64,000 bases of DNA, taken from Chitinophagales bacterium. GTDB taxonomy: Bacteria; Bacteroidota; Bacteroidia; Chitinophagales; LD1. The translations under genes were made by a program, and so were the position numbers. The stretch spans positions 43,291-107,290 of the forward strand of contig JAXLUJ010000009.1 of the NCBI GenBank assembly GCA_046329575.1. Reading direction: 5' to 3'. The notes under the pieces are model-generated. The model had not been told where the DNA came from, made no database searches, and was given only the letters and a program-made list of their open reading frames with translations. Of this stretch, positions 1 to 64,000 are shown piece by piece (the stretch's first letter is position 1; each line of letters opens with the position of its first letter).

Positions 1-1421
1 TGGATCATCGTATGCCCGCCACCTGTTGTAAACTTAATTTGTGTGGATTGGGCGAAAGGGTTAGGGGAATTACTGATGAGTTGCACACCTGCCTTATTGT
101 TAATTTCGTGAACCGCTGAGGTGCAATCGGCACTATTGATCATGGGAATGCGTTGGAAGTTTTGAAGCAATACTGAACTAATATCGCTTTGTGGAACGCA
201 GAACCAATCTTGCAGAATGGAGGCATAAACCGAACGAAAATCGTATTGCATGGGCAGATTGTCGTTCACGCCTACAGTTGACGGTATTTGTGGATTGGTG
301 CCTGAAATGCCGGATTGTACCTGATTGCCAAATATAAAAACCGGCGCGGCAGCGCCGTGGTCGGTACCCAGTGAAGCATTTGATTTGATTCTTCTGCCAA
401 ATTCCGAGAAAGTCATTCCAATCACGCGATCGGCCGCACCTAATTGCTGAAGATCGTCTTGAAATACTTTGATAGCTGCTGATAATTCACTAAGCAAATT
501 GGCATGAACCCCGAAATCGGTATTGCCACTTACTACTTGTGAAGAGTGTGTGTCGTAACTACCATCACTTTGCGTACTTACCATGTACACGCGGGTCTTC
601 AAACCGCCTGCAATTAACCGCGCTACGGCTTTTAACTGTTCGCCAAGTTTATTACCTGCCGGGTAAATAAGTTGAGGTGTAGTAACCGAATTGTAAGCGT
701 TCGTTACCACCGAAGCATATTGGTTAGTTTGTTTGGCTACTTCGCGGATATAACTCAATTCTTTTCCGGCAGGCGTGGCCGGTGCGGCATCGGTAATACC
801 ATTTGCCAGATTGTAAATGGAAGAAGGATCGGCTATGCTCATGGCCATATTCACCTGCGGGCCCTGAAAAACCGGCGACAGAAAATAGCCGATTTGAATT
901 GCCAGCGGATCAGGCATGGTGGCATTGGGATAGCCGTTTGGATAGTTGGCGTATTCATAGCTAAGGTGCCTGCCCGACCAACCTGTTGTGAGCACCTGAT
1001 TGCTATCGGCGCCCGTAAGCCAAATGTCGGTAGAACGGAAATGAGAATAATTCGGATTGGGATAGCCCACGCCTTGAACAATGTGCATTTTTCCGGCATT
1101 GAACAATTCCTGCATACCCGTCATTTTGGGATGCAAACCGGTGGCCGTAGTCCCATTCAGCGGCAGTACCTTATTCTGTGCAATCATGATATTGCTGCGG
1201 GCATTTGAGAGCGGGCTGTACTGATCAACCGGAATAACACAGTTCAGTCCGTCATTACCTCCTACCATTTGTATAAGCACCAGCACATGGTCGGTTTCTA
1301 CCGATGCGCCGGTGAGCGCCTCCAAAAATGGCGAAGCGCCAAATGCCTTAACGGGTAAGCCGTTCAGCAATGCAGGAAGTACAGCTACGGGAGTGGTTTT
1401 TAGAAAGTCGCGTCTTTTCAT
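1..1421 (-). CDS. DUF1501-family (sulfatase-fold) protein with a twin-arginine signal and the beginning of a T9SS C-terminal sorting domain; 3' end lies outside the window
   Basis: Absent from the ORF track because there is no stop in the window. My translation from ATG (complement of 1419..1421) gives MKRRDFLKTTPVAVLPALLNGLPVKAFGASPFLEA. It continues with HVLVLIQMVGGNDGLNCVIPV and VQGVGYPNPNYSHFRSTDIWLTG, which are DUF1501 hallmarks. The last in-window residues, SAVHEINNKAGVQLISNSPNPFAQSTQIKFTTGGGHTMI, resemble the start of a T9SS CTD. It lies directly downstream of its usual DUF1800 partner. Confidence 0.8.
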   Translation of the reverse strand, partial: MKRRDFLKTTPVAVLPALLNGLPVKAFGASPFLEALTGASVETDHVLVLIQMVGGNDGLNCVIPVDQYSPLSNARSNIMIAQNKVLPLNGTTATGLHPKMTGMQELFNAGKMHIVQGVGYPNPNYSHFRSTDIWLTGADSNQVLTTGWSGRHLSYEYANYPNGYPNATMPDPLAIQIGYFLSPVFQGPQVNMAMSIADPSSIYNLANGITDAAPATPAGKELSYIREVAKQTNQYASVVTNAYNSVTTPQLIYPAGNKLGEQLKAVARLIAGGLKTRVYMVSTQSDGSYDTHSSQVVSGNTDFGVHANLLSELSAAIKVFQDDLQQLGAADRVIGMTFSEFGRRIKSNASLGTDHGAAAPVFIFGNQVQSGISGTNPQIPSTVGVNDNLPMQYDFRSVYASILQDWFCVPQSDISSVLLQNFQRIPMINSADCTSAVHEINNKAGVQLISNSPNPFAQSTQIKFTTGGGHTMI

Positions 1422-1437
1422 AAGTTGGTATTTAGGA

Positions 1438-3090
1438 TTAGCTGAGTTGATATTCCGAGGAGTTCATCAAATATTTCAGTACGTAGCGCAACCGGGTTTC
1501 CACTACATTGCGTTTCACCATGTCAGAAGGATTGGCGATGTAATCGTTCCAGGCATTGGTCCAATAGTAGTTCTGAGTTTGGCCACCCAATAAACCATAT
1601 TGCCGCAAATAATCTTTCACGGTTTGTGAAACATCCAGCATATACAACTGGTTGAGGATATCATCAATTAAGGCTATGGGATCATCGGGAGTTGCAAACT
1701 GTGAGGCATACACTATGGCATCAATTTGCAGTTTAAATGTATTGCCGCCGGCTGAAACCGAAAAGCCGGTGTACAGCAGCGCATCCGTGATTTGATTGCG
1801 AAGGGGAAGCGTAGAACTATTGATCCAAAGTTCATGGAATTGCGGTAGCTGGTAATATTCCGTCCAGCCCGAAACAGATGGCGGATCGAGCAGGTCCTGG
1901 CCCAGAGTGATGCTAAAATAATCAGTTGTTAGCCAGGTTCGGTAATTGAGCGGTATGTCACTTGAAACGGGCATGGCCACTTTATATTCCCGGCAAAGCC
2001 CGGCAAGAAAATCCACAGGCGATTTGATTACACAACCGTAATTGAGCACATCAAAAAAGTGTTCGCTTTTGAAAAGCGTATCAAGCGCGGTTTTAATGTT
2101 GTAATTGGAATTTCTGAAAATAGTGGCCAACGGCTCAATGATGTTGGTTTCTACAGTGGCATCAATATCGTAGTAAACAAAGAAGCGATATAGTTTTCTG
2201 CAAATGTATTTGGCTACTTCCTGTTGATTGAAGATCATGGTGAGCAAGTCGTCTAATTCATTAGCGCCGGCTGCTCCACTTTGGCCGGTAATCACGGTGT
2301 TATTATAAAAAGAAGAAAACTGTTTGTTGGTGGTATCGTGCGCAGTGCTATCGAAATAGCTGGTGTAATTGGTGTTGATACGATAGCCGGAAAGCACACG
2401 GGCCGCCATTTGCACATCTGACTCGGTATAATGGTTTGCCAGATCTTTACCAACGGTGAACAGCTCTTGTAACTCGCGTCCGTAGTTCTCATCGGGTGCT
2501 GCTGCCGAATTTTGATCGCCATTCAAAAAGCGCAGCATGGCAGGATCGAGTGTTATGGCTTTTACGAATTGTTTGAAATCGCCAAAAGCATTCTGGCGTA
2601 TAGTGTTCAGGTACAAATATCCGGCAATGGGAAACTGATAAGCGGAAAGTTGCGTAGCGAAATGATTGTGCCAGAACAGCACTAATTTTTCTTCGATTGA
2701 TCGGTTTTGATTTACCATTAAGCCGAACCACCACGCTTTGAGCGACTGTTGCCGTACGCCAAGCGACATTGGTTGATTCGAAAAATCGGTTACCCAAGTG
2801 GCACCGGGTGCAACTACCGTATCGGTGTATTGCTCGTTGTAATTGTTTACCGGCGGCGAAGGTGGTGTTCCTGCGGTGAGCAGTTCATCTACGGCCTGCG
2901 TCATGGTACGGGTGAGGAAATAATCGATATCCGATTTTGAAGCGCCGAACATGGTGCGTTTTAATAGATGGGTTACCTGGCGTATGCCCCAGGTTCCGGT
3001 GTAAGTGGCTAAAGTTGTAGTACTGCGTTGGCCTGAGGGTCTGGCATAGGGAACATGCACTTCCGCAGCAGGTAGTAACAAATCATTCAT
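1438..3090 (-). CDS. DUF1800 domain-containing protein
   Basis: 550-aa ORF with the LKRTMFGA and LVLFWHNHFATQ motifs typical of DUF1800. It sits 16 nt upstream of the DUF1501 gene on the same strand, the conserved DUF1800/DUF1501 pair. Confidence 0.8.
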   Translation of the reverse strand: MNDLLLPAAEVHVPYARPSGQRSTTTLATYTGTWGIRQVTHLLKRTMFGASKSDIDYFLTRTMTQAVDELLTAGTPPSPPVNNYNEQYTDTVVAPGATWVTDFSNQPMSLGVRQQSLKAWWFGLMVNQNRSIEEKLVLFWHNHFATQLSAYQFPIAGYLYLNTIRQNAFGDFKQFVKAITLDPAMLRFLNGDQNSAAAPDENYGRELQELFTVGKDLANHYTESDVQMAARVLSGYRINTNYTSYFDSTAHDTTNKQFSSFYNNTVITGQSGAAGANELDDLLTMIFNQQEVAKYICRKLYRFFVYYDIDATVETNIIEPLATIFRNSNYNIKTALDTLFKSEHFFDVLNYGCVIKSPVDFLAGLCREYKVAMPVSSDIPLNYRTWLTTDYFSITLGQDLLDPPSVSGWTEYYQLPQFHELWINSSTLPLRNQITDALLYTGFSVSAGGNTFKLQIDAIVYASQFATPDDPIALIDDILNQLYMLDVSQTVKDYLRQYGLLGGQTQNYYWTNAWNDYIANPSDMVKRNVVETRLRYVLKYLMNSSEYQLS

Positions 3091-3204
3091 GATTTCAAAT
3101 TTTATGGAAAGCGATCAACTTACTTTAAAGATAAATAATTGACCTTTGAAAAAAGGAATAGTTTAAACGCCGCTTTTGTGGAATGAATATTTAAAGGAAC
3201 GAAT

Positions 3205-3822
3205 GTGTGGTGGCAATATGTTTTAGTGTTTATAGGTTCGATGTTGGTGGACATTGTACCATTTCCTTTTCTGCCGGCATTCACGGTGATGATTGCATTG
3301 CAGTTGATTTTTAAACTGAATATTTGGTTAGTGATCATTGCCGGCGTAGCCGGTTCCATTTTGGGCCGCTACATTCTTACGTTGTACATTCCCAAATTGT
3401 CGGCAAAAATCTTCAACACTTCCAAGAATGAAGACGTACAGTATTTGGGTAAGAAAATGAAACAAAATCGGTGGAAGGGCCACGGATTGGTGCTTTTGTA
3501 TTCGCTTTTGCCATTGCCTACCACACCCTTGTTTTTGGCAGCAGGAATGGCGCGGCTGAGTCCGCTTTTTGTGATACCTGGTTTTTTTGTAGGGAAATTC
3601 ATTAGCGATACGGCTGCCGTTACGTTGGGCGATTATGCGGCAAAAAGCACGAATGATCTTGTACACGGCATAGTATCGTGGAAAACATGGGTAAGCCTTG
3701 CTGTTGGCCTGGTATTGCTTTGTGCGCTATTGTTTATCGACTGGCGCACTTTATTGCAACAAAAAAAGTTGCGGTTGCGGTTTAAGATTTGGAAGAAAGG
3801 AGAGGGGAGAAGAGAAAGATGA
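3205..3822 (+). CDS. Multi-pass membrane protein, YqaA/DedA (VTT-domain)-like
   Basis: 205-aa ORF with a GTG start (alternative ATG at 3241) and several hydrophobic helices. LVDIVPFPFLPAF...IIAGVAGSILGRYIL resembles COG1238/YqaA-type proteins. The last codons and the stop lie inside the heptamer tract. Confidence 0.5.
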   Translation: MWWQYVLVFIGSMLVDIVPFPFLPAFTVMIALQLIFKLNIWLVIIAGVAGSILGRYILTLYIPKLSAKIFNTSKNEDVQYLGKKMKQNRWKGHGLVLLYSLLPLPTTPLFLAAGMARLSPLFVIPGFFVGKFISDTAAVTLGDYAAKSTNDLVHGIVSWKTWVSLAVGLVLLCALLFIDWRTLLQQKKLRLRFKIWKKGEGRRER

Positions 3823-3862
3823 AAGATGAGAGATGAGAGATGAGAGATGAAAGATGAGAACT
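3814..3862. repeat. Heptamer microsatellite, 7 units of GARAGAT (last unit degenerate)
   Basis: Read directly: gaaagat gaaagat gagagat gagagat gagagat gaaagat gagaact. It overlaps the stop codon of the 3205..3822 CDS. Confidence 0.9.
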
Positions 3863-3863
3863 G

Positions 3864-4019
3864 AGCGTTCCGTGAGGGGGCGGAAAGGCGAGCCGAAGGC
3901 GAGGCCCGAAACGAAGTGAAGGGCGGAAGCGATAGCGTACCCTTGCAGCACCCGACCCCGCCTGTGGCTGTTGCCTGGCGAATTGGCTGAAGATGCTTGG
4001 CGGGGGCACGGCAAAAAAA
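3864..4019 (+). repeat. GC-rich intergenic repeat element, copy A (~156 bp, REP-like)
   Basis: The reverse complement matches 13055..13176 plus 15920..15956 over its whole length. By eye identity is roughly 85-90 percent, with a variable central ~40 nt. It ends in an A7 run and lies between convergent genes. The ORFs called here in several frames (3633..4022, 3751..4014, 3782..4009) are artefacts of the repeat. Confidence 0.85.
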
Positions 4020-4022
4020 CAA

Positions 4023-4448
4023 TTAAAGATGCAGTTCTATATCTTTAGGAATGATTTGAGTAACATCTATAGGCGGAAGAACATAAGATCTAAAATCGCT
4101 CATTTCAATTTTAGCGTGTAAAATTCCTCTTACGGTGCCTAGAGTGAGCATGGTTAAATGTTGGGCGAAATCTTTCGGAATAATTACCGATTTGTTTTTG
4201 GTTAAAACCAGCCAACTTTGCGCTGCAATCTGATAACTACATTCCGTTTCCAATACAAGAAAAGGCTGTTTTTGTTGCAACTGCAAATTCACATTAACCT
4301 GAAGGGAGTTGTTGTCAGGCGCTGCTTTTATTTCGGCATTCAGTTTAAGTTTTATGGGTTGCGAAACATCGTAACATTCCTTGATTATCGCAAACTGTGT
4401 AGTGATAATTGAGTGAATTGAAAACTGAACCGGTACGTTCTTACTCAT
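4023..4448 (-). CDS. SecB-like chaperone candidate (third gene of a TAC-like module)
   Basis: 141-aa ORF whose start overlaps the upstream gene's stop by 4 nt (ATGA). By-eye collinearity with E. coli SecB: VQFSIHSIITTQFAI vs FQIQRIYTKDISFEA. The central beta segments align, LQVNVNLQLQQKQPFLVLETECSYQIAA. The C-terminal LTMLTLGTVRGILHAKIEMSDFRSYVLPPIDV aligns with [30 protein letters not shown]. The fold assignment is unverified. Confidence 0.5.
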   Translation of the reverse strand: MSKNVPVQFSIHSIITTQFAIIKECYDVSQPIKLKLNAEIKAAPDNNSLQVNVNLQLQQKQPFLVLETECSYQIAAQSWLVLTKNKSVIIPKDFAQHLTMLTLGTVRGILHAKIEMSDFRSYVLPPIDVTQIIPKDIELHL

Positions 4449-4849
4449 GCTGACATGGCATATACGTTAAGAGATGATTCTTCAAAATTGCAATTATCAA
4501 TTTGCGCTATAAGCTCCTGAAAAGTCAGAACCGATACGGTTTGAGTTTCTCTGATCCCGGGGATTTCGAGTAACTGAACTTCCAACAATTGTTCGATTTT
4601 GCAAATCGTTTGAAGTGAAAGGTTTTCATTGCCTTTAACGATTTTATTCACTTGTTGCGGCGATACATTCAGGCTATTAGCTAAATCAACCTGAGTCATA
4701 CCCCGTTTTTTCAGAGAAAGCAGAATTCTTGTAGCTATTTTTTTTGACTTTAAATGCCAAGCACCCTCTGATTGCCGCGCTCTTTCTTTTTCCAACCAGT
4801 TGGAAACACGGCCTCCGCTTAATTGCTCTAACTTTTCTAAGGATTTCAT
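4445..4849 (-). CDS. XRE-family helix-turn-helix protein (HigA-like antitoxin candidate) with a C-terminal extension
   Basis: 134-aa ORF with the HTH_3 motif GMTQVDLANSLNVSPQQVNKIVKGNENLSLQTICKIEQLL. A ~40-aa tail (IPGIRETQTVSVLTFQELIAQIDNCNFEESSLNVYAMSA) follows the HTH. Confidence 0.75.
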   Translation of the reverse strand: MKSLEKLEQLSGGRVSNWLEKERARQSEGAWHLKSKKIATRILLSLKKRGMTQVDLANSLNVSPQQVNKIVKGNENLSLQTICKIEQLLEVQLLEIPGIRETQTVSVLTFQELIAQIDNCNFEESSLNVYAMSA

Positions 4850-4859
4850 TTTTTACAAT

Positions 4860-5396
4860 TTATAATTCACAAAACATGGTCAAATCATCGCCATCGCGTA
4901 CCTCTTGTTCTCTTAAAAAATCGCGAACCCGCTCCAGCTTATTCAGTTCCTTCATAAGTAGTGGATCTTCCTGCATCGTTCTGGTTGTTTTAATAGCACT
5001 ACCTGTAACCACATACATATTCCTTTCCACCCGAATAGCATAAATCCGCAATAAACTTTTCTTCGGGCGGCCATATGCTTTAGACAGTTGGAATAAACTG
5101 TAGTCGCCTTTATGAACAGGATGAAAAAGTGTGTCAAGTTCCAAATTGGTATGTTCTCTACTTGTTTCAAAAATTCTATTCCTTAAAAGTTGCGCCTCTT
5201 CTAGTACCTGTTCCACTTGAGTAGCTATAAATTCATCATCTTCAGTATCCTGAAACTTCCCTTCAAAATAAGCGATTAACGTTTCCGGATCCTCCCACTG
5301 TTCAAATGCCTTGTCCCATTCATTTCCATCACCTTGCTCATAATCGATTGCGTATAGACCCGCATTGTTAACGGCAAATATTTTAAAAAGTTGCAT
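4860..5396 (-). CDS. RelE/HigB (gp49/DUF891-like) toxin candidate with an acidic N-terminal extension
   Basis: 178-aa ORF. The C-terminal half, SLLRIYAIRVERNMYVVTGSAIKTTRTMQEDPLLMKELNKLERVRDFL, follows the gp49/HigB pattern YRIxY...VVLxxGFxKKTxKTPxxEIxxA. The N-terminal ~90 aa is D/E-rich with no recognisable family. It is followed 10 nt later by the XRE gene. Confidence 0.55.
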   Translation of the reverse strand: MQLFKIFAVNNAGLYAIDYEQGDGNEWDKAFEQWEDPETLIAYFEGKFQDTEDDEFIATQVEQVLEEAQLLRNRIFETSREHTNLELDTLFHPVHKGDYSLFQLSKAYGRPKKSLLRIYAIRVERNMYVVTGSAIKTTRTMQEDPLLMKELNKLERVRDFLREQEVRDGDDLTMFCEL

Positions 5397-5436
5397 AAAA
5401 TCAACTTATAGGTTTATTTTTAACAAAGGGTAGCTT

Positions 5437-8166
5437 TTAGGCAAAAGCCTTGCTCAGCAACTCGGCCTGTTCTTTGGCGTGTTGCTTTTTGAAACCTGTG
5501 GCAGGAGAAGCCGAGTTCTTTCGTGCAACCACTTTCATTGGCAATTTATCGTACAATCTTCCCAACAGGAAGTTCCACGCGCCCATGTTTTGCGGTTCTT
5601 CCTGAACCCAAACGATTTCGGCCTTGCTGTACTTTTCGCGAAGCGCTAACAGACCGGTTTCCGGAATCGGATAGATTTGCTCCAACCGAACGATTGCAAT
5701 ATCTTTCACACTGTCTTTTTGTTGTTTATCAAGCAAATCGTAATAGATTTTTCCGGTGCAGAGTAATACGCGGCGCACTTTGGCCGCAGCCGATTTGGAA
5801 ATGCTATCGTCATCAATCAACTCGCGGAAACCGCCTTTCATCACATTTTCAATTGGCGATTGACAAGCCGGCAAACGCAACAGCGATTTGGGCGACATTA
5901 CTACCAATGGTTTGCGGAATTCCCAGGCTAACTGACGGCGCAGGGCATGGAAATAGTTAGCCGGATCGGTAATATTCACCACCACCATATTCAATTCCGA
6001 ACAGCCTTGCAGGAATCGTTCGAGGCGGGCTGAAGAGTGCTCGGGCCCCTGGCCTTCATATCCATGCGGTAACAGCATTACGAGGCCGCACTTGCGCTGC
6101 CATTTTGATTCGCCTGCGGCGATGAACTGATCAATAATGATTTGCGCGCCATTGCTGAAATCGCCGAATTGCGCTTCCCATAAAACCAACGCATCGGGAT
6201 GGGTAATGGCATAGCCATACTCAAAACCAAGTACGCCATATTCGCTGAGGTGCGAATTATAAATGAAGAACTTGCCTTGATCTTTGCCTAGCTCGGATAG
6301 GCGATTGTATTCCTGATCAGTGTTCTGATCGGTAATAACCGCGTGGCGGTGCGTGAAAGTTCCGCGTTTCACGTCTTCACCGCTAAGGCGAACGTTCTTT
6401 CCTTCCAATAAAATACTGCCATAGGCCATCAGTTCAGCAGCGGCCCAATCAATTACTTTATTGTCCACCATCAGCTTTTTGCGGTCTTCGAGGTGTTTGA
6501 GCACCTGGCGCAGTGGCTGAAATCCTTCCGGATAGGTAGTGAGCGCCGTAATCAGTTTTTCAACTGATTTTTTATCGATGGCCGTATCTGGCGATTGTTC
6601 AAAGTCCTTGCCTGAAGCCATCCGCAGCCGTTGCCATGCCAGTTCGGTAGGTTGCGGTTTGTAAGGAAGCGGCTTTTGTTTTACGGCATCGAGGCGGGCC
6701 TGAAGGTCGCTCCAAAATTCTTTTTCCAGCCGCTTGCTCATCTCAGCAGTGATGCTGCCTTCCTGTTCCAGTTGCTGGGTATAAATATCGCGCGGATTGC
6801 TGTGTTTATCAATCAGCTTGTACATGCCCGGTTGGGTGAACTTTGGTTCATCGCTTTCGTTGTGACCCCAACGGCGGTAGCAAACCATGTCAATGAATAT
6901 GTCCTTATTGAACTGCTGGCGGTACGCTACGGCCATTTCACAGGCAAAAACAACCGCCTCGATATCGTCGCCATTCACATGCAAAACCGGCGCTTCCACT
7001 GTGGCAGCAATGGAGCTGCAATAATCAGAAGAACGGGCATCATCGAAACTGGTAGTGAAACCGATTTGATTGTTAATCACAAAGTGAATAGTGCCGCCGG
7101 TTTCGTAGCCTTTCAGGCGCATCATTTGCAACACTTCGTAAACAATACCCTGCCCTGCCACGGCGGCATCGCCATGCACCAAAATTGGCAGGATCTTATC
7201 GTAATCGCTGTTATAAATGGCGTCGGCTTTAGCGCGAACAAAACCTTCCACCACCGGATTTACCGCTTCGAGGTGCGATGGATTCGGCATTAACTTCAGA
7301 TAAACGCTTTTACCGGAGGCCGTAGGATATTGATGTGAAAAGCCCAAGTGATATTTTACGTCGCCGTCGCCCATGGTGAGGTCGAACAAAGCATTTCCTT
7401 CAAATTCATTAAAAATTTCTTCATACGTCTTACCCATGATATTGGCCAGAACGTTGAGGCGGCCGCGATGCGCCATGCCGATCACTACTTCATCCACATT
7501 CAGTTTTGCGGCAGTTTCAATAATGGCATCAAAACCCGGAATGGTAGTTTCGCCACCTTCCAGCGAAAAACGCTTTTCGCCCATGTACTTCGTACCCAAA
7601 AACTTTTCAAAAACTACGGCCTGATTGAGTTTGCGCAGAATGTGTTCTTTCTTTTCCACCGGAAAACGAAACAGTTTTTCGTTGTTCTCGATTTGAGATC
7701 GGAAGAAGTCAATTTCTTCTTTACGGCGCACATAACCGAACTCAAAGCCAATTGTACCGCAATACATGGCCTTCAATCGTTCCAGAATTGCCTGCAACGA
7801 AGCATTGGCCAATCCAATTTCAGCGCCGATGGCAAATTTTTTATCCAAATCACCTTCACTCAAACCGAAATCAGCCAATTCCAAATCAGGGCGGCGATCT
7901 TTACGGGGCCGTATCGGATTGGTGTTGGCGCGATAATGACCGCGGCTCCGATAGGCTTCTATCAACCGAAAAACCTTGAACTCGTCGGCTGAAAAGCCGG
8001 CGGCGCTCTTGCCATTGTAGTTCAGTGTAGCAAAGTCGAATCCTTCAAAAAATTTGCGGAACTCGGCATCAACCGAAGTGGAATCTTTCTTAAAATCACG
8101 GTAAAGATTCTCCAGAAATTCAGGTGTAGCGTTCGAAATAAAGGTGTATTTATCCATTTGCAGCAA
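5437..8166 (-). CDS. sucA: 2-oxoglutarate dehydrogenase E1 component
   Basis: 909-aa ORF with full-length E1o architecture and the ThDP-binding region GDAAVAGQGIVYEVLQM...HVNGDD. Antisense ORFs inside it are disregarded. Confidence 0.95.
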   Translation of the reverse strand: MLQMDKYTFISNATPEFLENLYRDFKKDSTSVDAEFRKFFEGFDFATLNYNGKSAAGFSADEFKVFRLIEAYRSRGHYRANTNPIRPRKDRRPDLELADFGLSEGDLDKKFAIGAEIGLANASLQAILERLKAMYCGTIGFEFGYVRRKEEIDFFRSQIENNEKLFRFPVEKKEHILRKLNQAVVFEKFLGTKYMGEKRFSLEGGETTIPGFDAIIETAAKLNVDEVVIGMAHRGRLNVLANIMGKTYEEIFNEFEGNALFDLTMGDGDVKYHLGFSHQYPTASGKSVYLKLMPNPSHLEAVNPVVEGFVRAKADAIYNSDYDKILPILVHGDAAVAGQGIVYEVLQMMRLKGYETGGTIHFVINNQIGFTTSFDDARSSDYCSSIAATVEAPVLHVNGDDIEAVVFACEMAVAYRQQFNKDIFIDMVCYRRWGHNESDEPKFTQPGMYKLIDKHSNPRDIYTQQLEQEGSITAEMSKRLEKEFWSDLQARLDAVKQKPLPYKPQPTELAWQRLRMASGKDFEQSPDTAIDKKSVEKLITALTTYPEGFQPLRQVLKHLEDRKKLMVDNKVIDWAAAELMAYGSILLEGKNVRLSGEDVKRGTFTHRHAVITDQNTDQEYNRLSELGKDQGKFFIYNSHLSEYGVLGFEYGYAITHPDALVLWEAQFGDFSNGAQIIIDQFIAAGESKWQRKCGLVMLLPHGYEGQGPEHSSARLERFLQGCSELNMVVVNITDPANYFHALRRQLAWEFRKPLVVMSPKSLLRLPACQSPIENVMKGGFRELIDDDSISKSAAAKVRRVLLCTGKIYYDLLDKQQKDSVKDIAIVRLEQIYPIPETGLLALREKYSKAEIVWVQEEPQNMGAWNFLLGRLYDKLPMKVVARKNSASPATGFKKQHAKEQAELLSKAFA

Positions 8167-8256
8167 TGCCCATTCAGGCGTGCGCGAAACTAATGATAAA
8201 TCAGTAAATTAATTGGCACGGTATTGTATATCTTTCTTCTGAATTAAAATCCGATT

Positions 8257-8451
8257 ATGAAAGCCAAAATTGCTCTTTTTTCTGCCCTGCTGATCCTTTT
8301 TGTTTGCGGTTCCTGTAAAAGGTGTACCACTTGCACCAAATCGGGCCAACCCGACCAGAAATTCTGCAATACCAACAATCAGAATGCGAATGCTTACCTG
8401 ATTCATATTGACGACTACAAGAATTTAGGTTATACGTGCACCGAAGAGTAG
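8257..8451 (+). CDS. Small Cys-rich secreted or lipoprotein-like peptide (64 aa)
   Basis: N-terminal signal-like MKAKIALFSALLILFVCGSC followed by CKRCTTCTK and two more Cys. It lies 22 nt upstream of lepA on the same strand. Coding status is uncertain. Confidence 0.4.
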   Translation: MKAKIALFSALLILFVCGSCKRCTTCTKSGQPDQKFCNTNNQNANAYLIHIDDYKNLGYTCTEE

Positions 8452-8472
8452 AAAATACTACCTTCGCGCGCT

Positions 8473-10263
8473 ATGCAAAATATTAGGAACTTCTGCATCA
8501 TAGCGCACATTGACCATGGCAAAAGCACGCTGGCCGATCGTTTGATTGAAACCACCAAAACGATTTCGGAGCGCCAGATGATGGATACCGTTCTCGATAA
8601 TATGGATCTGGAACGCGAACGCGGTATCACCATAAAGAGCCATGCTATCCAAATGGACTATCAGCGCGATGGTAAAAAATACGCTTTTAACCTGATTGAT
8701 ACCCCCGGCCACGTTGACTTCAGCTACGAAGTATCGCGCTCGCTGGCGGCCTGTGAAGGCGCGCTGCTGCTGGTAGATGCCTCGCAAGGCATTCAGGCCC
8801 AAACTATTTCCAATTTATATCTGGCGGTTGATCAGGGCCTCACCATTATTCCGGTAATCAACAAGATTGATATGCCGGGCGCCAACCCCGAAGTGGTAGA
8901 AGATCAGATGATGAACCTGATTGGCTGCAAAAGGGAAGAAATCATACGCGCCAGCGGCCGTACAGGCGAGGGCGTAAAGGAAATTCTGGATGCGGTGATT
9001 GATCGCATTCCTGCGCCAAAAGGCAATGAGGAAGCGCCCCTGCGTGCGCTCATCTTCGATTCGATGTTCAACTCCTTTCGCGGGGTAATTGCCTATTACC
9101 GTATTCTTGACGGCAAAATCAGCAAAGGTGAAAAAGTAAAGTTTGTGAATACCGGCGCGGTTTACAATGCCGATGAAGTAGGCGTTCTGCGGTTGGATCT
9201 GGAACCGCGAAACGAAGTAAAAACTGGTGATGTAGGCTACATTATCACCGGCATCAAGAACGCCAAAGAAATTAAAGTGGGCGATACGATTACCGCCAAC
9301 GCCAATCCTTGTGAAGAAGCTATCCACGGTTTTGAAGATGTGAAACCTATGGTTTTCGCAGGTATTTATCCCATTGATAATGATGACTATGAAGATCTGC
9401 GCGATTCATTGGAAAAATTGCAGTTGAACGATGCCTCTTTGGTGTATGAGCCGGAAACGTCTATAGCGTTGGGATTTGGTTTCCGCTGTGGATTTTTAGG
9501 ACTGTTGCATCTGGAGATTGTTCAGGAACGCCTGGAACGCGAATTCGACATGACCATCATCACCACGGTGCCGCAGGTGAGTTACGAAGCCTATCTGACC
9601 GATGGATCGCAATTAACTATCAACAATCCGGCCGATATGCCGGACATCCAGCGCATTGAACGTTTGGAAGAACCTTACATCAAGGCGCAGGTGATTACTA
9701 AGCCGGAATATATAGGCGCGATTATGACGTTGTGCATGGATAAACGCGGCATTCTGATTAATCAAAACTATTTGACCGAAGATCGCGTGGAACTGCATTT
9801 TGAAATGCCGCTTGCTGAAATTGTTTTCGACTTTTACGATAAACTGAAATCTATTTCACGTGGCTACGCTTCTTTCGATTATCACCGCATTGATTACCGT
9901 CCGGGCGATTTGGTGAAACTGGATATTTTATTGAATGCGGAAAAAGTAGATGCTTTCAGCGCCATGATTCACCGTTCAAAGGCGGAAGACTTTGGCCGAA
10001 GAATGTGCGAAAAACTGAAGGAAATCATTCCACGGCAAATGTTCATGATCCCGATTCAGGCGGCTATTGGCGCCAAAATTATTGCCCGCGAAAACATCAG
10101 CGCCATGCGTAAAGATGTGACCGCAAAATGTTATGGCGGCGATATTTCAAGAAAGCGCAAACTGCTCGAAAAACAGAAAAAAGGGAAGAAGAAAATGCGT
10201 CAGTTCGGTAAAGTTGAAGTGCCTCAGGAAGCCTTCATCGCCGTGCTTAAACTGAATGATTGA
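8473..10263 (+). CDS. lepA: Translation elongation factor 4 (LepA)
   Basis: 596-aa ORF with the GTPase motifs [14 protein letters not shown] and NKID, and the LepA C-terminal domain ending in [23 protein letters not shown]. Confidence 0.97.
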
Positions 10264-10285
10264 TCTCTTTTCGTTTAAAAAGAAC

Positions 10286-10309
10286 CATTCGTTTACATTA
10301 AAACGAATG
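10286..10309 (+). terminator. Stem-loop after lepA (9-bp stem cattcgttt/aaacgaatg, 6-nt loop)
   Basis: Read directly. The right arm can alternatively pair with attcgttt at about 10315..10322. There is no strong U-tract, so terminator function is tentative. Confidence 0.35.
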
Positions 10310-10353
10310 CGGAATTCGTTTATTAACAGAACCTAGTTCTCAAAAAATAAAAA

Positions 10354-11229
10354 ATGCTGCTCGACGGAAAGAAACTGGCTGATGAATTGAAACTCGAAAT
10401 TGCTGCGGAAGTAAAACAGTTAACATCAACCGGAAAACGTAGGCCGCATCTTGCGGCCATTCTGGTGGGAAACGATGGCGGTAGTTTGTCGTATATCGGC
10501 CATAAAGTAAAGTCATGCGAACAGGTAGGTTTTCAATCTACCTTACTGCACTTTGAAGATACTTCAATCACCGAGGCGTTTCTGTTGCAGGAAGTGGAAA
10601 AGCTCAATCGCAGCGAAGAGGTGGATGGTTTTATTGTGCAACTGCCGCTTCCTTCACACATCAATGCCGATAAAATCATCATGGCCATTGATCCGAAGAA
10701 AGATGTGGATGGGTTTCATCCTGTAAATGTGGGAAAAACTACACTCGGCCTTCCGGCTTATGTATCGGCCACACCCCTTGGTATTACCAAAATTTTAGAG
10801 CGCTATAAAATTGCTACTTCAGGCAAACATTGTGTAGTAATTGGCCGAAGTAATATTGTAGGAAGACCGGTGAGCATTTTGCTCAGTAACAGTGCGCCAA
10901 CCGGAAATGCTACCGTAACGGTTTGTCATTCCAGAACGCAAAATCTGGCTGAAATCACTAAGACGGCTGATATCATCATTGCGGCATTGGGAAAGCCGGA
11001 GTTTCTTACCGGCGATATGGTGAAAGAAGGCGTAGTGATTATTGATGTGGGCACTACTCGTGTGGAAGATGCCACTTCAAAAACAGGATGGCGACTGAAA
11101 GGCGATGTGAAATTTGATGAAGTTTCTAAAAAAGCATCGGCCATTACGCCGGTTCCAGGAGGTGTTGGACCGATGACAGTGGTTTCTCTTCTTCTCAATA
11201 CTTTAAAAGCTTACAAGAATGAAGTATAG
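10354..11229 (+). CDS. folD: Bifunctional methylenetetrahydrofolate dehydrogenase/methenyl-THF cyclohydrolase
   Basis: 291-aa ORF with the motifs GFIVQLPLP, DVDGFHP, GRSNIVGRP and PVPGGVGPMT. Confidence 0.95.
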   Translation: MLLDGKKLADELKLEIAAEVKQLTSTGKRRPHLAAILVGNDGGSLSYIGHKVKSCEQVGFQSTLLHFEDTSITEAFLLQEVEKLNRSEEVDGFIVQLPLPSHINADKIIMAIDPKKDVDGFHPVNVGKTTLGLPAYVSATPLGITKILERYKIATSGKHCVVIGRSNIVGRPVSILLSNSAPTGNATVTVCHSRTQNLAEITKTADIIIAALGKPEFLTGDMVKEGVVIIDVGTTRVEDATSKTGWRLKGDVKFDEVSKKASAITPVPGGVGPMTVVSLLLNTLKAYKNEV

Positions 11230-12097
11230 TTTTCCTTTTGTATGCCTCCTTTCCCTTTTAGCTGCCTGTAATCAAAATCCTTCAAAAACGGCACCAGCCG
11301 GCGATTGGAGCGATTCGGCCGTTTCTACCATAAAATATAAAGCCTTCCCTGATGGCAAACGGTTGCTGGAAAAAGACAACACCTTTTACGATGTGGTTTC
11401 CTTTCTCGATAAAAGCGATGCCGCCTCTTTTTTACTCAAAATCACAAAGCACGAAAAGCACTTTATTGACTCTGTGAATGGCGAAAACCATTTTACCGTA
11501 GCGGCACAATCGTTAAATAACAGTTCCCTTAAATGGAAGGCCGATTTTGATGCGGCCGACATCGACTATTCTGCAAAAGTTATAGTGGCCCATACCGAAC
11601 CTTCCGGCGATCAGGAAGATACGTACACCTTGTACTCGTTGCTGAATGGCAACAAACTGATGAGTTATACTTATGGCGATTTGAGAGCCCTTATCCCAAA
11701 CACTTCGCACAAACGGTTCTTTGGGTATCTATCGCAAAAATCGGCTCAGGACCATCCGCAAAATTTTGCCGATGTTACCTATTGCGGCAGCGATAAAGTA
11801 ATTCAAACCATTCACATTCGTTCAAAGAACAAAGACATTCCGGTATATACGCCGGAGCTGTTGCTGAAGGCGGCTGAAGAAAGCGGCAACACCATTGCTG
11901 CCGAAGGGAAGAATGTAATTTTGGCGCATGCTTCGCGCCAGTTTTCAGCCGATCAAATCACCGGATTCGCCCTTCAGATAAATTATTTTCTGCCAAACGT
12001 AACCGAGCCGATCACCATACTGCTGCCCGTTCGCAACGATCATGTTGACCTCAGCGCCGCGCAGTACAATAAATCCATTTTTGAACTTAGCGAATAA
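11219..12097 (+). CDS. Hypothetical lipoprotein
   Basis: 292-aa ORF with the signal plus lipobox-like LLSLLAAC. Its start overlaps the folD stop by 11 nt. No family recognised. Confidence 0.6.
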   Translation: MKYSFPFVCLLSLLAACNQNPSKTAPAGDWSDSAVSTIKYKAFPDGKRLLEKDNTFYDVVSFLDKSDAASFLLKITKHEKHFIDSVNGENHFTVAAQSLNNSSLKWKADFDAADIDYSAKVIVAHTEPSGDQEDTYTLYSLLNGNKLMSYTYGDLRALIPNTSHKRFFGYLSQKSAQDHPQNFADVTYCGSDKVIQTIHIRSKNKDIPVYTPELLLKAAEESGNTIAAEGKNVILAHASRQFSADQITGFALQINYFLPNVTEPITILLPVRNDHVDLSAAQYNKSIFELSE

Positions 12098-12111
12098 TGC
12101 TAAATTGAATC

Positions 12112-13044
12112 GTGGTTTCCATCTCGTTTGTAGTTCCTGTTTATAATGAAGCAGCCAACATTGCACCGCTTTATGAAAGGCTGAGCGCCGTAATGCAGTC
12201 AATCAACGCTTCTTATGAATTGCTGTTGGTCAACGATGGATCTACTGATACATCGTTACAGCAAATCAAAGATCTGGCCTTGCGTTTTCCCGAGGTAAAG
12301 TTTATTGATTTGAGCCGGAATTTCGGACAGCAAATTGCGCTGACTGCCGGGTTTGAACATTGCACCGGTCAGGCCGTGGTAATTTTGGATGCCGATTTGC
12401 AAGATCCGCCTGAAGTGATTCCTGAAATGTACCAAAAGTTGGGTCAGGGTTTTGATGTGGTGTATGCCCGCCGCCTGAACCGCAATGGCGATGCCCTTTT
12501 CAAGCGCACCTTTGCATCTGTTTTCTATCGTATTCTTTCTACCATTACTACCGTGCCGATTCCGGTAGATACGGGCGATTTCAGAATTGTGAGCCGCCGC
12601 GTGATTGAGCATTTGAAGCAAATGCCCGAAAGTCATAAGTATTACCGTGGCCAAATTCCCTGGTTAGGATTTACGCAAACCTTTATAACCTATGATCGGG
12701 AACCGCGCCGCTCCGGCAATTCGGGTTATTCTTCGGTAAAAATGTTGCGGTTGGCTATTGATGGCATCACCTCTTTTTCCAATTTCCCGTTGCGCTTTGC
12801 GTCTATTGCAGGTTTTGTAGTTTCCGGTATGTCGTTCATTTGGATTCTTATTGCGCTTTACGATCGTTTAATTGCGCACAACACGGTGAAAGGCTGGACC
12901 TCGCTCATGATTGCCATTCTGTTTTTGGGCGGCATTCAGTTGATTTGTATCGGCATTATTGGCGAGTATATCAGCCGCATCAGCGATAATGTGCGGCATC
13001 GTCCGTTGTATATCATTCGGGAAACGAATGTGAAACACCCATAA
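12112..13044 (+). CDS. Family 2 glycosyltransferase (polyprenyl-phosphate sugar transferase, GtrB/ArnC-like)
   Basis: 310-aa ORF with a GTG start. Motifs are VVPVYNE, LVNDGSTD and ILDADLQDPPE, followed by two C-terminal TM helices. Confidence 0.85.
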   Translation: MVSISFVVPVYNEAANIAPLYERLSAVMQSINASYELLLVNDGSTDTSLQQIKDLALRFPEVKFIDLSRNFGQQIALTAGFEHCTGQAVVILDADLQDPPEVIPEMYQKLGQGFDVVYARRLNRNGDALFKRTFASVFYRILSTITTVPIPVDTGDFRIVSRRVIEHLKQMPESHKYYRGQIPWLGFTQTFITYDREPRRSGNSGYSSVKMLRLAIDGITSFSNFPLRFASIAGFVVSGMSFIWILIALYDRLIAHNTVKGWTSLMIAILFLGGIQLICIGIIGEYISRISDNVRHRPLYIIRETNVKHP

Positions 13045-13054
13045 GTTTATTTAA

Positions 13055-13176
13055 TTTTTTTGCCGTGCCCCCGCCAGGCAGCAGCAGTCAATTCGCCGGG
13101 CAGCAGCCATAGGCGGGGTCGGGTGCTGCAAGGGTACGCTATCGCTTCCGCCCTTCACTTCGTTACGGGCCTCGCC
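13055..13176 (-). repeat. GC-rich intergenic repeat, copy B, left part (interrupted by an IS)
   Basis: Matches the reverse complement of 3864..4019 up to ...cgggcctcgcc, where the IS inverted repeat begins. Confidence 0.85.
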
Positions 13177-13241
13177 TGTATCGTCCTAAAAAAAGTTTAC
13201 AGGTTAAAAAATAAGTCCTGTTATAGGTTTACAATTCAGGC

Positions 13242-14189
13242 TTAATCCTGATTGGAGTTTACAAATGTAGTTTTTGGCCGGTAATAATTCTTCCATGTCC
13301 TATGAATTGGAAGGTTATTTCGATGAACGTCTTCAGGGGTCAACATGTTGCAACTCATATGGGGTCGAACTTCATTATAAATCAAAACAGAACGTGTTAG
13401 GATTTCCATTAATTGCCCATCTGTTGGCTGGTAATGGTTTAAGAACTCTTCTTTGATAATCCCATTCACACGTTCAGCAATAGCGTTTTCCAATGGATCG
13501 CCGTTCTCAGTCATACTGATTTTGATGTGGTTAGCTTCTAATAGTTTTACGTAATCAGCCGAACAATACTGTATACCGCGGTCAGAATGATGGATTAGGC
13601 CGGACAACGGCCCACCGGCCATAGTAATAGCCATTTCCAAAGCTTTAACGGTATGTATCGCCTCAAGACTATCCGCTACATGATGCCCAACGATTTTCCT
13701 GCTGTAGGCATCGGTTATGAAGCTGATATATCTAAATCCCAAGGCGGTTTTGTAATAGGTAATATCCGATACCCATAACTGATTAGAAGATGTAGGCGTA
13801 AAGCCGCGTATGATATTGGGGTATTTGCGGAACCAGTGGTTAGATCAGTGTGGTAGTCATTTTCCTACGTTTTTTTCTAATTAATAATTTGTGAGCTGCC
13901 AATAGATCAAATAGCGCATCGCGTCCCATTTTGATTTGATGTTCCAATAAAATGGCTGCAAAAGCAACAGCAGTTTACGGCCACCAATGGCAGGTTGAAG
14001 CGCCGAATTTGATGGACTTCGCTGTAATACCAGTTCCTCTTCAAAAGAGTTGGTTTGCTGTCGCCACTGTTGTTGATAATAAGCCTGTCTGGTTATACCA
14101 AGTAAACAACAGCATCGAACCAGACTTGTTTGGGGTCGGCTGTCTTTAGTTTCACGGATTACTTGGTGTTGGAGTTTTTCGGATGGCAA
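13242..14189 (-). pseudogene. Outer IS transposase orfB (rve/DDE integrase), broken by frameshifts
   Basis: The C-terminal fragment 13242..13742 carries the DDE core (HHSDRGIQYCS...ENAIAERVNGIIKEE). Upstream pieces read in other frames: SNHWFRKYPNIIRGFTPTSSNQLWVSDITYYKTALGFRY, QIKMGRDALFDLLAAHKLLIRKKRRKMTTT, and the 13881..14189 fragment. At least two frame breaks are present. Confidence 0.8.
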
Positions 14190-14580
14190 TCTTATATTCC
14201 TTTTCGGCCAGCGTAATCATACGCTCATAGAGCTCCGAACGAAGTTGTTCGTCTGCCAAACGTTTCTTTAAACGAGCGATTTCAGCCTCCAACATACTGA
14301 GAGACGCCTGCGACTGCTTTTGCGGATCTTTTGATTGAGACAAAGGAAAATCGTTTAGTGCCGCAAAATTACGTAATACTTTTGGTGCATATGGGTCCGC
14401 ATAACCTGCTTTTCGTAGCCACTTGCAAATTATGCCATGGCCGCTCAGGCCATATTTGCGCTCAATGTGCTCTTTGGGCTGACCTGTCTGAAGATATTCA
14501 TCTATAACTTGCTGTTTAAATGATGGTGAATAATAATAAGAGCCTGCAGGTCGTTTCGGATCTTGTTCTTGTTTTGTGTC
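14152..14580 (-). pseudogene. Outer IS orfA body, severed from its start codon by the nested IS
   Basis: Joining 15877..15871 to 14580 and downward reads ATG GAC ACA AAA, giving MDTKQEQDPKRPAGSYYYSPSFKQQVIDEYLQTGQPKEHIERKYGLSGHGIICKWLRKAGY...LEAEIARLKKRLADEQLRSELYERM (HTH plus leucine zipper). The nested IS sits inside codon 2-3. Confidence 0.75.
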
Positions 14581-14641
14581 TGAAGCCCCCCCTAAAACTA
14601 AGATAGGTTAAAACCAGACTGAAAGCACTAATTTCAGTTTT

Positions 14642-14914
14642 ATGAGAAAATCAAAGTTCACGGAAGCGCAGATTGTAAAGGCGCTGGATGAGGAACAGAA
14701 AGGCCGGAAGGCCGAAGACATTTGCAGGGAACTTGGCGTTAGCCGGGCAACGTTTTACCAATGGAAATCGAAGTATGGCGGAATGGACGTAAGCCATTTG
14801 CAACAACTCAAGGCATTGCAGGAGGAGAACCGCAAGCTTAAAGCGATGTATGCGGATTTGGCCTTAGATCACCGCATTCTCAAAGAGGTCATCGAAAAAA
14901 GTTGTAGGGTCTGA
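14642..14914 (+). CDS. IS copy 1 orfA (HTH transposase subunit); C-terminus altered by loss of one A in the slippery run
   Basis: 90-aa ORF identical to copy 2 orfA up to EVIEK. It then reads SCRV, where copy 2 reads KL. Confidence 0.7.
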   Translation: MRKSKFTEAQIVKALDEEQKGRKAEDICRELGVSRATFYQWKSKYGGMDVSHLQQLKALQEENRKLKAMYADLALDHRILKEVIEKSCRV

Positions 14915-14981
14915 ACAGAAACGGCAACTGGTACACCAGCTCAAACAAGAGCAGGTATCAGTACGGTTCGCCGCCCGGATC

Positions 14982-15854
14982 ATGAATATATCCATTGCAG
15001 CCGTTTACTATCAATCGAAGAAGGATGACTCAGCAGTTGTTGCTAAACTCAATACTTTAGCTGAATTAAAGCCAACCCGGGGTTTTGACTATTACTTTGG
15101 CCGTATTCGCAATGAAGGCTTCACATGGAACCATAAGCGGGTGAAACGCGTTTATGATGCGCTACAACTCAATCTGCGGCGCAAAACGCAAGCGAAAGTT
15201 ACCAGTGCGTGAAAAAGTTCCATTACTGCGCCCTAGTGCGCCCAATCAAATGTGGAGTATGGATTTTATGTGCGATACGCTGGCTTGTGGCCGCAAGTTC
15301 AGAACGTTGAACATCATAGATGAGTTTAACAGCGAATTGCTGGATATTGAGATTGACTTTTCGCTACCAGCCAAGCGCGTTATCCGTACGCTGGAAAGAG
15401 CTTCTGGTGCCATGGCAAGCCGATGGCCATACGCGTAGACAACGGCCCAGAGTTCATTAGCAATGCGCTGGAATCATTTTGCAATCAACCGCAGAACAAC
15501 ATTAAGCTGTCTTTTATTCAAAAGGGAAAACCCACTCAAAATGCCTATGTAGAACGTTTTAACCGAACCTTCCGGGAGGATGTGCTGGATGCGTACTCGT
15601 TTAGAACCATTTATCAGGCCCGCAGCGAAGCAGCTTGGTTCCTGGAGGATTACAACAGCCATCATCCTCATGAAGCCCTTCAGGGCATGAGTCCGATTGG
15701 CTATCGCCATGCTGTTGAAAGTGGAAAACTCGCCCCGCGCCAATCCCCGCCGAGTTTACCACATTGCAACAGCGGAACTAATAATAACACCAATAATAAA
15801 TTTTTAACTTCAAACATTGTTAACCGCAAAAAGTCTGGAAATACCCTGTATTAA
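14982..15854 (+). pseudogene. IS copy 1 orfB (DDE integrase), split into three frames
   Basis: ORFs 14982..15212, 15154..15438 and 15423..15854 together reproduce the 290-aa copy 2 OrfB, with frame breaks at A3 to A4 (about 15184) and CC to C (about 15402). Confidence 0.85.
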
Positions 15855-15919
15855 AAATGGGGGGGCTTCATGTCCATTTATAGTTTACATTTTGTGTAAA
15901 CCTATTTTAGGACAAGACA

Positions 15920-15956
15920 GCCTTCGGCTCGCCTTTCCGCCCCCTCACGGAATGCT
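15920..15956 (-). repeat. GC-rich intergenic repeat, copy B, right part
   Basis: gccttcggctcgcctttccgccccctcacggaatgct continues the repeat exactly where 13176 left off. The first 3 nt are the duplicated target. Confidence 0.85.
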
Positions 15957-15961
15957 TGGGT

Positions 15962-17530
15962 TTAGCGGATAACCAGTTTACACATAGTTACAATTTGATC
16001 ATCGCCTGAAAGCGTGGCCATATAGTATCCCGGCGGCAGGTTAGGTAGTTCAGCATCATAATAACTGGAGTAATGGGGCACAACAAAAGAGGCAACATTT
16101 TGCCCCATCGCATTGGTAAGCTGAATTTTTACATGATGGTAACGGTCCCATTCCACCCAGTTGTAATCAAAGCGCACAGCCTGGGAAGCCGGATTCGGTA
16201 AAGGAACCATCCAGGGCTGCCTGCCGGCAGCCTTTAGGCCATCCGGCAGCCCGTTGTATAACGTATCACAAGTAGCGCCCATTTTGCGGCCCAGCCTGTA
16301 ATTTGGAAATAATGGAATGGAGGATGGCATGTTCTTATAGGTTCTGTACTTTCGCCTTCTGAAATCGCAGGCGGCGCCGGTCAAATCGGGTTTCTCTATC
16401 GTATTGATGAAAACGCAAGCTACGGTTGGGCTAATATAAATTTTGCCATCCGGTCCGTAACCGCTGAAGTCGAAAGCACTAATCGCACCAATGATAGAGT
16501 CGATAAAGTTGTCTTGGATGGCAACCGTATCTTTTCCGGCATTTACATCTGCATCATAAAGGTGGTATTGAAAGATGTAATAACCAGCTACCATATACAC
16601 TAATGAATCGTTAGATGCAATCTCAGCAGAAGAAAAAAAATCGGATATCCCACCTAAAGTAGAATCGCGTGGCAGGAAGGTATCTATGATGATGGGATTC
16701 GATAAACGCCCGTTGCATCGGTCAAAGTCAAAAACAGCAGAATTATAAAATCCGGTATGACGCAGCATTTTTTTACCGCTCATCGAAAATACAGTTTTCC
16801 CTCCCGAACCGCCGGGTACCACATTGCCTAAACATTGCTTTTCCACAAAATAAAAGGAATCTTTAGTGAGCAGGTATTTGTGATAGCAGTTGCTGTAAGC
16901 CTCCATGATTATGATCCACCAGTCGCGGCCATTGCCATGGCGGCAAACCCCCAAATGACCGCCGGTGTTGATAGTGCTGTCGATGGCCACATTTTTCCGG
17001 GTAACATGATAGCGTCCATTAATTGGGTTTTTCACTATAGTGGTGTAGTTAAGATAAGAGTTCCAGGGCGCCTCCAGCAGCCCCACATTAATATGAAACA
17101 AATAGATGGTGCTGTCGGTTGGTGCGATTTGCACAAAGGCAAAAGCGCCATAAAGTGCTAACCCGGCATCATTTCCCACTGTAAACTGGTGGCAATATTC
17201 CCACAAGCCGCCATAACCAATACTATCGCCATTGGGAATAATGGCGCCTGCCGTATCAAAAATCCAAAGGCCGTTGGTGTATAATTCCAGATTTCCGGCA
17301 GTATCGGAATAGCTGGTATTGGCTGCATCAAACGCTATATTTCTCTTTTTAGGATAGTGTTTGAATGTATCCAGAAAGGTGGCTTCTTCATTACCGGAAT
17401 AGGGGAACTGTGTACTATCCTGATATTGGGGATGATCGCCCCACATCCACGTATTATCATGCTTTTGTGCATTACTATAAACCCACAAGCAGCAGGCCAA
17501 ATAAATTAGTGTCGTTTTTCTTATTTCCAT
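15962..17530 (-). CDS. Secreted T9SS cargo protein, function unknown (522 aa)
   Basis: Signal peptide MEIRKTTLIYLACCLWVYSNAQ. The C-terminal ~80 aa, PNPASQAVRFDYNW...YYMATLSGDDQIVTMCKLVIR, fits a T9SS sorting domain. Its start overlaps the upstream giant gene's stop by 10 nt. Confidence 0.75.
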   Translation of the reverse strand: MEIRKTTLIYLACCLWVYSNAQKHDNTWMWGDHPQYQDSTQFPYSGNEEATFLDTFKHYPKKRNIAFDAANTSYSDTAGNLELYTNGLWIFDTAGAIIPNGDSIGYGGLWEYCHQFTVGNDAGLALYGAFAFVQIAPTDSTIYLFHINVGLLEAPWNSYLNYTTIVKNPINGRYHVTRKNVAIDSTINTGGHLGVCRHGNGRDWWIIIMEAYSNCYHKYLLTKDSFYFVEKQCLGNVVPGGSGGKTVFSMSGKKMLRHTGFYNSAVFDFDRCNGRLSNPIIIDTFLPRDSTLGGISDFFSSAEIASNDSLVYMVAGYYIFQYHLYDADVNAGKDTVAIQDNFIDSIIGAISAFDFSGYGPDGKIYISPTVACVFINTIEKPDLTGAACDFRRRKYRTYKNMPSSIPLFPNYRLGRKMGATCDTLYNGLPDGLKAAGRQPWMVPLPNPASQAVRFDYNWVEWDRYHHVKIQLTNAMGQNVASFVVPHYSSYYDAELPNLPPGYYMATLSGDDQIVTMCKLVIR

Positions 17531-20500
17531 AGGATTACACTTCGTTTATAAATGATTCGGTCGGCTTGCATCAGGCGCAACTGATAGAATCCCGGCGACA
17601 GATTTTCGGTAAGCATAGAAAGCGTATTGCCGCCATTCGGAGCGCCCTGACGCAAAACGATTTCACCTAAATTATTAATTAGTTCCACGGTTTCGCCCTG
17701 ATACGTACCTCCATAAAGATATAGCACCAGATGATCATTAGCAGGAATGGGATAAACGCGGTACGATCGGTTTTCATTGGCTTTGGTGCTATCAGTAGCC
17801 ATTTCTTTTTTTAAGGCGATACCGGCCTGATCGCAGAAATCAAAATCGTCATAACTTTCAACCGCAATGCCGCTCAACATAGCCCTGGCATTGAAAACTG
17901 CATTCCCGGCTTCCAGATAACACGATTGAGCCAGTTGAACCAAAAAATTGAATTGGCCCTCCTCGTATTGGAGATTAGATGAATCTATTGTTTTCAAGTA
18001 AAGCAGATTTACGGCTTTGGTATAATCCTGGAAATTAGCGTTAGTAGATAATGCTTGCAAAGCGCTGAGCAAATGCGCACGGCGCTGATCAAAAATATCA
18101 CGCCAGGGCGCCCGGATATTTTGTTGAATCACCCGTTCCGCTTCCACATAATCTTGCAAACGTTGGTATAAAGCCTGATTGGTGGTATCCGTAAGGGTGA
18201 CGGAAGTGTCAGGGTTTACCCCGGAAGAATCAATTAACTGCAACCAGGTGGTATCGTTATTTGAGGCGCTGTCTAAGGCAACTAATGCGGCTGCAAACGA
18301 TTGCTGGCGGGCCACACTTTGGCTTAACGAAAGCATTGCCGTTTCGTTCATAGTATAAAGTTCGCGTTGCAAGTGTTCCACTTCCGCGAATTTTCCCAAA
18401 GGGGTGTTGGCTACCGAATCGTAAAACATTCTTTCAACACTTTCCTCATCCAGTGTGTCGGCAATAATGCCCAGTTTTTCCTGCAGGGCTTTAGCGGCTT
18501 CCCAACGGTTTACCTCTTCAAAAAAATCGGGATGGTATTGATTCATCAAAACCATTTCATCGAATTCCGTAAGCTCGCCCGCTTGCACCAACGGCTGCTG
18601 TGTGGTGTTGTTGTCATCACAGGACGGAACAACAGATACTGCTGGGTCATATTTGAACCATTGCGAAGGTCCTATAATTGTATTAGTAGTCGGGCTTTGG
18701 GCGCTACTGCCGGGAGGAATAGGAACACGAAATTGTGATGGTACTCCCTGGAATGCTGAATTCTGATTCCATCCTGCCAGGTTTTGGGAGGAATAATTGC
18801 CGTTCCAGTTATTGCCTTTGGCTTTTTGCTTACCCATTACGCCAGAGGTGGTAATGTGAAGCCCCACATAATTGGCGATGGCGCCATGCCCAATATCATT
18901 CGTTTTAAAATCAGTACCGGAATTCTGTCCTTCAAACCGGAAACCGGCCTTTAGTCCGTAAGCCATATTGCAACTCACCAGCTGGTGGCCGCCGCTATTT
19001 TGAGCAAAACAAAACCCGCGGGGGTAAAGATTGGTATTGTTTGCTGCTCCAGAGGCGCCAGGCAAAACCCCGTAAGCAGTATTGCTTAATACGTCAAAAT
19101 TGCTGCAATTGCTAAAACGAAATGCATTTCTGGTGGTGGCTTGTATCACATTGGCCTTTACCAGATTTCGCTCAACTACCACATTAGCAGCGGTATTATA
19201 AATTCCAGATACATTGGTCATCGATATACCTTCCGCACCATTTTTCAGGCTTACCTTGTTATTGGTAATTTGAAGAGAAGGCTGCTGGCGCGACAAATCA
19301 TCAGAAATGGAGATGCCTACTCCAAGGTTGGCAATGTTCAGCGATTGCTGTATAGTATTAAAGAAGGGCCATTTATCAACTGTAATTGTGTTATCCTGAA
19401 TCTTATGGGCAAACAAATTTACTCCACTTCTGCAAAAATTTAAAACAACACCGGTTGACCAGGGTTCTGAAAAATTAATCGATAAACCCTGACCATCATA
19501 CTGAGTAGGCAAAGTACCAAAACTACTTCCCAGCATATCAATTTTGTTTAATTGGATGGTTATGTTGGATTCAGTACAGTTATTCAGTATGATGCCATTA
19601 AGGCAATAGTTCATGATGTTATTATAAATATATGGTTCGTAGTTTTGTTCAATTTTTATAGCCTTTCTACAACTTTTAAAAAAACAGTTAGAGATATTAA
19701 TACCGGTAATCGCATTGGCTGGATTTGTTTGATTTTTGTTGTACGCATAAATCGCATTTCCATTTCTGGCGCCGGTTCCACCGGAATTTACCGGGAGGTT
19801 GTACTGAACATATGCCCGTGGTCGATCCTCGGCAGGTATGGCATAAAACTGGCATTGCCTGAAGTAAGCCGAACTATGTTTTACAATTGCACCATTAGCC
19901 AGATTACTGAATTTGGCACTGAGCGCTGTGCGGGAGGTAGGTTGGAATAAATTCAGATAGATACCTGCCCATGCCCACATATTATCACCATCCGTAATTG
20001 TACTTGCAGCAGGCATATCGGTTTCATTAATCATACCTGGAAATGGCTTTTTAAAATTGGTAGTTCCCTCAAAACGAACATTTGATCCCATTCTAATGGA
20101 ATAAGAAAACATCGGAGCCGGTAAAATGGCGGAAGATCTTGATGCACAAACGCCAATAAAATTGTCACGGAAAGTAATTGAGCCATATAGGCAGTTCAAA
20201 TCACTATTGTGTTCTAGATAAACCGCATACTGAGCATCTTGAATTTGAACTCTGTCTCCGAACGTAAGGCCCCCGTTAGGATTCACATGAAATCCTTCCC
20301 ACAAACAGCTACCAATAGATTCGAATGTGGTATTTTGAACGCTAAGACGGGCGTTGGAATTGACGATGATATTCGCTCCCGGATAAAGCAGAAACCGGAC
20401 ATTACTGAAGTTGTAATTCGTATTGATGACCAATTTCCCCTGAATAGCAATGGTAGTATTGGCCGCGGGTGAAAAGCCTGAAGTTGGCCAACCCTGAGCA

Positions 20501-23500
20501 GTAATTACATTATTGAGCTGGTTTGTCCCGGATAAAACAATTGAGGCTGGTGAGAAAAAATTAAATGAAGTAGAGGCAGACGAGCCATTGGTCTGTGTTA
20601 CAGTTACGGAATAAGTACCGGTTTGGTACGGGGTCAAACTAGACCCGGAATTATTCAGAGGGGAATTATTAAAACTCCATTGATAGGTTTGTCCGGCCGG
20701 AGCAACGAATTCCTGTACACCGCAAGCGTTAAGTTGACAAGGTAAAATATTTTGGGTAACACTAGCGGTACATCCATTGGGAGCTGTGGCAGTAACAGAA
20801 TATGCACCAGAGCTGCCTACTGAAATGGCCGAGGTATTTGCCTGATTTGACCACATGAAGGTAGATCCTAACGAAGTTGAAGTCGCCGTGATCGTTGCAC
20901 TTTGAGGGGGACATATTGCTTGAAGATCTGCAGATACAGTAACAACAGGATGACATGCTCCATTGACTAGCGGGCCACCTCTGAATGTAGATATAGTTTC
21001 AGTTTGGTTGTTTGGATCACAATATGTTACATAGCGGAATCTTACCGGAAGATCTGGAAACGTAACCGTATTGCAAGGTATATCCAAATCAAATTTTATG
21101 CAGAAGACTCCGTCATTATTATTAAATCCAAACCCTGCATCTACACCCCATAAATTTGCAGCGGTGAATCCTGTTAAGGAAGTACTGGCTAAATTTAATG
21201 AACTCAAATTAACATCATAATCCTTATTGTTGCCGTTCTGAACAACTGTAATACGGTTAGACGGAAAGGCAATTACAATTCCTCCGGGTAAATTATTTGA
21301 ACTGATGTTAAAGTTAGATGGCGTATAATTATCAGGCAAAGAAAATAATATATGAAAATTTCCAATGCCCCCAGATGATGCAGAGTTTAAGCAAGCGCTA
21401 ACTTGCACCGGATTACAATTAGATGCACCAGGTGTAATGGTCGAATTTATCGCTTCGATATGAACAGAATTAATCTTTAAATTAAAATTAAATTGAGACG
21501 GATTATTGCAAAAAGTATTTTGCGTTAACTGATTAATTTCAGGGAAAGGTGTTTCACATCGCCAACTGTACAATATAGGAACAGGCACAAGGTTATCCGC
21601 TGCAGTACATCCGTTAAGCGTAAAATTGATCCTAAATTTCGTAGGGGTATTTACAATCGTTTGAAGGTCGTAAGATAAATAACAGGACCCATTTACTTGT
21701 ATGGTAACAGGATTGATAGTTTGCCAAATATTATTACTCAAGTATTGAACATTGGTCACTGAGAGATCTGTACTTCCATAATTTGCATTCAGAGGAATGG
21801 GAATATTAACCGTACCGGCTGCATTACATGGAAGCATAATCTGAAGATAAATATTTGTATTCTCAGCACCTTGGAAGCCATTTATCCACGGGAAACCGGT
21901 TATGGCGAAGTCTGAGATTATTTCGCTTCCTGTTTGAGTGTTTGATAAGTTAGTAATCTCTAGATTACTATACGATGGAACACTTAAAATGTAATTACCA
22001 TTTATAATATTCCCATCACTTCTAGATGTATGAGCTTGACAATCTGAGTAGCTATTGTATTCAAAATAGGAATCATTTCCTTTTACTGAGTAGGTGCTAT
22101 TTATAGACGTTGTTTGTTGACATAGGGCATGAATGTTAAATCGAGCTCCTTGTTCGAAATATTCATCTCCTAACAAAAGTGTTGGAATATTGTTGATTTG
22201 TACGGTATTAAAAGTGCATAAAGGAGTAATGGCGACCGGATCATTGTAATTTTGTAGAATACCGGATTGGAGTTCTGAACATGTTGAATATTGTGCATTT
22301 AATACATTCAATTCGAAATTAGCTGGTAACACCGGATTAGCCCCCAATCCGTTAGCAGGAATTATTTGGTTATTAGCGCCTAAACAGGAAACATGGCTTA
22401 CTGCGTAAAGATTTCGTTGACTATTGGAATAGGAATAACCTGCAGTGTAAAATTCGACTAATTCCGGTATGAAATTATTAGCTAACGATCCCAAATGAAG
22501 TTTTACTGGATCGTATGCCGGATTTAGTAAACCTGAAAAGCTACCTCCTGACATTAACAAGGGTCTACACTCGTTATGAAATGCATTATAAGCTCCATCC
22601 GCATCAACATAGCGTACGGTCTTGATTCGAAGTTTATCCATACAAGTATTGCTTGGTTTCCACTCCTCAAAATTCCTTTCCTTTATGCTATATACTTTAT
22701 GGATTGCGCCGCCGGCACCTTCACACATGAAGTAAACCAATAAGTTTGGAGAAGCTGAAATGAATGGCCGTGGCGGGGTGGGAACGCTATTCGGAGGTGT
22801 AGGAGAAAAATAAGCGGAATTTAACACTCCCGCACTAGAAACACCGGAATTGCTACTAATAACATTTACAATCGAATTCGGTAAGCTATTAGTTGTTAGA
22901 AACATTGAATTTGTACAACTTAATTCTACTGAATTCGCAGGATTCTGGCATATTTTGAATTCCGGTAAAAATTGAACGGACGAGGCAATGTTGAACTCCG
23001 TTAGATTCAACCCTAAAAAGTCTTCGGCACTGACATGATATAAAAAAGTGACGTTATTTCCAGAAACCACTGAAACTGGGTTTTGAAGGTTAATAATGGA
23101 TGCCGGAATAACACTATTGGGTTGGAAGTAAGCAACATTTCCTCCAGTTGGCTGTAAATTCACCAGATTTGCATTACTGATATTGATCTGATAGTACATA
23201 TCCTTCAATACAACTTGCCGATTTAGTAAAGCCGACCAGTAAGTTTTCCAATCGGAGTATTGATAGCCAAAGCTATGATCAGAGGTACCGTCAAAAAAGA
23301 CTCCTTTGAAATTTGCTCTGAGATGATCCCCAACTATAGATGCGAGTTGATCGACTTCAGGATGAGTAAGAAGGTAGTTCTGGTCAATAGGTGTTATATT
23401 TTGACCATTCACATCAGCAAGTCCGTCGTCGTCGTCGTCTTGATATCCGAAATTAGTTCGCTCAAGTCGGAACGCAGAGTGATCATCTGGAAGGATGCCT

Positions 23501-25665
23501 GGCGTAACACAGCCAGGACATAAAACGTTAAAAGAAAAGCATTGGTCGTTTAAATTAATGAAACAGTCTGTTTGTCCCCCGCAGTCTTGACTGAAACTTG
23601 TTAGTACGTGTAAATCCTGATGACCGTGTTCTTGACCATCAGGCCCAATTTTTAGCGGACAACATCCTCTTACCCAAAAGTGTAACTTTGAGTTTTTAAA
23701 GAAACTCTTGAATTCTTGACAGTTATTTAATTGCAAGGTAGCGATGTCAAACTTTGCGACTATATGCGGTCCAGTATTTGTTATTTCTATTCCTAAAGTG
23801 GGTAACCAGTTTGTTGTACCATTGCTAATGTATGGAGCCGTGGAGTTTGCAGGAATACCATTGATCGGACAAGAAATTAAAATATTTGAAATGTTATTTG
23901 GGCCATCATCAAAAAGTATCTTAAATACTCCACCTGGACTGCCATTTGGACTCGCGCAAAAAAATTGGCAATCGTAATCATTCGCGTCATTATTAGGGAA
24001 ACTTATATTTTTGATCGTATATTCCTCAGGTTCGCTACAGCTATTTGAACTAGGATTAAGGCCAAAATCGGTAAGATCTGTAACTAATTGTTGGTGCGAT
24101 TGGATCAATTCGAGATCAGGGTCATTTTGATTTGGTATTGAGCTATTAGTACTTATACCCGCCATAGTGGTAGGTAAATGAGCTTTATATAAGTTTGTGA
24201 TTTGTCCGTTATTAGCTGTATAAGTACTGTTTTGAGTATTTAGTGTGTAACCATCAACACAATTTTCCTTGTATTTACCCGTAAATGCCCAATGGTTGAA
24301 AAAAATTGGATTATTAAACCCAACGTTGTCCGGACAACATCTAAAAGTTTTAAATCTGATGCTTAACTGATGTCCTGGAGGTAGCGTTTCCACAAACAGG
24401 TGCCAGTCCTTTATAAATACGTCATTTTGGAAACAGGCTGGTGGTGGAAATGACTGGTCGGCAGCTGTTAAAAAATTTGTAAAGGGGTTATTTTGCTGCA
24501 CGCCGCTGAAAACAGCATTGTTTGGTATCGCGAGCGCATTAACATAGTTAAAACTATGAATGTTATTTGCATCATTAATTATGATTGATGCTCTATCAAT
24601 ATAAGTATAATCCGTGTTAAGAGGAGCATAATTGACTAAATTTAATTCAATATCTGATGCCGTTAAATTAGTACTTTCATTAGAAATCAGAAACTCCCAC
24701 TCTTGTTCGGTATTAGTGCAACTATTATCCCAAAACTCCTGATTAGAACTAAAGGGTATCGGTGAAACCCTATATATGTGCACGAAATCCTGATGATTGG
24801 CGTTGTTAAATATCACATTTAACGCTGCTGTGCTTTTATTTGGGTTACAAGAACAACCCCACAACAAGTTAAAATTAGTATTTAGGCCGCCACTGGGCAG
24901 GCAGCCGGTGGCACCAGAAAGGAATACGTCCTGTTCGATTCGTAAATGGTCACCATGGTGCAAATTAATACCGATAGTTAGTAAATCAACATTTATAGGG
25001 AAAATAACAGAATTTCCGCCCTGACCATTGGCCGTAAAGAAGGGTTGCGTTGCATTATTTAGGTAAAATCGAACACTGGTAATATTCACAATAAGCGGTA
25101 TTGAAGCGGCACCGTCAAAAACAAGGGACCCATAAAAGTCCTCCGAACCATTATTAATGTATTCATGACTAACTGTTTGAGTTTGTCCTACTCCGATTTG
25201 GAAGTTCATGGAGTTAGGTAGTAAATAATGGTCGATGAAAGGAAATTTAAAAGGAGTACTTAAGGTGCCTGAAATGGTTGCAGTTGTGGTAATTATTATG
25301 TTGAATGTGGCAGATGCGGCATTCATCGCCGGTATTGCATTACATAGGCCGTCTATTATGTAGTCTATTTTTTGGTTAGGGTTGGAATTTAACACAGTAT
25401 GGTCAAAACTAAATTTTAATACAGATCCTTGTCTGATTACAGAAAATCCCGCGGGTAAAGTGGCATGATAGTTAAAGGCAACCGTTGGCAAAGTCACATC
25501 TATAACGAAATCAGCGTTTACAAAATTTGATGTTGTTAAAGAAAGCGTGTTTGATTCACAAGCATTCACTGCTGTGGGCATAGTTGAATGAACCTCCTGC
25601 GCCTGAATGTTTTTTGAAAATGTAAGGGTTATTAGAAATACGGTTATAATTAGGTTTGTTTTCAT
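17521..25665 (-). CDS. Giant secreted T9SS cargo protein (2714 aa): N/S/T-rich N-terminal region, Ig-like modules, parallel beta-helix repeats, helical region, T9SS CTD
   Basis: A single uninterrupted ORF with signal peptide MKTNLIITVFLITLTFSKNIQAQ. Ig-like segments include ICPPQSATITATSTSLGSTFMWS...YSVTATAPNGCTASVTQ. Around residues 1700-2250 there are repetitive N-x-x-F/I-x-x-N segments typical of right-handed beta-helix. The C-terminus, YRVYPIPANDHLVLYL...FYQLRLMQADRIIYKRSVILWK, is CTD-like. Confidence 0.85.
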   Translation of the reverse strand: MKTNLIITVFLITLTFSKNIQAQEVHSTMPTAVNACESNTLSLTTSNFVNADFVIDVTLPTVAFNYHATLPAGFSVIRQGSVLKFSFDHTVLNSNPNQKIDYIIDGLCNAIPAMNAASATFNIIITTTATISGTLSTPFKFPFIDHYLLPNSMNFQIGVGQTQTVSHEYINNGSEDFYGSLVFDGAASIPLIVNITSVRFYLNNATQPFFTANGQGGNSVIFPINVDLLTIGINLHHGDHLRIEQDVFLSGATGCLPSGGLNTNFNLLWGCSCNPNKSTAALNVIFNNANHQDFVHIYRVSPIPFSSNQEFWDNSCTNTEQEWEFLISNESTNLTASDIELNLVNYAPLNTDYTYIDRASIIINDANNIHSFNYVNALAIPNNAVFSGVQQNNPFTNFLTAADQSFPPPACFQNDVFIKDWHLFVETLPPGHQLSIRFKTFRCCPDNVGFNNPIFFNHWAFTGKYKENCVDGYTLNTQNSTYTANNGQITNLYKAHLPTTMAGISTNSSIPNQNDPDLELIQSHQQLVTDLTDFGLNPSSNSCSEPEEYTIKNISFPNNDANDYDCQFFCASPNGSPGGVFKILFDDGPNNISNILISCPINGIPANSTAPYISNGTTNWLPTLGIEITNTGPHIVAKFDIATLQLNNCQEFKSFFKNSKLHFWVRGCCPLKIGPDGQEHGHQDLHVLTSFSQDCGGQTDCFINLNDQCFSFNVLCPGCVTPGILPDDHSAFRLERTNFGYQDDDDDGLADVNGQNITPIDQNYLLTHPEVDQLASIVGDHLRANFKGVFFDGTSDHSFGYQYSDWKTYWSALLNRQVVLKDMYYQINISNANLVNLQPTGGNVAYFQPNSVIPASIINLQNPVSVVSGNNVTFLYHVSAEDFLGLNLTEFNIASSVQFLPEFKICQNPANSVELSCTNSMFLTTNSLPNSIVNVISSNSGVSSAGVLNSAYFSPTPPNSVPTPPRPFISASPNLLVYFMCEGAGGAIHKVYSIKERNFEEWKPSNTCMDKLRIKTVRYVDADGAYNAFHNECRPLLMSGGSFSGLLNPAYDPVKLHLGSLANNFIPELVEFYTAGYSYSNSQRNLYAVSHVSCLGANNQIIPANGLGANPVLPANFELNVLNAQYSTCSELQSGILQNYNDPVAITPLCTFNTVQINNIPTLLLGDEYFEQGARFNIHALCQQTTSINSTYSVKGNDSYFEYNSYSDCQAHTSRSDGNIINGNYILSVPSYSNLEITNLSNTQTGSEIISDFAITGFPWINGFQGAENTNIYLQIMLPCNAAGTVNIPIPLNANYGSTDLSVTNVQYLSNNIWQTINPVTIQVNGSCYLSYDLQTIVNTPTKFRINFTLNGCTAADNLVPVPILYSWRCETPFPEINQLTQNTFCNNPSQFNFNLKINSVHIEAINSTITPGASNCNPVQVSACLNSASSGGIGNFHILFSLPDNYTPSNFNISSNNLPGGIVIAFPSNRITVVQNGNNKDYDVNLSSLNLASTSLTGFTAANLWGVDAGFGFNNNDGVFCIKFDLDIPCNTVTFPDLPVRFRYVTYCDPNNQTETISTFRGGPLVNGACHPVVTVSADLQAICPPQSATITATSTSLGSTFMWSNQANTSAISVGSSGAYSVTATAPNGCTASVTQNILPCQLNACGVQEFVAPAGQTYQWSFNNSPLNNSGSSLTPYQTGTYSVTVTQTNGSSASTSFNFFSPASIVLSGTNQLNNVITAQGWPTSGFSPAANTTIAIQGKLVINTNYNFSNVRFLLYPGANIIVNSNARLSVQNTTFESIGSCLWEGFHVNPNGGLTFGDRVQIQDAQYAVYLEHNSDLNCLYGSITFRDNFIGVCASRSSAILPAPMFSYSIRMGSNVRFEGTTNFKKPFPGMINETDMPAASTITDGDNMWAWAGIYLNLFQPTSRTALSAKFSNLANGAIVKHSSAYFRQCQFYAIPAEDRPRAYVQYNLPVNSGGTGARNGNAIYAYNKNQTNPANAITGINISNCFFKSCRKAIKIEQNYEPYIYNNIMNYCLNGIILNNCTESNITIQLNKIDMLGSSFGTLPTQYDGQGLSINFSEPWSTGVVLNFCRSGVNLFAHKIQDNTITVDKWPFFNTIQQSLNIANLGVGISISDDLSRQQPSLQITNNKVSLKNGAEGISMTNVSGIYNTAANVVVERNLVKANVIQATTRNAFRFSNCSNFDVLSNTAYGVLPGASGAANNTNLYPRGFCFAQNSGGHQLVSCNMAYGLKAGFRFEGQNSGTDFKTNDIGHGAIANYVGLHITTSGVMGKQKAKGNNWNGNYSSQNLAGWNQNSAFQGVPSQFRVPIPPGSSAQSPTTNTIIGPSQWFKYDPAVSVVPSCDDNNTTQQPLVQAGELTEFDEMVLMNQYHPDFFEEVNRWEAAKALQEKLGIIADTLDEESVERMFYDSVANTPLGKFAEVEHLQRELYTMNETAMLSLSQSVARQQSFAAALVALDSASNNDTTWLQLIDSSGVNPDTSVTLTDTTNQALYQRLQDYVEAERVIQQNIRAPWRDIFDQRRAHLLSALQALSTNANFQDYTKAVNLLYLKTIDSSNLQYEEGQFNFLVQLAQSCYLEAGNAVFNARAMLSGIAVESYDDFDFCDQAGIALKKEMATDSTKANENRSYRVYPIPANDHLVLYLYGGTYQGETVELINNLGEIVLRQGAPNGGNTLSMLTENLSPGFYQLRLMQADRIIYKRSVILWK

Positions 25666-25683
25666 AGTGAAGCCCCCCCATTT

Positions 25684-26646
25684 TTAATACAGGGTATTTC
25701 CAGACTTTTTGCGGTTAACAATGTTTGAAGTTAAAAATTTATTATTGGTGTTATTATTAGTTCCGCTGTTGCAATGTGGTAAACTCGGCGGGGATTGGCG
25801 CGGGGCGAGTTTTCCACTTTCAACAGCATGGCGATAGCCAATCGGACTCATGCCCTGAAGGGCTTCATGAGGATGATGGCTGTTGTAATCCTCCAGGAAC
25901 CAAGCTGCTTCGCTGCGGGCCTGATAAATGGTTCTAAACGAGTACGCATCCAGCACATCCTCCCGGAAGGTTCGGTTAAAACGTTCTACATAGGCATTTT
26001 GAGTGGGTTTTCCCTTTTGAATAAAAGACAGCTTAATGTTGTTCTGCGGTTGATTGCAAAATGATTCCAGCGCATTGCTAATGAACTCTGGGCCGTTGTC
26101 TACGCGTATGGCCATCGGCTTGCCATGGCACCAGAAGGCTCTTTCCAGCGTACGGATAACGCGCTTGGCTGGTAGCGAAAAGTCAATCTCAATATCCAGC
26201 AATTCGCTGTTAAACTCATCTATGATGTTCAACGTTCTGAACTTGCGGCCACAAGCCAGCGTATCGCACATAAAATCCATACTCCACATTTGATTGGGCG
26301 CACTAGGGCGCAGTAATGGAACTTTTTCACGCACTGGTAACTTTCGCTTGCGTTTGCGCCGCAGATTGAGTTGTAGCGCATCATAAACGCGTTTCACCCG
26401 CTTATGGTTCCATGTGAAGCCTTCATTGCGAATACGGCCAAAGTAATAGTCAAAACCCCGGGTTGGCTTTAATTCAGCTAAAGTATTGAGTTTAGCAACA
26501 ACTGCTGAGTCATCCTTCTTCGATTGATAGTAAACGGCTGCAATGGATATATTCATGATCCGGGCGGCCCGAACCGTACTGATACCCTGCTCTTGTTTGA
26601 GCTGGTGTACCAGTTGCCGTTTCTGTTCAGACCCTACAACTTTTTT
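25684..26646 (-). CDS. IS copy 2 orfB (DDE/rve integrase domain), expressed as OrfAB by -1 frameshift
   Basis: The ORF track gives 25684..26556 (290 aa). The frame stays open upstream to the slippery site (KKVVGSEQKRQLVHQLKQEQGISVRAARIMNIS...). DDE region: WSMDF...IRVDNGPEF...NAYVERFNRTFRED. Confidence 0.8.
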   Translation of the reverse strand, partial: KKVVGSEQKRQLVHQLKQEQGISTVRAARIMNISIAAVYYQSKKDDSAVVAKLNTLAELKPTRGFDYYFGRIRNEGFTWNHKRVKRVYDALQLNLRRKRKRKLPVREKVPLLRPSAPNQMWSMDFMCDTLACGRKFRTLNIIDEFNSELLDIEIDFSLPAKRVIRTLERAFWCHGKPMAIRVDNGPEFISNALESFCNQPQNNIKLSFIQKGKPTQNAYVERFNRTFREDVLDAYSFRTIYQARSEAAWFLEDYNSHHPHEALQGMSPIGYRHAVESGKLAPRQSPPSLPHCNSGTNNNTNNKFLTSNIVNRKKSGNTLY

Positions 26647-26900
26647 TCGATGACCTCTTTGAGAATGCGGTGATCTAAGGCCAAATCCGCATACATCGCT
26701 TTAAGCTTGCGGTTCTCCTCCTGCAATGCCTTGAGTTGTTGCAAATGGCTTACGTCCATTCCGCCATACTTCGATTTCCATTGGTAAAACGTTGCCCGGC
26801 TAACGCCAAGTTCCCTGCAAATGTCTTCGGCCTTCCGGCCTTTCTGTTCCTCATCCAGCGCCTTTACAATCTGCGCTTCCGTGAACTTTGATTTTCTCAT
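26634..26900 (-). CDS. IS copy 2 orfA (HTH plus leucine-zipper transposase subunit)
   Basis: 88-aa ORF, MRKSKFTEAQIVKALDEEQKGRKAEDICRELGVSRATFYQWKSKYGG...LKALQEENRKLKAMYADLAL, typical of IS3-family OrfA. Confidence 0.85.
   Translation of the reverse strand: MRKSKFTEAQIVKALDEEQKGRKAEDICRELGVSRATFYQWKSKYGGMDVSHLQQLKALQEENRKLKAMYADLALDHRILKEVIEKKL
26640..26646 (-). promoter_or_regulatory. Programmed -1 ribosomal frameshift heptamer A AAA AAG of IS copy 2
   Basis: The minus strand reads ATC GAA AAA AAG TTG TAG in the orfA frame. The orfB frame is exactly -1 from it. A_AAA_AAG is the classical IS3-family slippery motif. Confidence 0.6.
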
Positions 26901-27157
26901 AAAACTGAAATTAGTGCTTTCAGTCTGGTTTTAACCTATCTTAGTTTTAGGGGGGGCTTCAATAGGATAATAGTTTTAGACAGAAGTAAAATTTATTACT
27001 GAAACAATTTCTTGTTCTAAAGATAAACCAATAATTACAATATTTTTTTAAAAATTACAACCTACTTATATAACCCTCCTGTAGCCTGTCTTTCTACTTT
27101 CTGGCACAACTTTTTAGCCTACTTTCGCGCTTCTAAAATTCAATAGCTCTGTTCATT

Positions 27158-29584
27158 ATGCCGCGCGGCTTTCGGTGTTTACTTCTTATTTGGTGCTGGA
27201 TGTGTACGGTTGCCGCGTCGGCGCAACATACCGTTATGCTTCAGGGTCAGGTTACCGATGTAAAAAGCCTCCCGGTGAAAGATGCTATGATTTATCTGCC
27301 CAATCAACCGAATGGCGTGATGAGCAATGCCGGAAATTTTTCGCTGCAACTGCTCCCCGGAAATTATGCCATCACTTTCACTTCTGCCGAAATGATTCCA
27401 TTAACTGTAGCGGTACATCTTGCTCAGGATACCGTAATAACAGTGATCCTTCAAAAAGAACGCACGTTGAACGAAGCTGTTGTGAGTACCAAAAAGATGG
27501 AACGCCAAAGCCGTCATGATGCCGATGGCGTGATGAGTCTTACACCAGGAAATTTCAATTCGATACCCGCATTTATGGGCGAGCACGATCCGATGCGCGC
27601 CGTGCAGATGCAGCCGGGGGTTCAAAGCGGTAGCGAAGGGGGCAGAGGTATTTTTATCAGAGGCGGTAGTCCCGATCAAAATCTGATGCTGCTCGACGGC
27701 GCTCCTGTTTACAATCCATCGCATATCTACGGATTCATTTCAGTGTTCAATGGCGATGCCGTAGAAAGAGTTTCAATTTACAAAGATCGTTTGCCGGCGC
27801 GTTACGGCGGAAGATTATGCTCGGTAATTGATGTGGATATGGACGAAGGTAATACCAATCGGCTGAGAGGCGCATTGGCATTGGGAGTGGTGGCCTCGCG
27901 ATTCCATTTAGACGGACCGCTTTCACGCAATAAAAAAACAACCTTCTCGCTTTCACTTCGCGGTTGCTATATGGGTTTGTTCACCGGTCCTATTTCGCGG
28001 AAACAGTTTGCTGCATCAGGTTACAACGGCAATGTGCTCTATTATTTTGGCGATGTGAATGTGAAACTGGTTCATCGCTTTTCTGAAAAAAGTAAGCTTT
28101 CGTTTTCTTTTTTTACCAATAACGACTGGTATCAATTTTCCCGTAAAGGAGAAGCACATGTAAAAAATGTGTTGCAGTCGAGCAACACCGTAAATGAACT
28201 GAACTGGGCGAACTACGCTTCTACACTGGCGTGGAACCACCGCATCGGCGAAAACTGGAAACTGTTGCACCGCCTCACTTTCGGGCGCTACCAATTGCAT
28301 TCAAAAAACATTTACAACACCGCCGCCAAACTCACCGATATTCCGGGTGTAGAATACAATTTCAACTCCCAAAGCAACCGCTATTCTCATATCACCAACA
28401 TTAATTTTCAGAATGAAGCCACTTATTTCACCCAAAAACAACAATTCACTTTTGGTGTGGAAGTAGGGGAGCAGTTGTACCAAACCGGTACCGGAAAATC
28501 CAGTTCCGACGAAACCGGTTCGGGACGCACCGAATACGATTTGAACAACCCACTCATCAAAGCTACAGAAGTGGCCGCTTATGTTGATGAAACGTACACC
28601 CCCGTTCAGAATTTAACCATGCATTTGGGTTTCCATGCCCGGATGTATTATCAGCAGAAAGCTTTTGCCAGTTTGTTGCCCCGTTTCAGTTTAACCTGGA
28701 ATCCTTACAAGCGTTTGTTCTTACGCGGATCGGTTTCCGGTACTTTTCAGCCGCTTCATTTGCTCACGGCCGCCACGGCCGATATTTTCAGCGATTTGTG
28801 GGTGCCGGCTACAAAAGCAACAGCTCCCGAAACCGGCTGGAACTTTTCAGGCGGTTTACTGCACAAACTGCCATTGGGTTTTGAGTGGAGCGTAGATGGT
28901 TTTTATCGCTTAATGGAAAATGTGATCGATTACAAAGAAGGTGTTTCGCCGGGTGCGGCCGACGGCAATTGGCAGCAACAAGTGATGACCAATGGAATCG
29001 GACGAAGTTATGGGGCTGAATTTTATGTAGGCAGAACGTTTGGACGCATTAACGGCGCAGTGGCTTATACCTTATCGTGGAGCGATCGCAAATTCAGTGA
29101 AGTAAACGATGGCAAATTCTATCCTTACAAATACGACCGCAGACATAATCTGGCAGCGCAACTCACGTTTCAGGCTACCAAAAATATTGAACTCGGTCTT
29201 TCGTATGTTTATGGAAGTGGTTACCACTATACCCTTCCGGTGCAGTATTTTTATACCTATAGCGGCAATACTAATTTCGATTATCTGCATTCTATAAATA
29301 CCGCCACCAGCCGGGGCGAGAGTGTGCCGGTATATACTTCGCGTAATGGCTATCAACTTCCTTCTTTCCAACATCTGGATGTTTCATTTACGTGGCATAA
29401 GAAGAAAAAATATGTAGAGCATGAAGTAAACGTGAGTGTTTACAATGTGTACAGCCATTTCAATCAGTTTGCTGTGTATTCCGAAATCAAATTTAATCCC
29501 GACGGAACAGTAAGCCGTACCTATAAGCAGGTGAGTTTGTTCCCGGTGCTTCCTTCCATCACCTACACCATTCATTTGTTATGA
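27158..29584 (+). CDS. TonB-dependent receptor with N-terminal carboxypeptidase-regulatory-like domain
   Basis: 808-aa ORF with a signal peptide and a CarbopepD_reg-like region (LQGQVTDVKSLPVKDAMIYL). Plug motifs are PGVQSGSEGGRGIFIRGGSPDQNLMLLDGAPVYNPSH. A long beta-barrel ends in an aromatic-rich C-terminus. Confidence 0.9.
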   Translation: MPRGFRCLLLIWCWMCTVAASAQHTVMLQGQVTDVKSLPVKDAMIYLPNQPNGVMSNAGNFSLQLLPGNYAITFTSAEMIPLTVAVHLAQDTVITVILQKERTLNEAVVSTKKMERQSRHDADGVMSLTPGNFNSIPAFMGEHDPMRAVQMQPGVQSGSEGGRGIFIRGGSPDQNLMLLDGAPVYNPSHIYGFISVFNGDAVERVSIYKDRLPARYGGRLCSVIDVDMDEGNTNRLRGALALGVVASRFHLDGPLSRNKKTTFSLSLRGCYMGLFTGPISRKQFAASGYNGNVLYYFGDVNVKLVHRFSEKSKLSFSFFTNNDWYQFSRKGEAHVKNVLQSSNTVNELNWANYASTLAWNHRIGENWKLLHRLTFGRYQLHSKNIYNTAAKLTDIPGVEYNFNSQSNRYSHITNINFQNEATYFTQKQQFTFGVEVGEQLYQTGTGKSSSDETGSGRTEYDLNNPLIKATEVAAYVDETYTPVQNLTMHLGFHARMYYQQKAFASLLPRFSLTWNPYKRLFLRGSVSGTFQPLHLLTAATADIFSDLWVPATKATAPETGWNFSGGLLHKLPLGFEWSVDGFYRLMENVIDYKEGVSPGAADGNWQQQVMTNGIGRSYGAEFYVGRTFGRINGAVAYTLSWSDRKFSEVNDGKFYPYKYDRRHNLAAQLTFQATKNIELGLSYVYGSGYHYTLPVQYFYTYSGNTNFDYLHSINTATSRGESVPVYTSRNGYQLPSFQHLDVSFTWHKKKKYVEHEVNVSVYNVYSHFNQFAVYSEIKFNPDGTVSRTYKQVSLFPVLPSITYTIHLL

Positions 29585-30459
29585 AACTGAAGTATAGCCT
29601 CACTTTCGGGATATTGGTGCTGCTCGCTTCCTGCGTGAAGGATTTTTCATTGCCTGAAAATCAAAAAGGCGCTACGCTAAATTCGTTGTTCTCACCGCAA
29701 GACGGTCTTCGCGTTTATCTTACCGAAAGTATTCCGGCAACCGGGCAGTCTGACCAGCAGACTGCCATAACCGGCGCAACGGTGAAGCTTTTTGAGAATG
29801 ATCAATTTCTGGAAAACCTTGTTTTTATTCCTTCCAGTTATGATTCGATGTATGGTTATTATAAAACCACTAAACATCTGCATGAAGGAAAACGATACCG
29901 TGTATCGGCTGAAACCAGGCAGTATGGCCAGCTTTCCGCTTTCGATAGTATTCCGTCGCAAGTGCCTTTAAGCGGACTTGTGGTGAAGGTGGATACCTCT
30001 TATGGCGAGGCCTCGCTTTACTTTACTGACAATTACGCCAGTGCTGATTTTTATCGTTTGAATGTGTATACCCGCGGAAAATATAAAACGGTGAATACCG
30101 AAGGCGATACGGTAATAGTAGCTTATAACTACACTTGCCGGGCGCAGCTTTTGGAAAGAATGAGCGATACGGTACGCGATTCCCGGAATTTGCTCTTTTC
30201 CGATAAAGGAATCAACGGCGGGGCGCAAGCTTTGCACTTTAATTTTTATTTGCCCGATACAGCATACATGGTTTCTCAATCGCTTTATATTGAACTGAAC
30301 CACGTTAGCGAAAACCATTACAACTATTTCAGGAAGCTGGCCCTGTACAGGGGTTCGTCTTATAATGCAGAACCGGTTCATTTGTTTGGCAACATTGAAC
30401 ATGGAAACGGTATTTTTGCCGGTCAAAGCATTACCAGAAAAGTTATAGTGTTGAAGTGA
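29581..30459 (+). CDS. DUF4249-like lipoprotein partner of the TonB-dependent receptor
   Basis: 292-aa ORF with the lipobox LLASC. Its start overlaps the receptor stop (ATGA). The TBDR/DUF4249 pairing is common in Bacteroidota. Confidence 0.65.
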   Translation: MKLKYSLTFGILVLLASCVKDFSLPENQKGATLNSLFSPQDGLRVYLTESIPATGQSDQQTAITGATVKLFENDQFLENLVFIPSSYDSMYGYYKTTKHLHEGKRYRVSAETRQYGQLSAFDSIPSQVPLSGLVVKVDTSYGEASLYFTDNYASADFYRLNVYTRGKYKTVNTEGDTVIVAYNYTCRAQLLERMSDTVRDSRNLLFSDKGINGGAQALHFNFYLPDTAYMVSQSLYIELNHVSENHYNYFRKLALYRGSSYNAEPVHLFGNIEHGNGIFAGQSITRKVIVLK

Positions 30460-30486
30460 GAAGCACAGCTTAAATGGAATAACCGC

Positions 30487-31440
30487 ATGGCATTTGTAAC
30501 TGAAATAGGCACCGATCTGAAACGCGCTGCAGCTTTGCTGCGTGGCGGAGATGTAGTGGCCATACCTACAGAAACGGTGTACGGTTTGGCGGCCAATGCA
30601 TTAGACGAGGAGGCTGTAGTAAAGATCTTTCATGCAAAAGATCGTCCGTTTTTCGATCCGTTGATTGTGCACGTTCACGATCAAAATGCAGTATCTGCCT
30701 ATGTTTCAGCAATTCCTAAATCATTTGAACCGTTGATGGATGCCTTCTGGCCGGGGCCGCTTACCTTGTTGTTCCCAAAAGCAGAAAAGATTCCCGACAT
30801 CACTACTTCAGGTCTGACGCGTGTAGGCATTCGGGTACCGGCGCACCCCATGGTGCGCGAGCTGCTGAACCAAATCGATTTCCCTTTGGCTGCACCTAGC
30901 GCCAATCCTTTCGGATACATTAGCCCAACCACAGCACTTCATGTTTACGAACAACTTCAAAATAAGATCCCGTATATCCTCGATGGAGGACCCAGCACCG
31001 TTGGATTGGAAAGCACCATTGTGGGTGAAGAAAACGGCGAACTGGCCGTTTACCGACTGGGAGGCATTGGTTTAGAAGAACTGGAAAAAGTAGCCGGAAC
31101 ACTGCGGTTGCGGATCAGCGAAAATTCAAACCCTGCTGCACCCGGACAATTGGCTTCGCATTATGCGCCGCAGAAAAACCTGTTAGTTGGCGATGTGTAC
31201 GCCATTTTGCCCCAATTTCCGGAACAAAAAATTGCAGTGATCAGTTTTCGGAAAAAGTATAATGAACAAACGGTGCTTCTTTCTCCCAATGGCGATTTAA
31301 AAGAAGCGGCAAGAGCGCTTTTTCATGTGTTGCGCCAACTCGACCAAAGCGATGCCGACCTGATTGTTGCAGAAGTGTTTCCTGATTATGGTTTAGGCCG
31401 GGCTATCAACGATAGGTTGCGCCGGGCTGCAGTGCGTTAA
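30487..31440 (+). CDS. tsaC: L-threonylcarbamoyladenylate synthase (Sua5/YwlC-type TsaC)
   Basis: 317-aa ORF with the YrdC-domain motifs PTETVYGLAANA, KDRPFFDPLIVHV and APSANPFGYISPT, plus the Sua5 C-terminal domain. Confidence 0.9.
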   Translation: MAFVTEIGTDLKRAAALLRGGDVVAIPTETVYGLAANALDEEAVVKIFHAKDRPFFDPLIVHVHDQNAVSAYVSAIPKSFEPLMDAFWPGPLTLLFPKAEKIPDITTSGLTRVGIRVPAHPMVRELLNQIDFPLAAPSANPFGYISPTTALHVYEQLQNKIPYILDGGPSTVGLESTIVGEENGELAVYRLGGIGLEELEKVAGTLRLRISENSNPAAPGQLASHYAPQKNLLVGDVYAILPQFPEQKIAVISFRKKYNEQTVLLSPNGDLKEAARALFHVLRQLDQSDADLIVAEVFPDYGLGRAINDRLRRAAVR

Positions 31441-31470
31441 TGCTGGCATTGTTTTTTGGTTTAGAAGAAC

Positions 31471-33270
31471 ATGCGTGGCGCAGCTGCTCTTCTTATCATT
31501 TCAATCTACAGTTTGGTTTTGCAGGCGCAGCATGCCGATTCCTCTTCAGCTCCGGCGTTTATGCAACGGATGCAAACCATTGCGCAAAAAGCAGCAAAAG
31601 GCTTTGCCCGTTTAAGTTATAACGATGATCCCGATTCAAATACCACAACAGGTTCACGGCCTTATCGAAAATACCGCAACCGGGTGATTCGCAAGATTGA
31701 GATCACTGTTTTTCGTCCTTTTGGAACCGATATTCAGGATTCTACAAAGGTAATTCCCATGAACCGATTCGAAAAAGGCGCTAACCGATTCCATACCCGC
31801 ACCCGTTCCTGGGCGGTTCGAAACGACTTGCTGTTTCGCGAAGGGCAGCGCCTGAACCCTCAACGTATTGCCGATTCGGAACAACAACTATGGTCGCGCA
31901 ACACTTTTAAAAACCTTCGCATTTACGTAGTTCCAATACAAACCGATAGTGTAGATGTATTCATTTTGGCTCAGGACCGCTTTACCTTTCAGTTTCTCAC
32001 TTCTTTCGAATTTTATCGTTTACGGGTTAATCTCAACCTCATAAATTTTCTGGGGGCTCCGCAAACCCTTACCGTAGGCGCGTACGTGAGTGCCATTTAC
32101 CACAATTGGTTTGGTGTAAATGTGGGATACAGCTATGATAACATTGCCGGAACGCACATTAATGCTTCAGTTCGCGCAGCTTATGAAAAGATCGGTTTTT
32201 CTGTAGAAGGTAGTGTGACTCGTCCGTTTTTTTCAGCCGATACGAAGTGGGGTGGAGCATTTATAGCCGGATGGCAAAATACACAGGTACAAACCATTAA
32301 CGATTACACGTATTTCTATAATCAGTCGAATCATTATGAAGACCTTCGTTTGGTTTATGCCATTAAACGAACAGATACTTCCGCACAAAGCGCACAGCGG
32401 CTGCATCCCTTGGTAGCGCTGCGTTATCAGCATTTGCAATATGGCAATCGTCCGTTTTTGGTTCGCGGAGATGGGGTGTTCAAATTTGCCGGTTACGATC
32501 GTTTGTTATGGGCTGTTGGATTGGCTTCGTGGAACTATTATGAGGAGCGGACGGTGTACCTATTGGGTCAAAAGGAATATATTCCCAAGGGCCCGGGTGC
32601 GCAACTGATAATGGGCGTTGAGCGAGATGAGCTTTTCGGCAAGCGCGCTTATGCCGGTTTTCACTTTCAGTACGGGCGATACTTTCCGGTATTTGGTTAT
32701 AGTTTGTTTGACGCCGGAGCAGGCGGTTACACGAATTTCAATAAGATAGAACAAACGCATGTGGCGCTACAGCACCATTATTATTCGCCGCTGCTCAGTT
32801 TAGGAAAATGGCATGTACGGCATTTCATCGGTAACTTTTTCTATTTCGGATTTGACCGGCCGCCGGGCTCCTCATTTCAGGTAACAGAACGCTACGGCTT
32901 GAAAGGGTTGAATTATCCGGTATTTAGAGCAGAACGCGTGATTGCCGCGAATTTTGAAACGTCATTCTATCTACCCAAAAAAATTATGGGCTTCAACGCC
33001 AGCATTTTTGTGAATTGCGATTTGGCTTATCTTGGTTTTTATGGTTGGCAACCACAGTTTCATCCTTTAGTGCAGCAAGCCTATGGCAGCGGCATGCGGT
33101 TGCGCATTCCAAATTTCGGACTCGATATCATTGAGGTGGGTTTGTACTATTATCCGTTCTCATATCTATACAACATTTTCCCGGTGAATCCATCGGGTGG
33201 CACGGCCAATCCCCGTCAGGCGGCAGCCAACAATCTGTATAACCTCGACGCCTTGCACGTTGATTATTAG
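31471..33270 (+). CDS. Putative outer-membrane beta-barrel protein (Omp85-like?), function unknown
   Basis: 599-aa ORF with a signal peptide. It has alternating aromatic/Gly-rich beta-strand-like sequence and a C-terminal aromatic residue. The family is not firmly recognised. Confidence 0.45.
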   Translation: MRGAAALLIISIYSLVLQAQHADSSSAPAFMQRMQTIAQKAAKGFARLSYNDDPDSNTTTGSRPYRKYRNRVIRKIEITVFRPFGTDIQDSTKVIPMNRFEKGANRFHTRTRSWAVRNDLLFREGQRLNPQRIADSEQQLWSRNTFKNLRIYVVPIQTDSVDVFILAQDRFTFQFLTSFEFYRLRVNLNLINFLGAPQTLTVGAYVSAIYHNWFGVNVGYSYDNIAGTHINASVRAAYEKIGFSVEGSVTRPFFSADTKWGGAFIAGWQNTQVQTINDYTYFYNQSNHYEDLRLVYAIKRTDTSAQSAQRLHPLVALRYQHLQYGNRPFLVRGDGVFKFAGYDRLLWAVGLASWNYYEERTVYLLGQKEYIPKGPGAQLIMGVERDELFGKRAYAGFHFQYGRYFPVFGYSLFDAGAGGYTNFNKIEQTHVALQHHYYSPLLSLGKWHVRHFIGNFFYFGFDRPPGSSFQVTERYGLKGLNYPVFRAERVIAANFETSFYLPKKIMGFNASIFVNCDLAYLGFYGWQPQFHPLVQQAYGSGMRLRIPNFGLDIIEVGLYYYPFSYLYNIFPVNPSGGTANPRQAAANNLYNLDALHVDY

Positions 33271-33279
33271 AATTGAAAT

Positions 33280-33603
33280 TTAAAGCCCGATGATGAACGC
33301 TAAACCGATAAGCATACAAATACCACCGGTGCCGGTAATGCCGTAAAGCGCCGCATGAAAAACGCCATCGCAGTTGGTCATCAGCAGGCAGGAAATAAAT
33401 CCGGTGATGCACAAAACCACGCCAATACCTATCAGGATCATTCCGGTATGACTGTTGCGGTCGTGTTCCAATTGCCGTAGCACTTTGCGAACGTCTTCGG
33501 CCGGATGGCCGGCAGTGCAAAGGTCTTGTTCAATTTCTTTAGGTGATTTGCTTTGCTTATACAGCAATTGCGCCATTTCAATCAGCGATGTGTTTGCGTT
33601 CAT
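33280..33603 (-). CDS. Small membrane protein (108 aa from the internal ATG)
   Basis: The ORF track gives 33280..33705. I prefer the ATG at 33603 (MNANTSLIEMAQ...). It has a soluble N-terminus followed by two hydrophobic helices. Confidence 0.5.
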   Translation of the reverse strand: MNANTSLIEMAQLLYKQSKSPKEIEQDLCTAGHPAEDVRKVLRQLEHDRNSHTGMILIGIGVVLCITGFISCLLMTNCDGVFHAALYGITGTGGICMLIGLAFIIGL

Positions 33604-33703
33604 AGCTCTTGTTTTGGTTTCAGAAATTGTTTCAGAAAGTTTTGACTTTCTGTGGTTAAGATAAACTTTTTTATGGAAAAGAAAGTAGAACCCGCAGGGA
33701 AAC

Positions 33704-33782
33704 AATTACGAATGAAAAATGACGAATTACGATGAATGGCTTCCTCTCACAATCGTAATTCGTAATTCTGTAATTCGTAATT
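33704..33782. repeat. Long imperfect AT-rich hairpin built from AATTACGAAT / ATTCGTAATT units
   Basis: The left arm aattacgaatgaaaaatgacgaattacgat faces the right arm atcgtaattcgtaattctgtaattcgtaatt across an ~18-nt loop. The ATTCGTAATT unit occurs 3 times in the right arm. Confidence 0.7.
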
Positions 33783-34028
33783 AAACGAAGGTTAGGAATG
33801 AGGTGCTATGTATGTTGTTCAAAATGAGTAAGGCGCTATATTTTGGCTTCCCGCGGTAGGGATCGCAGCGAAAAGCCCGCAAGCCGCGCCACCACTGCGT
33901 TTCATAGATCACAAAACGTAGGCCGCGGCTGAGGACTTGCAGCGTAGAGCCCGGCATCCGCAAAAAATAAAATTCATGCAACACCGCCATTCGTTGTTCT
34001 TATTTGAAAGAAGATTATCTAACCTCAG

Positions 34029-35189
34029 TTATTCAATTACAGGATGCCTTTCGAACTTCGCATCCGGATGAAATAACTTCCGGTAAGTAACATGGGTTTT
34101 CATGATTTTGCCACCAACGGTTTCGCAGGTGCGCATCATTTTTGGATTGAAATCACCTATCCAGGTCAATTCGATCCAGCGCCATTTGTTCTTTGGAGTT
34201 ACCACTTTGTCGGCAGCTATTACAATTCCGGCCTCTACACCGCGGCGCTGATGCGAAGGCACTACGCCAAACACCAATCCAAAGATGCGGTCGTTCTTTC
34301 CATATGTTTTGTGCCACAAAAATTTCAGCTTTCCCCAAAGGTTGAAATTGCCATGAACATGTTGAAACCATTGATTCAATTCAGGTAACATTACAAACAT
34401 AGCCACAGGTTCGCTATGATAGTAGGCATACCAAAGTAAATAGTCCAGCATCACCGGCTTCATGCTCTTCAATAAGGCCAGACTTTGGTCGCGCGTCATT
34501 TCCTTGAAGTTGTGGTGTTTGCGCCAGGCCTGATTGTAAACGATGCGAAAATCTTCGGCATACTTTTCCAAATTGCCTTTGTTGGCATGTGAGAAGGTAT
34601 AACCTTGACGTAACAGCCGCTCGTAAAAAGGCTGGTATTTTTCAGGTCGCTCCATTTTTACCGGAAGGCCGTAACTATATTGTTCGAAATAATTTTTGAA
34701 GCCATACGCTTCAAAAAAATCGCGGTAATAAGGCGGATTGAAATTCATTTGATACGTGGGTTGTTCTTCAAAACCCTGCACCAGCAAACCCCAGTAGGCA
34801 TTGCGTTCTCCGAAATTTATTGGGCCGTCCATACCTTCCATACCGCGCTGTTGCAACCAATTTTTGGCTGCGTCGAAAAGCAGAAATGCGGAATTTTGGT
34901 CTTCAATGCATTCAAAAAAACCGCAGCCGCCAATGGGATGCGTTGCTGCTGCTGTAGTTCGTTGGTTGATAAATGCTGCAATCCTACCAATCACATCGCC
35001 GTTCTCATTTTGTAACACCCATCGGATAGCTTCGCCATGTGTAAAGAATTTATTTTGTGTGGGGTCGAACACTTTTTCAATATCCTGTTTCAGCGGGGCA
35101 ATCCATTGCGGATACGCGGCGTACAACCGAAAAGGCAGATCGTGAAATTGCTGAATGGTGTTGCGGTCTTGAACCTCTTTAAGCTGCAT
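34029..35189 (-). CDS. Conserved hypothetical protein, probable GNAT-fold N-acetyltransferase
   Basis: 386-aa ORF. RIAAFINQ...GGCGFFECIED and VVPSHQRRGVEAGIV look like acetyl-CoA-binding GNAT elements. The assignment is tentative. Confidence 0.5.
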   Translation of the reverse strand: MQLKEVQDRNTIQQFHDLPFRLYAAYPQWIAPLKQDIEKVFDPTQNKFFTHGEAIRWVLQNENGDVIGRIAAFINQRTTAAATHPIGGCGFFECIEDQNSAFLLFDAAKNWLQQRGMEGMDGPINFGERNAYWGLLVQGFEEQPTYQMNFNPPYYRDFFEAYGFKNYFEQYSYGLPVKMERPEKYQPFYERLLRQGYTFSHANKGNLEKYAEDFRIVYNQAWRKHHNFKEMTRDQSLALLKSMKPVMLDYLLWYAYYHSEPVAMFVMLPELNQWFQHVHGNFNLWGKLKFLWHKTYGKNDRIFGLVFGVVPSHQRRGVEAGIVIAADKVVTPKNKWRWIELTWIGDFNPKMMRTCETVGGKIMKTHVTYRKLFHPDAKFERHPVIE

Positions 35190-35197
35190 ATTGGAAA

Positions 35198-36193
35198 TTA
35201 TGATGCCGAAAGGCGGTGTTTCTTATTGCTGATGGTATTGCTGAGCGTCCAGGCTACTTGTTTTTCAAAAGTATGCTGCCTGCGGGTACAAATCAATTCG
35301 CACAAGCGGCAACTTTCCGGAATGCAGGGGTCGGGATGAATAAACACCTCCACCGGTTGCGGATAAAAGCGGTTCACCGTATCATCTACAATATCGATTT
35401 CAGAATGTACCTGCTCCAGATTCCAGTACCACGGAAATGTAATATGGCAATCCAGATGAAGCGTACTTCCATATTGTATCACCCGCAAATTGTGCAGGTC
35501 AATCCATCCGGGCTTCCTATTAGCCGATAAATGGCTCACAATGGGATCCACAATGGCTACATCGGTTTCGTCCATAATGCCTACTAACGATTTGCGTACC
35601 AATTTCCATCCGGTAACGGCAATAACGGCGGCTCCAATTACGGCAAACAAACTATCGAGCCAAACAATTTTAGTAAGCCAGATAAGTGCTACACCAACCA
35701 AAATGGCTGCTGAAATGTAAGCATCGGTCTTTAGGTGCTGGCCATCAGCTTCCAAAACTAACGAACGGTATTTCTTAGCGCGGTTTACAAGAAAAACACC
35801 AAGCAAAAAGTTTGCAGCTCCGGTTCCCGCAAGCAGCATCATCCCGATGCCCAAATGTTCAAGAGGCTGCACGTGATGAAATGAAACAATGGCTTTTAGC
35901 ATTATCATTACCGAAGCCGCCAGAATCAGCGCTCCTTCAAAACCGGCGGAAAGAAATTCGATTTTGCCATGCCCATAGGGATGGTCCTGATCTTTGGGCT
36001 TTGAAGAAAGCCATAAGCTGTACCAGGCAAATGTACCTGCTGCAATATTTACTACCCCTTCCAACGCATCGGTAAGTATGGTGGTGGAATGGGTATAGAA
36101 ATAAGCGCCGAACTTGATGAGTAGTAGTAACAGGCCCACGGCTACAGCAAATTGCTGAGCGCGCAAGGTGCTTTTTACCGAATCCTGACTCAT
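35198..36193 (-). CDS. Cation diffusion facilitator (CDF) family metal efflux transporter
   Basis: I chose the ATG at 36193 (MSQDSVKSTL...) rather than the ORF-track start at 36295, which would overlap the upstream gene. Motifs are LTDALEGVVNI, HPYGHGKIEF and GQHLKTDAYIS. The C-terminal tail is Cys-rich. Confidence 0.85.
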   Translation of the reverse strand: MSQDSVKSTLRAQQFAVAVGLLLLLIKFGAYFYTHSTTILTDALEGVVNIAAGTFAWYSLWLSSKPKDQDHPYGHGKIEFLSAGFEGALILAASVMIMLKAIVSFHHVQPLEHLGIGMMLLAGTGAANFLLGVFLVNRAKKYRSLVLEADGQHLKTDAYISAAILVGVALIWLTKIVWLDSLFAVIGAAVIAVTGWKLVRKSLVGIMDETDVAIVDPIVSHLSANRKPGWIDLHNLRVIQYGSTLHLDCHITFPWYWNLEQVHSEIDIVDDTVNRFYPQPVEVFIHPDPCIPESCRLCELICTRRQHTFEKQVAWTLSNTISNKKHRLSAS

Positions 36194-36225
36194 AGCACGA
36201 AGAAACAAATTACTGAAGCCAAAAC

Positions 36226-37218
36226 CTAACGCTGGATATTCCGTTTTGCCGGACCATTTTTCAGCATTTCCCATTCCTGCTGAAACCCACACCAACCCTG
36301 CAATCCGCCGCTGTGAACAGCAATAATGCGCGTGCCGGGCTCAAAATAATTTTGAAGAATCAAATCATACACACCGTACAGCATTTTTGAGGTGTACACC
36401 GGATCGAGAAGAATGCGGTGATGAACAAAGATATACTGAATGAACTGAAACAACTCATCCGTAATTTTGGCATAACCTCCAAAGTGATACTCTCGGTGGA
36501 ACTCGATGTTTGCAACGGCATGGGGCGTAGCGTTGGCAATCAGTTGCGGCAAACTTCCTTCTCCTTTCAATGCAGGAAAAACCAACAGGCGTTGATTCGC
36601 ATGCAGCGCATTTCGTAGGCCCGAGGCTGTGCCTCCGGTTCCGGCAGCGCAGCACATCACATCAAATGGAACGTCTATTTCGCCTACCAGTTCTTCGCAA
36701 CCCGGCAATGCCAATGCATTGGTCCCACCTTCAGGTAAATAGTAGAAATCGCCAAAGCGGTAGTGTAATTCCTCGATTCGTCCGGGTTCGTCTTTCAGGC
36801 GGTAGTGGCTTCGTTCCATAAAATGCAATTGCATGCCGTTTGCTGCAGCTTGCTGCAACGTTAGCGATGGCGTGGCAGTAGGTTCGCCGCGAATGATGCC
36901 AATGGTCTTCAAACCGAAAAGTTGGCCTGCCGCTGCAGTGGCTGCAATGTGGTTGGAATAGGCGCCTCCAAAAGTTAGCAAGGTGTCTTTTTGTGATTCG
37001 ATGGCCTGCTGCAGGTTGAACTTCATTTTGCGCCATTTATTTCCCTGAAGCAGCGGATGGATCAAATCATCGCGCTTTATCCAAACCGATATATTTCGAT
37101 CGGCCATCCATTTTTCCGGTAATCGCTGTAACGGCGAAGGAGTACGGATGCTTTCGGGGATTGAAAATTTATTCAAAATGTGATGTTGTGATAACAGCCA
37201 TCGGCTATCTTCGCGCAA
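36226..37218 (-). CDS. PLP-dependent ACC deaminase / D-cysteine desulfhydrase family protein
   Basis: 330-aa ORF with an uncertain TTG start. Motifs: IKRDDLIHPLLQGNKWRKMKF (PLP lysine region), TFGGAYSNHIAATAAAG and CCAAGTGGTASG. Confidence 0.8.
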   Translation of the reverse strand: MREDSRWLLSQHHILNKFSIPESIRTPSPLQRLPEKWMADRNISVWIKRDDLIHPLLQGNKWRKMKFNLQQAIESQKDTLLTFGGAYSNHIAATAAAGQLFGLKTIGIIRGEPTATPSLTLQQAAANGMQLHFMERSHYRLKDEPGRIEELHYRFGDFYYLPEGGTNALALPGCEELVGEIDVPFDVMCCAAGTGGTASGLRNALHANQRLLVFPALKGEGSLPQLIANATPHAVANIEFHREYHFGGYAKITDELFQFIQYIFVHHRILLDPVYTSKMLYGVYDLILQNYFEPGTRIIAVHSGGLQGWCGFQQEWEMLKNGPAKRNIQR

Positions 37219-37230
37219 ATTAAATTTTCT

Positions 37231-38847
37231 ATGCGCATCTTTTTAATGGCGTTGATGGTTGCTCTTGGTTTCACCGCTTTCGCACAAACGGCCGAAAATC
37301 GACCTAAATTGGTAGTTGGCGTGGTGGTTGATCAAATGCGCTACGATTTTTTATATCGCTATTCCGAAAAATATGGAGATACCGGTTTTAAACGACTGCT
37401 GAAAAACGGCTATTCGTGTGAGAATACGCATATTCCGTACGTTCCAACATTTACAGCCCCGGGCCACACCTGCATCTACACGGGCAGCGTACCGGCCATT
37501 CATGGTATTGTAGGCAACGACTGGTACTCCCGCCAAACTAAACACTTTCAGTATTGCACCACCGATACCTCATTTGTAACGGTTGGCGCTAAAGGAAAAA
37601 CCGGACAGCAATCGCCCAATCAGTTAAAAGCTACTACAATTACGGATGAGCTTCGTTTAGCCACTAACTTCAAATCAAAAACCATAGGAATCGCCCTGAA
37701 AGATCGCAGTTCCATTTTGCCCGCAGGTCATGCAGCCAATCATGCCTATTGGTACGATGGTAAGTCGGGTAATTTTGTGAGCAGTTCGTATTATGGCGAT
37801 ACCTTACCGGCTTGGGTGAATGCCTTCAATGCCCGGGGTTTGGCGGCTTCCTATCTGAAATCAAATTGGAATGTATTGCAGAAAAATGGCTATGCAGAAA
37901 GTACAGAAGATGACGTAAATTGGGAAAGCAATTATACGAACGAAGAACATCCGGTTTTTCCGCATCGGGTTGATGAACTTACCAAAAACGGATACGCCAT
38001 TTTGCCGGCCACTCCTTGGGGTAACAGCATAACTTTTGAAATGGCTAAAGCGGCTATCAAAAATGAAAATTTGGGTAGAAATGGTACTACCGATTTTCTT
38101 GCTGTAAGTTTCTCTTCCACCGATTATATCGGCCATCAATTTGGGCCAAATTCAGTAGAAACAGAAGATGGTTATTTGCGCTTTGATAAAGAGCTGGGCG
38201 AATTTTTAATTTATCTCGATCAAACTGTTGGAGCAGGTAATTATTTATTGTTTCTATCGGCCGATCATGGCGTTTCACATGCCGTAGGCTTCAATAAAAA
38301 GCATAACATCCCGGCCGGAAATGTGAAAGACCACGATTTAGATTCCATTTGCAATAAATATCTGTACGAACAGTATGGCGAAAAGAATATGGTAGAAGCA
38401 TTGGTAAACTTTCAGGTTTATCTTAATCAGGCGGTACTGGAAAAGCACGACATCCGCGAGAAAGATGTGGTGAGCGACTTATCTGCTTTTTTAATGAAGC
38501 AACCAAACGTAAAAGCAGTAGTTGATCTTCACCATCTGAGCGCCACAACGCTGGAACCGCAGTTGAAAGAGCGGTTGACTAACGGCTATAATCACCAGCT
38601 TTCCGGCGACCTTCAAATCATTTATGAACCCGCAGTTTTAGAGGCTTTTGAAACCGGAACTACTCACGGCAGCAATTACAATTATGATACACACATTCCA
38701 CTGGTTTGGTTTGGTTGGAATGTAAAAGCCGGTAAAGATTTTTCGGAAGTTAGAATGACGGATATTGCAGCAACCCTGGCCGCTATGCTCCACATTCAGG
38801 AGCCCAGCGGTTGTGTGGGAAAACCCATTCAAGGGCTGTTAAAATAA
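37231..38847 (+). CDS. Alkaline-phosphatase-superfamily protein (nucleotide pyrophosphatase/phosphodiesterase-like)
   Basis: 538-aa ORF with a signal peptide. Metal-site motifs are VVVDQMRYD, PTFTAPGHTCIYTG, SADHG and THGS. Confidence 0.8.
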   Translation: MRIFLMALMVALGFTAFAQTAENRPKLVVGVVVDQMRYDFLYRYSEKYGDTGFKRLLKNGYSCENTHIPYVPTFTAPGHTCIYTGSVPAIHGIVGNDWYSRQTKHFQYCTTDTSFVTVGAKGKTGQQSPNQLKATTITDELRLATNFKSKTIGIALKDRSSILPAGHAANHAYWYDGKSGNFVSSSYYGDTLPAWVNAFNARGLAASYLKSNWNVLQKNGYAESTEDDVNWESNYTNEEHPVFPHRVDELTKNGYAILPATPWGNSITFEMAKAAIKNENLGRNGTTDFLAVSFSSTDYIGHQFGPNSVETEDGYLRFDKELGEFLIYLDQTVGAGNYLLFLSADHGVSHAVGFNKKHNIPAGNVKDHDLDSICNKYLYEQYGEKNMVEALVNFQVYLNQAVLEKHDIREKDVVSDLSAFLMKQPNVKAVVDLHHLSATTLEPQLKERLTNGYNHQLSGDLQIIYEPAVLEAFETGTTHGSNYNYDTHIPLVWFGWNVKAGKDFSEVRMTDIAATLAAMLHIQEPSGCVGKPIQGLLK

Positions 38848-38876
38848 TTCGTTTCTTTACATATAAATACTCAGCC

Positions 38877-39212
38877 TTGCCATACAAAGAAAAAGAAATA
38901 GAAAAGCTGTACTACACCATCGGTGAAGTGTCGCAAATCATGAATTTAAATGCATCTCAAATACGGTATTGGGAAAGTGAATTCGAATCGCTTAAGCCAA
39001 GAAAAGACCGTAAAGGGAATCGCATTTTTACGAAGGAAGATATTGAAACCATTCGCATCATTCATTACCTTACGAAAGAAAGAGGGTTTACCATTGAAGG
39101 GGCGAAGGCACAAATCAGGAACGATTTGGGGAAATTGCGCCGAAATATGGAACTACAGCGTTCCCTCACGCACATTCGCGAATTTTTGATTGAATTGAAA
39201 GACGCGCTTTGA
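38877..39212 (+). CDS. MerR-family transcriptional regulator (small)
   Basis: The ORF-track start at 38811 overlaps the previous gene, so I prefer the in-frame TTG at 38877. HTH: YYTIGEVSQIMNLNASQIRYWESEF...RKGNRIFTKEDIETIRIIHYL. Confidence 0.75.
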   Translation: MPYKEKEIEKLYYTIGEVSQIMNLNASQIRYWESEFESLKPRKDRKGNRIFTKEDIETIRIIHYLTKERGFTIEGAKAQIRNDLGKLRRNMELQRSLTHIREFLIELKDAL

Positions 39213-39213
39213 T

Positions 39214-40155
39214 TTAGCGCATCTTGCCGCGTTTCATCAAAAAAGTTTGCAGCACAGGATAAAAGCCTTCATTGATATCGGCTTCCACAAAGTCGATTTT
39301 GTACTGTCCGCATCGCAGCATTAGCTCCTTTTTGAAAGTGGAAAGCTGGTTCACATAATAGTCTTTCACCTGATGGGCCTGAAGTTTCACCTGTTCGCCA
39401 TTTTCCATGTCGATGAACACATACGGACGATTTTCAAACTCGAAATCTAATTCGTGTTTCTTATCCGTTACATGAAACAAAATCACTTCATGTTTATTGA
39501 AACGCAAATGTTGCAATGCTGAAAAGATTTCGTCTAAACCGCCGCCGGTGTGATCATCGAACATATCGCTGAAAATAATTACCATGCTGCGTTGATGAAT
39601 AGTTTCCGCAATCTGATGCAAACATTTGGCGGCCTGTGTTTTAGAGTTCAATGCCTTGGCCTGAAGCAGTTGCCCCAACTGCGAATACAGCATTTGCTGG
39701 TGTTTGGTACTGCTGCGTGCCGTTGTATTTACTTTCACCTCATCTGAAAAAATGCTTAGCCCTGCAGCATCGCGTTGGCGTTTCAGTAAATTAATAAGCG
39801 CCGCCGCAGCATAAACCGAGAACCTTAATTTGTTCGCCCCATTCTTTGCATCCATTGGGTAGAACATCGAAGAGGATGCATCTAGCACTAATTGACATCG
39901 TAAATTCGTTTCCTCTTCATAGCGTTTCACAAACATTTTATCGGTTCGCGCAAACACTTTCCAATCCATATTTTTTGTAGGCTCGCCCTGATTGTACAAC
40001 CGGTGTTCAGCAAATTCTACCGAAAAACCGTGGAAGGGCGATTTGTGCAAACCAATGATAAATCCTTCCACTACCTGCTTGGCCAACAGTTCCAGATTGT
40101 CGTGTATCTGCGTTTGTGCCAAAGCCTCTAACCCCAAATCCTTGCTTCTTTCCAT
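39214..40155 (-). CDS. DUF58 domain-containing protein (vWA-like, usually MoxR-associated)
   Basis: 313-aa ORF with GLHKSPFHGFSVEFAEHRLYNQGEPTKNMDWKVFARTDKMFVKRYEEETNL and VLDASSSM, which are DUF58 hallmarks. Confidence 0.8.
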   Translation of the reverse strand: MERSKDLGLEALAQTQIHDNLELLAKQVVEGFIIGLHKSPFHGFSVEFAEHRLYNQGEPTKNMDWKVFARTDKMFVKRYEEETNLRCQLVLDASSSMFYPMDAKNGANKLRFSVYAAAALINLLKRQRDAAGLSIFSDEVKVNTTARSSTKHQQMLYSQLGQLLQAKALNSKTQAAKCLHQIAETIHQRSMVIIFSDMFDDHTGGGLDEIFSALQHLRFNKHEVILFHVTDKKHELDFEFENRPYVFIDMENGEQVKLQAHQVKDYYVNQLSTFKKELMLRCGQYKIDFVEADINEGFYPVLQTFLMKRGKMR

Positions 40156-40161
40156 TCCTGA

Positions 40162-41814
40162 TTATTGCCTTTCTTTTATGAATGTGCGAACTGCCCGAAA
40201 TCCGCTGCTGCTATGTACTTCCAAAACAAATATTCCGGCAGGTAGTTCGCGCACATCAACCGCTGCATTTTGAGTTTTTTCGCTCTTTGCCTCTACCACC
40301 TGTTCGCCAATAACATTGAAAATCCTGATCTGATCAAAATCTTCGGCACAAGAAATTTTGACGAAAGATGATGCCGGATTGGGTGCAAGGTTTATTCCGG
40401 TACGTAACTGCTGTTCCGTTATTCCTGCAGGATAACACGGACTCCACATCCCGTTGAGCGTTGCCGTTCCGGTGTTATCCGGATCTAACCACGGCTTTAA
40501 CTGCCGGTTGGCAGCGGAACCATTACTGGTCCAGTGATACCACATTTTCCCGTAAAAGTCATTCTCGGTTGGCGAACTGCAATAGCTGTTTCCTCCGGTA
40601 AGCGTTCCAATCACCAAATGTTCAGGATTAAAAATAGCTGAGCCGGAAGAGCCCTCTTCGGTTACGCCATGACCCGTTGCCGTTTGCGCCCATTCAATAC
40701 GCCAATGCGTATTTGCCACGCTAGATCCCCAGGCATCGCTAAACAATCGCGTTTTGTAAGTAGAAATCTTTTTGATGTCAGCATTCGGATGGTGAATTCC
40801 TACACCGGAATCAGCCGCAATGTTGCGATTGTCCCATCCGGCATAATAAACGTGAAAGCTGTCAGGAGGTTTGTTTTTAATTTTTAGCAAGGCAAAATCA
40901 CTGCCATTATCGCCGCCCATATCGTTGCTGCTGGAAACGTAGGTGCAGCCGGTAAGCACTTTATTCTGTAATCCATTTCCAGTGGAAGGATTGCTGCAAC
41001 CAGATGCTTCAAAACCGAAATAAAATTTCCACTGGTTTAATTCAGAAGTGGTAGCAGTTGTTCCGGTTTGATCATCCTGGTAACAGTGGTCGGCCGTTAA
41101 GAAATAGGGCGTACAATCCATGCGCACATTGTTGATTAACGTACCGGTGCAATTGTAAAGTGCGCCGCCCAATTTTAGTAAGATCAGGGCCACTGCATTT
41201 TTTTCGGGTTGCCAATTGCCGCCTTCCGGGCAGTTCACATTCACCTCGCAAACATCGCTATTGCCAAAATCGCGTCCCGCCTTTCCGATATTTTTAAAAA
41301 TGTATCCTACTTCATTAATGTGAAAAGGAAAGTCCATCGCCTCCTCATTCCAGGCATCATACTCAACAGTTAGTTCGTCAGAAGGAACTACATCCAACGC
41401 ATAACTGCCGCCCTCCGGATTTTCGTTGCTTCGGTAGGGGCCAAATACAATTGTTCGATCGTTGTTGTAGATCCACAATTCACCGCCAGCCGGAATTTTC
41501 ATTTGATCGGGATACAAAATCAAACCCTTGGCACCAACGGCTTTCACTTTACAACGCCATATCTTTTTCCCTTGCCAGCTCGTCCATTCTCCCGTTTTAA
41601 CCGGCGAAATAGCAGCAGGAAGGGCTCGTCCAATAAGAGATGCCGATCCATTTTTACCCTTGGGCGGAGTTATTAGAGTAGCATCCAATTGATATGGAAG
41701 CACTTCGGAATGATAAGCCGGGAAATTGTAACTGAAAGACAGGGGTTGCTGTCCATAAGTTAATAAGAATGAGAACAGATAAATAAGTGATAGATAAAAT
41801 CTGGACAGACGCAT
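40162..41814 (-). CDS. Secreted S1-family (lysyl-endopeptidase-like) serine protease with T9SS CTD
   Basis: 550-aa ORF with a signal peptide. The catalytic-triad contexts are FLTADHCY (His), SDFALLKI (Asp) and EEGSSGSAIF (Ser). The C-terminal LAPNPASSFVKISCAEDF...IFVLEVHSSSGFRAVRTFIKE is CTD-like. Confidence 0.8.
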   Translation of the reverse strand: MRLSRFYLSLIYLFSFLLTYGQQPLSFSYNFPAYHSEVLPYQLDATLITPPKGKNGSASLIGRALPAAISPVKTGEWTSWQGKKIWRCKVKAVGAKGLILYPDQMKIPAGGELWIYNNDRTIVFGPYRSNENPEGGSYALDVVPSDELTVEYDAWNEEAMDFPFHINEVGYIFKNIGKAGRDFGNSDVCEVNVNCPEGGNWQPEKNAVALILLKLGGALYNCTGTLINNVRMDCTPYFLTADHCYQDDQTGTTATTSELNQWKFYFGFEASGCSNPSTGNGLQNKVLTGCTYVSSSNDMGGDNGSDFALLKIKNKPPDSFHVYYAGWDNRNIAADSGVGIHHPNADIKKISTYKTRLFSDAWGSSVANTHWRIEWAQTATGHGVTEEGSSGSAIFNPEHLVIGTLTGGNSYCSSPTENDFYGKMWYHWTSNGSAANRQLKPWLDPDNTGTATLNGMWSPCYPAGITEQQLRTGINLAPNPASSFVKISCAEDFDQIRIFNVIGEQVVEAKSEKTQNAAVDVRELPAGIFVLEVHSSSGFRAVRTFIKERQ

Positions 41815-41872
41815 TACCGTTGTTAATTATGAAATCGGAAGTTATCCAATTATTAAGAATTTTACTATCACA

Positions 41873-44410
41873 ATGGTTCGCAAAGTACTGGCGGTTTTTT
41901 CAATATTCCTACTGGTTGCCAGTTCGCTGGTGATGGGTGGCACCGCATTGCTTGAAAACAAAATTAAAACGCTTGCCGTAGAAAAAATAAACGCGCAAAT
42001 CGCGGTGCCGGTGAAGGTAAGCGGCGGAATCACCCTTTCATTGTTTAAACACTTTCCTTACGCTTCCATTTCTTTCAAAAATGTGACTATTAACGACAAG
42101 CTGCGGCCCGGAAAAACACTTCTGCAATTAGAAGAATTATCGCTGCTGATGAACGTTCCCAGTTTGTTTAAAGAGGAACAAGAAGTCACTAAAATTTATG
42201 CCGGCAATGGCGATATCGACATCTTCATCAATAATAAAGGCGCCGCCAATTACGATATTTTCAAAACTGACGATAAAGTAGCTGCTTCAAAATTCAAAGT
42301 GTTATTAAAAACGGCAACGTTAGAGGATATTCGGTTGGGTTACTACAATGAAGAAAAAAATGAATTGGTAGTGGCCGCACTCAATCACCTCACCTTATCA
42401 GGCAATTTCAGCGACAAGGAATTTGATTTGAACACCAATGCCGACGTCAAAGTAAGGTTGGTACAAGTGAATGAAGAAAAGTATATTGAGAACAAGGCGA
42501 TGACAGCCGATATGTTGCTGCATGTGGACCAGATCCAACAAAAGTTCTCCATTCAGCGCGCTGCGCTTGAAGTAGCAAAAAATGAATTTGTGCTTTCCGG
42601 ATATTGGAAATCGATGCGCAATCGCACTGACGTTAACTTTAAGGCAGAAAGCAAAGGCGAGGATGTAGCCAATTTGATTGCCTTGATACCAGACCAACTC
42701 AGGAAGAATCTGGTGGGTGCCGATGGCAATGGCAACTATACTATTACCGCTACTGTAATTGGTTCGGTTTCGAAAGGAGTGAACCCTGAAGTGAAAGTGG
42801 AAGCCATGCTTCGCGATGCTACCATTCGTTTACCAAAATTGAGCAGGGCGCTGGAAAAAGTAAATGCCAGTGGATTTTATAAGCTCAAAGCCGATGGCGC
42901 AGATGAGTTGCAGGTGAAAAAATTTGAATCTTACTTTCACAACGAACCCTTTGGTTTTTCGCTGGATCTTCGCAAAATCAGCGCTCCGGACTTTGACCTT
43001 TCAGCGCATGGTACAGTAGATGTGGAAGAAGCGCGAAGCTTTTTTGGCGATAGTATTCTCGAAAACGCAGAAGGGAAAATTGATATTGCTGATCTGCATT
43101 TGAGTGGAAATATTCCATCATGGAAACAATTAGATCAGGCCGCAGTTCGAGGAGAAGGTGCATTAAAGTTACGTGAGGTGGAATTTCAAACCGATGGCAT
43201 TACTTATGGAAATATTAATGGTACAATTCAGTTTGAAGATGAAAAACTAAGAATCAGCGCGCTTTCCATTAACTTTCTGAACACTGATTTTCTTTTTAAT
43301 GGCACCGTTGAAAATCCACTGAACTACGGATTAGGTTTGGCCAAAAAGAAAACAGAGAACATTACTCTTGGTTTTAACGGCGATCTGAAAATGAAGGTGT
43401 GCAACCTTGGAAATATGATTGCCGCCTACGATAAAAAGAAAAAACGCGCGGCCGCAGAAGGCGATAAAATCGATATCCGAAATGTGTTCAACATGGAAGG
43501 CGCCTTGCGCCTTTCGATCGGCAAATTGATTTATAATAAAATGAATTTTAACGAGGTGAGCGGAGAGGTGTCGCTATCGCCACACCACATCAACCTTTCA
43601 AGGCTTACCTCACACGCCATGGGCGGAAACATAGCTGCCACGGGCGCTGTGGCGTTTCTTCAAGATAAGGAAATGGAGCTGTTGCTTGACCTTAAAATTG
43701 ACAAAGTGGAATTGCCTCAAATTTTTCAGCAATGCGATAACTTTGGTCAAACCACACTTACCGATAAAAACCTGAAGGGTGATATAACCGCCACCACACA
43801 GTTTAAAACAGTTTGGAAAAATTATAAAGATGTTGACCTGCATCAATTGGAAGGGCAGTTGCAATGCCGTATCGGTAATGGCGAATTGCTCAATTTTGAA
43901 CCCATACGTGCCGCTTCACAGTTTATTAAAGTGGAAGAACTCAACCGGATTGTTTTTTCAGAATTATCGAACACTCTTTTTATTAAAAATGGTGTGATTT
44001 CGGTGCCGCAAATGGAGGTAAATTCTTCGGCATTGAATTTGATGTTGAATGGAACGCATACTTTCGAAAATCAAATCGATTACCACCTTAAAATCAATTT
44101 GACAAAGTTGCTCGCGGCCAAATTTAGCAGGAGGAATGCTGATGTGCAATACATTGAGGAAGATCCTTATGAAGGAACGAATCTGTTCCTTACGCTTAGC
44201 GGACCGCTTTCCGATCCACATATCCATTACGATAAAAAAGCGGTAAATTCTAAAATAAAACAAGACTTTGCCGATGAACGTGAAGAGCTGAAGAGTTTGT
44301 TCAAAAATGAAAAGCCGAAGGCAAAAAACGAAAAGGAGCGCACACGTGAAGACAAGTATTTCGACACCAGGAGCGAGCCCGTTTTCATGGATCTGGATGA
44401 AGAAAAATAA
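41873..44410 (+). CDS. AsmA-family protein
   Basis: 845-aa ORF with an N-terminal TM anchor. It has the AsmA-like N-terminal pattern VKVSGGITLSLFKHFPYASISFKNVTI and the AsmA_2-like C-terminal region NGELLNFEPI...LNLMLNGTHTFENQIDYHLKINL. Confidence 0.7.
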   Translation: MVRKVLAVFSIFLLVASSLVMGGTALLENKIKTLAVEKINAQIAVPVKVSGGITLSLFKHFPYASISFKNVTINDKLRPGKTLLQLEELSLLMNVPSLFKEEQEVTKIYAGNGDIDIFINNKGAANYDIFKTDDKVAASKFKVLLKTATLEDIRLGYYNEEKNELVVAALNHLTLSGNFSDKEFDLNTNADVKVRLVQVNEEKYIENKAMTADMLLHVDQIQQKFSIQRAALEVAKNEFVLSGYWKSMRNRTDVNFKAESKGEDVANLIALIPDQLRKNLVGADGNGNYTITATVIGSVSKGVNPEVKVEAMLRDATIRLPKLSRALEKVNASGFYKLKADGADELQVKKFESYFHNEPFGFSLDLRKISAPDFDLSAHGTVDVEEARSFFGDSILENAEGKIDIADLHLSGNIPSWKQLDQAAVRGEGALKLREVEFQTDGITYGNINGTIQFEDEKLRISALSINFLNTDFLFNGTVENPLNYGLGLAKKKTENITLGFNGDLKMKVCNLGNMIAAYDKKKKRAAAEGDKIDIRNVFNMEGALRLSIGKLIYNKMNFNEVSGEVSLSPHHINLSRLTSHAMGGNIAATGAVAFLQDKEMELLLDLKIDKVELPQIFQQCDNFGQTTLTDKNLKGDITATTQFKTVWKNYKDVDLHQLEGQLQCRIGNGELLNFEPIRAASQFIKVEELNRIVFSELSNTLFIKNGVISVPQMEVNSSALNLMLNGTHTFENQIDYHLKINLTKLLAAKFSRRNADVQYIEEDPYEGTNLFLTLSGPLSDPHIHYDKKAVNSKIKQDFADEREELKSLFKNEKPKAKNEKERTREDKYFDTRSEPVFMDLDEEK

Positions 44411-44430
44411 CCGGAAATTGAATCGTTTTT

Positions 44431-44916
44431 TTAATTGGGTTCACCCAATTTCTGAAGCCCGCCTTTATTTAATCGGTAAACCGTCCATTCATTCATAGCC
44501 GTGGCACCCAAACTTTTATAAAAATCGATTGCCGGCTGATTCCAGTCTAAAACCGACCATTCCATTCGCCCACAATTTTCATTTTTTGCAATTGCGGCAA
44601 GATGCAGAAACAACGCCTTGCCGAATCCTTTTCCGCGGTAAGCCGGTTTCAGGAAAAGATCTTCTAAATACAATCCTTTCTTGCCTATAAAAGTAGAGAA
44701 GTTGTAAAAGTAGAGCGCAAAACCAATGGGCGTTCCATTTTCTTCGGCTATTACTGCGTATGCTGTGGGAGTTGAATTGAACAGCGCTTCGCGCAATTGT
44801 TCCGAAGTGGCTGCCAATTCCGATTCCAGCTTTTCATAAACAGCCAATTCTTTGATCAGCGAAAGCAATAGCGCTGCATCCTGAGGTTGCGCCGGCCTGA
44901 TAGTAAATGATTTCAT
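44431..44916 (-). CDS. GNAT-family N-acetyltransferase (diamine/spermidine acetyltransferase-like)
   Basis: 161-aa ORF with the acetyl-CoA motif YRGKGFGKALFLHLA and the fold pattern LYLEDLFLKPAYRG. Confidence 0.8.
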   Translation of the reverse strand: MKSFTIRPAQPQDAALLLSLIKELAVYEKLESELAATSEQLREALFNSTPTAYAVIAEENGTPIGFALYFYNFSTFIGKKGLYLEDLFLKPAYRGKGFGKALFLHLAAIAKNENCGRMEWSVLDWNQPAIDFYKSLGATAMNEWTVYRLNKGGLQKLGEPN

Positions 44917-44924
44917 GGTAGGAG

Positions 44925-45011
44925 CGGAGAGAGAGGGATTCGAACCCTCGGTACAGTTGCCCGTACAACAGTTTTCGAGACTGTCCCATTCGACCGCTCT
45001 GGCATCTCTCC
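44925..45011 (-). tRNA. tRNA-Ser (anticodon CGA)
   Basis: The reverse complement is GGAGAGATGCCAGAGCGGTCGAATGGGACAGTCTCGAAAACTGTTGTACGGGCAACTGTACCGAGGGTTCGAATCCCTCTCTCTCCG. It has a 7-bp acceptor stem, anticodon stem ACAGT/ACTGT with loop CTCGAAA, a long variable arm and a GGTTCGAATCC T-loop. No CCA is encoded. Confidence 0.9.
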
Positions 45012-45080
45012 GTGGGCAAATTTCAATTATTTTTTGATGGAAACCAGCTATTGTTGAGGAAGCATCATTTTGGCATAAAT

Positions 45081-45102
45081 AAAAAAAGCCCGCATCTGCG
45101 GA
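45081..45102 (-). terminator. Rho-independent terminator-like hairpin between the two tRNA genes
   Basis: The minus strand reads GTCCGC-AGAT-GCGGGC followed by T7. The plus strand also ends in a T-rich run. Confidence 0.5.
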
Positions 45103-45115
45103 CTTTTTCTTCTAG

Positions 45116-45203
45116 CGGAGAGAGAGGGATTCGAACCCACGGTAGGCTCATCACCTACGACTGTTTTCAAGACAGTTGCAATCAACCACTCTGCCATCTC
45201 TCC
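45116..45203 (-). tRNA. tRNA-Ser (anticodon TGA)
   Basis: The reverse complement is GGAGAGATGGCAGAGTGGTTGATTGCAACTGTCTTGAAAACAGTCGTAGGTGATGAGCCTACCGTGGGTTCGAATCCCTCTCTCTCCG. The anticodon loop is CTTGAAA and there is a long variable arm. Confidence 0.9.
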
Positions 45204-45405
45204 GGGGGCAAAACAAACAAAGTGTAAGACATTTGCAAAATGTTTGAGGATTTTGTTGCAATCCGGCACACTGCAAGGCATTCCAGGTTGGGATTGGCAC
45301 TTATTTTCAAAACCGTCTTTTTTCGATCGGGGCATCTCGAAAAGTGGTGTTGCAGTACTATCAAAAAAGTGTAGCTTTACCCGAAATCATTAAATACTTC
45401 TGTTA

Positions 45406-46842
45406 ATGAAGAAAATTCTCCTCTGCTGCGCTATTGTTTTATCGCTGAACAGCTTCGCTCAGGTTGGTATCAATATTTTGAACCCCGACTCCAGTGCAGT
45501 ACTGCAATTGGAATCAGTGAAGAAAGGGTTAGGCTTGCCGCGGCTCAATACTGCTCAAATGAACGGTATTGCCCAACCGCTAAAAGGTCTTACTATTTAC
45601 AACACCACTGATTCGGTAATTGAGTACTGGAATGGCGAATGTTGGCTAAAGGCCTATGAAAAGAACTGTTACGAGTGCGAATTTCAGATGAATATCGATG
45701 ATCTCACCGATACGCTAGATCGCACTGATGCTGATTCTGTATTTTCGACCATTTCACTGCTGCAAACTCACGGCAAACAGGATATCAATATTATTTGGTC
45801 TTCCTTGCCTCCTCAAGGGGTAAACATCTTCTTCAATGGACCAACAACCATCGATTCGGTAGGGTCGGTTCAAATTGTGGTGAAGGCCGATGTTTTCGCC
45901 GGTTCGGGTAATGTACCTATTTTGGTTACTGCTTTTTGTGGCGACAAAATTCGTTTTGTTACCTATAATGTTTATATCAAACCTTGTGTTCGTGTAGTAT
46001 TGCCCGTTGATGTAAATAATTACGATCTGCAAGCGCAAAATTCTTCGGTACTTCCTGCAGGTGCTAAAGAATGCGTGGTGGTAACAGTGAACAGTGGTGT
46101 TTCTGTTTCCTCTAATTTGCCAACTGCTACTGCTTACACCAGCGGCAATCTGAATCCATTGTCTATTGTAGGTATCATCAATAATGGAAGTTTCCTGGGC
46201 CGCGGTGGCAACGGCGCTGCAGGTGGCAGTTTCTCGGGATTTCCTCCGGGAGCCACCGGTACAAATGGCGGTAATGCCATGAACCTTACTACCAAAACTA
46301 TCATACAGAATTATGGTCAGATTTTTGGCGGCGGCGGCGGCGGATCGTCAGTAGGTTTAAGTACTACAGTAAATGTGCCGATTGCAGGGAATATCACCTT
46401 TGGTTTTGGCGTTTGTGGCGGCGGCGGATCTTCAGCAGGTTTAGGAGGCGCTCCGGTTGGTACATCTTTCCCTCCGGGCGGTTTTGTAGGCGGTCAAAAT
46501 GCCACCGCAGGTCCGGCTTCAGTTCCGGGTGCCGGGGGCTCTTTCTCTTTGCCAATCAATATTCCAATCGTGTCTCCCGTTTCAGTTAACATTACTCCGA
46601 ATGGTTCTGGCGGAGCAGGAGGGGCTTTCGGTCAGCCGGGAGGCCCTGCCGGAATTGGTGTTTCTATTCAGGCTTGCGGTATTCCGTTCATTGGGTGTAT
46701 TACTCTGGTGAATCTCGGCCCTTACAACTATCCGGCTGTAAGCAGCCCCGGATTGGCCATCAAACGCAATGGCAATCCGCTTTCCGGAATTGCCGACGGA
46801 CCATACAATTCAGCACAAATTAAAGGAACAGTTGCACCATAA
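45406..46842 (+). CDS. Secreted glycine-rich protein of unknown function
   Basis: 478-aa ORF with a signal peptide. The N-terminal module VGINILNPDSSAVLQLESVKKGLGLPRLNTAQMNGIAQPLKGLTIYNTTD...YWNGECW recurs in many Bacteroidota surface proteins. The C-terminal ~230 aa has multiple G-runs (GRGGNGAAGG, FGGGGGGSS, CGGGGSSAGLGG, GSGGAGGAFGQPGGPAG). Confidence 0.7.
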   Translation: MKKILLCCAIVLSLNSFAQVGINILNPDSSAVLQLESVKKGLGLPRLNTAQMNGIAQPLKGLTIYNTTDSVIEYWNGECWLKAYEKNCYECEFQMNIDDLTDTLDRTDADSVFSTISLLQTHGKQDINIIWSSLPPQGVNIFFNGPTTIDSVGSVQIVVKADVFAGSGNVPILVTAFCGDKIRFVTYNVYIKPCVRVVLPVDVNNYDLQAQNSSVLPAGAKECVVVTVNSGVSVSSNLPTATAYTSGNLNPLSIVGIINNGSFLGRGGNGAAGGSFSGFPPGATGTNGGNAMNLTTKTIIQNYGQIFGGGGGGSSVGLSTTVNVPIAGNITFGFGVCGGGGSSAGLGGAPVGTSFPPGGFVGGQNATAGPASVPGAGGSFSLPINIPIVSPVSVNITPNGSGGAGGAFGQPGGPAGIGVSIQACGIPFIGCITLVNLGPYNYPAVSSPGLAIKRNGNPLSGIADGPYNSAQIKGTVAP

Positions 46843-46865
46843 TTTCAAATTCAAGGAAAAGAAAA

Positions 46866-47495
46866 ATGAAAACAATATTCAGCATCGCGCTAATTGCCAT
46901 TTCCCTCGGCGCTTCGGCATTCGATGGAACTATTAAGCAACAAGTGAAAAATTATAATGGCTCCGGAAATACATTTGATTATACCTGGTATTTCAGCAGC
47001 AAAGGACTTCGTTTTGATCTGGAATTTAACGGTAAGGATGGCAAAACCAACACGGTTTTTCTCACCGATGCACTGGTTTCTAAAATTCAGATGTATACTA
47101 TTGATGGAAAGGCATCGGAAAAACACATTTTCGATATCGAAACCTCAAAGGCCTCTGCAGATGTGCAAATAATTACTTCGCGCGCTACAGGCGAAAAGAA
47201 AGTGATTTCAGGTTACAATTGCGAGAAGTATGAAATTGTAACCAATACCACTAAGATAGAAAGCTGGATCACTAAAGACATTGCAGTGGATTGGACCAAT
47301 TATCAAAATCTGTTTAGAAACAGCCCGGAAGTATTGATGATGGCCCGTGAAGGCATTAAAGGCTTTTCATTGGAATCGAACTCTGCAAACGGGCAGAATG
47401 CTATATCATTAACTAAGGTGATAGCTGGAAGTCCGGCTGAATCGGTATTCAGCATTCCAGCCGGTTATACCCCTTTCTATACCAACAATAAATAA
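46866..47495 (+). CDS. DUF4412-like secreted protein
   Basis: 209-aa ORF with a signal peptide. Overall pattern: FDGTIKQQVKNY...GYNCEKYEIV...GFSLES...IPAGYTP. Confidence 0.6.
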   Translation: MKTIFSIALIAISLGASAFDGTIKQQVKNYNGSGNTFDYTWYFSSKGLRFDLEFNGKDGKTNTVFLTDALVSKIQMYTIDGKASEKHIFDIETSKASADVQIITSRATGEKKVISGYNCEKYEIVTNTTKIESWITKDIAVDWTNYQNLFRNSPEVLMMAREGIKGFSLESNSANGQNAISLTKVIAGSPAESVFSIPAGYTPFYTNNK

Positions 47496-47507
47496 CGGCC
47501 GAAAGGC

Positions 47508-48116
47508 ATGCTTAGTTTTTTGTTGATCGGTTTCACCGTGGTGGTGTCGTTTGCGGCCTTCCAGCAACCGGAATGGTTCGACCGCCTTTGCGGCTGGCCA
47601 TTCCGAACCAATCATTATAAAGAATGGTGGCGGCTGATTTCAGGAGGATTCATTCATGCCGATGTGCCGCATCTGTTTTTCAATATGGTGTCCTTCTACT
47701 TCTTCGGAAGAGTGGTAGAAATTTATTTTACGATCTATTTGCCAAAAATCGGCGCAGTAGGCTTTGTGCTTTTCTACCTCATCGCAATAGTGGTGGCTAA
47801 CATTCCCGATATGATCACACACCGCGATAACTATGGCTATAGATCAGTTGGAGCATCAGGAGGCGTAGCGGCAGTGCTGTTCGCTTCTATCATTTTTGAT
47901 CCGTGGAATCGTATTGGCTTTTTTATTCCAGACCTCGAACTACCCGGAATATTTTTTGCACCCTTGTATCTGGCTTTATCATTTTATATGGCAAAACGCG
48001 GTACCGATAACATCGGGCATGTGGCTCACATTACCGGTGCCGTTTTTGGCTTTGTATTTCCATTATTGATCAAACCTTCGCTATTTAATCGTTTTGTCGA
48101 ATTATTGTTTTCATGA
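47508..48116 (+). CDS. Rhomboid-family intramembrane serine protease
   Basis: 202-aa ORF with WWRLISGGFIHADVPHLFFNM, the catalytic GASGGVAAVLF and HVAHITGAVFG. Confidence 0.85.
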   Translation: MLSFLLIGFTVVVSFAAFQQPEWFDRLCGWPFRTNHYKEWWRLISGGFIHADVPHLFFNMVSFYFFGRVVEIYFTIYLPKIGAVGFVLFYLIAIVVANIPDMITHRDNYGYRSVGASGGVAAVLFASIIFDPWNRIGFFIPDLELPGIFFAPLYLALSFYMAKRGTDNIGHVAHITGAVFGFVFPLLIKPSLFNRFVELLFS

Positions 48117-49126
48117 TCATTGACCTTCGCAGCGATACCGTAACCAAACCATCTGCCGCAATGCTGCAAGCCATGATGGCTGCAGAAGTTGGTGATGATG
48201 TTTTTGCCGAAGATCCTACAGTAAAACGGTTAGAAGAAAAAACGGCCGCCATGTTTGGGATGGAGGCCGGTTTGTTTTGCCCTTCAGGAACTATGACCAA
48301 TCAAATTGCTGTGAAAGTAAATACTCAGCCCTTAGATGAGGTGATTGGCGATAAGCTTTGTCATATCTATAATTATGAAACCGGAGGGGTGGCCTTTCAT
48401 TCGGGCGCCAGTATGCGCCTTACGGAATGCGATCGCGGGATCATGACCCCCGATGCCATTGCGCAGTGTATACTTCCCGATAACGACTGGTACGCTAATA
48501 CCAGATTGGTTTGTATAGAGAATACCGTAAACAAAGGTGGTGGTGCGGTGTATAGCCTGGCTGCGATGAAGGAAATCAGTCACTTTTGCAGCCAAAAGAA
48601 TTTGAAATTACATTTAGATGGGGCTAGAATATTCAACGCGCTTGCAGCCATTCAGCAGCAGCCAATCGCTTTAAAAGGGCTGTTTGAAACAATTTCTGTA
48701 TGTCTATCGAAGGGATTAGGCGCGCCGGCCGGTTCAGTGCTCTTAGGAAGCGCTGAGTTAATAAAAAAGGCACGGAAAATCAGGAAAGTGATGGGAGGTG
48801 GCATGCGCCAATCGGGAATTTTAGCGGCTGCAGGAATTTACGCACTCGATAATAACGTTACACGCTTGTGGCAGGATCATGATCATGCGCAAAAAATTGC
48901 CGGTATGGTAAAGAAAATCGATTGGGTAAGAAGTGTACTTCCAGTAGAAACCAACATCGTAATTTTTGAAGTAGACAACGCGGCTAAACGTACTGCCGAA
49001 TTCGAAGAAGTTGGCATTAAAGTATCGCCATTTTCATCAACTCATGTAAGAATGGTGACGCATCTCGACTTTTCCAGTGAAATGCTGCTGCAACTGGAAA
49101 GCCGCCTGGGAAAGTGGATGGCTTAA
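48113..49126 (+). CDS. ltaE: Low-specificity L-threonine aldolase
   Basis: 337-aa ORF with DLRSDTVTKPSAAMLQAMMAAEVGDDVFAEDPTV and CPSGTMTNQIA. The PLP-lysine region is VCLSKGLGAPAGS. Confidence 0.9.
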   Translation: MIIDLRSDTVTKPSAAMLQAMMAAEVGDDVFAEDPTVKRLEEKTAAMFGMEAGLFCPSGTMTNQIAVKVNTQPLDEVIGDKLCHIYNYETGGVAFHSGASMRLTECDRGIMTPDAIAQCILPDNDWYANTRLVCIENTVNKGGGAVYSLAAMKEISHFCSQKNLKLHLDGARIFNALAAIQQQPIALKGLFETISVCLSKGLGAPAGSVLLGSAELIKKARKIRKVMGGGMRQSGILAAAGIYALDNNVTRLWQDHDHAQKIAGMVKKIDWVRSVLPVETNIVIFEVDNAAKRTAEFEEVGIKVSPFSSTHVRMVTHLDFSSEMLLQLESRLGKWMA

Positions 49127-49776
49127 CGGTCGTAGTCGTATAACGTATAACCGGTTTCAATACCAGAATGCGATTCACGGATAACTCTGCCCTGGTCATC
49201 GAATTGATACACATACTTTGTAACTCCTGCCGATGTGGTCTTGGTTTGAACCAGATTCTTGCTGCATTTTCCGTTTAATGGCATATCGCCCAAACAGCGC
49301 GTATCGATCTTATCGGTAAAATAAGTATAGGAAACCACAGCGCCTTCCATTTGTTGTTTCTTCAAATTACCATCTTCATAAGTGGCATTGAACACAGCCA
49401 CATTGCCACTGAATTTTTTTGTAAGATGACCTTCTGCATCATAATAAAAACGTTCATTCAAACTATTAGAAGTGGCCAGCCCGTTTTCAATAGTATAAGT
49501 TACTATGCTTGCAGTGCCGCTGATCGAGTCAACATGGTACATTTTGATTACCGGTCCTGCATATTCGTAGTTGTTGCGGTATTTACTGCTTCTTACCTCT
49601 GAAATTCGATGGAGTTCATCATACTTATAAGCTACGATTTCGCCATCCATATCAGCCGTACTTCTAATGAAAGCCGGTTCAGGAAGTGCTGGCGTTACTG
49701 CACTTTCTTTTTTACAGGAATACAAAAAGCAGAACGATACGATGGAAGCGAATAACGCGAGGGTAAATTTTTGCAT
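49123..49776 (-). CDS. Hypothetical lipoprotein with YD-like repeat flavour
   Basis: I chose the ATG at 49776 (MQKFTLALFASIVSFCFLYSCKKE). Repeated Y-x-Y-D/E-x-x-G segments are present. It is convergent with ltaE and overlaps it by 4 nt. Confidence 0.55.
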   Translation of the reverse strand: MQKFTLALFASIVSFCFLYSCKKESAVTPALPEPAFIRSTADMDGEIVAYKYDELHRISEVRSSKYRNNYEYAGPVIKMYHVDSISGTASIVTYTIENGLATSNSLNERFYYDAEGHLTKKFSGNVAVFNATYEDGNLKKQQMEGAVVSYTYFTDKIDTRCLGDMPLNGKCSKNLVQTKTTSAGVTKYVYQFDDQGRVIRESHSGIETGYTLYDYDR

Positions 49777-49877
49777 AGTGAGAAAATCTAATATTATAGG
49801 AGGCATTACGTTCTTCTAACAAAATAGTTTCATTCTTACCTACGCGATTTTTGGAAGAAATGAATTTTCTTTACCGA

Positions 49878-50612
49878 ATGAATGTGAGCGTAAATAAATA
49901 CATCAGCGATAGCGGATTTTGCAGCCGCCGGGAAGCTGATAAGATCATTGAACAAGCGCGGGTGAGCATCAATGGCAACGTGGTACTGAAAGGCGCTCGT
50001 GTTCAGGAGGGCGATGTAGTGGAGGTAGACGGGGAACCGATTCGTAAAAAGAAACGCGCGGTTTACATCGCTTTTAATAAGCCGAAAGGAGTAACCTGCA
50101 CTACCGATAGAAATGACAGAACGAACATCATTGATTTTATTAATTACAAATCCCGCATTTTTCCCGTTGGCCGATTGGATAAATTGTCAGATGGATTGAT
50201 TTTTCTTACTAACGATGGTGATATCGTGAATAAGATTTTACGCGCCGGCAATCACCATGAAAAAGAATATGTAGTGAATGTAGATAAACCCGTTACGGCC
50301 GAGTTCATACACCAACTTCGCAATGGTGTTAGAATTTCACCGGGTGCGCTTACCAAAAAGTGCATCGCAAGTAAAGAGGGGCCCAAAAGGTTTCGCATCA
50401 CCTTGCAACAAGGGTTGAACCGGCAGATCCGGCGCATGTGCGAGGCGCTGGGCTACAGGGTGGAAACGCTCACCAGAGTGCGCATCATGCATATTAGTTT
50501 GCGTGGCATTGCCCCGGGCACCTGGCGTTATTTCACCGCTCAGGAAATTTCAGAAATGGAAGAATTACTGAAGCATTCCGTAAAAGGAGAGGAGGGGAGT
50601 TGGGAAGAATAA
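49878..50612 (+). CDS. rluF: RsuA/RluF-family rRNA pseudouridine synthase
   Basis: S4 domain (NKYISDSGFCSRREADKII) plus the catalytic motif FPVGRLDKLSDGLIFLTNDG. The start is ambiguous (TTG 49851, ATG 49860 or ATG 49878). Confidence 0.8.
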   Translation: MNVSVNKYISDSGFCSRREADKIIEQARVSINGNVVLKGARVQEGDVVEVDGEPIRKKKRAVYIAFNKPKGVTCTTDRNDRTNIIDFINYKSRIFPVGRLDKLSDGLIFLTNDGDIVNKILRAGNHHEKEYVVNVDKPVTAEFIHQLRNGVRISPGALTKKCIASKEGPKRFRITLQQGLNRQIRRMCEALGYRVETLTRVRIMHISLRGIAPGTWRYFTAQEISEMEELLKHSVKGEEGSWEE

Positions 50613-51848
50613 TCAGGCCTTCCGAAGTGTAATCTCCGTGATCTCCGGCAAAATGCCTACACGGCCCGGATAAAAAAGGAAACCGAAGCCGCGGTTCACA
50701 TAAATATACTGTTTGCCTTCCTGATACAGCCCGGCCCATTGTTTGTACACCCATTGCGAAGGCGACCATTTCACAAAACGATTTTCAACACCAAATTGGA
50801 AGCCGTGTGTATGCCCGCTTAGCATCAAATCGATATCGGGATATTCCGGCCGAACCTGCGCATCCCAATGCGAAGGATCATGACTCAACAAGATTTTGAA
50901 AGGTATTTCTTCCGTTCCTTTATGCGCTACGTCTAATTTCCCGTAGCGTGGAAAGTGAAGCGCATGGCCCCAGTTCTCGATTCCGATGATGGCAATCTTT
51001 TCTCCATTTCGTTCTAAAACACGATGTTCATTCATCAGAATATCCCATCCCATTTCCTTGTGAACATTTACCAGATCAGCAAAATTTTGCTTTTTTTCTT
51101 CGGCCGTGTCCCATTGCACATAATCGCCATAATCGTGATTGCCTGTGGTTGAAAAAACTCCGTCCTTCGCGCGAAGTTTTCCGAAAATTTCTTTGTAAGG
51201 CAACACTTCAGGAGTGGTGTTGTTCACCAAATCACCGGTAAAAAAGATGGCATCCGCCTTGCGGTCGTTGATCATTTGTACGGCATCAATCAATGGTTGC
51301 GTACGTGTAAAACTGCCGGAATGAATATCGCTAATCTGAATGAAGCGATAACCGTCAAATGCGTCGGGTAAATTCGGGAATTTAATGGTGAGTTTTCGCA
51401 ACTGATAATTGTAAGCATTCACCACTACACCGTAAAGCAAGCCCAGAAACGGTACTGCCGCTACTCCCATAGCCACTTTGCTTAAAAAAGCAGAGCGCGA
51501 CATTCCTCCATTACTAACAGCTGATTTTGAAGTGAATGCCCATGCGCCTAAACGGTAAATATCTCCAAAAACCAGGAATAGGAAGACCACCAGTTTGGCC
51601 AGCAACAGCATCATGAAAATGGCAGAAGTGTACATGAAAACCACCTTCAAATCACTTTTATATCCACCCAGACGGTAAATCGGAAAACACAGGTATAGCA
51701 ACACATTCACTACTAAAAAGCCAATCTGTAACGAACTAAAACGAGAACCATCGCGTGGGGGCGATACCAGGCGTAATGCCTGGAAAAAATAATACTCGGC
51801 TGCAACCAATACGGTTAAAATCAGCAATGGAACTAATATGCGACCCAT
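50613..51848 (-). CDS. Membrane-anchored metallophosphoesterase (YkuE-like)
   Basis: 411-aa ORF with 4-5 N-terminal TM helices. Motifs are ISDIHSG, FTGDLVN, GNHDYG and LSGHTHG. Confidence 0.85.
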   Translation of the reverse strand: MGRILVPLLILTVLVAAEYYFFQALRLVSPPRDGSRFSSLQIGFLVVNVLLYLCFPIYRLGGYKSDLKVVFMYTSAIFMMLLLAKLVVFLFLVFGDIYRLGAWAFTSKSAVSNGGMSRSAFLSKVAMGVAAVPFLGLLYGVVVNAYNYQLRKLTIKFPNLPDAFDGYRFIQISDIHSGSFTRTQPLIDAVQMINDRKADAIFFTGDLVNNTTPEVLPYKEIFGKLRAKDGVFSTTGNHDYGDYVQWDTAEEKKQNFADLVNVHKEMGWDILMNEHRVLERNGEKIAIIGIENWGHALHFPRYGKLDVAHKGTEEIPFKILLSHDPSHWDAQVRPEYPDIDLMLSGHTHGFQFGVENRFVKWSPSQWVYKQWAGLYQEGKQYIYVNRGFGFLFYPGRVGILPEITEITLRKA

Positions 51849-51908
51849 TAATTTTTATTATGGTGACGAAAGTAGTTGAAAAACATTGTAGCCTGCCTTG
51901 TTTTTCCT

Positions 51909-54143
51909 TTACTTCTTCTTCAATTCTGCTTTTTTAAGTTGGGTAATTTTCAAATTGTTTTTGGCCAGTTCATAACCCGGATTAACCTGAAGCGCACGCC
52001 TGCAGGCTTTTTCGGCCTCATCAAATTGCTGAAGGGCATTGTAGCTGGCACACAAATTATTGAGCGCCACTATTTGATTGCTGTCAATTCGCAAGGCTGC
52101 TTTACAAAGTGAAACACATTTTCCAAAATCGCCTTGATTATAAGCTTCCAAACTTTGATTTACCATGGTAACAATCAATGTGGTAGCATTTGCCGCTCCT
52201 GCTTCGTCAACTATTCCTTTCAAATTTTTGAGCCGCATGGCTACAGGTGGATCGTTTGGATTTACCGCCAAATATTTTTCATAGAAGTAAGCCGCGCTTT
52301 TGTCATTTCTTTTGAAATCGTAAGCTATAGCTTCTTGTTTTAAAGCGGTAATATTTTGAGGTTGCACCAGCAAAACACTATCACAAAGCGCTATGGCGCC
52401 ATCATAATCTTTGGCGTAGTTCAATGCTTCTGCGCAAATAGCTTTGTTTTCAGGATGCGGATTTCGGTTCAACAGATTGTTCACGGCTATTTTAATTCCT
52501 TCGGGGCTTTCCAGCCGATAGTTATGATATACAGCAGCCAAGGGTACGCCGCCTGCCTTTTCCTCATAAACCGTATTGATTGGCGGCCATTTTTCAAAAA
52601 GCTTATTGTCGTATTTGCATGCAGCCGTAAGCAATATCGAATAGTCCCAATCCAATGAATTTTCTATGGCTGCTACATATTTGTAATTGGGAACACGCAT
52701 CAAAAAGTATTCGCTACTGCTTTGTGAGCCATAATACACTCTCACGCGAACCGGGTGTTGAGCATCAGGGTGGCTGTGTTGCTGAATATAATCTACGCAA
52801 GCTTTTAAACAGTTGCCATAGTAATCGGTTTCGTATTTTCCCCAAGCCGCTTTCACACCGCCAAAAACCGGATTGAAATAACACATCTCATTTGGATGGT
52901 TGGCCGTAATCCAAACAATCGGTTCTATAAAAAATACAAGGAAGAGCGCTGCTATGCTGTAATTGCGCCATTTCGTTTTTGGAATTTCCAAAAGTAGGGT
53001 TTCCCAAACCATGGCAAAACAGATTAATGCCACACAGTAAAGAAAAAAGAAGTGTCGGCCATCGTGAGGAAAATACGATCCTTTAATAATCGAAATGGCA
53101 AGCGGCGCAAATGAAATTAATCCAATTAAACCCATTACTACTTTTTGGCGCGATAACACCAATACCAGCGGGAAAAGAAATGCACTCAAAACTACGAATA
53201 CCGGATTCCCTATAGCCTCCCAAACTAAAATGTAGTTCCACGGTTCGTCTTTATTGCTCACATGACGGCCGTCGTATAAATCATAAGAATTGAAGACATT
53301 GAAGTTGGAAAGCGTTTTTAACGAACGCAAAGGAACCTGCCACGGATCGGTTTGCGCATAAGGCCACAGCAGCGAAATGCCATAGTAGGCGATTATAATT
53401 CCAGCTACTACAGCTACGCCGCTCAGCGCTATATTTAAATTGGAAAGCGCAGCGCCATTTCGTTTGAGTTCCATCCATTTCACAGCCGTGAAAATGAACA
53501 GCCAAATGAATAGTGTTAATCCTGAGATCCGTACATCACATGCCAACGTTGCCGCAACAAGCATCGCCACTAACCAGTGCCATTTCAGGGCAGGTAACGA
53601 TTTATACCATTTCACCAGAAAAAATACCGATAACACATAAAGCCCAGCAAATGGTATATCCTTCGGATTGTTGCTTAGATGACCGATTAGCCGTGGCGAA
53701 CAGCAGCCCATTAAAAGCGTTATAAGACCGGCCCGCCAACCGCCAATTTCAACCGCCGTTAATCCTGCAAAAAGTATTGCCGTAAATCCGAAAAGAAAAA
53801 TCAGATAATGCCGCTGAACAAATAAATCGGTTTCATTAAAATTTCGATGAACAGTTTGCGCCAGTAAATCGAAAGCGCCGGGAAATACATTCATTCCACG
53901 CAAATCTTTTTCACCTTCAAAAGCGGTGATCAGTTCGCCTTTATCATTATAAGGAGAAAGTTGCGCGGCCTTGCTTTTACCGGAATAGAAATCATATAAA
54001 ATCCAACCGTGAGAGGCGTGTAGCGCATCGTCAAAGTTTAATCCATAGTTGCCTACGCGCGCCAGGCCTATCAAAAAGAACAAACTGGCTACCAACCAAA
54101 ACGCGCGTTTATAATAGAGTGAAATCGTTTCTTGAATTGACAT
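51909..54143 (-). CDS. GT39/ArnT-like membrane glycosyltransferase fused to C-terminal TPR repeats
   Basis: 744-aa ORF with about 11 TM segments and an early DD/DA loop (GLNFDDALHA). The C-terminal ~220 aa has TPR-like A/Y/N periodicity. Confidence 0.7.
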   Translation of the reverse strand: MSIQETISLYYKRAFWLVASLFFLIGLARVGNYGLNFDDALHASHGWILYDFYSGKSKAAQLSPYNDKGELITAFEGEKDLRGMNVFPGAFDLLAQTVHRNFNETDLFVQRHYLIFLFGFTAILFAGLTAVEIGGWRAGLITLLMGCCSPRLIGHLSNNPKDIPFAGLYVLSVFFLVKWYKSLPALKWHWLVAMLVAATLACDVRISGLTLFIWLFIFTAVKWMELKRNGAALSNLNIALSGVAVVAGIIIAYYGISLLWPYAQTDPWQVPLRSLKTLSNFNVFNSYDLYDGRHVSNKDEPWNYILVWEAIGNPVFVVLSAFLFPLVLVLSRQKVVMGLIGLISFAPLAISIIKGSYFPHDGRHFFFLYCVALICFAMVWETLLLEIPKTKWRNYSIAALFLVFFIEPIVWITANHPNEMCYFNPVFGGVKAAWGKYETDYYGNCLKACVDYIQQHSHPDAQHPVRVRVYYGSQSSSEYFLMRVPNYKYVAAIENSLDWDYSILLTAACKYDNKLFEKWPPINTVYEEKAGGVPLAAVYHNYRLESPEGIKIAVNNLLNRNPHPENKAICAEALNYAKDYDGAIALCDSVLLVQPQNITALKQEAIAYDFKRNDKSAAYFYEKYLAVNPNDPPVAMRLKNLKGIVDEAGAANATTLIVTMVNQSLEAYNQGDFGKCVSLCKAALRIDSNQIVALNNLCASYNALQQFDEAEKACRRALQVNPGYELAKNNLKITQLKKAELKKK

Positions 54144-54168
54144 GAATGGCTGCTGTTTTTGTTATCGG

Positions 54169-55161
54169 TTATGGAAGATCCACATCCAGGATCCACGGAT
54201 TAAATACTTGCGATAGGAAGAGCTTTTTTCGATACACTAAGCCCGTAGCACAGGCGCTTATCGCTTCGCCGTTGTTGAAATAAACAATTTGAGGTTCTCC
54301 TCCCGAAGGTGAAATTCGGTAAATCAGCGATGGGGAGATTTTTGAACTGTCTTTCATGTGGTTTATAAAGGCCATGAACTTAGGATGACAGGCAACAATT
54401 AGGTCGCCGCCATCTAAACGGATATTATCAGGCCCCTTCACATGTGCCAGTATTTTCTGGTCGGTTAGTTTTCCATTTTTGAACTGGTAACTGCATACAT
54501 AATTGCCAGTGGTGGAGGCATGATAAACCGTATTTCCTTTGATGGTGATACCATTGCCGAAAGCAATCTTTTCGGCAGCTATGGTAACACTATCGCGGCA
54601 CCAATACACAATAGTTGCCTTCTTTTGTTTAAACAGCATTTCAGATGTACTGCCGCGCGTTCCCAAATCGTTACTAACTAAAAAACTACCATCAGCTAAT
54701 CCGGCTACTGCATTGGGCGAATTGAAAAGCGGATGTGTGATTTCTTCCAAAAAATAAAGTTCATTCTCCCGCACTTCATAACGGATGATGCTGTTCTTTT
54801 TTGCGGCATCGTTATGTGAAATCACCAGGAGTTGCTCTTGTTTTCCCACCAAAACAGCATCTATACCATGCGGATGAAATACCATTCCGGCGGGTTCATT
54901 GGTTCTGGGCAGTTCATGCGTTTCATGAGTGGCCGGATCATAAGTGTAAATGCCCGCTTTTTTTACTTCTGTTTTTCGGCGCGCATCGCACGATATCAGT
55001 ATCCGGAACTTTGCGGCAACGGTGTCTAAAACCAGATCTTCAGGGCCATAGCCGCAATTTGCCCGAAAGTAAGGGTATCTGGTTTCTGATGGTAATGAAA
55101 CGCAGCCTTGCAAGGCAAGCAGGAGAAGGCTATACCAAACCGAATTTAGCTTTAATCGCAT
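54169..55161 (-). CDS. Beta-propeller lipoprotein, SMP-30/arylesterase (paraoxonase)-like
   Basis: 330-aa ORF with the lipobox LALQGC. GPEDLVLD, HPHGID, NSPNAVAG, FGNGITI and GPDNIRLD recur at propeller-blade spacing. Confidence 0.5.
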   Translation of the reverse strand: MRLKLNSVWYSLLLLALQGCVSLPSETRYPYFRANCGYGPEDLVLDTVAAKFRILISCDARRKTEVKKAGIYTYDPATHETHELPRTNEPAGMVFHPHGIDAVLVGKQEQLLVISHNDAAKKNSIIRYEVRENELYFLEEITHPLFNSPNAVAGLADGSFLVSNDLGTRGSTSEMLFKQKKATIVYWCRDSVTIAAEKIAFGNGITIKGNTVYHASTTGNYVCSYQFKNGKLTDQKILAHVKGPDNIRLDGGDLIVACHPKFMAFINHMKDSSKISPSLIYRISPSGGEPQIVYFNNGEAISACATGLVYRKKLFLSQVFNPWILDVDLP

Positions 55162-55165
55162 CGCG

Positions 55166-56407
55166 TTAATTTTCTTCTAAAATAAATTTACGCAGCAAAT
55201 TCAAGGCGGTAATTGCTGACAGCCGGATGTTTTCCATCCTTCTGGGGAAAAAATGAAAAGTGTGAGTGTGTATCTTGTGGCGGTCGCCCACCGCAAAGCA
55301 AACGGTTCCTACCGGTTTTTCCGCACTGCCCCCATCAGGGCCTGCAATTCCGGAAATAGCCACGCCACAATCTGCCACTGAAATGCTGAGCAAACCCTCA
55401 AGCATTTCTTTTACGCATTTTTCGCTAACTGCGCCTTCTGTTTCCAGCGTTTCTTTTTTCACGCTTAAAATTTGCTGTTTCATTTCGTAAGAATAAGTTA
55501 CAGTGCTGCCTTCAAAGTATTTCGAACTTCCCGCCACAGCGGTTACCAAATGCCCGGCATAACCGCCGGTGCAGCTTTCGGCAAAGGCGAACTTTTTTCC
55601 TTTTTGAAGAAATAGCTTTCCTAAATACGCTTCCAGCGAAACATCTTCTTCAGCATAACTATACAAATGCAACAGTTGCTTTAGTTCGTTGAATTTATGC
55701 TCCAGAATCGCGCAAGTAGCCGCATCAGCATCATAGGCGCTCAACCGCAATTTCACCACGCCAAGATCTGGCAAATAGGCTAGCTTAATAGCTGCAGGTA
55801 GAGAAAGCTCAAAATTGGTAAGTAAATTCGCTATGGCCGACTCCCCAATTCCCACAGTCATGAGATTCCGGTGCACCACCTGTTGCAACACAAATTTTTT
55901 GGTTAAACGCGGAAGAACCCTGTCGGTCATCAGGTGTTTCATTTCATAAGGAACGCCGGGCATCGAAACAAATACCACACCGTTCACTTCAAACCACATT
56001 CCTGGAGCTGTGCCTCTGTCGTTTTCCAAAACGATGCAATTAGCCGGCACCAAGGCTTGTTTTCGATTGATTTCGAGAATTTCCCTGCCTCGTTTTTCAA
56101 AAATGAGGCGAAGCCGCTCAAACGTTGCCTCATGGAACACTTCCTCCACACCAAAATAATCGCAAAGGGTCTTGCGGGTAATATCATCTTTCGTAGGTCC
56201 TAAACCGCCGGTTATCAGCACTAGTTTCGATTGCCGGGCAGCCCGCTCTAACGCATTTTTGATATGGCCGGCATCATCGCCCACTGAAAGTATTTCATAC
56301 ACCCGAAATCCGGCGGCATTTAACTGCTGACCCATCCAAGCCGAATTGGTATCTACGGTTTGACCAATCAGAAGCTCATCGCCAATGGTGATAATGGTTG
56401 CGTTCAT
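55166..56407 (-). CDS. cinA: Competence/damage-inducible protein CinA (MoCF-binding plus PncC-type NMN amidohydrolase domains)
   Basis: I chose the ATG at 56407 (MNATIITIGDELLIGQTVDTNSAW). The C-terminal CinA domain has AESCTGG and GIAGPDGG. Confidence 0.9.
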   Translation of the reverse strand: MNATIITIGDELLIGQTVDTNSAWMGQQLNAAGFRVYEILSVGDDAGHIKNALERAARQSKLVLITGGLGPTKDDITRKTLCDYFGVEEVFHEATFERLRLIFEKRGREILEINRKQALVPANCIVLENDRGTAPGMWFEVNGVVFVSMPGVPYEMKHLMTDRVLPRLTKKFVLQQVVHRNLMTVGIGESAIANLLTNFELSLPAAIKLAYLPDLGVVKLRLSAYDADAATCAILEHKFNELKQLLHLYSYAEEDVSLEAYLGKLFLQKGKKFAFAESCTGGYAGHLVTAVAGSSKYFEGSTVTYSYEMKQQILSVKKETLETEGAVSEKCVKEMLEGLLSISVADCGVAISGIAGPDGGSAEKPVGTVCFAVGDRHKIHTHTFHFFPRRMENIRLSAITALNLLRKFILEEN

Positions 56408-56510
56408 CGCTAAAATTTGCCCAAAACAATATAAACCCATCAAAATACCTTCGGAAAATCCACACTTCCCCCGTATTTGAAAAAAGTGTTGCTTTTTTCG
56501 GAAGATTCGC

Positions 56511-56518
56511 TATTTTTG
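56511..56518 (+). promoter_or_regulatory. Candidate Bacteroidota -7 promoter box TATTTTTG upstream of rpsU
   Basis: Matches the TAnnTTTG consensus, 23 nt before the rpsU ATG. There is no clean -33 TTTG at canonical spacing. Confidence 0.3.
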
Positions 56519-56540
56519 CCGTCCAAAATAAAAACATCGT

Positions 56541-56735
56541 ATGCTGATTATTGACACACGCGAATCGGAATCATTGGACAGAGCGCTGAAAAAGTACAAG
56601 AAAAAGTACGAAAAGGCGGGTATTCTGCGTGAACTCCGTGGCCGTCAAACTTTCATAAAGCCATCCGTTAAACGCCGCAGTGAGGTGTTGAAGGCTGCTT
56701 ACGCGCAGAAAATGAAATCCTCAGGCGAAGAATAG
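56541..56735 (+). CDS. rpsU: 30S ribosomal protein S21
   Basis: 64-aa basic ORF with ESLDRALKKYKKKYEKAGILRELRGRQTFIKPSVKRR. Confidence 0.95.
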   Translation: MLIIDTRESESLDRALKKYKKKYEKAGILRELRGRQTFIKPSVKRRSEVLKAAYAQKMKSSGEE

Positions 56736-56760
56736 TTCAATTCTTCATTTCAAAATATTA

Positions 56761-56787
56761 AAGCTCCGCAGGTCGGGGCTTTTTTTG
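56761..56787 (+). terminator. Rho-independent terminator (probably bidirectional) between rpsU and the convergent OmpA-family gene
   Basis: AAGCTCCG-CAGGT-CGGGGCTT followed by a T run. The complement is followed by TTTAATATTTT. Confidence 0.6.
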
Positions 56788-56805
56788 TTTCCGGCTGTTA
56801 GAAGG

Positions 56806-58851
56806 CTACTTTTTGGGATCTACCGTAATGTTCTCCGGCTCAACCGATTCAATTTTTTGCTTCGAACCTGTAATGCGGAAGGTAGTTCGGCGATTCTTCT
56901 GGAATTCTTCTTCGGTACAATTGGCTCCATTCGTACAATTATTCACCGGTTTGGTTTCTCCATAGCCTACAGCTACCAAACGTTCTTTCGCCACGCCTTT
57001 ACCAATTAAATAATCTACAACCGACTGCGCACGGGCCTGCGATAATTTTTGGTTGTAAGCATCGCTGCCGCGCGAATCGGTGTGCGATCCAATCTCAATG
57101 CTCAAATCCTTGTTTTCATTGAAGAAAACAAGAATGGAATCCAATACATTTTTGGATTCAGGGCGCAAAGCAGCTTTGTCGTAATCATAATAAATGTTCG
57201 GAATTACGATTTCCTTTTGAGTAAATATCTTTTCCAGTTCCAGATCTTTGTAAATGGTGATGACAGTTGAATCTTGATTTCGTTTTCCTTTTGACGAAAC
57301 AACATCACTTTTCGAAAAGAATCCATAGGCATTTGCCGTAAGTTTGTAATCCGTTTCTTTTTGAAGCGGAAAAGTAAAATTGCCGCCACCATCGGTCAAC
57401 ACACTGGCCAGTACAGCGTCCGATTCGGGATTTTTCAGATCTACCCGCGCCGCTTTTACAGGCTGCATGCCCAATATCTTGCTATCGGGATTTTCCGGAT
57501 TTTCGAATTGTTTGGTTAAAATTTTTCCTTTCAAAACGAAAGTATTGCGCCATTTTTCTTCAAAGTGATAAATATCGTCGCCGCCCCGGCCGCCTTGACG
57601 TGATGACGAAAAATACCCGCTCATAAGTATGGAATCCTCCTCATTAGAAGGCTTATACTTTTCAATGATAAATGCAAAATCATCAGCCCCCGAATTGATT
57701 GGATAACGCAAATTCTGCGGGTCTTTCCATAGCGTTTTACTTCTTGTTGCCTTGAAAATATCCAAACCACCCATTCCCGGTAATCCGTTCGAAGCAAAGT
57801 ATAAGTTGCCTCTATCATCGAGCCACGGAAAATATTCGTCGCCGCTGGTGTTTACATACTGTCCGGCATTGGCGGGTGCCGACCATCCACTGTCGGTTTT
57901 TGAGAAATAATACAAATCGTGCCCTCCGAATCCGGCTTTCATATCTGATGAAACAAAAAGTGTTTTCCCGTCGCGCGATAGCGCCGGTTGCCCAACATTT
58001 ACCGTGTCAGGGAAAAGATTTAACGGTTCAGCTTCGGCCCAACTGCCATTAGCATAACGGCTGAAATAAATTTTGCAGAATTCGTTTTTCTTGTCTTTTA
58101 TTTTTTTGTTCGATTCATCTACGCCCTTACAACGGGTGAAGTAAATTTCGTTGCCATCTTTGCTAAACGTACAGGAGCCCTCGTATTCGGCCGTGTTTAA
58201 CACCGGTGAGAAGTTCTGTGGGGTGCTCCACTTTCCGTTTTTCTTTTCAGAGGAATATAAGTCAGCCTGTTTTTCTCCGGTCCATTCATTGATGAAATTG
58301 CCGGTAGCATTATCATTGGAAGAAGTGAAAATGAGATTACCTTTCAAAAGTACAGGGGCATAATCGCTTTTGGGAGTATTGATTTCTGCCACGCCATGCA
58401 CTTCTGTTTTGGTGAATGCCTGCTTCCATTCAATAGCGTTTTGTGCATTCTTGATTTCCCGCTGTGCTACATTTTTACTGGCAGCATCAATAGCGCCAAA
58501 TTTAGTAAAGGTCTTAATGGCTTCTTCCGGCTGATCGAGCATCAACTGCATTTTTCCCAGGTTGAAATACGACTGCTCATCGCCTTCCTGAACTGCCTTA
58601 GCATACCACTCGGCTGCATTTTTAATGTTATTGAAACGGCGGTATGAATCAGCTATTTTGTTTGCCAGTTCCCGCTTTTTGGTCGGATCTTTTTCCGCAT
58701 TAAATTCTTTCTGGAGAGTCTCGGCTGCTATGGCGTACTCTTTCAGATCAAAAGAGGTAGATCCGGATCTTGTTTTTTGTGTAGTGGCACACCCTTGAAT
58801 CAGAATCAACAGCAGCAAGGCAAATGAAATATGGCGATTCAACATTACCAT
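56806..58851 (-). CDS. OmpA-family protein with N-terminal TPR and TolB-like (PD40) beta-propeller repeats
   Basis: 681-aa ORF with the lipobox-like LIQGC. PD40-like repeats are present (DYAPVLL, EGSCTFSKDGNEIYF, GQPALSRDGKTLFV, DEYFPWLDDRGNLYF). The C-terminal OmpA domain has IGSHTDSRGSDAYNQKLSQARAQSV. Confidence 0.85.
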   Translation of the reverse strand: MVMLNRHISFALLLLILIQGCATTQKTRSGSTSFDLKEYAIAAETLQKEFNAEKDPTKKRELANKIADSYRRFNNIKNAAEWYAKAVQEGDEQSYFNLGKMQLMLDQPEEAIKTFTKFGAIDAASKNVAQREIKNAQNAIEWKQAFTKTEVHGVAEINTPKSDYAPVLLKGNLIFTSSNDNATGNFINEWTGEKQADLYSSEKKNGKWSTPQNFSPVLNTAEYEGSCTFSKDGNEIYFTRCKGVDESNKKIKDKKNEFCKIYFSRYANGSWAEAEPLNLFPDTVNVGQPALSRDGKTLFVSSDMKAGFGGHDLYYFSKTDSGWSAPANAGQYVNTSGDEYFPWLDDRGNLYFASNGLPGMGGLDIFKATRSKTLWKDPQNLRYPINSGADDFAFIIEKYKPSNEEDSILMSGYFSSSRQGGRGGDDIYHFEEKWRNTFVLKGKILTKQFENPENPDSKILGMQPVKAARVDLKNPESDAVLASVLTDGGGNFTFPLQKETDYKLTANAYGFFSKSDVVSSKGKRNQDSTVITIYKDLELEKIFTQKEIVIPNIYYDYDKAALRPESKNVLDSILVFFNENKDLSIEIGSHTDSRGSDAYNQKLSQARAQSVVDYLIGKGVAKERLVAVGYGETKPVNNCTNGANCTEEEFQKNRRTTFRITGSKQKIESVEPENITVDPKK

Positions 58852-59189
58852 CCGAATTTTTTAATGAGCAGGTAAGTGGCAGTTACCAGCAATATTGAAG
58901 TTAAGTTTCCTACCAGAAAGTAATCATTGGATACCCGGCTTTTTTTGTCGTCGTCCAATCGGGTTCCTAATTTCACCGCACCAAAAAAGGTAACCACGCC
59001 GGGCAATTCATTAATGAATCCGATATATAGTACAAAGCGTTCCAATACACCCTTTAACACCGAATACAACCATTTGTTCTGTGTTACTTCCGATTGAGCG
59101 GAATAGTATTTCCTGATGCCGTAGAACAATGGCAAGGCGATCAGTTCCTGAGCAGCAAACAAAGCTGCGTATGTAGCAATCGAACTCAT
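58845..59189 (-). CDS. Small 3-TM membrane protein coupled to the SatD-like gene
   Basis: 114-aa ORF with three hydrophobic segments (about residues 3-24, 50-72 and 90-110). Its start overlaps the upstream stop by 4 nt, and its stop overlaps the next gene's start by 7 nt. Confidence 0.6.
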   Translation of the reverse strand: MSSIATYAALFAAQELIALPLFYGIRKYYSAQSEVTQNKWLYSVLKGVLERFVLYIGFINELPGVVTFFGAVKLGTRLDDDKKSRVSNDYFLVGNLTSILLVTATYLLIKKFGW

Positions 59190-59815
59190 TTTAATTGATT
59201 CAGGTTGGTGATGATGTTTTTGATGGCCTTGAATTCGCGGATGTGAAGCGTTTGCTCACGCCGCCACATCAGTGAACTGTCGCGCCCGCATTTTGCTGCC
59301 GCTTCACGATAGTTGGAAGTGCTCAGAAATGCAGCGATCACTTCGCGGTCTTTGGTTTTCCATTCATCAATCACCGATTGAAAAATAAGAAAACTATTCG
59401 CAAGGAGTTCTTCCAATTTCCTATCAGGAAGGTGGAAGTAAAACCGGGTCCGTTTTTCTTTTTTCAAAAGCTGCAATTGCTCCCGAGCCTTGGCCAGCCC
59501 GTCGCCCAGCATTCCATAAGCAATCTGATGATTAATGGCGGTATCAATCTTTCCGTAATACAACACATACCGCAGTTGGAATGGGAATTTACTGAGCGCT
59601 ACGCTTTGCTCCAGCGTAGTGATCACCTGCAGGGCCTCGTTCAACCCATTTAACACGCCCTGAAATTCATCGCCTAGCGTAATGGTAAGGGGCGATGCCA
59701 ACTCTTTTCGGAATTGAAGGTTAATTTGTTCTACCTGAAATCGAAATTCTTTCTGCAATTTCATTCCAGACAGCGCTCTGCTCTTCACAATATCGGCCAT
59801 CAGGATATAATTCAT
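59186..59815 (-). CDS. SatD-like protein: class III nucleotidyl-cyclase-like core plus C-terminal HTH-like tail
   Basis: I chose the ATG at 59815 (MNYILMADIVKSRAL...). ILMADIVKSRAL, ITLGDEFQGVL and QLRYVLYYGKIDT...GMLGDGLAKAREQL follow the order and spacing of cyclase-homology-domain motifs (FADIVGFT, IGDAxMA, RIGIHTG...GDxVNxAAR). The tail has NYREAAAKCGRDSSLMWRRE. Confidence 0.55.
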   Translation of the reverse strand: MNYILMADIVKSRALSGMKLQKEFRFQVEQINLQFRKELASPLTITLGDEFQGVLNGLNEALQVITTLEQSVALSKFPFQLRYVLYYGKIDTAINHQIAYGMLGDGLAKAREQLQLLKKEKRTRFYFHLPDRKLEELLANSFLIFQSVIDEWKTKDREVIAAFLSTSNYREAAAKCGRDSSLMWRREQTLHIREFKAIKNIITNLNQLK

Positions 59816-59869
59816 ATTGCATGTTTTATGCAATAATAAAAAATATTGCACGAAAATTGCAATTATTGG

Positions 59870-60454
59870 TTAATTCGTCCGGCGCATATAAACGGTAGCT
59901 ATAGAAACATGGAACTCCATATCATGGATGTGCCCGTTTTCATAATGATATACATTGCGGTTGCCATCAGAGCTTTTAAATTCCATGGTGTTGGCATCAG
60001 GATATTTCAATTCGTTGAAATCGGCTTCGGCTTCGTAAAAAATTTTTCGGTGTAATTTTCTGGGCTCGAAATAGAGCGTTACAATAGAAAAGTCGGGCGC
60101 TTCCGTAAAACTCCTTTTTCCTTTGTACGAATCTACCTGATATTGTTGCCCGTCGAAATGCACTTTAGTCCATCGTTCCAGCCTGCCATTCTGTTTTTCG
60201 ATATGAGAAGATGAAATCAGTTTGCCGTTCTGATACTTCACATCATAGCGGCTTTCATTTTCCCGGTTAATCCACAAAATTTTTGCCGCCGAATGGGTTT
60301 CTAAAGTGTAATGTTCCACATTTTCCGGCTCCAGGGTTTTTGTTACGGTTAGGTCGCCAACTTTATCACCAAAAAGGATGACATCAAAATGAATTCGCTG
60401 AGCACTTAAACCCAGGGTGAGCGCAAAACACAATACCAAACAGAAATACTTCAC
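59870..60454 (-). CDS. Secreted hypothetical protein
   Basis: 194-aa ORF with signal peptide MKYFCLVLCFALTLGLSAQ. It lies immediately downstream of thrS, with the stop and start adjacent. Confidence 0.6.
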   Translation of the reverse strand: MKYFCLVLCFALTLGLSAQRIHFDVILFGDKVGDLTVTKTLEPENVEHYTLETHSAAKILWINRENESRYDVKYQNGKLISSSHIEKQNGRLERWTKVHFDGQQYQVDSYKGKRSFTEAPDFSIVTLYFEPRKLHRKIFYEAEADFNELKYPDANTMEFKSSDGNRNVYHYENGHIHDMEFHVSIATVYMRRTN

Positions 60455-62383
60455 TTAAATCACATTCATTTCCTGAATCAAATTCTGAATGAAGTTGGCC
60501 ACAGGAACACTACCCTGATCGCCCTGACCCTGCCGGCGCACGGAAACGGCATTTTCTGCCATTTCTTTCTCGCCAACAATCAACATGTAGGGCGTGCGTT
60601 TCAATTCTGTATCGCGAATTTTCTTTCCAATTTTTTCAGCGCGTTCGTCCACGGCGGCTACTACGTTGTTTTCCATCAACTGCCTTTTGATATCCAGAGC
60701 ATAGTCGAGGTATTTATCACTGATGGGCAAAATGGCCACCGGTTCCGGGCTTAACCATAGCGGAAACTTGCCGGCGCAGTGTTCAATGAGCACCGCCACA
60801 AAGCGTTCCATCGATCCGAAAGGTGCGCGGTGAATCATTACCGGACGGTGTTTGGCATTATCACTACCGGTATATTCCAAATCGAATCGCTCCGGAAGGT
60901 TGTAATCAACCTGAATAGTGCCCAATTGCCATTTCCGGCCGATGGCATCTTTTACCATGAAATCGAGCTTGGGTCCGTAAAAGGCCGCTTCTCCTAATTC
61001 AGTTACTGTTTTCAACCCTTTTTCATTGGCCGATTCAATAATGGCGCGTTCCGCCTTTTCCCAGTTTTCATCAGAGCCAATATACTTAGTGCGGTTTTCG
61101 GGATCGCGTAGCGAAATTTGGGCGGTATAGTCCTGAAAGTCGAGCGTTTTAAATACCATCAACACCAAATCAATCACTTTCAAAAATTCTTCCTTCAGTT
61201 GGTCGGGACGGCAGAATAAATGCGCATCATCTTGCGTAAAGCCCCGAACGCGAGTGAGGCCATGCAATTCGCCATGTTGTTCATAGCGGTAAACCGTTCC
61301 AAACTCGGCTAAACGAACCGGCAAATCTTTATAGGACCTTGGTTTGCTTTTATAAATTTCACAATGGTGCGGACAGTTCATCGGCTTAAGGAAGAACTCT
61401 TCACCTTCCTGCGGCGTGTGAATGGGTTGAAATGAATCGGCTCCGTACTTTTCATAGTGGCCGGAAGTGATGTAAAGGTTTTTATTACCGATGTGCGGCG
61501 TTACTACAGGAAGATATCCTGCTTTGATCTGCGCCTTTTTTAAGAATTGTTCCAGTTTGTCGCGAAGGGCTGCGCCTGCAGGAAGCCATAAAGGAAGCCC
61601 CATTCCCACTTTTTCTGAGAAGGTGAACAGTTCCAGTTCTTTACCAATCTTTCGGTGATCGCGCTTTTTAGCTTCTTCTAAAAGTGCCAGATGTTCATCC
61701 AGCATTGCTTGCTTTGGAAAGGTGATACCATAGATACGCGTAAGTTGCTGGCGTTTTTCATCGCCACGCCAGTAAGCACCTGCGAGGCTCAGCAATTTTA
61801 CCGCCTTAATGGCGCCAGTGCTCGGGATATGCGGTCCCCGACACAAATCCGTAAAATTTCCCTGTTGATAGAACGTTATTTCGCCATCTTTCAAGTCTTG
61901 TAAAAGTTCAATTTTATAGGGGTCGTTCTTTTCGGTGAAATAACGGATGGCTTCGTCCTTACCAATGGAAGTGCGTATATATTTGTTGTCTTTCCCCGCT
62001 AATTCCAACATCTTTTTCTCAACGGCGGCCAAATCTTCTTCAGAAATTTTCTGGCCACCTAAGTCCACATCGTAATAATATCCGCCGTCAATAGCCGGGC
62101 CGATTCCGAACTTCACGCCCGGATAAATAGCTTCGAGTGCTTCGGCCATCAAATGCGCGCTGGAATGCCAGAATGTTTTCTTTCCGTTTTCGTCATCGAA
62201 CTTCAGCAGTTTCAGGCTGCTGTCAGATGAAATAGGGCGATGGAGATCCCAAACCTCTCCATTCACTTCGGCGGCAATCACACTTTTAGCAAGGCCCGCA
62301 GAAATACTGGCTGCAACGTCATAGGCCGAACTTCCCTCTTTATACTCGCGTACGGCCCCATCGGGCAACGTAATTTTAATCAT
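60455..62383 (-). CDS. thrS: Threonine--tRNA ligase
   Basis: 642-aa ORF with a TGS domain ([14 protein letters not shown]), the editing-domain motif [10 protein letters not shown], class II motifs ([37 protein letters not shown]) and an anticodon-binding domain. Confidence 0.97.
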
Positions 62384-62480
62384 AGGAATTGTCTATTTTT
62401 TCAGAAGCACGAATCTAATAAGATTGAAAACTTTTCACCGCTTTTGCGTAAAAATGGCGAATCGAAAGTTATTTCGCAGT

Positions 62481-63251
62481 ATGAATCGGATATTCATTTT
62501 TGTTTGGATCGTTATGAGCGCTGTTGCACTGCGCGCGCAGGAAGTGGTGAAACCGTCTTCCATCATCTACAAAAGCAAACAGATCATGGCCAATGGCGAG
62601 ATCGTGCGATTTAAAGAAGATGATTCGCTGATTGTGGTATTCCGCGATGGTCAAATCTTTTCCAATATGTCGGAAAAATTTTCACTTACGCATTTAACCG
62701 ACACCAAATCCAGAATTCGGTATTCCAATTTGGACGATAAAAAACTGTTTAAGATCGAACGCATTAATCCCGATACCACTTTTTACGATTTTACCTATGT
62801 GAAATTAAAGGATACCCTGATTTGGAAAAATTATGTAGGCTATCGTCATAAGTTCACCATGCGCGACAAGTTCAACGGTACCACCTTTACCGTGGTATTG
62901 TATGAATGTCCGGAAATTCAAATCGATCCGGCCTATCAGAAATTCTATTTCAGTGAATTGTTCTTTATGAAAGTGCCCATCAAACTTACCGGCGGGGTTA
63001 TTAAGGCTTTGGCGGAAATGCGGGTGAAAGATAAACCGGTATCACGCGGGGAATTGCTTTTGCTGCGCTTTGACGATTTACGGTGGCCGGTGCCGGTTGA
63101 TTTTAAGACGCCGATTGAAAAGAACTATACCCTGGTGGAACCGGATACCGGAAAGAAAGACCGGGAACGTGCCAAGAGGTTGGTAGAGGAAATAAGTGGC
63201 CGCAAAGATTATCCTTCTACATCGTTCAAGGAGGGGTTTGAACACGAATAA
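62481..63251 (+). CDS. Secreted hypothetical protein
   Basis: The ORF-track start is 62424. ATG 62454 or ATG 62481 (MNRIFIFVWIVMSAVALRAQE, signal-like) are more plausible. No family recognised. Confidence 0.55.
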   Translation: MNRIFIFVWIVMSAVALRAQEVVKPSSIIYKSKQIMANGEIVRFKEDDSLIVVFRDGQIFSNMSEKFSLTHLTDTKSRIRYSNLDDKKLFKIERINPDTTFYDFTYVKLKDTLIWKNYVGYRHKFTMRDKFNGTTFTVVLYECPEIQIDPAYQKFYFSELFFMKVPIKLTGGVIKALAEMRVKDKPVSRGELLLLRFDDLRWPVPVDFKTPIEKNYTLVEPDTGKKDRERAKRLVEEISGRKDYPSTSFKEGFEHE

Positions 63252-63287
63252 TCGGTTATTGCCGCATTTGGAATTTTAGCGGCATAC

Positions 63288-63295
63288 TATTTTTG
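63288..63295 (+). promoter_or_regulatory. Candidate -7 promoter box TATTTTTG upstream of infC
   Basis: Matches TAnnTTTG, 72 nt before the infC start. It is preceded by the hairpin tgccgc(13 nt)gcggca at 63260..63284. Confidence 0.3.
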
Positions 63296-63366
63296 CAGTA
63301 ATTTGAATTTCAAAAGTTCTTCGGGAAATATTTTATTTGCATCCGTTTAAACAAAAGAATTAGCAT

Positions 63367-63927
63367 TTGATACCAAACAAACGACCGGCGTTTCGCGGAC
63401 GGCCAATTAAGAAAGAATTAGAGCATCGCATCAACGATATGATCCGCGTGCCGGAAGTGAGAGTAGTAGGTGAGGGCATTGAGCCTGGCATTTATCCTAC
63501 TAAAGTTGCTTTCGATAAAGCCTTTTCTATGGGGCTCGATCTGGTGGAAATTTCTCCGAATGCCACACCTCCGGTGTGTCGCATTATCGACTACAATAAA
63601 TTCCTCTACGAAAAAAAGAAGAAGGAAAAGGAGATTAAGGCAAATGCCAAGAAAACCGAAACCAAGGAAATTCGGTTTACATCGAATACTGATGAACATG
63701 ATGTGGATTTCAAATCGAAACATGCTGAGGAGTTCCTTCGCGAGGGAAATAAAGTTAAGGCAGTGTTGATGTTCAGGGGGCGTTCCATTGTTTTTAAAGA
63801 GCGGGGCGAATTGCTGTTACTTCAGTTTGCAAAAAAACTGGAAGACGTTGGCGCAGTGGAACAATTGCCAACTTTGGAGGGAAAGCGCATGATGATGACG
63901 CTTGCTCCTAAAAAGAAGAAATCCTGA
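63367..63927 (+). CDS. infC: Translation initiation factor IF-3
   Basis: 186-aa ORF with [47 protein letters not shown] and [17 protein letters not shown]. There is no in-frame ATG upstream of the conserved N-terminus. Candidate starts are TTG 63367 or ATA 63370. Confidence 0.9.
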
Positions 63928-64000
63928 TTACCAACTGATCTTTTCCTTGGCCAGAAAAGCTGCAATTCCCTTGCGGCAGTCTTTTTCAGCCCGGCATTGG
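63928..64000 (-). CDS. 3' end of a convergent gene, enoyl-CoA hydratase/crotonase-like C-terminus (partial)
   Basis: The reverse complement reads ...QCRAEKDCRKGIAAFLAKEKISW*. The pattern D-x-+-x-G-I-x-A-F-L-x-K-x-K resembles crotonase C-termini. Only 24 codons are visible. Confidence 0.4.
   Translation of the reverse strand, partial: QCRAEKDCRKGIAAFLAKEKISW

Follow-up and report, generated by a model that had tools for sequence, protein, structure and literature searches.

The SatD gene pair and its setting

The window, i.e., the whole 64-kb stretch of DNA that was analysed, carries on its minus strand a gene of the SatD family followed by the gene of a small membrane protein (the partner), with two candidate operator sites ahead of satD (Table 1). 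The first protein is a clear member of its family by the Pfam SatD model (PF16264; E=1.6e-20 and a score of 74 bits, where the cut-off is 29) and by NCBI annotation, being 100% identical to a "SatD family protein [Chitinophagales bacterium]" from a Chitinophagales MAG. Given this match, the 891 SatD homologues recovered at E<=0.001 and the position of the partner gene directly downstream of satD in 77 of 80 species genomes, the pair goes beyond chance, and both genes are real. The initial annotation had assigned 210 aa to SatD, which the open reading frame corrects to 209 aa; the 4-nt overlap it described between the stop of satD and the start of the 114-aa gene was found as ATGA, and on sequence grounds this indicates translational coupling of the two genes.

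Table 1. Genes, domains and candidate sites at the satD locus (positions in the window)
Feature	Position	Strand	Remarks
Operator site 1 (candidate), TTGCA-attttcg-TGCAA on minus strand	59846..59862	.	perfect palindrome
Operator site 2 (candidate), TTGCA-taaaaca-TGCAA	59817..59833	.	perfect palindrome; ends 1 nt before satD ATG
satD CDS	59186..59815	(-)	ATG at 59815, TGA 59188-59186; 209 aa + stop
Asp8 codon, C-terminal end of beta1	59792..59794	(-)	invariant; strand E2-9 in model
beta2-beta3 hairpin S41-PLTITLGDEF-Q52, bearing Asp49 and Glu50	59660..59695	(-)	invariant; translation checked
Minimal palm (class III cyclase-like) domain, residues 1-128	59432..59815	(-)	AlphaFold2 model and Foldseek
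Five-helix domain with predicted helix-turn-helix, residues 129-209	59189..59431	(-)	model and Foldseek
Predicted recognition helix, residues 180-189 SSLMWRREQT	59249..59278	(-)	helix H180-189 in model
ATGA overlap, satD stop/partner start	59186..59189	(-)	4 nt; from sequence
Partner CDS, small SatD-associated membrane protein	58845..59189	(-)	114 aa; ATG 59189-59187

The pair was found in at least 577 species genomes, and a short overlap or a gap of a few nucleotides between the two genes is usual, including in Verrucomicrobiota, Proteobacteria and haloarchaea, so the genes are indeed conserved as neighbours. The contexts are lineage-stable housekeeping ones, for instance between parE and parC or beside thrS, with flanking genes that vary from lineage to lineage. 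In the window, the core-gene setting noticed earlier was confirmed for thrS, and infC and cinA are neighbours as well. The GC content of the pair (0.42-0.47 versus 0.39-0.47 in the surroundings) likewise agrees with the earlier impression of a composition similar to that of the neighbouring genes.

Hydropathy gives the partner family three hydrophobic segments of ~21 aa each, in line with the three helices originally proposed for the 114-aa protein. Glu15 sits inside the first segment, and the family motifs are KGvLER, FGAvKlGTR and SNDYFLVGN. As both loops, of only ~18-26 residues, are K/R-rich, the topology is ambiguous. Pfam, NCBIfam, PADLOC and the PDB yielded no match to the partner, and no cNMP-binding or other sensor domain was found in its 114 aa. 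The family comprises 338 representatives at 50% identity. A profile search returned 703 clusters, and among the 120 of these that were listed no Pfam domain was present and all names were "hypothetical" or "uncharacterised", except for a single entry labelled NADH:ubiquinone oxidoreductase subunit 6 at its source. The partner is homologous to its Sphingomonas counterpart (hhalign E=2.5e-8) and to the C-terminal module of the Haloplanus DUF3307 protein adjoining satD (hhalign E=1e-5); in haloarchaea, the module is fused to a DUF3307 membrane domain.

The SatD family takes its name from satD of the Streptococcus mutans sat operon, which Kremer et al. in 2001 reportedly described as ylxM-ffh-satC-satD-satE. 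A literature search on the family, which carries no functional assignment, found nothing on fold, DNA binding or partner. The pairing with a membrane protein recalls that of SatD with SatC-type (DUF3307) proteins; here, in contrast, the partner lies downstream of satD and amounts to no more than the C-terminal module of DUF3307-type proteins, the DUF3307 domain itself being absent.

The palm domain and the signalling alternatives

SatD was modelled by AlphaFold2 with a pLDDT of 95.2 and a pTM of 0.91. In the model, the palm domain consists, in order, of beta1, two alpha helices, beta2, beta3, an alpha helix, beta4, a long ordered loop, an alpha helix and a beta strand. The cyclase-like fold suggested by the initial annotation was recovered by Foldseek, in which the top 50 PDB matches are all class III cyclases or related palm enzymes, namely Cas10, GTP cyclohydrolase III and a Pycsar cUMP synthase, and the best BFVD matches are also guanylate or diguanylate cyclase domains. 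The best structural matches are class III cyclases, among them soluble guanylyl cyclase, CyaB, Rv1900c and Ma1120 of Mycobacterium avium (PDB 4wp8/4wp9/4wpa), with E=7e-4 to 1e-2, a probability of 1.0 and a TM of up to 0.57 on the target; Ma1120 4wpa comes first (E=7e-4, probability 1.0).

The motifs originally quoted for SatD are present, namely ILMADIVKSRAL with Asp8, ITLGDEFQGVL with Asp49, 41 residues further on, QLRYVLYYGKIDT and GMLGDGLAKAREQL, and both aspartates proved to be invariant, also in proteobacterial and archaeal homologues. Comparing Bacteroidota, Verrucomicrobiota, beta/alpha-Proteobacteria and Haloplanus, the invariant residues are D8, S12, S41, T44, T46, G48, D49, E50, F51 and Q52, together with R82, N95, M102, G104 and R111. 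Asp8 and the Asp49-Glu50 hairpin are also invariant in an alignment of 45 homologues, while in the 80 loci, a biased sample fetched via the peptide TITLGDEF, the invariance of residues 44-51 is circular. In the modelled structure, the "GDEF" of the hairpin is GGDEF-like and lies at the metal site of the palm domain; Asp8 probably takes the position of the first metal aspartate in palm-domain cyclases, as judged from topology, without superposition.

By the same topological reasoning, SatD would share with class III cyclases two acidic residues, one closing beta1 and one in the beta2-beta3 hairpin, as well as an arginine at the start of beta4 and a second one on the next helix. The differences are considerable, however. 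The domain has only ~128 aa and is fused to a helix-turn-helix (HTH), its hairpin LGDEF is nearer to the GGDEF signature, and an ordered loop replaces the beta4-beta5 dimerisation arm in the model. The base-specifying Lys/Glu (Ile45) and the transition-state Asn (Leu107, Thr/Ala108) are not kept. The motif-by-motif correspondence to class III cyclases drawn in the initial annotation did not extend to profiles, with an hhalign probability of 0.2% between SatD and these enzymes and no Guanylate_cyc or GGDEF domain in 45 SatD members at E<=10. Without this profile link, and with the Asn, the base-specifying residues and the arm missing, it is doubtful that SatD catalyses the classical cyclase reaction.

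These observations bear on the possibility that the pair is a second-messenger module, in which SatD would be an active cyclase or nucleotidyltransferase whose product, or the loss of its substrate, acts on the membrane protein as receptor, channel or gate. Such a module would serve housekeeping signalling (e.g., of membrane, ion or energy state) and not defence, with HTH autoregulation as an added layer. A palm fold with D8, D49, E50, R82 and R111 invariant across two domains of life speaks for a real active site and not a scaffold, the pair is strictly conserved and translationally coupled, and the membrane boundaries of the partner bear invariant charged motifs, in addition to the Glu in TM1. 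We nevertheless consider this reading unlikely, given the partner's short loops and its lack of a recognisable nucleotide-binding domain, the cyclase elements missing from SatD and the absence of detectable sequence-level kinship to any cyclase or GGDEF family.

A defence role, as in the Pycsar-like nucleotide-signal/effector pair originally proposed, fared worse. In such a Pycsar/CBASS-like abortive infection system, the cyclic nucleotide of a minimal cyclase would activate a membrane-disrupting effector upon phage infection. Pycsar systems are said to have been described by Tal et al. in 2021 as pyrimidine cyclase anti-phage systems, and their layout of a palm-fold cyclase-like protein followed by a small membrane protein resembles the present one; a Pycsar cUMP synthase (PDB 7r65) is among the structural matches of SatD (rank 45, E=0.012). 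Against this, neither protein matches a PADLOC model, the partner is without the cNMP-binding domain found in Pycsar effectors, and the "cyclase" bears a predicted HTH and has candidate autoregulatory operators of its own. No homologues were found in 50,697 phage records, in 2.9 million IMG/VR contigs or in BFVD, and among 72,556 plasmid records just 8, all of 200-816 kb, carry one. The composition is native, and the housekeeping flanks across the many species genomes are no mobile or defence-island context. The Pycsar-like reading was rejected on the PADLOC, phage/viral, partner-domain and composition results, and we regard it as extremely improbable.

Palindrome arrays and the C-terminal domain

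Only two perfect TTGCA-N7-TGCAA palindromes occur in the window (0.39 expected), both in the 54 bp before satD; their centres are 29 bp apart, and the left arm of site 2 overlaps a near-consensus -7 box, TATTATTG. Across 79 related loci, 120 perfect TTGCA, TTTCA or TTGTA sites fall within 170 nt upstream of satD versus 10 in the remaining 602 kb, an upstream enrichment of 538-fold. At least one perfect site is present upstream in 64 of these loci and at least two in 42, with successive palindromes spaced 28-29 bp in 56 of 69 pairs. A perfect Bacteroidota -7 box (TAnnTTTG) lies upstream of satD in 44 of the 79 loci, and 36 of these 44 boxes overlap a palindrome with a register that is fixed, the offset being +6 in 27 cases and -5 in 8. 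Arrays of two to four sites spaced 28-29 bp precede satD in Bacteroidota, Proteobacteria, Verrucomicrobiota and haloarchaea, and the same architecture with other half-sites was found in Herminiimonas, Verrucomicrobiota, Sphingomonas, Agrobacterium, Sulfitobacter and three haloarchaea. The half-site words are few and common to all copies within one locus. The division by operator class largely coincides with that by partner subtype.

Modelled alone, the C-terminal domain reaches a pLDDT of 92.3. Its Foldseek search gave no significant match (best E=0.74), and HTH DNA-binding domains, chiefly of the LuxR/FixJ/NarL type and sigma-70 region 4, make up most of the top matches and every one of the first nine. 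A profile search against the PDB pointed to an NtrC-family Fis-type HTH over residues 154-194 (E=0.12), and weak, scattered Pfam HTH matches occur among SatD homologues, so that the predicted HTH is a statistically weak assignment by both searches. In the model, Arg185 lies within the predicted recognition helix and Asp179 just ahead of it. Among the 209 SatD columns, 185, 179 and 180 show the strongest association with half-site type. For residue 185 and the third base of the half-site, the counts are R/G 30, K/T 31, K/G 3 and R/T 0 (Fisher p=3e-15, uncorrected for phylogeny), and in 9 of 11 nearest-neighbour pairs differing in operator class, R/K at 185 differs in the expected direction. The association is confounded by shared ancestry; residues 185, 179 and 180 follow the operator better than the partner subtype. 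The Arg-G/Lys-T pairing agrees with known protein-DNA recognition. With the HTH-type matches, the arrays and the covariation taken together, the passing hint that an HTH-like C-terminus suggests a regulator turned out to be the main point.

It could also be that the palindromes are read by another regulator or act as leader RNA hairpins, and that the C-terminal helices of SatD make protein-protein contacts, e.g., with the membrane partner. The weakness of the HTH assignment, the uncorrected covariation figures and the folding of the repeated palindromes as RNA better than shuffles (-15.4 kcal/mol, z=-3.35) would fit this. However, the region has no Rfam match, and since the -7 box sits inside the last palindrome, the upstream copies would lie outside the transcript from that promoter. 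Moreover, the flanking genes vary, which leaves SatD and its partner as the only proteins always beside the sites, and the half-site words shift together with residues 179, 180 and 185, in a pairing familiar from protein-DNA recognition. This explanation is thus very unlikely.

SatD as a candidate autorepressor

With palindromes before satD and covariation at residue 185, SatD is most likely a repressor of its own operon in which a cyclase-like domain serves as signal input, and with moderate confidence we read the pair as an autoregulated SatD-family operon whose one-component regulator is built on a cyclase fold. SatD dimers would bind the two 17-bp palindromes TTGCA-N7-TGCAA, with Arg185 of the recognition helix reading the half-site G. 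The sites lie 29 bp apart, occupy the 54-bp gap before the satD start codon and coincide in part with the promoter, so that SatD bound there would most likely repress its own operon. The palm domain appears to retain the two acidic residues and the arginines with which class III cyclases bind metal and triphosphate; as signal input, it may bind Mg-nucleotide, probably at the dimer interface as in those enzymes, and nucleotide binding or turnover would then set the DNA affinity of the HTH pair and the cooperation between adjacent dimers. Through the ATGA overlap, the membrane protein would be made in a fixed ratio with SatD, either as a partner that contacts SatD and reports membrane or ion state to it, or as a SatD-controlled output.

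An arrangement of a sensor-repressor with a small transporter or channel, by analogy with the logic of ArsR-ArsB or of riboswitch-controlled small exporters, would also have the repressor gene lead an autoregulated operon that includes a membrane protein. Here the palm would be a non-catalytic metal or metabolite pocket, possibly formed by the acidic triad D8, D49 and E50, loaded SatD would leave its operators, and the 114-aa protein would move an ion or small solute. The conserved membrane-embedded Glu15, the size of the partner (~110-130 aa) and its K+R content, almost equal on the two sides of the membrane as it is in small dual-topology transporters, are in keeping with this. The partner is, however, unlike any known transporter family, the haloarchaeal fusion to a DUF3307 membrane domain ill fits a minimal exporter, and R82, R111 and K118 would rather suit a phosphate ligand than a metal alone, and we consider the arrangement quite improbable.

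Some known systems come close to SatD in part. Mycobacterial Rv0386-type proteins combine a class III cyclase, an ATPase and a LuxR HTH; SatD likewise joins a cyclase-type domain and a LuxR/sigma4-like HTH in one polypeptide. Those proteins are longer than 1000 aa and contain a genuine Pfam cyclase domain, separated from the HTH by a STAND ATPase and TPR, whereas SatD is a direct fusion of 209 aa with a dedicated membrane partner and its own operator array. The logic of a small nucleotide-controlled repressor on spaced palindromes is common to SatD, as proposed, and NrdR, the ATP-cone repressor of ribonucleotide reductase genes. In NrdR, which consists of a zinc ribbon and an ATP-cone, the nucleotide-binding domain governs how the repressor oligomerises on tandem palindromic boxes, which overlap promoters and are set at a fixed distance of about three helical turns. 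Its fold is unrelated to that of SatD, and its targets are nrd genes, whereas SatD would control its own operon, which includes a membrane protein; the SatD sites, in turn, are spaced 28-29 bp.

The satD gene pair and its surroundings

The gene satD and the gene directly 3' of it, which encodes a small membrane protein (here called the partner), overlap in the four nucleotides ATGA, so that the stop of the former and the start of the latter are read from the same bases. The initial annotation was right about the cyclase-like motifs with Asp8 and Asp49, the 114-residue partner and this overlap; only the length of SatD, given there as 210 residues, had to be amended to 209. SatD matches the Pfam profile PF16264 with an E-value of 1.6e-20 (74.1 bits, gathering score 29), with residues 5-172 aligned to profile positions 4-171 of 211. 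All 45 aligned SatD homologues match the same profile, and a protein from a Chitinophagales MAG named 'SatD family protein' by NCBI is 100% identical to the one in the window. Within the catalogued SatD family, for which no function has been described, the pair is nothing out of the ordinary; the literature searched gave no fold, ligand, target or partner. In a genome scan, satD was carried by at least 577 species genomes, with relatives in both Bacteria and Archaea. Nine of the 45 homologues also match, weakly (best E = 0.0016), the equally uncharacterised Pfam family DUF4940, which may on this similarity be a distant SatD relative.

Features of the satD locus in the window
Feature	Position	Strand	Product	Remarks
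satD	ATG 59815 to TGA 59188-59186	minus	209 aa	
Partner gene	ATG 59189 to TAA 58847-58845	minus	114 aa	
Operator palindromes (predicted)	59846-59862 and 59817-59833			centres 29 bp apart; second ends 1 nt before satD ATG
DUF6134 gene	59870-60454	minus	194 aa	signal-peptide-like N-terminus; between thrS and satD
Lipoprotein gene (predicted)	56806-58851	minus	681 aa	start ATG 58851; TPR, PD40/WD40-like, CarboxypepD_reg and OmpA domains

Comparison was extended to 80 related loci, from genomes retrieved with the peptide TITLGDEF. The partner lies directly 3' of satD in 77 of these, mostly overlapping it or a few nucleotides apart, and clustering of all ORFs in the 80 loci gave no third conserved gene, SatD and the partner being the only universal ones. 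A candidate fusion of the two (P0244, a metagenomic homologue of 376 aa) was rejected, as it has a junk tail and the junction 'MMRW-SFET-M'; it is probably an artefact in which the gene caller read TGA as Trp under a wrong genetic code.

In the window, the neighbours of satD include thrS, the DUF6134 gene, the TPR/PD40/OmpA lipoprotein gene, cinA and infC. The pair is indeed set among core genes such as thrS and an OmpA-family gene, as had been noticed from the sequence, and its composition is as unremarkable as it had seemed, with a GC content equal to that of the neighbouring genes. The synteny of satD with thrS and with DUF6134 recurs in none of the 80 other loci. The lipoprotein gene is probably co-transcribed with the pair in the window and is outside the conserved module, since among the 80 loci only L001 and L003, which are the two closest relatives, have an OmpA-family gene directly after the pair. 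Between the start of the lipoprotein gene and the partner stop there is an overlap of 7 nt, which shrinks to 1 nt (TAATG) should translation begin at the ATG at 58845, and its OmpA domain gives generic ZorB/MotB matches in PADLOC. The string of thrS, DUF6134, satD, partner and OmpA genes was free of terminator-like sites on the minus strand.

Elsewhere, other surroundings are seen. In genomes of the Cyclobacteriaceae type, the pair lies between parE- and parC-like genes in about 12-14 loci (including L004, L005, L013, L029-L031, L037, L044, L053 and L062); by sequence reading only, these flanks are of the topoisomerase IV/gyrase B type (about 624 aa) and A type (about 914 aa), and a 150-aa membrane protein is encoded further upstream. 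These parE/parC surroundings are a lineage-stable housekeeping context. On an Agrobacterium pAt megaplasmid (L081), satD is found among toxin-antitoxin-like genes (HEPN/nucleotidyltransferase, HipA, antitoxin), and no other context seen looked like defence or mobility; the partner annotated there, of 90 aa, is N-terminally truncated.

The initial annotation had raised the possibility of a Pycsar-like nucleotide-signal/effector pair, given that a cyclase-like protein is coupled to a small TM protein. This part of it did not stand, and we regard such a defence role as highly improbable. For SatD, PADLOC (PycC included) returned no family at E ≤ 1, and searches of Pfam, NCBIfam, PADLOC and PDB gave no cNMP-binding domain, fused to TM or TIR, in the 114-aa partner. 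Homologues of satD are absent from 50,697 phage records, 2.9 million IMG/VR contigs and the viral structure library BFVD, and were met in 8 of 72,556 plasmid records, all of them replicons of 200-816 kb. The genes around satD are housekeeping genes which are stable within lineages and differ between them (e.g., parE/parC, or thrS in the window). The lack of PADLOC matches and viral homologues, this stable context, the native composition and a partner without a nucleotide-sensor domain all speak against defence, a warning that not every pair of minimal cyclase and small TM protein is a Pycsar-like system.

Palindromic arrays upstream of satD

The main new result is the array of palindromes, which we take as operators, upstream of satD. 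Only 54 bp separate the DUF6134 stop from the satD start, and they hold two perfect TTGCA-N7-TGCAA palindromes, the only ones in the 64-kb window, where 0.39 would be expected; one-mismatch copies occur elsewhere in the window at chance level, and another 29 bp upstream, where the DUF6134 gene lies, no third site is present. Of 79 related loci, 64 carry one or more perfect 5-N7-5 palindromes starting with TT within 160 nt upstream of satD, and 42 carry two or more. Successive palindromes are spaced by 28-29 bp in 56 of 69 cases. There are 120 perfect sites with the half-sites (5-bp arms) TTGCA, TTTCA or TTGTA in the 170 nt before satD versus 10 in the other 602 kb of these loci, a 538-fold enrichment. 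The same layout is kept with other half-sites: TTTCA in Herminiimonas, GTGCA/TTGCA in a verrucomicrobium, and TAACC...GGTTA in Sphingomonas, Agrobacterium and Sulfitobacter. In three haloarchaea, the sites read GTTCGCC-N6-GGCGAAC and TACAACC-N6-GGTTGTA and are centred at -117/-88 and -41/-12, or at -56/-27. As flanking genes are not conserved, no proteins other than SatD and the partner accompany the palindromes throughout.

The promoters of Bacteroidota carry a -7 box with the consensus TAnnTTTG. A perfect box was found upstream of satD in 44 of the 79 loci (48 boxes on the sense strand versus 14 on the antisense strand), and in 36 of these 44 it overlaps a palindrome in a fixed register, so that a protein bound to the palindrome would occlude the promoter. 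A scan for sigma-70 promoters and terminators stayed at chance level. The palindromic leader would also fold as RNA, which is a trivial consequence of the repeated palindromes; the position at the promoter, the restricted vocabulary of half-sites and their covariation with the protein (see below) speak against an RNA element, and the satD leader has no Rfam match.

The spacing of 28-29 bp, kept from Bacteroidota to haloarchaea, corresponds to about 2.76 helical turns, and neighbouring dimers would therefore not share one face of the DNA. In three Flavobacterium loci (L058, L067 and L077), an extra perfect TTTCA-N7-TGAAA site lies within the satD coding region, at +422 from the ATG.

The C-terminal domain of SatD is a candidate reader of these sites. 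Residues 129-209 are modelled as five helices (domain pLDDT 92). HTH DNA-binding domains fill the first nine places of their Foldseek list and most of the other top places; these are mainly of the LuxR/FixJ/NarL and sigma-70 region 4 types, with a best E-value of 0.74 and no significant match. Profile comparison of the family with the Fis-type HTH of the NtrC family gave E = 0.12, also weak, and single homologues have weak matches to Pfam HTH families (Sigma70_r4_2 at 0.075 in one member). Within the domain, the segment DYKxVAxxLxKxxSxxWRR is predicted to form a positioning helix (169-176), a turn and a recognition helix (180-189).

When loci were classed by half-site type, TTGCA (27) versus TTTCA (31), the SatD columns most tied to the class, out of 209, were 185, 179 and 180, and each of the three falls within this predicted turn and recognition helix. 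Residue 185 goes with the third base of the half-site: of the loci with Arg, 30 have G and none has T, and of those with Lys, 31 have T and 3 have G (Fisher p = 3e-15, uncorrected for phylogeny). The operator class switches repeatedly among otherwise similar SatD proteins, and in 9 of the 11 nearest-neighbour pairs that differ in class, the expected Arg/Lys change is seen. Residues 185, 179 and 180 also track the operator better than the partner subtype (described in the last section), with which the operator class is largely co-inherited in the 80 loci. Arginine reading G is classical in protein-DNA recognition, and we predict that Arg185 reads the G of the half-site and that Lys at this position reads the T. 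Taken comparatively, the covariation of sites and recognition helix points to a cognate palindromic operator of SatD at its own promoter.

A divergent palm domain in SatD

The AlphaFold2 model of SatD, made with the 45 homologues, reaches a pLDDT of 95.2 and a pTM of 0.91. In it, the N-terminal domain (residues 1-128) has the palm (beta-alpha-alpha-beta-beta-alpha-beta) catalytic fold and is completed by an ordered loop, one more helix and a last strand. The top 50 Foldseek matches in PDB are cyclase or palm enzymes, nearly all of the top ones being class III adenylyl/guanylyl cyclases; the best is Ma1120 (4wpa_B; E = 7.1e-4, probability 1.00, rmsd 2.7 Å over 118 columns), with Cas10, GTP cyclohydrolase III and the Pycsar cUMP synthase lower in the list. 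In BFVD, the best matches to the structure are guanylate and diguanylate cyclase domains, at weak scores.

Among the 45 Bacteroidota-type homologues, D8, S12, the whole S41-Q52 hairpin (SPLTITLGDEFQ), R82, G88, T92, N95, M102, G104, G106, L107 and R111 are invariant. If sequences from Verrucomicrobiota, beta/alpha-Proteobacteria and a haloarchaeon are added, the invariant positions are D8, S12, N32, S41, T44, T46, G48, D49, E50, F51, Q52, R82, N95, A99, M102, G104, A110 and R111. Palm enzymes hold their metals at the end of beta1 and in the beta2-beta3 hairpin, and class III cyclases hold the phosphates through an Arg at the start of beta4 and another in the next helix. In the SatD model, D8 ends beta1, D49 lies in the beta2-beta3 hairpin, R82 starts beta4 and R111 is in the next helix; from this topology we infer that D8/D49 match the metal sites and R82/R111 the phosphate sites of class III cyclases.

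The relation to cyclases is visible at the level of the fold only. Guanylate_cyc (PF00211) has no match at E ≤ 10 in any of the 45 members, alignment of the family with three solved class III cyclases plus a consensus by hhalign gave a probability of 0.24%, and neither phmmer nor profile search against PDB gave a sequence link to cyclases. Class III cyclases specify the base through a Lys/Glu plus an Asp/Cys/Thr and stabilise the transition state through an Asn-x3-Arg on alpha4. Read from topology only, the Lys/Glu position, four residues before D49, is an invariant Ile45 in SatD, and at the Asn-x3-Arg position the Arg (Arg111) is invariant and the residue four before it is an invariant Leu107, adjoining Thr/Ala108. 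The model has no beta4-beta5 arm. The hairpin reads L-G-D-E-F, with G48, D49, E50 and F51 invariant, and recalls GGDEF; GGDEF (PF00990) gave no Pfam match at E ≤ 10, and the top 50 fold matches in PDB contain no protein of this family. Because of the missing sequence link, Ile45, Leu107, the absent arm and the LGDEF hairpin, the N-terminal domain is best described as a divergent minimal palm, whose metal and phosphate site, as modelled, is apparently intact, and it is a recognisable member of neither the class III cyclase nor the GGDEF family. With such a site on one side and these replacements on the other, we consider it unlikely that SatD is a genuine messenger synthase.

The membrane partner and a model of the operon

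The partner has no match in Pfam, NCBIfam, PADLOC or PDB. Its family comprises 338 representatives at 50% identity, and a profile search gave 703 clusters; the best 120 of these have no Pfam domain and are named only 'hypothetical' or 'uncharacterised', except for one with the source label NADH:ubiquinone oxidoreductase subunit 6. Members from Verrucomicrobiota, Betaproteobacteria and Alphaproteobacteria also overlap a satD gene. In Haloplanus and Halorientalis, satD is instead followed by the gene of a 252-aa DUF3307 protein, whose C-terminal 70 residues share the motifs of the partner (GSLERW..., AAKSIARF and AEYFLVGTL). In the Haloplanus protein, residues 15-115 match DUF3307 (PF11750; E = 2.3e-16), and the alignment with the window partner is confined to residues 180-244 (hhalign E = 1e-5; E = 2.5e-8 for the partner against a 138-aa Sphingomonas partner). 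The model of DUF3307, an N-terminal membrane domain with H-x3-D-F-x2-Q, has no match at E ≤ 10 in the partner and 10 close homologues; classification as a DUF3307 protein was thus rejected for that domain itself and kept for the C-terminal module. On the shared motifs and the hhalign homology, the partner is classed as that module of SatC-type proteins which is specific to SatD, with the DUF3307 domain missing, and with its place next to satD in most loci it has the character of an adjacent SatC-type membrane protein.

Three hydrophobic segments of ~21 aa are present, the first with a conserved Glu (residue 15) in its middle. The loops are rich in Lys and Arg on both sides (K+R of 5.8 and 4.5, mean loop lengths of about 26 and 18 residues), and the topology is therefore ambiguous. 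That SatD is a repressor and the partner a transporter we hold to be quite unlikely.

The reading that we favour, and find reasonably probable, is an autoregulated one-component repressor operon. The promoter of satD and the partner would be covered by SatD dimers sitting on the tandem palindromes, and the operon would thereby be repressed. The palm domain would most likely bind an Mg-nucleotide, perhaps where two subunits meet head to tail, as they do in class III cyclases, and either only sense it or turn it over; nucleotide binding would be coupled to the geometry of the HTH and to the cooperation of dimers spaced by 29 bp. The partner would be made stoichiometrically through the ATGA overlap and would be either a membrane-side input or a regulated output. 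As a one-component autorepressor, SatD may be likened to NrdR, in which a nucleotide domain is coupled to tandem boxes, and to Rv0386-type proteins, which combine a cyclase domain with a LuxR-type HTH.

A more far-reaching and rather unlikely reading is that SatD is a DNA-tethered cyclase or nucleotidyltransferase, in which activity and DNA binding are coupled on the 29-bp array and a nucleotide product or substrate signals to or from the membrane partner. If true, this would be an undescribed second-messenger-type pathway in a two-gene cassette, spread from Bacteroidota and Proteobacteria to haloarchaea. In the repressor reading, a widespread and functionally blank family becomes a concrete, testable system, with a stripped-down cyclase palm as the predicted input domain of a transcription factor, TTGCA-N7-TGCAA arrays at 29 bp, residue 185 as specificity residue and, as obligatory small membrane partner, the C-terminal module of SatC/DUF3307 proteins. 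Should the palm domain bind or convert a nucleotide, nucleotide chemistry would be wired in a new way directly to DNA binding and the membrane.

Some further features of the partner were observed. Glu15 and the near-equal K+R counts recall small dual-topology ion-coupled membrane proteins, and the middle segment, interrupted by N-x-x-P, could be re-entrant. Two subtypes are seen in the 80 loci: the loop is short in 'GTR...SNDYF' partners and long in 'ATRLKH...FNDYY' partners. Partner subtype, rather than operator, is best tracked by SatD columns 140 and 137, where the C-terminal domain has its first helix, and by column 17, together with 194 and 204; columns 140, 137 and 17 may mark a contact surface with the partner, in a comparison that is phylogenetically confounded.
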